Shown piece after piece: positions 1-26,055 of a stretch of 26,055 bases of DNA (its first letter is position 1; each line of letters opens with the position of its first letter). Origin of the DNA: a virus (taxonomy: Duplodnaviria; Caudoviricetes); IMG/VR virus record IMGVR_UViG_3300010206_000014, positions 1-26,055 of that record; one strand, written 5' to 3'. The position numbers and the translations under genes were made by a program. The notes below the pieces were generated by a model that was not told where the DNA came from, searched no databases, and was given only the letters and a program-made list of their open reading frames with translations.

Positions 1-408
1 TGGGGCGACCCGCGCGGCGCCGACCGGACCCAATCGGTCGAGACGACGTCCTACGAGATCTTCCAGGCCAACGGCATGCGCGTCCTCCCGGCCACGACCG
101 ACAACAACCCCGAGATGCGGCGGTCTGCCGTCGGCGCGGTCCTCGATCGGCGCAACGGCTTCCAGATCAATCCATCGTGCCTCGTCGCCAAGACGGGCTT
201 CGCCGGCGGCTACCACTACCCGAAGATCAAGGGCGCCGGCATGTATTCGGAGCGCCCGCGGAAAAACCGCTTCAGCCACATCGTCGAGGCCGTCGAGAAC
301 GCCATCCTCGGCGGCGGTGAAGGGGACAGCCTCGTCGCCCCTTCGAAACAGCACCGGGCCGCGCCGTCGCCCGTGCGCCGCCATCGCATCAGCAGGAGAG
401 CCGCGTGA
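1..408 (+). CDS. terL: Terminase large subunit, C-terminal nuclease domain (5' truncated by the window)
   Basis: Frame is open from base 1 (WGDPRGADRTQ...); GDP and KNxxSH motifs typical of the podoviral TerL C-terminus; lies upstream of the portal. Confidence 0.85.
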   Translation, partial: WGDPRGADRTQSVETTSYEIFQANGMRVLPATTDNNPEMRRSAVGAVLDRRNGFQINPSCLVAKTGFAGGYHYPKIKGAGMYSERPRKNRFSHIVEAVENAILGGGEGDSLVAPSKQHRAAPSPVRRHRISRRAA

Positions 409-836
409 CCATCATCGCGATCAAGGACGGCGTGATGGCCGTGGACTCCCTGATCTCCAGCGGCACAACCCGCGTCGGGCACACGCGCAAATGGCGCGAG
501 GTGCCAAAGGATCTCGGGGGCGGGTACGTCGCCGCCGCGGGTTTCTGCGGCTTGGCGACAAGGATCGTCGAGCAGGTTGCGGAGAAAGGGCCCGCCGCAA
601 GCATCGAAAACGACGATGGCGTGAACGCTCTGTGGCTGAGAGCCGATGGCTCCGTGTGGTGCCTCGACAAGGAAGCCTTCTACCAGATCTCGGGACCGTT
701 CTTCGCAGAAGGAAGCGGTCGAGCCTTCGCCATTGGCGCCATGGCCGCCGGGGCATCGGCAGCAGAGGCGGCCCGCATCGCCTGTGAGCACGACACCAAC
801 TGCGGCGGCGCAATCACGATCCTGGGGGTCGCATGA
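405..836 (+). CDS. HslV/proteasome-beta-like N-terminal threonine (Ntn) hydrolase
   Basis: M-T-I-I-A start exposes Thr1; downstream D (VDS), K (TRK), GSG and C-terminal DxxCGG match the HslV/proteasome pattern; SD AGGAG; GTG start overlaps the terL stop. Confidence 0.75.
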   Translation: MTIIAIKDGVMAVDSLISSGTTRVGHTRKWREVPKDLGGGYVAAAGFCGLATRIVEQVAEKGPAASIENDDGVNALWLRADGSVWCLDKEAFYQISGPFFAEGSGRAFAIGAMAAGASAAEAARIACEHDTNCGGAITILGVA

Positions 837-1261
837 TCGAGGAATGGTATCTCGGCTTCTACGCCCCGTATTTCCGCAACCTCGAAGGACGGATCGACCC
901 GCGCGGATGGTTCGGCCATTGCGAGATCTGGGGCTACACCGCCGACGGGACCTGGTTCTTCCTCGACCCGCAGTCCAAGGGTGCGCATGTCCGCATCGCC
1001 CACGCCCACGATGACGTGCGGGACCACATCTCGGCCCGGTTCGAACTCTGCGACCTGATCCTGCGGCTGCCCGGCGGCGACCCCTCGTTCCGCATCCCTA
1101 TCCACGGGCCCATGACCTGCGCCGCCATCTGCGGATCGCTCATCGGCGTCCGTGCATTACTGCCCGCGACCCTGCGCCATAAGGTGCTCGCCAAAGGCGC
1201 GGAGGTTGTTCATGGGCAGGCCGAAAGAAGATCCGGCAGACAAGGCGACGCGGCTGCGTGA
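833..1261 (+). CDS. Putative permuted papain-like (NlpC/P60, His before Cys) peptidase/amidase
   Basis: N-terminal WFGHC and C-terminal MTCAAIC...LP..L motifs; ATGA overlap with the previous gene. Confidence 0.6.
   Translation: MIEEWYLGFYAPYFRNLEGRIDPRGWFGHCEIWGYTADGTWFFLDPQSKGAHVRIAHAHDDVRDHISARFELCDLILRLPGGDPSFRIPIHGPMTCAAICGSLIGVRALLPATLRHKVLAKGAEVVHGQAERRSGRQGDAAA
1152..1185 (+). promoter_or_regulatory. Candidate late promoter (GTGCAT...TAAGGT) upstream of the portal operon
   Basis: GTGCAT at 1152-1157 and TAAGGT at 1180-1185, spaced like the copies at 5735 and 17330; upstream of SD 1201 and ATG 1212. Confidence 0.45.
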
Positions 1262-1433
1262 ACGGCGCATGTCGCTTCTGGAGCGCCGCACCGCCGCCCA
1301 GGACAACGCCGCCGGCATGACATCGGACCTGCGCGCGGTCTATGGCGCCCTGCCCATGTCGGCCCGGTACTCGTTCCTCCCGGCCTCCATTGCCAAGCCC
1401 ATGACCGCGGCCCCCGGCGGCAAGGCGAGGTAG
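1212..1433 (+). CDS. Small pre-portal protein (73 aa), probably a virion or assembly protein
   Basis: GGAGG at 1201-1205 and ATG at 1212; directly precedes the portal, as small virion genes do in T7-like layouts. Confidence 0.7.
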   Translation: MGRPKEDPADKATRLRERRMSLLERRTAAQDNAAGMTSDLRAVYGALPMSARYSFLPASIAKPMTAAPGGKAR

Positions 1434-1437
1434 CGAC

Positions 1438-2943
1438 GTGAAGCCGTCCAAGGAGTTCCAGACCCGGTACGACGCCGCCAAGCGCCACCGCGACGCGGTG
1501 AAGCCGCTCATCGAAGAGGCCTTCCGCTTCTGCGCGCCAGATCGGGAAAAGGACTTCACCGAGACGCGCCTCACGACGCCGACCGCCGAAGAGCCGCAGA
1601 CCTTCACCTCGCTCGGGGAGGAAGTCGCAACCGATCTCGCGGGCGACCTCGTGACCTACTACACCCCGACCGAAGCCCGGTGGTGCGAGTTCGAGGTCAT
1701 CGCCCCGGTCGAAAAGGGCATGGCGAAGCAAATTCTCGATCTCGTGCAGGCGCGCGAGGACGCGGTGTTCAACGAGATCGCCGCCTCGAACTTCTCCGAC
1801 CTCGCCCCTGCGCTCTGGTTCGAAGCCGCCAGCCACGGCACCCCGGCGATATGGGTCGACGTGAACCACTTTGCGCAGCCGATCTACTGCCAGGTCGTCC
1901 CGCCGCACGAGTTGCTGATCACGCCCGGCCACCTCGGCATCCTCGACCGCTTCCGCGAGATGATCGTCTACGCGCACACGCTGCCGGTCCTGCTCGCGTC
2001 CTACGATGTCGACCTGACCGACCGCGCGCTGGCCGACAAGATCAAGAAGCCCTCGACCGTCGCCAAGGTGTGCTGGGGCTTCTGGCTGGACTGGTCCGAT
2101 CCTGGGAACCCGCAATGGCTCTGCGAAATCACGGTCGATGGCAAGCGCGTCTCGCCCGAAAAGCCCATCGTCCTTGGCCCCATGGCGGGCTCATGTCCGC
2201 TGCACGTCGGCCGCTTCAACCCGCGCCCTGGTCGCGCATGGGGGCGTGGCCCCGGCATCAAGGCGCTGCCTGACTTCCGCACCCTCGACACCATCACGGA
2301 CACGGTTCTCAGCGGCCTAGACCAAAGCCTGCTGAACACGATCATCTACCCGGATGACGGCTTCATTGACCTGTCCGAAGGGATCGAGGCCGGCCGGGCG
2401 TATCCGGCGCACCGCGGCTTCACCCGCGACCAGATCTATGACCTCTCCCGAAACGTGAACGTCGACCAAGGGTTCTTCACCGAGGAACGGTTCGAGGAAC
2501 GTCTGCGCCGCGCCTTCTATCAGGACGGTCCCCGCCAGCGCGGAGACACCCCGCCGACCGCCGCCCAATGGCTCGACGAGCGCCGCCGGGTCCAGCAACG
2601 CCTCGGCAAGCCGTCCGCGCCGCTGTGGACCGAGATGATCTACCCGATGGTGCAGCGGTTCGAGTTCCTGGCCGCCCAACTCGGCAAGATTGAGAGTGCG
2701 ATCACCCTCAACGGCAACGCCATCGCCGTCACGCCGCTGTCGCCGCTCCAGAAGGCGCAGAACCAGGACAAGGTGATGATCACCCGGTCCAACCTCGACA
2801 TGTTCGCCGGCATCGCTGGAGACGCGCTGCCCCAGGTCGTCGATCTCATGGCGACCGGCAAGAACGTCGCCAAGGCGTCCGGGGACGAACTGATCGTTTT
2901 CATGGAGGAAGCCCCGGTTGCCCCTGCCGCTCCCGCTCAGTGA
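1438..2943 (+). CDS. Portal protein (head-tail connector)
   Basis: 501 aa; GRGPG...LPD, TA.xW..E and SPL.KAQ motifs of T7 gp8/Bbp21-type portals; synteny. Confidence 0.92.
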   Translation: MKPSKEFQTRYDAAKRHRDAVKPLIEEAFRFCAPDREKDFTETRLTTPTAEEPQTFTSLGEEVATDLAGDLVTYYTPTEARWCEFEVIAPVEKGMAKQILDLVQAREDAVFNEIAASNFSDLAPALWFEAASHGTPAIWVDVNHFAQPIYCQVVPPHELLITPGHLGILDRFREMIVYAHTLPVLLASYDVDLTDRALADKIKKPSTVAKVCWGFWLDWSDPGNPQWLCEITVDGKRVSPEKPIVLGPMAGSCPLHVGRFNPRPGRAWGRGPGIKALPDFRTLDTITDTVLSGLDQSLLNTIIYPDDGFIDLSEGIEAGRAYPAHRGFTRDQIYDLSRNVNVDQGFFTEERFEERLRRAFYQDGPRQRGDTPPTAAQWLDERRRVQQRLGKPSAPLWTEMIYPMVQRFEFLAAQLGKIESAITLNGNAIAVTPLSPLQKAQNQDKVMITRSNLDMFAGIAGDALPQVVDLMATGKNVAKASGDELIVFMEEAPVAPAAPAQ

Positions 2944-3265
2944 GCCCGGCCCGATCCTGACCTACCTGACCCGGCTCAGATCGGCCAACATCGACCAGAT
3001 CAAGCTGGCGGCCGATCACGCCGAGGCGCAGGTCCGCGAGATGCTCAACACGCAGGCTGGCGCTATCCTGCTGGATTTGCTTGAGAAATCGACATCGCTT
3101 TCGCAGGTTCCGATTTCTGGAGACGAGCGTGCATTGGCAGCGCGCAATGCTCAGACGTTCATTCTCAGCGATCTCAGGAGGATCGCGAGCAATGAAACTG
3201 AGCAAATTCTGGCACAAGGCAACGCGAGAGGCGGCAGACACGGGCGGCGGAACACCGCCGGCTGA
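2918..3265 (+). CDS. Bbp19-like small protein between portal and scaffold
   Basis: SD GGAGG near 2904, TTG start; G..LL..L and RN.Q pattern; synteny. Confidence 0.65.
   Translation: MPLPLPLSEPGPILTYLTRLRSANIDQIKLAADHAEAQVREMLNTQAGAILLDLLEKSTSLSQVPISGDERALAARNAQTFILSDLRRIASNETEQILAQGNARGGRHGRRNTAG
3129..3165 (+). promoter_or_regulatory. Weaker candidate late promoter upstream of scaffold/capsid
   Basis: GTGCAT at 3129-3134 and CATTCT at 3160-3165 (longer spacing than the other copies); upstream of SD 3176 and ATG 3192. Confidence 0.3.
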
Positions 3266-3917
3266 GCCCGTCACCCCGGCTGTCGAGCCCCCTGTCGAGC
3301 CGGCCCCCGGCCCCGACCTTTCGTTCATCCCGACCGACTTTCATGTGGACGGCGCCCCGGACCTCGGGAAGTTCACCGCCCACTACCAGGATCTCGTCGC
3401 CCGCGACGCGCAGCGCGCCCAGGCGGAAGCGGAGATCCCGCGGGAGTACACCTTCGCCCTCCCCGACGGCCTGTCGTTCTCCGACATCGAAGGCGCCGAA
3501 GGCTTCAAGGTCGAACTGACCCCGGACGATCCGCTTCTGAAGCCGCTCTATTCCGAGTTGGGCGAGGTGCTGAAGGAAGCCCGCGCACCGGCCGGCGCCG
3601 CCGGGAAGCTGATGGGCGTCCTCGCGCGCTATCAGGCCACCATGTACGCCGATGCGATGAAGGCCATGGAGAAAGACATGGCCGCCCTCGGCACCCCGAC
3701 CCAGCAAGAGGCGCGGATCGCATCCGTCACCCGCGCCATCGAGACCCGGCTGCCCGCCGAAGAGGCGACCGCCCTGAAGGCCTCGCTCACCAGCGCCAAG
3801 GCGATCACCGCGCTTGAGAAACTGCTGGGCCCGCAGCGCGGGTCTCCCACCGCGCAACCCGCGCCGCCAAAGTCGGTCGACGACCTCGCGGCCTACTACG
3901 CAACCCCTTCCAAATAA
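3192..3917 (+). CDS. Capsid scaffolding protein (241 aa)
   Basis: AGGAG SD at 3176-3180, ATG 3192; Pro-rich N-terminus, P..Y.F.LP motif, helical body; directly before the capsid gene. Confidence 0.85.
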   Translation: MKLSKFWHKATREAADTGGGTPPAEPVTPAVEPPVEPAPGPDLSFIPTDFHVDGAPDLGKFTAHYQDLVARDAQRAQAEAEIPREYTFALPDGLSFSDIEGAEGFKVELTPDDPLLKPLYSELGEVLKEARAPAGAAGKLMGVLARYQATMYADAMKAMEKDMAALGTPTQQEARIASVTRAIETRLPAEEATALKASLTSAKAITALEKLLGPQRGSPTAQPAPPKSVDDLAAYYATPSK

Positions 3918-3929
3918 GGAACCCCGCAG

Positions 3930-4958
3930 ATGTCGACCCTGACGCAATCGACCCTCTCCATGATCGAACTGTACAAGCAGGTCGACGGGAAGGGCCGTCT
4001 CATCGACGTGATCGAGACGATGAACAACACCAGCCAGTACATCATGGATGATTGGGTCTGGATGCTCTGCAACAGCGGCACGAAGCACACCCGCTCGATC
4101 CGCACCGGCCTGCCGTCGGTCGCCTGGGGGATGCTCTACTCGGGCATCGCGCAGTCGAAGAGCACCAAGCAGACCATCGACGACACCACCGGCTTCGTCG
4201 AAGGCCTGTCCTCGGTCGACGAGCGCCAACTCGAACTGTACGCCGGCAACGAGATGGCGATCCGCCTGGCCGAGGGCCGCTCGTTCATCGAGGCCATGAG
4301 CCAGGAACTCGTGACCGCGCTGTTCTACCACAACAGCGACACCGACGCGAAGAAGCCGAAGGGCCTGGGCGCGCGGTTCGGCACCAAGGCGACCTATGGC
4401 GCGGGCAACCAGATCGTCGATGCCGGCGGTTCCGGTTCGGACAACACCTCGATCTGGTTCATCGAGTGGAGCTACGACGGCCTGTCGGTCATCTACCCCG
4501 AAGGCACCGTGGGCGGCATCAAACGCGAGAACATGGGCCGCCAGCGCATCCTCGACGCCTCCAGCAACCCCTACTTCGTCCAAGAGGAACTGTTCCGGTG
4601 CCACGCCGGCTTCTCGCTGGGCGACTGGCAGCGGATCGCGCGGATCGCGAACATCGACGTGTCGGACATGCAGGCCGGTTCGGTCAAACTGTACGACTTC
4701 CTGCGCAAGGCCTACTACAAGCTGAAGTCGCGCCGGACCAGCAAGGTCATGGACCAGACTTCGCCCGGCCGTCTGGCGATCTACTGCAACCGCGACGTGC
4801 TGGAGGCGCTGGACCGGCTCTCGACCAACGCGGGCGCGGCCGACAACTTCACCCGCCTCACCTGGGGCGAGATCGAAGGCAAGGAGGTCCTCACCTATCG
4901 CGGCATCCCGATCCGCGAAACTGACGCGCTTCTGAACACGGAGGCTCGGGTGGTCTAG
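3930..4958 (+). CDS. Major capsid protein (BPP-1 Bbp17/epsilon15 gp7-like)
   Basis: 342 aa; RTGLP...W, GL..RF, IVDAGG.G.DNTSIW, YP.G..GG, RIANID and YRGIPIR..DALLNTE motifs. Confidence 0.95.
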   Translation: MSTLTQSTLSMIELYKQVDGKGRLIDVIETMNNTSQYIMDDWVWMLCNSGTKHTRSIRTGLPSVAWGMLYSGIAQSKSTKQTIDDTTGFVEGLSSVDERQLELYAGNEMAIRLAEGRSFIEAMSQELVTALFYHNSDTDAKKPKGLGARFGTKATYGAGNQIVDAGGSGSDNTSIWFIEWSYDGLSVIYPEGTVGGIKRENMGRQRILDASSNPYFVQEELFRCHAGFSLGDWQRIARIANIDVSDMQAGSVKLYDFLRKAYYKLKSRRTSKVMDQTSPGRLAIYCNRDVLEALDRLSTNAGAADNFTRLTWGEIEGKEVLTYRGIPIRETDALLNTEARVV

Positions 4959-4995
4959 GCCACTCGAAACCTCTCAACCCTGAAAGGAACCTCCG

Positions 4996-5421
4996 ATGAT
5001 CCTGAACAAGAACCTTCTGCTCTCGAACGCGCAGGCAATCACCGCCACGGCGATTTCCGAGAACGTCATCCAGTGGCCGACCAACGGCACGCCCGTTGGC
5101 GAAAGCGCCGCGATCACCCGCAACCTGGGCGCCGGCACGCCGATCCCGCTGCTGATCCAGGTCGTCGAGACCTTCGCGACCCTGACCTCGCTGACCATCA
5201 CGATCGAGACCGCCGACAACGCGGCGCTGTCCTCGAACGCGGTGGTTCTGGCGTCGACGGGCGCGGTGGCCGCGGCGTCGCTGGTGGCGGGCTATCAGCC
5301 GTCGTTCACCAACCATGTGCCGGACGCGACCATGAAGGCCTACCTCGGCCTGCGGTTCACGGTTACCGGTTCGGACGCGACCGCCGGCAAGATCACCGCC
5401 GCCATCGCGACGGAGGGCTGA
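4996..5421 (+). CDS. Capsid cement/decoration protein (Bbp16-like)
   Basis: MIL.....LS..QAITATA.S.NVI start, V.E.F..L, YL.LRFTV.G...TAGKITA; follows the capsid gene. Confidence 0.88.
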   Translation: MILNKNLLLSNAQAITATAISENVIQWPTNGTPVGESAAITRNLGAGTPIPLLIQVVETFATLTSLTITIETADNAALSSNAVVLASTGAVAAASLVAGYQPSFTNHVPDATMKAYLGLRFTVTGSDATAGKITAAIATEG

Positions 5422-5425
5422 TCTG

Positions 5426-5665
5426 ATGGCCGACGAAGAAGAACTGCCGCCGGAAGCCGCGCCCGCGCCCGAGGAACCGCCGATCCAGCCCGCGACGATC
5501 AACGTGATCGCGACGGCGACCGGCGCACTCCCGGTCAAGGGGCTGGTCCATCCCGGCGACCGCTTCGCCATCGCGCCGGAACTGTTCTCGGCAACGTGGA
5601 TGAAGCCGGCGGATGGCGCGGCATCGAAGGCGCTGAAGGCGCTGGCGAAGAAGTCTGGAGCGTAA
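5426..5665 (+). CDS. Hypothetical protein (79 aa), probably head-associated
   Basis: SD GGAGG; GC-biased codons; PGD.F and FS..WM motifs. Confidence 0.75.
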   Translation: MADEEELPPEAAPAPEEPPIQPATINVIATATGALPVKGLVHPGDRFAIAPELFSATWMKPADGAASKALKALAKKSGA

Positions 5666-5695
5666 CGCGATCCTCCCCATGGTGCGTGCTCCCTC

Positions 5696-5729
5696 GGGGC
5701 GGGCTGGAAACGGCCCGCCCCATTTCGTT
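5696..5729 (+). terminator. Intrinsic terminator-like hairpin after the capsid module
   Basis: 11-bp stem GGGGCGGGCTG/CGGCCCGCCCC with GAAA loop, followed by ATTTCGTT. Confidence 0.75.
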
Positions 5730-5731
5730 GC

Positions 5732-5775
5732 AAGGTGCATAGGTTCGCCGCCGCCTGACGCCGCACTGTCCGGCC
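5732..5775 (+). promoter_or_regulatory. Candidate late promoter, leaderless type, for the tail operon
   Basis: AAGGTGCATAGGTTCG (5732-5747) is identical to 17327-17342, and both begin 44 nt before an ATG with no SD; CACTGT at 5764-5769. Confidence 0.7.
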
Positions 5776-6372
5776 ATGGCTACTCCATTCAGCATGCTGG
5801 CAATCATGAACGCGGCCCTCGTCTCCGAGGGCTACGAAGAAGTCCTCGCGTCCGGTGACGGCACCGTCGAGTGGCGGCTTCTCTCCCGCAACTGGCCGCT
5901 GATCGTCGAGGCGGAACTGGAGGACGGGAACTACCACTTCACCAAGAAGCAGGCGCAGCTTCTCAGCCGGCAGGACGGCGCGTTCGGGTTCGATGACGCC
6001 TATCTGGTCCCGGCGGATGCGCTGCATGTGCGTCGGGTCTGGACCGAGGACGAGAACGGCGACCGGGACACGTCGATCGAGTGGGCGCAGGACGGCTCCC
6101 GCGTGCTGGTCAACGAGACCGAGGGCGTCTGGATCGAGTACGCCGAGGCCGCCGATCCGTCGCTGTGGTCCGCGAACTTCGCCCGCGGCGTCCAGATGAA
6201 ATTGCAGGCCGTGCTTCTGACGTTCCGCGAGGAACGCGGCGCGGCGCAGCAGATGGAAGCCCAGGCCGAGATCCACTTCCAGCGGGCGCGCACGAACTCG
6301 TCCCGCGCCCGGTCGGCCACCGATCCCTACAAGATGAGCCGCTATGCGAAGGCGAGGTTCGGCCTTGGCTAA
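5776..6372 (+). CDS. Tail adaptor (T7 gp11-like tail tubular protein A)
   Basis: 198 aa; I.N.AL...G, Y.F.K, Y.VPAD.L motifs; synteny. Confidence 0.88.
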   Translation: MATPFSMLAIMNAALVSEGYEEVLASGDGTVEWRLLSRNWPLIVEAELEDGNYHFTKKQAQLLSRQDGAFGFDDAYLVPADALHVRRVWTEDENGDRDTSIEWAQDGSRVLVNETEGVWIEYAEAADPSLWSANFARGVQMKLQAVLLTFREERGAAQQMEAQAEIHFQRARTNSSRARSATDPYKMSRYAKARFGLG

Positions 6373-8449
6373 GCAGACCATCACGCAGCGCAGCTTCATG
6401 CTTGGCGAGCCGCGGGAGGAATTCCTTGAGGCTGATGACCTTGAGGTGCGCATGGCGTCCTGCCGCGAGGCCCGGAACGTCCGCATCAAGGCGACGCGGA
6501 CCATCGACCAGAAACTCGGGTCGCGCTTCAAGGAGGTGCTGGCCTCCGACGCGCCGCACTATGAGGTTCGGCCGGTCCCCGAGGAACTGTACCTCGTGCG
6601 GATCGAGAGCGGCAGCGTGACGGTTCTCGATGCCGACCTCGCGACGGTTTTCACCGATACGGTCACGCTTGGCGACCCCGATCTCGTCTGGGTTCAGGGC
6701 TTCCGCAAGAAGGTCATCATCGGCTGCCCGACCGGCATGTGGACGCTGACCTACGGGACGCCGTGGACGATGACGGCGTTTGCCTTCTCCGATGCCCCCG
6801 GCGGCGAGACGGCGCAACCCTACTGGTCGTTCGAGACCGGGATCACCATGCAGCCGTCGGCCCTGACCGGCTCGATCACGCTCACCGCCTCGGCGGCGTT
6901 CTTCACCTCGGCCTACGTCGGGATCAAAGTCCGGTACGCGACCCGCGAGATCCTGATCACCGCCTACACCAGCCCGACGCAGGTTACTGGCACTGTGGTC
7001 AACCGGCTGCCACCGACCTATCGGATCACCCTGGGCTCGACCTCGGACTTCCGCGTGGGCGATGTCGTCGTGGGGAACGATACCGACTTCAAGGGCCAGA
7101 TCGTCGCCATCGCGGGCAGCCAGATCGACGTGGTGACGCTGGAGTTCCTCGACGGGCCCGACGTGGGAGAGGATCTGTCCACGTCCTCGGCGTCCTCCGC
7201 CGTCTCGGCAAAGACCACGGTGACCCCGGCCGCGACGAACATCTGGGACGAGCCCCTGATCTCGCCCGTGCGCGGCTATCCCGGTTCGGCATCGGGCGCG
7301 AACGGCCGGCTGGCGCTGTGCGACTTCGCGGAGGCGCAGGATGTCGTCGTCCTGTCCTCGACGCGCGACGTGACCGACTTCCTCGTCGGGGATGCGGATG
7401 ACGACGCCATCGCGCGGGCCTGCGGGAACAACTCGCCCCGGTTCCTGCACGTCGTCGATGCCGGCGACCTGATCCTGCTGTCGGACACCGGGATCTACGT
7501 CGTCGAGTTGCAGGGCAACGCGGTCCTCTCGCCTTCGACGTTCGTGACGAAGTTCGTAGACGGGCGCGGGGCAAGCGCGGTCAACCCGGTTCGGGTCGAT
7601 GACGGCGTGGTGTTCGTCGAGGCATCCGGCCTCTCGCTCGCGGTCGTGCAACTGAGCGGGAACATCTACCTGAAGTGGTCCGTCCGCACGATCACCAACT
7701 TCCACTCGCACCTGATCAAGAGCCCGGTCGCGCTCTCCGGGCCGCCGCTGGTGTCGTCGCTGCCCGAGAAGTACCTGATGGCCGTGAACGCCGACGGGAC
7801 GATGGCGGTCATGTCGTGGGTTGACGGCTTCGACGCCGAGAACATCGGCTTCGTCCAGTGGGAGACCGATGGCGATTACAAGCGCGTGTTCCCGGCCTTC
7901 GGCAGCTATTGGGCGGTGACGCAGCGGTCGGTCGGCGGCTCGAACGAGTACCTGCTGGAGCAGTTCACCGATGCCGTTCTGGTGGACTGCGCCGTCCCGC
8001 TGGACGATGGGTTCGAGGCCGAGTTCGAGGGCCAGTCCCTCCACGTCTGCGGCGATGGCTGGTACTCGGGGACCGCGACCGTCACCGCCGGGCTGGAGAT
8101 CGAGGGCAGCTTCCCTGACGGCGCGGTCGCGGGGTGGAACTACACCTCCAGCATCATGCCGTGGCCGCAGGAGCAGATCCAGCACCCGAAGGCGGGCATC
8201 CTCGCGGCGCGGGTCATCCGCGTCGGGGTGTCCGTCCTGCACACCGGGCCGCTGTCGATCCGCTGCAACAGCATCACGCAGAACTTCGGCGGCTACTCGT
8301 TCGGGGATGACCTGTCCGCGACCGTGAACCGGACCAAGATGTACAAGACGAGCGTCATCGGGCGCCGTGACCATCCCGAGATCGAGATCATCAAGGCGTT
8401 CCCCGGAACCTTCCAGATCCTCGCCGTCACCCAGGAGGTAGTAACGTGA
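6365..8449 (+). CDS. Tail nozzle (T7 gp12-like tail tubular protein B)
   Basis: TTG start with SD GAGGT; Q.SF..GE N-terminal motif; GYP......GRL motif; beta-rich, about 694 aa. Confidence 0.88.
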   Translation: MAKQTITQRSFMLGEPREEFLEADDLEVRMASCREARNVRIKATRTIDQKLGSRFKEVLASDAPHYEVRPVPEELYLVRIESGSVTVLDADLATVFTDTVTLGDPDLVWVQGFRKKVIIGCPTGMWTLTYGTPWTMTAFAFSDAPGGETAQPYWSFETGITMQPSALTGSITLTASAAFFTSAYVGIKVRYATREILITAYTSPTQVTGTVVNRLPPTYRITLGSTSDFRVGDVVVGNDTDFKGQIVAIAGSQIDVVTLEFLDGPDVGEDLSTSSASSAVSAKTTVTPAATNIWDEPLISPVRGYPGSASGANGRLALCDFAEAQDVVVLSSTRDVTDFLVGDADDDAIARACGNNSPRFLHVVDAGDLILLSDTGIYVVELQGNAVLSPSTFVTKFVDGRGASAVNPVRVDDGVVFVEASGLSLAVVQLSGNIYLKWSVRTITNFHSHLIKSPVALSGPPLVSSLPEKYLMAVNADGTMAVMSWVDGFDAENIGFVQWETDGDYKRVFPAFGSYWAVTQRSVGGSNEYLLEQFTDAVLVDCAVPLDDGFEAEFEGQSLHVCGDGWYSGTATVTAGLEIEGSFPDGAVAGWNYTSSIMPWPQEQIQHPKAGILAARVIRVGVSVLHTGPLSIRCNSITQNFGGYSFGDDLSATVNRTKMYKTSVIGRRDHPEIEIIKAFPGTFQILAVTQEVVT

Positions 8450-9021
8450 CGCTCAGCAAGAATGATCGAGTCACGGTGGAACTCCTAAACACCCTGATCT
8501 CGTATGATCGCGCAACTCAGGAGATGCGGTGGAAAAATCGCCCGCTCCAGATGTTCCCTTCCGAGAAAACATGGAAGGCGTTCAATACAACTTTTGCCGG
8601 GAAACCGGCCATGGTGCGTGTTGATGCGCATGGGTATCGTATCGGCACAATTTCCGGGATGAAGTTCCAAGCTCATCGCGTGGTCTGGGCCCTGCACTAT
8701 GGATGCTGGCCTGACGGAGAAATTGACCACATCAACGGCGACAAGCAGGACAACAGAATTGAGAACCTGCGCGTCGTTAGCCATGAGCAAAATTGCCGGA
8801 ACGTAAGGAAAACAAGAAGGAACACGAGCGGGACGGTTGGCGTTCGCTTCAATCGTCGGCAGCGTTCATGGGTCGCCTTCATAGGAGATCAGGGAGAATG
8901 CCGTCACTTGGGAACCTTTGACACGGAGGCCGATGCTGTCTCTGCGCGTCTCTCCGCCGCCAGATCAAAAGGATACCATCCGAACCACGGGCTCCCCGTG
9001 GAGACAAAAGGAGCCGTATGA
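8446..9021 (+). CDS. Free-standing HNH homing endonuclease with C-terminal AP2-like domain
   Basis: AHR.VW, IDHINGDKQDNRIENLR and N..N motifs; NTSG..GV and HLG.F....A..AR; more AT-rich than its flanks. Confidence 0.92.
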   Translation: MTLSKNDRVTVELLNTLISYDRATQEMRWKNRPLQMFPSEKTWKAFNTTFAGKPAMVRVDAHGYRIGTISGMKFQAHRVVWALHYGCWPDGEIDHINGDKQDNRIENLRVVSHEQNCRNVRKTRRNTSGTVGVRFNRRQRSWVAFIGDQGECRHLGTFDTEADAVSARLSAARSKGYHPNHGLPVETKGAV

Positions 9022-9488
9022 TGCAGGCCCTAGTCGCACCAATCGCCGCGGCTGCCGGCGGCATGGCCCCCCTCACGACGCTGATCGGCGCCGGTTCTGC
9101 TGTCGCATCCGGCGTCTCGGCCTATGCCTCCGGGAAGGCCGACGAGGAAGCGAACCGGATCAACGCCTACATCGGCCGCACGCGCGCCATGCAGACCGAC
9201 GCGACGGCGCGGGAGAACCTCGACACCGAACTCGGCACCCTGCGCGCGACCTTCGCGGCCAACGGGCAGCGGCCGACCGTCGGGACCGCCGAGATTTTCA
9301 ACGAACTGCGGCGCGTCCGGTCGCGGGACCGGAGGATCGAGTTCGGGAACCGGATGCAGGAGGCGTCGGCCTACAACATCGCGGCGAACAACGCGCGGTC
9401 GTCGGCCAGGGCCGGGCTGTGGGGCGGGATGGCGAAGGCCGCGCCGTCGGTGATGGACTACCTGGAGATGCGGGCAAAGCGGGGCTGA
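9018..9488 (+). CDS. Internal virion/ejection protein (gp14-like)
   Basis: 156 aa; hydrophobic Ala/Gly-rich N- and C-termini, ..AANG....G. motif; SD AAAGGAG. Confidence 0.75.
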   Translation: MMQALVAPIAAAAGGMAPLTTLIGAGSAVASGVSAYASGKADEEANRINAYIGRTRAMQTDATARENLDTELGTLRATFAANGQRPTVGTAEIFNELRRVRSRDRRIEFGNRMQEASAYNIAANNARSSARAGLWGGMAKAAPSVMDYLEMRAKRG

Positions 9489-9489
9489 C

Positions 9490-12048
9490 ATGGCAACCAT
9501 CAGACAGATCGTCCCGTCGCAGCAGATTTCCGAGTTCCGCCCCGTCGCTTCAGAAGCAGGTGGCGGTTTTCGCGTTCTGGCGGGGGCGCTTGAGGAAGCG
9601 TACAACTATCTGCTTCCGAAGGGCATCGCGGAGATGGAGCGGCGGGGCGACGCGCTCGGCCGCGAGATCATCCAGCAGCAGATCGGAGACCCGGCGGGTG
9701 CGACCGTCACCAAGTCGACCGTCTCTGCGTCTCTGGCGCGAACCGAAAGCGGCGGCCGGTATGACATCGTGAACTCGGAAGGGTTCACCGGGAAGTATCA
9801 GTGGGGGCAAGGTCGCCTCGACGACTTCAACCGCGCGAACGGGACATCCTTCACGCTGGATCAGTTCAAGAACGACCCCGGCCTGCAAGAGCGTGCGCAG
9901 CAATGGCACGAGGGCGACATCATCGCGCAACTCGGCGGCTACGAGGGACGCGTGGTCAAAGGCATCACGATGACCAAGGGCGCGATCATCGGCGCGGCCC
10001 ATCTCGGGGGTATCGGGGGCGCCAGAAAGTTCATCGAGACGGATGGGGCTTATGACCCGGCAGACAGCAACGGGACAACCCTTTCAGACTACGCCCGCAC
10101 CCACGGCGGCGCGACTGTCTCTGCATCCACGTCTGGCGGCGAGACCTTCACGCCGACGATGCTGCGCGAGGCCGACGGCACGCTGACGGCGCGGCTGTTC
10201 GGCCCGTCATCGAACCCGATGATGCAGGCGCACGATGCCGCCGCCGGGGTCGCGTACCAGTCCGACGTGTTCCTGAAGGGCACGGTCGACCTGATGGCGC
10301 TGTCGGATCAGTTCGCCCTGAACCCGGAAGGCTTCCGTCAGGCTGCCGACGAGTATGTGACGGCGCTTGCCGATGCCGCCCCGGAGTTGTTCCGCATGGA
10401 CGTGCGGGCCGGGCTGGAGAAGGAAGTCCAGCGCCGGTTCCTCGGCATGGTGGACGAGCGGCAGCGCGACATCAGGCAGCGGGCCGCCAACTCCAGCGCG
10501 GCGCTTGCCGATCGGTGGGCCGACGATCTGTCGTCCGCGATTGTCGGCGGCGACCCGAAGGAGATCGCGGCGGCACGGGCGCAGTTGTCCTCCGTCCTCG
10601 CGGCGCGGGAGCGGCTGCCGGGCGTGTCGTGGACCCCGGAGCAGACCGCGAACTTCATCGCCAAGTCCGAAGAGGAAGGGGCCCGCCGGATCAAGACGGC
10701 GCAGGACGAGCAGACGAAGACGTGGAAGGATGCGCTCTCGACCATCGTCACGGCGGCCAAGGCCGGGATGCACGCCGCCGATGAGGCTGTTCTGAGCAAC
10801 CCGCTCGTCCAGCAGATGCTCCCAGAAGAGTGGCGCAAGGCGGCGTCCTTCACGATGCTGCGCGACGAGATGCCGTCGTTCATGGCGATGACCCCGGCGG
10901 AACAGGCCCAGGCTCTCGTCGACATGAAGGCGCAGCCGGTGACGGCGGCATGGGAGGCCGACCTCTACGGCGCGGCAGAAGAAGCCGCGGCGGCCAATGC
11001 GAAGGCGTGGCGGGACGATCCGATCAAGCGCGCTGGCGAGGTGCTGACGGCTAATCCGCCGCCGCCGCTGCCCGAGTTCGACCCGACGAACCCTGAGCCG
11101 TTCATGGCAGCCCTCGGCGCGCGTGCGACCTATGGGCAGGCGCTCGCGGATCAGGGCTACGTCGAGAAGCCGATCTACGTCTCGAAGGCGGAAGCCGTGA
11201 CCATCGGCGCGATGTTCGGCAAGGACGTTCCCCCCGAGATCAAGGCGGCGGCGGCCGGCGCGGTTGTCGGCGCCATGGGGCCGGCGGCGGAAGGGTTCTT
11301 CGGTCAGATCAGCACGACCGACCCCACCATCCAGCACGCCGGCATGCTCATGGCGCGCGGCGGCGATCCGGCGGTTGCGACCGAGATCATGACCGGGCAA
11401 TCGCTTCTCGATCAGAAGGTTGTGCAGGCCCCGACCGCAACGGCGGTCGCCAAGTCGCGGGCCGGCGAGATCGACACGGTGCTGCGGTCTCTCCCAGGTG
11501 TGCCGATTGCGCAGATCGAGAAGGCCGCCAAGGCGATCTACGCCGCCCGCGTCCCGACCGGCGCAGATGACGAGGAACAGGCCAAGGTGATGACCGAGGC
11601 GTGGCAGGCCGCGCTCGGGAAGAGCACGGTCCTCGGGCGCACTCTGGGCGGCATCCAGACCATAGGCGGGCACCCGACGCTCCTGCCGCCGGACGTGGCC
11701 GGTGAGGACGCCGACAAGGCCCTCTCAGCGGCGTTCGGGCTGCGCGACGTGACGGCATCCGAGGGCTTCGGGATGATCTGGCCCGGCGCGTCTGACCCGC
11801 GGGCGCCCGACGGCGGCATGTGGATCGAGGCGGCAGGGGCAATCCCGGTTCTCGGCGGGACCGTTCTCGACCCGCAACTGTTCGCCAACGGCGAGATCGT
11901 CATCACCCCGGTCGGCGGGACGCGGTACACGCTCTCGGTGAACCGGAACGGCGTGGTGCAGGACGTGCGCGCCGTTGGCGCCGAAGATGGCCTCGCCTTC
12001 ACGTTTGACCTCGAAAAGCTGATCGAGGCGTCTAGGAGGCCGCGGTGA
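9490..12048 (+). CDS. Ejection protein with a lysozyme/transglycosylase-like domain
   Basis: 852 aa, helical; residues about 80-205 contain ESGG.Y..VN..G..GKYQ, F..DP.LQE and AAHLGG motifs. Confidence 0.8.
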   Translation: MATIRQIVPSQQISEFRPVASEAGGGFRVLAGALEEAYNYLLPKGIAEMERRGDALGREIIQQQIGDPAGATVTKSTVSASLARTESGGRYDIVNSEGFTGKYQWGQGRLDDFNRANGTSFTLDQFKNDPGLQERAQQWHEGDIIAQLGGYEGRVVKGITMTKGAIIGAAHLGGIGGARKFIETDGAYDPADSNGTTLSDYARTHGGATVSASTSGGETFTPTMLREADGTLTARLFGPSSNPMMQAHDAAAGVAYQSDVFLKGTVDLMALSDQFALNPEGFRQAADEYVTALADAAPELFRMDVRAGLEKEVQRRFLGMVDERQRDIRQRAANSSAALADRWADDLSSAIVGGDPKEIAAARAQLSSVLAARERLPGVSWTPEQTANFIAKSEEEGARRIKTAQDEQTKTWKDALSTIVTAAKAGMHAADEAVLSNPLVQQMLPEEWRKAASFTMLRDEMPSFMAMTPAEQAQALVDMKAQPVTAAWEADLYGAAEEAAAANAKAWRDDPIKRAGEVLTANPPPPLPEFDPTNPEPFMAALGARATYGQALADQGYVEKPIYVSKAEAVTIGAMFGKDVPPEIKAAAAGAVVGAMGPAAEGFFGQISTTDPTIQHAGMLMARGGDPAVATEIMTGQSLLDQKVVQAPTATAVAKSRAGEIDTVLRSLPGVPIAQIEKAAKAIYAARVPTGADDEEQAKVMTEAWQAALGKSTVLGRTLGGIQTIGGHPTLLPPDVAGEDADKALSAAFGLRDVTASEGFGMIWPGASDPRAPDGGMWIEAAGAIPVLGGTVLDPQLFANGEIVITPVGGTRYTLSVNRNGVVQDVRAVGAEDGLAFTFDLEKLIEASRRPR

Positions 12049-14534
12049 CGTTCTTTCTGAAGCAGACCGAGCCCGCCGCCCGCGGGCCGGACATCGCCCC
12101 GCCGTCCAACGCTGACGGGATCGGCGCCGCGTTTCGATCCGCTGCCCGGTCGGTCAACCAGTACTGGAACATCGGCCGCGCGAAGGATCAGGAGCAGGTT
12201 CCGCTCGCCAAGACCGCGGCAGAGCGGATCGGGCTGGAGGCGCTGAACACGCACTTCGCCACCGGGGACACCGGCCTGATGGGCGGGGTGAAGCCGCCGC
12301 GTGCCGAGAGCGTGCAGGACGTGATCGACTGGTTCGGCGCCGAGACGGTGCTGGATCTGGCGCGCAAGGAAGCGCAGGCGAACCCGGATCGCTGGTCCGA
12401 CCTTGATCTGAGCGAGGGAGGCATCGAGGCGCGCACGCAAGAGCGGCTGCGGGCCGATGACGCGGCGGATGCCGAGATGATCGCGCTGTCCCCGGCCCCG
12501 ATCCGCAACAGCATCATCGGCTCCCTCGGCGCCGGGCTTGTCGACCCGGTGAACCTCGCGCTGATCCCGTTCGGCCTCGGGTCCGGTTCGCTTCTCCGTG
12601 TCATCGGCCGCGAGGCGCTTCTGGGCGCGACGGCAGAGGTCATCGAGTACCCGACGCGTGCCGACATGGCGGAATATCTCGGGAAGCCCGCGCCAAGCCT
12701 TCTGGAGAGCGCGGCCTATGGCGCCGTCGGCGGTGCGGTCCTTGGCGGGGCCATCGAAGGCATCCCGCGGGCCTTCCAAGCCTATCGCCTGTATCGGGAC
12801 GCAACCCGCGTCGAGAGGGACCGCACGGTTTCGGCCCCGACGCAGGAGGCCGCCATCCAGAAAGCCGAGGCGGCCATCGTCTCCGGGGGAGACCCGGTGC
12901 GCGCGGCTGCGGACGAGATCCTGCGCGAGCCTGCCCCTGCGCTGCGCCCCCTGATCCTCGACCCGTCCATGAGCGTCACTGCCCGGACGCCGGACCCGAC
13001 GCCGCTTGCCCCTGACCCCATCACGACGGCGAGCCTGCCGCCGCCATCTGAGCCGCCGGTCCCAGATGGATATGTGCGCATGTATCATGGCGGGTCGACC
13101 AAGGCAGATGGAGATCCCCTGCCAAATACGTTCACCACTGATCGCGCGCTTGCCGAGAAGTACAGCGGCGACGGGCGCATGTTCTATGTCGATGTCCCGA
13201 AAACGGCCGATGAGGTAGAAGCATCTGCAATCAATGATTTTCGGACTTCGCTGACGCGAACGCTCGACCCTGAGAAATTTGGCGGGGTCAAAGAGGCAAC
13301 CACTACAGCCCCGACAACCCCCGGCGAGACGGCGGCGCTGGCAGAGCGGGCGCTGAACGAGGCGTCGCCCAAGCCAGTCCCCAAGCGCGCCCTGATGTGG
13401 CTGAAGCGAAACGGTGGCGTCGATCCCGGTTCATGGTTGGCGAACGAACTGAAGGCGCGCGGCATCACGCACAAGAGCATCCCAGGCCTATTCCGCAAGG
13501 GTGGCCGGCGCGAGGTGGATAACCTCGTGGCCTCGGAGATGGAGGAAGCGATCCCCGGCATCTCATACCGGGCCGGCGTCGACAACGTCTACCTGAGCCG
13601 CGACGGCTTCATGGGCGTCATCGACGACGAGATCAGGGGGTATGACCCCGAGGCGCCCCGCCGAACCTACTCCCCCGAGTACCGGCCCGAGACCTCGTAC
13701 TTCGACGCGACGCCGGACGAGCGCGGCTGGATGGTCGACCTGAACCGCTACCAGTTCGACGACCCCAACTGGCAGGACCGGCTCAAGGGCGACTTCGACA
13801 CCTATCTGCGCGACAAGAGCGTGACCCTGCTGCCCCGCGAGTACGATGAGGTCTTGGGCATCGTACAGGCCCGTGGCGGCGATGTGGACGATCTGCTAAA
13901 CTCGGTGCAGTCGCGCGCCTTGGATGAGGCAGATTGGGCAACGCTGCGCGCGATGAGAGGGGAAGCCTATGGCCGTGCAACCGCAGACGAGATCCCGATC
14001 GGAGGCGAGGAAAGCCTGGGCGCAGGACCAGGTGGCGCGGGCCGAGGGGCTGTTGCAGAACCCGAAGCTGCCGCCCGAGATGCGGCCCAACCTGCTGCGC
14101 GTGATCGCGAACCTCCGGGCGTTGAACGGACTGCCATCGGAGACCAGTACCTCATCCCCGGCACCGACCGAGTAACGCCTGACACGCGGGCGCGGGATCA
14201 GGCCGAGATCGCGGCCCGGCAGATCCAGTCGAAGATCGGGCGGCTGAACCAGTCCCGCGTCGAGGATGACGTGGACGGCCTGTTCGCGGCCAAGCAACTC
14301 GACATCTTCGACAGCCTGAACGCGCCGGAAGGCCGGCGGTTCCTCGACGTGAACGTGCAGGCCTTGCGCGACATTCTGGACGGCGAGGGAGACATCATCC
14401 TCGACGCCCCGATTGCGGCCGACGATGGCCGGGCGCTGAACTCGCTGTCCGATGTGCTGGCCGAGATCGACGATGAGGACGCGCTGACACGCGAGTTCAA
14501 TCTGTGCCTGACCGGCGGGGGAGCCAAGGAATGA
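12045..14534 (+). CDS. Ejection protein, polyvalent type: membrane-like N-terminal part plus inserted ART-like domain
   Basis: 829 aa; DPVNLA..PFG and Gly-rich hydrophobic helices; YHG...FTTD...A..Y...FYVDVP insert at about residues 339-418; C-terminal Cys (NLCL) as seen in related ejection proteins. Confidence 0.75.
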   Translation: MTFFLKQTEPAARGPDIAPPSNADGIGAAFRSAARSVNQYWNIGRAKDQEQVPLAKTAAERIGLEALNTHFATGDTGLMGGVKPPRAESVQDVIDWFGAETVLDLARKEAQANPDRWSDLDLSEGGIEARTQERLRADDAADAEMIALSPAPIRNSIIGSLGAGLVDPVNLALIPFGLGSGSLLRVIGREALLGATAEVIEYPTRADMAEYLGKPAPSLLESAAYGAVGGAVLGGAIEGIPRAFQAYRLYRDATRVERDRTVSAPTQEAAIQKAEAAIVSGGDPVRAAADEILREPAPALRPLILDPSMSVTARTPDPTPLAPDPITTASLPPPSEPPVPDGYVRMYHGGSTKADGDPLPNTFTTDRALAEKYSGDGRMFYVDVPKTADEVEASAINDFRTSLTRTLDPEKFGGVKEATTTAPTTPGETAALAERALNEASPKPVPKRALMWLKRNGGVDPGSWLANELKARGITHKSIPGLFRKGGRREVDNLVASEMEEAIPGISYRAGVDNVYLSRDGFMGVIDDEIRGYDPEAPRRTYSPEYRPETSYFDATPDERGWMVDLNRYQFDDPNWQDRLKGDFDTYLRDKSVTLLPREYDEVLGIVQARGGDVDDLLNSVQSRALDEADWATLRAMRGEAYGRATADEIPIGGEESLGAGPGGAGRGAVAEPEAAARDAAQPAARDREPPGVERTAIGDQYLIPGTDRVTPDTRARDQAEIAARQIQSKIGRLNQSRVEDDVDGLFAAKQLDIFDSLNAPEGRRFLDVNVQALRDILDGEGDIILDAPIAADDGRALNSLSDVLAEIDDEDALTREFNLCLTGGGAKE
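13969..14175 (+). CDS. Nested +1-frame gene (68 aa, two amphipathic helices) inside the ejection gene
   Basis: SD GAGGGG 6 nt before ATG; 59 of 68 codons end in G/C, including 38 in a row, while the host frame falls to 16/38 over those codons. Confidence 0.65.
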   Translation: MAVQPQTRSRSEARKAWAQDQVARAEGLLQNPKLPPEMRPNLLRVIANLRALNGLPSETSTSSPAPTE

Positions 14535-17026
14535 GCGCGTACAACTGCCTTAAGGCAAAGGCCGCTGCCGGCGTCGTGGCGAAGCACAAGGGCGTCGCGG
14601 CCCTGCGGCGGATCAAGGAAATCCGCGAGGCGCTGGAAAAGCAGGGCGAGCCTCTGGCGACGGCGCAGGCCATGGCGGAACTGCGGTTCGCGGAGGAACA
14701 GGCGAACAAGGCGACCAACCAGAAGTGGCGGCTGATCAACCGGGTCCGGGTCATGCGCGAACTTCAGGCCCAGGTCGATGCTACGGCGCCGACGAAGCTG
14801 GGCGCGCTGGCGGTGAAGATGCTGGACGATGCCGACTTCGAGGCGCGCGGTATCCACAAGCTGATCATGGGCCGGGTCGGCGCGTTCATGGAGAAGCACC
14901 GGGTCACGCTGATGGGCGCGGTTTCGAACCCGGCATCCTTCCGCGAGTTCATGAAGGCGCTGCACGGCGAGGCGACCTCGGACGCCACGGCGAAGGCGAT
15001 GGCCGATGCGGTCAACGACACGAACGATTGGATCAGGAAGAAACTGAACTCCTACGGCTACAGCATCGGGAAGCTGGAGGGCTGGGGCATCCCGCACAGC
15101 CACAACGCGCTGACCATCGGCTCGACCCCGTTCCGGCAATGGGCGGATGATGTCGACGCGCGCCTCGATTGGGCGAAGATGGTCAACCCGAAGACCGGGC
15201 TTGAGTTCACCGCGGTCCCGCCGAAGGCCTATCGGGACGAGTTCCTTCAGGCCGCCTACGACAACATCGTCTATGGCCGGAACAGCAAGGCGCCGTCGTG
15301 GGGCGGATCGGCAGAAGGGAACGCCCTGGAGCGGCATCGCGTGTTCGCCTTCAAGTCGGCTGACGACTGGATCGCCTACAACGACAAGTACGGCTCCGCG
15401 GACCCGCACTCGACGCTTCTCCAGCACTGGGACCAGATGTCGCGGCACATCGCCCTGGCCCGCAGGTTCGGGCACGACGCCGGATCGGCGGTCGACTATC
15501 TCGGGCAGATCATCGCCAAGCGGAACCGGGACGAAGGCGCCGGGGCCGTCTCGGCGCTCAAGGGGCAGGGCGGCGCGGCTCTCGCCAAGGGCATGCTGCG
15601 CGTCATGGAGGGCGGCATCGGGCCGACTGGATGGGCCGGTGCCCAGAGCGCGCGGTTCTTCTCCACGACGCGGAAGGTGCTCACCTCGGCGCTGCTTGAC
15701 CGGGCGATTGTTGTCTCGGTCCCGTCGGACATGAACAGCGCCATGATCGCCTCCATAGCGATCGGCATGAACCCGGCCGGCTGGTTCCCGACCTACATCG
15801 GCTTGCTGAAGGACGCGGCTTCCGGTGGCGGGGCGACGCGGGCCGACCTTCTCCGGGCGCAGCACATCGCGGAAAGCTGGGCGAACCCCGGCGTCACGTC
15901 GTCCCGGTTCCAAGCCGAGTACCCGGCCGCCGCCTGGGCGGAAAAGGTCTCGAACGGGGCCATGCGCATTCAGGGCATGAACGCGCACACCGACAGCATG
16001 AAGCTGGCGTTCTCGTGGGGCATGGCCGGGCAGATGGCGTCTGATGCCGGAAAGGCCTTCGACCAACTCGACCCGCTCATGCAGCGCGCGATGTCCCGCG
16101 CCGGCATCACGGCGGCGGATTGGGACATCTTCCGGGCCGGGCCGAAGTTCACCGCCTCGAACGGCGCCGAGTTCCTCTCGCCGCTCTATTGGCAGTCGGC
16201 CGCGACCATCGACCCGGTTGAGGCTGATCGCATCTTCCGCGTGTTCCAGACATTCACCGAGAAGTGGACCGAACTCGCGGTCCCGTCGCGGTCGCTCATC
16301 GCGCAGGGCCTCATCGACCCGAAGGCCTATGACCTCGCCCCCGGCGGGCCGCTCTATGAGGCGGTGAAGTCGGCCGGGATGTTCAAGTCCTTCGTCGCGG
16401 CCTTCGTCATCAACCAGGCGCGGCTCTACGACCATGCCCCGACCGGCGCGGCAAAAGCGGCATATGTGCTGAGGCTCGTCGGGACCACGACCGCGGTTGG
16501 CGCGTTGGCGCTTCAGGTCAACGATCTCCTGTTCGGTCGCGACCCGCAGGACATGACGAACCCGAACTTCTGGTGGCGGTCCCTCCTGCGCGGCGGCGGC
16601 CTCGGGCCGGTCGGGGATCTTCTTGCGACCGGAGCGACGACCTGGGGCAGCGGGCTTTCCGGCTACGTCGCCGGCCCGATCCCGCAACTGGCATCCGACA
16701 TCACGAAGGCGACCTTTGGCAACGCTGTGCAGGCCTACCAGCAAGCGCTCAACGGCGACGACATCGACATCGACCTGATGAAAGAGATCATGGACCTCCA
16801 GCGCCGGTACACGCCCATGTGGCAGACGCCGATTGCGGCCGGCGGCGCGGCTCTGGACCGGATGATCTCGGACCAGTTCGTGCTGATGTTCAACCCCGGC
16901 GCCATTGACGACATGGCGAAGCGGGCCAAGAAGCGCGAGAACCTGTACGGCGGCGGGAACTGGTGGATGCCCGGCAAGGCGCTTCCGTCTCGGGCCCCGG
17001 ACTTCTCGACGGCCATCGGCAGATAG
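14531..17026 (+). CDS. Large ejection protein (gp16-like, 831 aa)
   Basis: ATGA overlap; W.IPH.H, H RVF.FK...DW..Y...YG, FKSF and GGG.G..GD motifs typical of epsilon15/BPP-1-type internal proteins. Confidence 0.8.
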   Translation: MSAYNCLKAKAAAGVVAKHKGVAALRRIKEIREALEKQGEPLATAQAMAELRFAEEQANKATNQKWRLINRVRVMRELQAQVDATAPTKLGALAVKMLDDADFEARGIHKLIMGRVGAFMEKHRVTLMGAVSNPASFREFMKALHGEATSDATAKAMADAVNDTNDWIRKKLNSYGYSIGKLEGWGIPHSHNALTIGSTPFRQWADDVDARLDWAKMVNPKTGLEFTAVPPKAYRDEFLQAAYDNIVYGRNSKAPSWGGSAEGNALERHRVFAFKSADDWIAYNDKYGSADPHSTLLQHWDQMSRHIALARRFGHDAGSAVDYLGQIIAKRNRDEGAGAVSALKGQGGAALAKGMLRVMEGGIGPTGWAGAQSARFFSTTRKVLTSALLDRAIVVSVPSDMNSAMIASIAIGMNPAGWFPTYIGLLKDAASGGGATRADLLRAQHIAESWANPGVTSSRFQAEYPAAAWAEKVSNGAMRIQGMNAHTDSMKLAFSWGMAGQMASDAGKAFDQLDPLMQRAMSRAGITAADWDIFRAGPKFTASNGAEFLSPLYWQSAATIDPVEADRIFRVFQTFTEKWTELAVPSRSLIAQGLIDPKAYDLAPGGPLYEAVKSAGMFKSFVAAFVINQARLYDHAPTGAAKAAYVLRLVGTTTAVGALALQVNDLLFGRDPQDMTNPNFWWRSLLRGGGLGPVGDLLATGATTWGSGLSGYVAGPIPQLASDITKATFGNAVQAYQQALNGDDIDIDLMKEIMDLQRRYTPMWQTPIAAGGAALDRMISDQFVLMFNPGAIDDMAKRAKKRENLYGGGNWWMPGKALPSRAPDFSTAIGR

Positions 17027-17090
17027 GGTGCATGGCGGGCTGCGGCGCGAGACGTACACTCGCCGCAGCCCCATCAGGAGACCCGCCATG
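17027..17090 (+). promoter_or_regulatory. Candidate late promoter within an AUG-sequestering hairpin
   Basis: GGTGCAT at 17027-17033, TACACT at 17055-17060; perfect inverted repeats 17037-17047/17061-17071 and 17031-17039/17082-17090. Confidence 0.6.
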
Positions 17091-17324
17091 CCCGCGCTCA
17101 CCGTCACGCAATCCTGGCAAAGCCGGACCACGACCGATGCCGAAGTGGTGCAGGTGTGGAAGGGCACGGTCCAGATCGACACGGAAAGCGTCGAGGCGAA
17201 CCGGCGTGGCATTCGGCTGTTCGGGGATGAGCCTTCGGCCTGCGCCGTCTATATCCCGGCCTCGACGACCTACTACTACCGCTGCATCAGCCCGGATGCC
17301 ATCGTCGGCTACATCCCGCAGTAG
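17088..17324 (+). CDS. Small beta-rich protein (78 aa)
   Basis: SD AGGAG at 17076-17080, ATG 17088; GC-biased codons. Confidence 0.75.
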   Translation: MPALTVTQSWQSRTTTDAEVVQVWKGTVQIDTESVEANRRGIRLFGDEPSACAVYIPASTTYYYRCISPDAIVGYIPQ

Positions 17325-17326
17325 CA

Positions 17327-17370
17327 AAGGTGCATAGGTTCGGAGAGGGCGCGTCTGCACTCTCCGGGCC
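17327..17370 (+). promoter_or_regulatory. Candidate late promoter, leaderless type, for the tail fibre
   Basis: Second copy of AAGGTGCATAGGTTCG; CACTCT at 17358-17363; ATG at 17371 with no SD. Confidence 0.7.
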
Positions 17371-18498
17371 ATGCCAACTGTGCCATCCACCCCCCGCTCC
17401 ACCACGATCTCGCTGGCGTCGTCGTCCGCGGGGCCGTTCCTTGTCGGCTTCCGCGTGTTCGAGGACGACAGCCTCTCCGTCTACGTGGACGGGGCCGAGG
17501 TCACCGATTGGGCCATGAGCGCGACCTACTCCGGTGGGTATGACGACGTGGCGACGATCACCTTCACCTCGGCCCTTGATGCCGGTGTCGAGATCCTGAT
17601 CGAGGGGAACCTGACCCCGCAGCGGCAGGACGATTACGAAAACGCCGACCCCGGTCTTGTCGAGAAGATGAACATCGAACTCGCGCGGCTCTGGGCGGCG
17701 GTTTCCGAGGCGCGCATGCGGTCGGTCAGATCGCTTCGGTTCTCGACCGACACCCCGCCGTTGCAGATCCCCGACGATGGCGCGGTCCTCATCTGGAAGG
17801 ACGGCAGAGTGGTCTCAGGCCCGACCGCTGACGAGATTGATGCGGCCCAGGGTTATGCGGAGGATGCCGCCGCCTCGGCCGAGGCCGCCGCCACCTGGGA
17901 CCCGGCGAACTACCTGCCGAAGGCGGGCAACCTGGCCGGGCTGGCCAGTGTGACGGCCGCTTTGACGAACCTAGGGTTCTCGGCCTTCATGGCCGGGCTT
18001 CGCGCGAACGCTGACGCGGCCGCCCTGCGCGCGGCGATCGGGGCGCGCGGCACCGCCGCCCTTGCCGTTTCCGACCTGGCCGCGGCTGCGGTGCGCGAAT
18101 TGGCAGACGGTTTCGCCACTCCGCTGGATACGGAACTGCCGACGGCGGCCTGGGTCGATGGTGCTGTGCCGGCCAAGCTGAATGCCGCTGGCGCAGCCCC
18201 AATCTACGCCTGCCGCTCGTGGGTGGCCTTCAACGGAACGGGGGCGGTGGCGATCCGTGCTTCCGGGAACGTGTCGTCCATCACCGACAACGGCGTTGGT
18301 AACTACACGGTGAACATTGCTACATTCATGCCGGATGCCAACTACTCTGTGGTCGCTTGTGCTGGCGATAGTTCTCTGAACCGCTTGGCCGCTCAAGTTT
18401 CTGATCTGACAACAACCTCGTTTCGCATCTACGTACTTAACCACGGCAACTCATTTCTGAGTGATGCTGTTTGGGTCAATGCCGCCGTTTTCCGCTGA
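17371..18498 (+). CDS. Tail fibre protein
   Basis: N-terminal podoviral attachment domain (GPF...F.VF....L.VYVDG); Ala-rich shaft with NL..L...A..NLG; C-terminal R.WV.FNG...IRASGNVSSITDNG.G.YTVN...MPDANY domain. Confidence 0.88.
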   Translation: MPTVPSTPRSTTISLASSSAGPFLVGFRVFEDDSLSVYVDGAEVTDWAMSATYSGGYDDVATITFTSALDAGVEILIEGNLTPQRQDDYENADPGLVEKMNIELARLWAAVSEARMRSVRSLRFSTDTPPLQIPDDGAVLIWKDGRVVSGPTADEIDAAQGYAEDAAASAEAAATWDPANYLPKAGNLAGLASVTAALTNLGFSAFMAGLRANADAAALRAAIGARGTAALAVSDLAAAAVRELADGFATPLDTELPTAAWVDGAVPAKLNAAGAAPIYACRSWVAFNGTGAVAIRASGNVSSITDNGVGNYTVNIATFMPDANYSVVACAGDSSLNRLAAQVSDLTTTSFRIYVLNHGNSFLSDAVWVNAAVFR

Positions 18499-18506
18499 GG
18501 TCCACC

Positions 18507-19010
18507 ATGCAAGTCATCATCTTCCCGAACGAAAACGGCGGCGTCGCAGTGGTCTACCCGGCCCCATCATTCGCTGGAAGCCTAGGGGAACTCGCATCAA
18601 CAACCGTTCCTGTCGTGGCGGCGTGGCGTGTTGTCGATGCGTCTGCCTTGCCAGATCAGGCATTGCGCGACCGCTGGCGGTGGACGGCAAGCGGCCCGCT
18701 GGACGTGGCTGACCCGCCGCCGCCACCCGTGCCTCCCTTTATCAGCTTCCCGCAGATGATCCACGGCATGAAGGCGGAAGGCTGGATCACCGAAGCGGAA
18801 GGCTTTGCGTGGCTGGCAAGAACCCTTCCGGTTTCGGTGCAGGAGGTGATCGAGCAGCTCCCGGCCGAAATGCGCCTACTGGCAACAGCCCGGGCGCTAC
18901 AGCCGACAGACGTGCATCGTTCGGACCCCTTCCTGAACATGCTGGCTGCGATCAAGGGCAAGACGCCCGAGCAACTTGACGCATTCTTTGTCACCTACGC
19001 ACAGGCATGA
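18507..19010 (+). CDS. Tail fibre assembly/chaperone-like protein (two domains, Pro linker)
   Basis: IIFPN..GGVAVV.P and VD...LP....R..W, then R..P....L...G...EQLD.FF; follows the fibre gene. Confidence 0.7.
   Translation: MQVIIFPNENGGVAVVYPAPSFAGSLGELASTTVPVVAAWRVVDASALPDQALRDRWRWTASGPLDVADPPPPPVPPFISFPQMIHGMKAEGWITEAEGFAWLARTLPVSVQEVIEQLPAEMRLLATARALQPTDVHRSDPFLNMLAAIKGKTPEQLDAFFVTYAQA
18912..18943 (+). promoter_or_regulatory. Weaker candidate late promoter upstream of the lysis cassette
   Basis: GTGCATCGTTCG at 18912, resembling GTGCATAGGTTCG; CATGCT at 18938-18943; holin ATG at 19024. Confidence 0.3.
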
Positions 19011-19023
19011 AAGGGGCTTGCTC

Positions 19024-19380
19024 ATGACCTTCTACGAGTGGACCGCCGCCATCTTCGCCAGCGTGAGCATCTGGCTTACCGGCGAGACCGGGCGCGTCAT
19101 CGCTGCGGGCGGGGCCGGCGGCATCCTGCGGTGGGTGCAGGGAGAGAAGCGCCGCCTGCGCGACGGGGTTCTGGCGGCCGGGACCGGGGCGCTGTGCGCC
19201 ATGTACCTCTGGCCGGCCGTGTTCTCCGTCATGGGATGGGCCTTCGGCGCTCTGGAGCCCAGCACGGCAAACGTGGGGATGGCGGCGTTTCTGGCCGGGG
19301 CCAGCGGCATGAGCCTGGTCAAGGTGCTGACCGCGGCGATCGAGACCGCGGCCAAGCGTGGGGGAGGTGGGGATGCGTAA
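19024..19380 (+). CDS. Holin-like membrane protein (118 aa)
   Basis: Several hydrophobic segments; first gene of the lysis cassette; SD AAAGGGG. Confidence 0.7.
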   Translation: MTFYEWTAAIFASVSIWLTGETGRVIAAGGAGGILRWVQGEKRRLRDGVLAAGTGALCAMYLWPAVFSVMGWAFGALEPSTANVGMAAFLAGASGMSLVKVLTAAIETAAKRGGGGDA

Positions 19381-19483
19381 GCACAGGTCGCCGCTGCATC
19401 GCGTGGCGCGGGAGGAAGGGATCACCTGGGCGTGGATCGTCCTGATCCTGGTCATCTACGGAGGCGTGAAATGTCTGCTGTGA
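19373..19483 (+). CDS. 36-aa single-TM peptide MRKHRSPLHRVAREEGITWAWIVLILVIYGGVKCLL (antiholin or second holin candidate)
   Basis: GGAGGT SD at 19363-19368; overlaps the holin stop and endolysin start; below the ORF-track cutoff. Confidence 0.6.
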   Translation: MRKHRSPLHRVAREEGITWAWIVLILVIYGGVKCLL

Positions 19484-19968
19484 ACATCCCTTGGATCGAC
19501 GAGATGATGAAGGTCTACGGCCTTCACGAGATCCGCGACCGGGCCGCGCTGTCGAAGTGGCTGCGGAGCGACGGCAAGACGCTGGGCGACCCGGCCACGC
19601 TGCCGTGGTGCGGCGATGCCATGGACACCGCTCTCGCGCTGGCGCTGCCGGACGAGCCGCGGCCGGGCGATCTCGGCAAGAACCCCTATTGGGCGCTGAA
19701 CTGGATGTGGCTCGGGAAGTCGTGCCTGCCGTGCTTTGGCGCCATCGCCGCCTTCAAGCGCCCGACCGGCGGCCACGTCGGCATTCTCGTCGGGCACAGC
19801 AAGGACCACTACCGCGTCCTCGGCGGGAACCAGTCCGATGCCGTGACGAAAACGTGGGTCGCCAAGGACCGCTGCAAGGCGATCCGCTGGCCGGCGACCT
19901 TTGCCAATCCCAAGATCCCGCTGCCCAGCCTGAAATGGGACGGCACCGCCTCGGAGAATGAGGCATGA
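19471..19968 (+). CDS. Endolysin, NlpC/P60-CHAP-like (TIGR02594-type)
   Basis: PW...M...G..E, PWCG, R..GGHVG and VLGGNQSD.V motifs; SD GGAGG at 19460. Confidence 0.85.
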   Translation: MSAVNIPWIDEMMKVYGLHEIRDRAALSKWLRSDGKTLGDPATLPWCGDAMDTALALALPDEPRPGDLGKNPYWALNWMWLGKSCLPCFGAIAAFKRPTGGHVGILVGHSKDHYRVLGGNQSDAVTKTWVAKDRCKAIRWPATFANPKIPLPSLKWDGTASENEA

Positions 19969-20282
19969 CAGCCTGGCTGCGCCTCGCCCCTTACATCGCC
20001 GCTCTCGCGCTGGCTGCCGGGGTGTGGGCGCACGGCTACAGGACCGGGACGGCACGGGCCGACGCGCGCCACGAGGCCGCCGCTGCTGCGGTCCAGAAGC
20101 GCCTGTTCGCCGCCGCCGACGAGATGTCGCGGCAGGCCGCCGAGATCGAGGCATACCGCGCGGCACAGGCCGCCATGGTTCAGGAGATGGAAGATGCCGC
20201 CGAGGCTGACCCTGGCGCTTGCCGCCTGTCTGACGCTGCCCGCGTGCGCCTCCGGGCCCGCTGGGGCGCCGCGGAGGATTGA
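19965..20282 (+). CDS. Inner-membrane spanin (Rz-like)
   Basis: N-terminal TM helix, Ala-rich coiled coil, C-terminal Cys; follows the endolysin. Confidence 0.82.
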   Translation: MTAWLRLAPYIAALALAAGVWAHGYRTGTARADARHEAAAAAVQKRLFAAADEMSRQAAEIEAYRAAQAAMVQEMEDAAEADPGACRLSDAARVRLRARWGAAED

Positions 20283-20460
20283 GCCCATGGACGCGGCGAT
20301 CTCGGCCCCGTGCGACCGTCCTGAGGCCTTCCTGACGGCATCGGCAGCCGAGGTCATCATCGGGCGCCTTGGCGACGCTCTGGCGCTGTGCGGGCGCAAG
20401 CACGAGGCCGCGGTGTCCTACGGGGCCAGTCTCGCCGCCATCATCAACAGCCCGCGCTAG
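20194..20460 (+). CDS. Outer-membrane spanin lipoprotein (Rz1-like)
   Basis: Signal peptide with lipobox LPAC; PC..P and L..C..K motifs; overlaps the 3' end of the i-spanin. Confidence 0.82.
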   Translation: MPPRLTLALAACLTLPACASGPAGAPRRIEPMDAAISAPCDRPEAFLTASAAEVIIGRLGDALALCGRKHEAAVSYGASLAAIINSPR

Positions 20461-20468
20461 GAGGCGTC

Positions 20469-21563
20469 ATGCTCATCAGGAACCTCCCTCTCCATCTCGG
20501 CACGCGCGTTACCGGCGCAACCACCGGCCCGGATGATCCGCTCGTCCTCGGCACTGCCGACTATGAACTGGAGATTTCGGTCGATCCAAGCGGCGGCACG
20601 TTCTCGCTGTCGATTAGTGTCGGCGGCACCCCGGTCAGCGGCTCGCCGTTCCCCGTCACGGCCGAGCAACTTGCCGCCGATCAGCACTGCCTTATCGCCC
20701 CGGTCATCCCGAGCAGCGGCGCGGTCGGCACGGAGGCAGTCGGAACGGAGAGCCTGTGGATTTACAAGCCCGATCTGGCGCCTATGTTGCCCAGCCGCCA
20801 GTGGTATCGCGGCACGACAGCGATCAGCGGGGCCAACGGTCTGGCATACACCCCCGTCACGGCCGACGCTGGTCAGAACCTCAAGCGGCGCGACACCGTT
20901 GGCACGTCCTATATTGACAGTAACGTGATGGCGGTGGCGGCGCTGCCGTCTGGACTCGCAGCGGCTTGGCGGTCGTCGGCCAAGGCCACCGGCTCTGCAA
21001 ACTCGATCACCATTCCCGGGTTGGACTTTGGACCCGAGCATCCCGAGCGGGACATCGTTGCAGCTATTGCTTACATCGGGATCGGCAACAATCCCGCTCC
21101 CGCCGTCAAGATTGGCGGAGTAGATGCGGTGGTGGACAGGCAGTCGTCTGGTAACGGTGTCGACGCGATCATCTGTCGAGCGCGCGTCCCTACCGGAGCG
21201 AGCGGCAGCATCCTGATCACCGAAACGAATACGATCTATGCCGCTCAGGCCAGCATCTACACCGGGAGCAACCTGACGCCATTCCACCAGGCCTCCTCCA
21301 GTTCCCCGGCATCTAATCCGTCGATGACAATTAACACGCCGGTAGGCGGCCTTCTCGTTGCGGCAATTGCCTTCCAGAACTCCCCCAATCCGGTTTCTTG
21401 GACGGGGATTACCGGCCGTGTCGAAGTCACGGAGGGGTCCAACCGCTTTGTCGAGGCGGATGATCTGGCGACCACGGAGCAAACTGGGCGCGTGATCAGC
21501 GCACTTGCGACCGGCGCCACCGGTCACCGAGGCGCTGCGGTTGCATATTCGAAGGGGGCTTGA
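20469..21563 (+). CDS. Accessory virion-type protein with an Ig-like domain (364 aa)
   Basis: SD AGGAGG; QWYR....ISGA....YT...AD.G..L Ig-like motif; beta-rich C-terminal domain. Confidence 0.7.
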   Translation: MLIRNLPLHLGTRVTGATTGPDDPLVLGTADYELEISVDPSGGTFSLSISVGGTPVSGSPFPVTAEQLAADQHCLIAPVIPSSGAVGTEAVGTESLWIYKPDLAPMLPSRQWYRGTTAISGANGLAYTPVTADAGQNLKRRDTVGTSYIDSNVMAVAALPSGLAAAWRSSAKATGSANSITIPGLDFGPEHPERDIVAAIAYIGIGNNPAPAVKIGGVDAVVDRQSSGNGVDAIICRARVPTGASGSILITETNTIYAAQASIYTGSNLTPFHQASSSSPASNPSMTINTPVGGLLVAAIAFQNSPNPVSWTGITGRVEVTEGSNRFVEADDLATTEQTGRVISALATGATGHRGAAVAYSKGA

Positions 21564-21565
21564 GT

Positions 21566-23854
21566 ATGTCTAGGATCACCAGGCGCGTTTTGGGTCTGAC
21601 GGCAGCGACTGCGGTTGCCATTGCCGTCACTCAGGGCGGCATCACGGCAACCGGATCGACCAATCCGAACGGCTGGGGCATGGCGCCGCCCGATCCGCCC
21701 CCTGTCGGTGGCGATGGCGGCACGATCAGCATCGTTCCGGTCGGCCGCACCCGCCTGATGGCTGCGCCCGACACCGTGGGCTTCACCGTCGATCTGTCGG
21801 CCAGCACCTTCGACACCCCCGCCCCCGCGTCCGGCACCGACTACGACCGCCGGTTCCACGAACTGGAATACTTCTGGACCTTCGGCGACCCCGGCACATG
21901 GACTGCGCCCGAGCGAACGCTTCCTGCCTGGAAGAACCGCGACTTCGCCTATGGCGCCTATGTCCGGCACTGCTACCGCACGTCTGGGACCAAGACCGTC
22001 ACCGTCATGGTGGTCGAGCCTTCCAGCGGCAAGGTGGCGACTGCGACGCTTCCTATCTCCATCGACGATCCGAACACAGTCTTTTCTGGCGACAAGACCA
22101 TCTGCATCAAGAACACGGCTGATCCTGATTGGGGAAGCTATCCGGCTGGAGCGCAGCTTTTCAGCCAAGACAGCTTCGTGAACGGGGATGCGGCCTGCAA
22201 CGCTGCCATCGCCAAGTCAAACCTGTTTGGGTCTCGGGACAAGGTGCGCGTGCTGTTCAAGGCGGGCTGGACCGGCACCTTCCGTTGTGACATTTCCGGA
22301 TGGCGCAATCTCCATTTCGGCCTCTACGGCGGCAGTACAATCGCCACCCTTAATGCGGACGAGGTGAACGAGGTTCGGACTGGCGGCGGCTGGGGACAGT
22401 TCTACCAGACCGGGCAGACGGATAGCGGCGTCACCTATGACCTGAAATTCGAAAAGCTTCGCCTGAAGGGCACTTTCAGCGACACCACGATGCGCATTTC
22501 GGAGCAGGCGCATATCACCTACGGGATCAACCTGCGGACCAATAGCAACACCGTCGTCGTGGACTGCGAATGTGATGGGGTCAGCAATTTCTTCGCCACG
22601 TCCAACTTCGATCGGCTGGCGGTCACTCATCTGGACAACAACACGCTGACGAACTTCACCGGGATTTTCCCGATCTTCTGCACCTCGAACACAGGAACCG
22701 CCTATCAAGGCAGCCACGTCGCCATCACCGGGAACAAGGTCAAGCGCAGCGTGGACGCGCTGTCCGAATTTGCCACCGGGCCGCGATCTCTTGCCCGCCT
22801 TGAGCGGCACGACTGGTATCACATTCGCGGCAACGACATGTACAACTCGGACGGTGACCAGGCGTGCCTGCGCCTGCCTGACGCTGATCTGGATGGTCGC
22901 CCGCACTGCACGATCCACAGCAATGTGCTGGAGAGCACTGGGCTTACATCGTTCTCGATCTCGGGAAACAACGGCGGGCGCGTGGGGGCCGACCTCAACA
23001 CGCCGACGCAGATGCACATGCTGATCGACGGGAACATCGTCATCGGCGGATGGGCTTCGATGGACGTGGTGGATGTGAGCGGATGCGGCGCGACCATTCG
23101 CAACAACCTGATCTACGCCCCTGATGTGCCCTATGTGCGAAACCCGCTGCGGTCGCTCATCAGGATCAACAACCAGGGGGCAGCTTCGTACTTTGCCGAC
23201 TGGCCGGTGCGCATCTACAACAATACCCTGGTCTCTCCGGCCGCTCCGGGGAACAACAAGGGCACCAGCGTCAAGCCGTTCTACTTCCTCAACGGGGCGT
23301 CCGAAGTAGCGGCCTCCGCGATTGGAGTGGTTGAGCAAAACAATGTCATCAGCCTTCCGAATGTGGCTGTTCCGCAGATCGCCTTTGCGCCTCTCTCGAC
23401 CGACACCATCGTTACGCCGCACTGTGCAGGGTTCAGGCCGATCTACCACGAGATCAAAAAGACGCTGACGGTGGCAGTACCGAACGGCGGCAGCTACACC
23501 GTGCCGTATGATGGTGCATCTGAGTATCTGGCCGCCGGAAGCACCGAGCATACGTTGGTTTGGCTCGACAGTGTGGCTGGGGCGTTCACCCTGACCTTTG
23601 GAGCGTCTGATGTCACTGTGACCAACGCCAGCGGGACGCCGTGGGCCATCAATGCGGTTATGCTGCTGCGGCTGGTGAACGCCCCTGGCCACTACCGGGC
23701 CAAGCAGACGACGCATGCCACCGGCAACGTGCCGAAGTCGGCCCCAAGCCCCAGCTCCCCCGCCCTGACCGGCGGTGTCGCGCCACAGTCGCTCAAGACG
23801 CTGCCCGGATCGGACAGGACCGCTGGCGTACGCGGCGCCTGGAACCCGGCATGA
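21566..23854 (+). CDS. PKD-domain plus right-handed beta-helix protein (spike/depolymerase-like)
   Basis: YFWTFGD...H.Y...G...VTV.V PKD motif; repeated ITGN, IRGN, IHSN, IDGN, IRNN and IYNNT coils; ATG 21566 fits the SD better than TTG 21560. Confidence 0.72.
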   Translation: MSRITRRVLGLTAATAVAIAVTQGGITATGSTNPNGWGMAPPDPPPVGGDGGTISIVPVGRTRLMAAPDTVGFTVDLSASTFDTPAPASGTDYDRRFHELEYFWTFGDPGTWTAPERTLPAWKNRDFAYGAYVRHCYRTSGTKTVTVMVVEPSSGKVATATLPISIDDPNTVFSGDKTICIKNTADPDWGSYPAGAQLFSQDSFVNGDAACNAAIAKSNLFGSRDKVRVLFKAGWTGTFRCDISGWRNLHFGLYGGSTIATLNADEVNEVRTGGGWGQFYQTGQTDSGVTYDLKFEKLRLKGTFSDTTMRISEQAHITYGINLRTNSNTVVVDCECDGVSNFFATSNFDRLAVTHLDNNTLTNFTGIFPIFCTSNTGTAYQGSHVAITGNKVKRSVDALSEFATGPRSLARLERHDWYHIRGNDMYNSDGDQACLRLPDADLDGRPHCTIHSNVLESTGLTSFSISGNNGGRVGADLNTPTQMHMLIDGNIVIGGWASMDVVDVSGCGATIRNNLIYAPDVPYVRNPLRSLIRINNQGAASYFADWPVRIYNNTLVSPAAPGNNKGTSVKPFYFLNGASEVAASAIGVVEQNNVISLPNVAVPQIAFAPLSTDTIVTPHCAGFRPIYHEIKKTLTVAVPNGGSYTVPYDGASEYLAAGSTEHTLVWLDSVAGAFTLTFGASDVTVTNASGTPWAINAVMLLRLVNAPGHYRAKQTTHATGNVPKSAPSPSSPALTGGVAPQSLKTLPGSDRTAGVRGAWNPA

Positions 23855-23859
23855 CGCGA

Positions 23860-23883
23860 AGGCCCTCGGGAAACCGGGGGTCT
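23860..23883. terminator. Hairpin between convergent late and early-type genes (probable terminator)
   Basis: AGGCCCTCGG-GAAA-CCGGGGGTCT, a 10-bp stem with two G-U pairs on the + strand. Confidence 0.65.
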
Positions 23884-24242
23884 CAGTCTTTGCGGATGGC
23901 GGCGAGGAAATAGTCAGTCAGGCGACAAACCTCTCCCAGACGCATGAAGACAGTCTCGCCTTTCACTTCTACCTTCTGGCCGCCGATCTCGCTGGAGAAC
24001 GTCTCGTACTGATACGGGGATAGCAACACTTGCGCGCACCGCTCCCGCTCCGCCTTCACGGCCTCGGTGATGAGGCGGTCAACCTCGGCGGCGTGGCGGC
24101 GGTTCCACGCATCGACATTCGTGAAAGCCATGATGCAAAGCGGGCAGGACTGATCCGCTGGTTCGGCGTGCCGGATCATGTCGTCGCCCCACCACTCCAT
24201 CGGATTGCCACAGAACGGGCACGGCTTCGGCGGTTCCATCAT
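23883..24242 (-). CDS. Lar (restriction alleviation)-like zinc-ribbon protein
   Basis: KPCPFCG ... WNRR motifs; ATGA overlap with the upstream gene. Confidence 0.7.
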   Translation of the reverse strand: MMEPPKPCPFCGNPMEWWGDDMIRHAEPADQSCPLCIMAFTNVDAWNRRHAAEVDRLITEAVKAERERCAQVLLSPYQYETFSSEIGGQKVEVKGETVFMRLGEVCRLTDYFLAAIRKD

Positions 24243-24772
24243 TCCTCCAGTGCCGCGCGGATGCTGGCTTCCCGGTTGCGGTTGATCGCATCGCATGTTT
24301 CTTCGTCAGGCGCTTCAACGACCCGACCGCACATCGAATCGAACGCCGAATAATACGGGCCGTCAGTACCGGCGCGCAGTTCCCACACCAGCGGCTTGAT
24401 CTTCACCCACCGTGCTTCTTCCAGCGCCCGCGCCCCGGTGGGGTCGGCGGCGGCCTGCGCGCGGATGGCGCGCTTGATGTGCTTCTTCACTGCATCCGCC
24501 CCAAGGCGCAAGAAGTTGTTATTCGTGGTCACAATCGACCTTGGAGTATCGTCTGCGACCTTCTCCGCCTGTTCCCGCACCGCAGCGATCCTGGCTTCCA
24601 GCGCCCGCGCCGCGTCGGCGGGGGTCAGGGAGAGGATGGCGGCTTCGGCAGACCTGCCGAGGGTCACGTGTCTGGTCTCCGCGCACACCCGGTAGGCAGC
24701 CTGTGCGGCCATGTCCAGCGCCGCGGCGGCCATGGCCTCGGCCTCGGATCGTGGGATCATGGGGGTGGTCAT
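24239..24772 (-). CDS. Hypothetical early-type phage protein (177 aa, modular)
   Basis: ATGA coupling; AALDMAA and VKIKPLVW modules common in alphaproteobacterial phage early genes. Confidence 0.7.
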   Translation of the reverse strand: MTTPMIPRSEAEAMAAAALDMAAQAAYRVCAETRHVTLGRSAEAAILSLTPADAARALEARIAAVREQAEKVADDTPRSIVTTNNNFLRLGADAVKKHIKRAIRAQAAADPTGARALEEARWVKIKPLVWELRAGTDGPYYSAFDSMCGRVVEAPDEETCDAINRNREASIRAALEE

Positions 24773-25296
24773 TTCGGCTCTCCCTTGATGGCCGCGATGG
24801 TGGCGTCGATCTTGGCTGCGTCTGCCTTGAATGCCACGCCGTCGCGCAAGTGACCCTCTACGCATGACATCCATTCGCGCGCCTCTTCCAGCGCCTCCAT
24901 CGCCTTCGCCAGCTTGGCCTCGGCGGCCTCGGCGCGGGCGCGTTGTTCCCGAAACAGTTGCAATCTGCGCTTGGCTGAAAATTTCCAGTCGGCGTCATTT
25001 TCGATCACCGCCCGCAGCCGTTCCGCCTCAGCCTCGGCATCGCTCAGCTTACCCTCTGCCTCGTACCATCCGGCCTCGAACTCCCGCAGCCGTTCGATCT
25101 CGTCGGCCATGGCGGGCACCTTGCGGAGAACGACTGCGCTATCCTTCAGGATGGCTTGGCAGGCCTTGAATGTGCCTGCGTCCGCAAGAACCTTGGCAGC
25201 AAGGTCGCAGTCATCAGCGAGTTTCGTGGCCCATTCCGGCGTCACGCCTTCCAGCGCCGCCCGCGCCTGCCCTACAAGGTCATGTGCGTTAGTCAT
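24769..25296 (-). CDS. Ead/Ea22-like coiled-coil protein (175 aa)
   Basis: SD GGAGGT; ALEGVTP..W, VP.M.DEIERLR and RAEAAEA.L motifs. Confidence 0.65.
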   Translation of the reverse strand: MTNAHDLVGQARAALEGVTPEWATKLADDCDLAAKVLADAGTFKACQAILKDSAVVLRKVPAMADEIERLREFEAGWYEAEGKLSDAEAEAERLRAVIENDADWKFSAKRRLQLFREQRARAEAAEAKLAKAMEALEEAREWMSCVEGHLRDGVAFKADAAKIDATIAAIKGEPK

Positions 25297-25447
25297 TGTG
25301 ACCTCCATGCAGCGGGCAATCTTCATCGATCCAGAACACAAGTTCGCCACCTAGGAACGGCAAACCAGCGCCGTGGTGGTTGTCGATCACGGGGCAGGTG
25401 CAGCCTTTCGCTACCGCCTCAGGGCTGCCGGGATTTGGCTTATCCAT
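25289..25447 (-). CDS. 52-aa Cys/His zinc-binding-type protein MDKPNPGSPEAVAKGCTCPVIDNHHGAGLPFLGGELVFWIDEDCPLHGGHND
   Basis: Fills the gap between neighbours with overlaps at both ends; CxC...CPLH; missed by the ORF track. Confidence 0.75.
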   Translation of the reverse strand: MDKPNPGSPEAVAKGCTCPVIDNHHGAGLPFLGGELVFWIDEDCPLHGGHND

Positions 25448-25670
25448 TCTCCCCTCCCAGCGCCTTGATCAGGGCATCTGCGGCCTTGACCGCGATCTGC
25501 GCAACGTCGTCGTAGAAGACCGTCGTGCTGGTGGATCGCGCCATGATCCCCTGCATCGCCGCCATGGCGAACGCCTCGCGCTTGGTCAGGCCAGGCGTGA
25601 ATGCTTGCGAGTCTCCGTCACCAATTCCGACATAGCCGCTAGGGAAGGCAGGTTCGTTTCCGTTCGCCAT
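25440..25670 (-). CDS. Conserved small phage protein (PAFP...GLTKRExFA.AAMQG family)
   Basis: Characteristic PAFP, GLTKRE.FA..AMQG and A...ADAL...L motifs; SD AGGAGG. Confidence 0.85.
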   Translation of the reverse strand: MANGNEPAFPSGYVGIGDGDSQAFTPGLTKREAFAMAAMQGIMARSTSTTVFYDDVAQIAVKAADALIKALGGENG

Positions 25671-25672
25671 AG

Positions 25673-25909
25673 TCAGCCCTCCTGCGCCGGGGCGGAAAGG
25701 GCAGCATCATCATTCGCCAAAGCATCGGCAACGGTGGCCGGAATCGTTGATGCGTGCTCCTCCAGAGTCTTGATCAGGACGCAGAGGCTGTTGGCCCCGG
25801 CGGTGTCTCCGATCTTGGAAAGTTTCGACGCGATGTCGGTTGTTATCGCCAGCACGAGCGTAAGTGTTTCCGCCGCTGTGCCCCTGCGGATTTCACCGAT
25901 GTCCACCAT
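25673..25909 (-). CDS. Hypothetical protein (78 aa)
   Basis: ATG with upstream purine-rich SD; tightly packed with the downstream gene. Confidence 0.6.
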   Translation of the reverse strand: MVDIGEIRRGTAAETLTLVLAITTDIASKLSKIGDTAGANSLCVLIKTLEEHASTIPATVADALANDDAALSAPAQEG

Positions 25910-26006
25910 CCTTCATCCCTTTCCCGCGGCCCCGCCGCGATCTGCGCAAATCATTGTTCCGCGTTTCGCATTCCTCAGGCGGCCTTTGATCTGCTTGATT
26001 TTTCGA

Positions 26007-26055
26007 TAGATTGTGGATCTGGGGGTCCCCCGTTCGAGCCGGGGAGGCGGTACCA
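26007..26055 (+). other. att core: 3' half of tRNA-His(GUG), with anticodon loop, T arm, acceptor strand and CCA
   Basis: Loop TTGTGGA at 26011-26017; T arm CCCCG-TTCGAGC-CGGGG; AGGCGGT-A-CCA; no D arm or 5' acceptor strand upstream. Confidence 0.9.

Follow-up and report, generated by a model that had tools for sequence, protein, structure and literature searches.

Results

A small gene nested in an ejection-protein gene

The window, by which we mean the whole stretch of DNA analysed, is an entire 26-kb virus record with a podophage virion module that includes a portal, a major capsid protein, two tail proteins, internal virion genes (starting at 9018, 9490, 12045 and 14531), a tail fibre and lysis genes. 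The gene at 12045..14534 (+), hereafter the host gene, encodes an 829-aa internal virion (ejection) protein at the position of epsilon15 gp16, as judged by synteny and a weak match to PHROG 342 (E 2e-5). It is flanked by an 852-aa lysozyme-bearing gene and by a phrog_684 gene with relatives among phiV10, BcepC6B and epsilon15 gp17-like genes. The latter is the next ejection gene (14531..17026, +), placed by gene order and by its relatives: its product matches 108 deposited phage records, including phiV10, BcepC6B and one gene annotated as epsilon15 gp17-like. Because this neighbor is gp17-like, 12045-14534 takes the gp16 position as the middle gene of a gp15-gp16-gp17 trio, in line with the first-pass annotation of its frame as an ejection-protein gene. 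The window shares the gene order of the epsilon15, phiV10 and BcepC6B module, its gp17-like neighbor being about 25% identical.

Inside the host gene, the sequence confirmed an open reading frame in the +1 frame at 13969..14175 (+). Its ATG, spelled by host Tyr-Gly codons, follows by 6 nt a Shine-Dalgarno (SD) sequence, GAGGGG (13957..13962, +), which is written by host Arg-Gly-Glu and has a calculated pairing energy of -8.2 kcal/mol; start, SD and stop all lie within the other gene. The codon bias that had drawn attention to this frame proved exact: 59 of its 68 codons end in G or C, with an unbroken run of 38 (nested codons 16-53, 14014-14127) over which just 16 of 38 host codons do so. By comparison, such runs reach at most 16 in the other eight long genes and 13 in the rest of the host gene. 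The product (68 aa, 7.4 kDa, pI 10.7) has no membrane helix and is predicted to be soluble and to form a hairpin of two helices (10-29 and 38-52) with an NPKLPP turn between them (mean pLDDT 73 from a nine-row alignment), in line with the fold first proposed for it.

Profile searches retrieved 878 relatives of the host protein; cultured phages gave no match to it (tblastn included) or to the nested protein, and solved structures none to the host protein. Pfam, PHROG, Atlas, Foldseek (viral and PDB) and solved-structure searches assigned neither protein to a named family or fold. Pattern scans of GTDB gave no true relative, and in 7 of 401 sampled genomes of one class the matches were no more than partial. 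The nested product matched no known family, its best Atlas value was 0.78, and no fold matched at E <= 0.001. Searches for a free-standing homologue of its gene returned only nested family members or chance matches; gene callers did call two members of the hairpin family, both on short contigs, and these were the only called proteins to match it. No conserved RNA structure was found at the nested 5′ leader (z 0.0 and -2.3, with differing structures) or past its stop.

In a model of the host protein built from an 86-row alignment, the core of the nested gene coincides with a linker (residues 641-689, 13965..14111, +) that is predicted to be disordered (pLDDT <50). Upstream lies a confidently modeled helical domain (about residues 560-637, 13722..13955, +; pLDDT mostly >85) with an RGGD motif, G611 and G612 being invariant across 86 proteins, and downstream a short beta hairpin. 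The nested gene fills this predicted linker almost exactly, while its tail and stop overrun an ExTxxGxQxxIPG motif (14124..14162, +) that alignment and model place in the predicted hairpin. Beyond it, host residues GLF...QLDIF (14277..14309, +) resemble a beta-clamp-binding motif, clamp binding itself being putative.

Conservation and selection on the nested frame

The one close relative obtained as DNA, L001, has a host frame 48% identical to that of the window and shares the +1 ORF, the ATG of which is preceded by AGAGGAG at the same place. The nested products are identical at 29 of 50 positions (58%, E 3e-18), and over a 28-codon core the nested frame is better conserved (21/28) than the host frame (15/28). 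Upstream of the overlap, 18 of 30 nucleotide differences fall at host position 3; inside it, 11 of 28 fall at host position 1, which is the nested wobble position, and 5 at position 3 (p 0.059).

All twelve homologues at 43-52% identity keep the R-G-E that spells the SD; this tripeptide is invariant in 13/13 proteins, and the next two residues are Y-G in 12 of them and D-A in the other, either of which can spell the +1 ATG. Non-conservative host changes that keep the second codon base make up 27 of 70 inside the overlap; for the four scored flanking regions the figure is 182 of 928 (p 4e-4; 13 proteins). Among near-identical strain contigs, all four listed differences inside the ORF are at the +1 wobble position, three being silent in +1 and all four changing the host protein, whereas host position 1 accounts for 12 of the 44 host-gene differences listed outside it (p 0.009; three of the four in-ORF variants come from one contig of depth 3.3, four of whose six differences were listed). 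By eye, the loose ends of a further short contig continue the nested protein pattern without a stop. A scan of a single metagenome yielded five copies of a stand-alone module protein (see below), so the DNA evidence for the close clade consists of L001 and short contigs; the sequencing runs listed as containing the sequence included no RNA run.

These patterns bear on whether there is a separate gene at all. The third positions of the +1 frame are the first positions of the host frame, which are G/C-rich anyway (71% in the host gene), and the ORF could in principle be a by-product of linker composition, the result of compensated assembly frameshifts, or one half of a programmed frameshift that fuses the two frames. 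Against this, L001 has the two frames open and in alignment with those of the window, the alignment of host homologues continues across the region in the host frame, the match to the likely source run contains no indel (not an independent observation), ATG and SD are conserved, and the +1 product outdoes the host frame in conservation; we therefore find it very improbable that no separate gene exists. Selection on the nested frame in relatives, seen both in the retention of ATG, SD, promoter word and product by L001 and in substitutions that follow the +1 frame, together with the recurrence described below, supports a separately initiated gene as first claimed, and we are highly confident that 13969-14175 is real. 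The accompanying claim of overprinting stands as regards nesting, whereas for de novo origin the case is no better than for engulfment of an existing small gene, which fits equally well. The searches gave no free-standing homologue, but it is the nested frame that shows the codon bias, and members of the family occur in host proteins of very different kinds.

A recurring slot before the ExTxxGxQxxIPG module

Viral contigs were scanned for the host motif ExTxxGxQxxIPG, leaving the nested frame unused, in searches that returned 2, 14 and 101 loci. Once duplicates were removed and a minimum of 300 upstream and 90 downstream open host-frame codons was required, 34 loci were left besides the window; this count excludes 21 loci for which the fetched flank was only 300 nt. 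A locus was counted when it had a +1 ATG with an SD, 40 open codons, GC3 at least 0.2 above the host frame and a start 270-120 nt before the motif. Sixteen of the 34 large phage proteins passed, whereas among 752 windows of equal size at other places in these genes 21 did (p 2e-14; the choice of slot window and thresholds followed a look at the data, and four other settings gave 14-20 of 34), and the +2 frame passed in 0/34. The remaining 18 large proteins have the same module and failed the test.

The exclusive use of +1 has its explanation in codon structure. Shifted back by one base, a GC3-rich gene yields few T-starting codons, which leaves the host frame nearly free of stops and turns the overlapped host stretch into Gly/Ala/Pro/Glu/Arg/Asp filler; a tolerant linker is for this reason free coding space, which accounts for the use of +1 and not of +2. 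This holds whether the gene arose in place or was engulfed.

What occupies the slot varies. Cargo resembling the window's product was found in L015, L022, L044, L078, L080 and L089, the first five of which also have, by eye, a GG-x-ED-like stretch before the nested ORF, and apparently unrelated cargo in L002, L014, L049, L059 and L065. A profile of eight distant nested ORFs, picked by eye and excluding the window and L001, ranked the ORFs of the window and L001 first among the non-training ORFs of 11,392 (E 3e-4 and 8e-4). Hairpin-like ORFs also occur 644-887 nt upstream of the module, and many of the 18 distinct ORFs listed from control regions have the appearance of genes nested in other linkers, and two (L045, L056) are hairpin-like. 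Taken with the 18 of 34 failures and the unrelated cargo, the displaced hairpin-like ORFs speak against the proposal that the small gene cannot be unlinked from the injected protein.

The differing families at one slot, the nested-looking genes in other giant-protein linkers and the hairpin-like ORFs away from the module in L045 and L056 would all suit an accessory gene (anti-defence or DNA-binding, for example) that resides in the linker with no functional connection to the ejection protein. Yet the hairpin family keeps the same upstream domain and downstream module across proteins of 730 aa and of 1500-2000 aa, and the searches found no free-standing copy; we judge an independent passenger distinctly unlikely.

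The slot is also visible in a deposited genome. In NC_023841.1, an unannotated 77-codon +1 ORF (L138 5053-5286; SD -9.5 kcal/mol) lies at the equivalent place in DVVG_00008, near the end of the gp16-position gene. A 2932-codon frame in a bacterial genome holds two +1 ORFs with strong SDs. BcepC6B gp16, unlike the window's host gene, has no nested gene, and GC3 in phiV10 and Piluca is too low for the test.

Several further observations concern the giant proteins and the module. Additional +1 genes with strong SDs lie in other giant-protein linkers, at motif-relative positions +1351 (L031), -1916 (L035), +904 (L049), +475 (L086), +664 (L091), and +1078 and +1624 (L101); nested ORFs of L049, L101 and L065 share a DPP...W..YL-like pattern, and for a likeness of one in L086 to TnpV the literature search gave no support. 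Stand-alone proteins of about 77-80 aa with two Q-x-V-I-P-G repeats and an SLF/TLF tail occur in L004-L009, L010, L011, L017, L019, L020, L023 and L071; they share the module of the ejection proteins and are possibly free clamp-binding peptides, a putative role. At 33 loci (L026, L033, L046, L061 and L069, for example), short phage proteins end in ELT..GEQ..IPGCE...QLDLF. Of these 33 C-terminal cases, 23 have a clamp-like word, Qx[DSEN][LMI][FLW], after the module, as do 18 of the 35 large proteins; among background windows the word occurs in 1 of 62. On the minus strand of relative G001 (L126), near 19300-19500, a small free-standing ORF of 54 codons, which immediately precedes a RadC-like gene, shows weak similarity to the hairpin profile (E 0.006, 0.17).

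A candidate internal promoter and the lifestyle of carriers

An extended -10 (TG-n-TAnnnT) had been proposed upstream of the nested gene, in what proves to be the host helical domain. The word TGCTAAACT (13894..13902, +) is there exactly as described, on a rare CTA at host codon 618 (six long genes use CTA for 3 of their 317 Leu codons), but taken alone it is not above chance, with three TGnTAnnnT in the window against 6.45 expected, and neither a promoter nor a terminator turned up in a two-hexamer scan of 12000-14600. L001 has a counterpart, TGATACATT, at the same distance (-75) from the ATG, in which a rare ATA codon takes the place of the window's rare CTA. A host peptide able to encode an extended -10 is present in 13/13 RGE[AV]YG proteins and in 4/73 others: the former have L/M-[LIV]-x-S where most relatives have L-V-E-R, with Ser at the point where the -10 requires its final T. 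In a quick tree built on 40 rows, namely L001 and 39 of the 86, 12 of the 13 RGE[AV]YG proteins grouped with L001 as one clade (SH-aLRT 100), the thirteenth, a fragment, having been omitted. Across the slot sample, TAnnnT precedes 8 of 16 nested starts versus 107 of 519 control windows (p about 0.01), and TGnTAnnnT 2 of 16 versus 4 of 519 (p about 0.01). An internal promoter is thus plausible on sequence grounds for this clade and not as a general feature; from the candidate, the gp17-like gene at 14531..17026 would share the transcript, as the 12000-14600 scan showed no terminator.

The complete genome of L001 encodes an integrase, an initiator, a helicase and RecET-like genes, and this relative is temperate. 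Of 8 hairpin carriers, 5 have an integrase gene, among them all three that are at least 90% complete; so do 4 of 5 loci lacking the nested gene, and integrase presence therefore does not separate the two groups. Two complete genomes with nested ORFs of other cargo gave no tyrosine integrase match. For relative G001, the 21 ORFs scanned in the first 20 kb include an initiator and a helicase and no DNA polymerase.

The promoter and the integrases together raise the prospect of a lysogen exclusion factor, expressed in the prophage from the internal promoter, whose soluble hairpin would block the ejection proteins or DNA of related phages. The equal spacing of the promoter word in L001, the clade-specific Ser, the TAnnnT excess and the integrases of the more complete carriers are all consistent with it, and there are partial precedents. 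P22 SieA is reported to be a prophage gene that acts on ejection proteins (PMC10883804) and shares with our nested gene a temperate podophage setting. In phage Fc02, the olg1/sie1 overlap yields a soluble 7.9-kDa protein, Olg1, that excludes phages (PMC9936078); the two are alike in being small soluble products of overlapping frames in temperate phages, whereas olg1 lies in the repressor region and our gene in a virion gene. Set against exclusion are the similar frequency of integrase at loci lacking a nested gene, the full extended -10 at a mere two of 16 starts, and the lack of a terminator up to 14600, which would carry a lysogen transcript into further late genes. Third positions are also about 60% diverged from L001, so that one retained rare A is weak evidence by itself. 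We rate exclusion unlikely, though the least so among the alternatives to the reading set out next.

Function of the nested product

Tentatively, and at somewhat below even probability, we favor a role for the small basic hairpin as a helper of the ejection proteins. The nested product would be translated from late mRNA, boosted in this clade by the internal sigma70-type promoter, and the hairpin would bind to the host protein, which is acidic, or to the neighboring DNA while the head is being filled; it may even be packaged in the virion, for which P1 Ulx and the T4 internal proteins offer analogies. We favor this role because of the late position in the ejection module, the solubility of the product and the charges of product and host: net charge is at least +3 in 14 of 15 nested products and negative in 14 of 15 overlapped host stretches (-5 in the window), a complementarity that is not independent support, since host Glu/Asp codons give Lys/Arg/Met/Thr in +1 and the pattern is partly forced by the code. 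The nested ORFs in the two complete genomes without a tyrosine integrase match favor it as well, as does E. coli GndA, a product nested in gnd that relocalises its own host-frame protein according to a preprint (bioRxiv 10.64898/2026.10.22.760973). By that account GndA is likewise an out-of-frame internal small protein, and a model for a partner role, but it is cellular, membrane-bound and controlled by an RNA thermometer, whereas our gene has no conserved 5′ fold. A late helper would need no promoter of its own, which counts against the helper reading; and as the cargo is exchangeable, absent at the slot in 18 of 34 proteins and lacking from BcepC6B gp16, a helper is not universally needed.

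The adjoining module suggests a further possibility, that of an antidote: the hairpin would mask the ExT..IPG/GLF/QxDLF module, a likely clamp binder, and so spare replication by the host polymerase from ejection protein made late. The nested gene does abut the ExT..IPG module, a clamp-like word is present in 12 of 17 proteins with a nested gene against 6 of 18 without (p 0.044), and the first 20 kb of G001 offer replication genes with no DNA polymerase among them. But the same module is found in short or stand-alone proteins with no nested gene seen, unrelated cargo takes the slot elsewhere, and clamp binding is proposed solely on resemblance to a motif, which makes an antidote quite unlikely in our estimation. 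An extension that we hold to be equally improbable would make the RGGD domain, the nested hairpin gene and the ExT..IPG..QxDLF stretch a mobile three-part cassette of phage ejection proteins: the injected protein would carry a clamp-binding arm, and its neutraliser, or blocker, would be encoded with a promoter of its own in the linker bearing that arm, on the same bases, across many podophage lineages and unseen by annotation.

Relation to known nested genes

Lysis genes provide the best-known cases of long overlaps among tailed dsDNA phages. Lambda Rz/Rz1 and phiX174 E-in-D are nested phage genes on the same strand, out of frame and with their own ribosome sites, and the gene described here resembles them in all these respects and in lying wholly inside a phage gene; it differs in being a non-lysis gene, on a predicted disordered linker of an ejection protein, at a slot with exchangeable cargo. 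BcepC6B gp23 and gp24 also overlap. Rz1-type spanins have a lipoprotein signal and are nested in Rz beside the endolysin; the nested product, which has no Cys or hydrophobic stretch and whose host is an ejection gene, is not of this type, nor is it an inner-membrane protein of the SieA type, its maximal 19-residue hydropathy being 0.39.

Same-strand nested phage genes are therefore already known, and a gene in an ejection-protein linker is a new variant of them. Our literature search, which covered few subscription papers and no supplements, found no report of genes nested in such linkers; the words 'overlap', 'nested' and 'reading frame' do not occur in the main text of an ejection-protein review (PMC8954989), and passages of a podophage structure preprint show no nested ejection genes. 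What the present analysis contributes are the slot statistics, the hairpin family and the clade-limited candidate promoter. About half of the sampled large virion proteins with the module bear a small gene in one defined linker, the hairpin constitutes a new small-protein family, and DVVG_00008 of NC_023841.1 provides a testable case in a deposited genome. More broadly, low-complexity linkers of giant phage proteins may often be the shadows of unannotated genes, and a simple search rule follows, namely a GC3 swap to the +1 frame together with an SD and an ATG.

Other features of the window

Host residues of about 339-423 (13059-13313) form a lower-GC3 insertion that 12 close homologues lack; in P0007 another insert occupies this position, and part of the window's insertion recurs in P0024. 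The insertion shows a YHG...FTTD..A..Y pattern at low pLDDT and has no Pfam match; the pattern presumably recalls ADP-ribosyltransferase-like phage domains. Elsewhere, a low-GC HNH endonuclease gene (8446-9021) lies between a tail gene and the first internal virion gene, and an HslV-family peptidase-like gene (405-836) upstream of the portal. Two lower-GC genes past the lysis region (20388-23854) encode a 391-aa protein without a family and a 764-aa protein with a weak PKD-like match.
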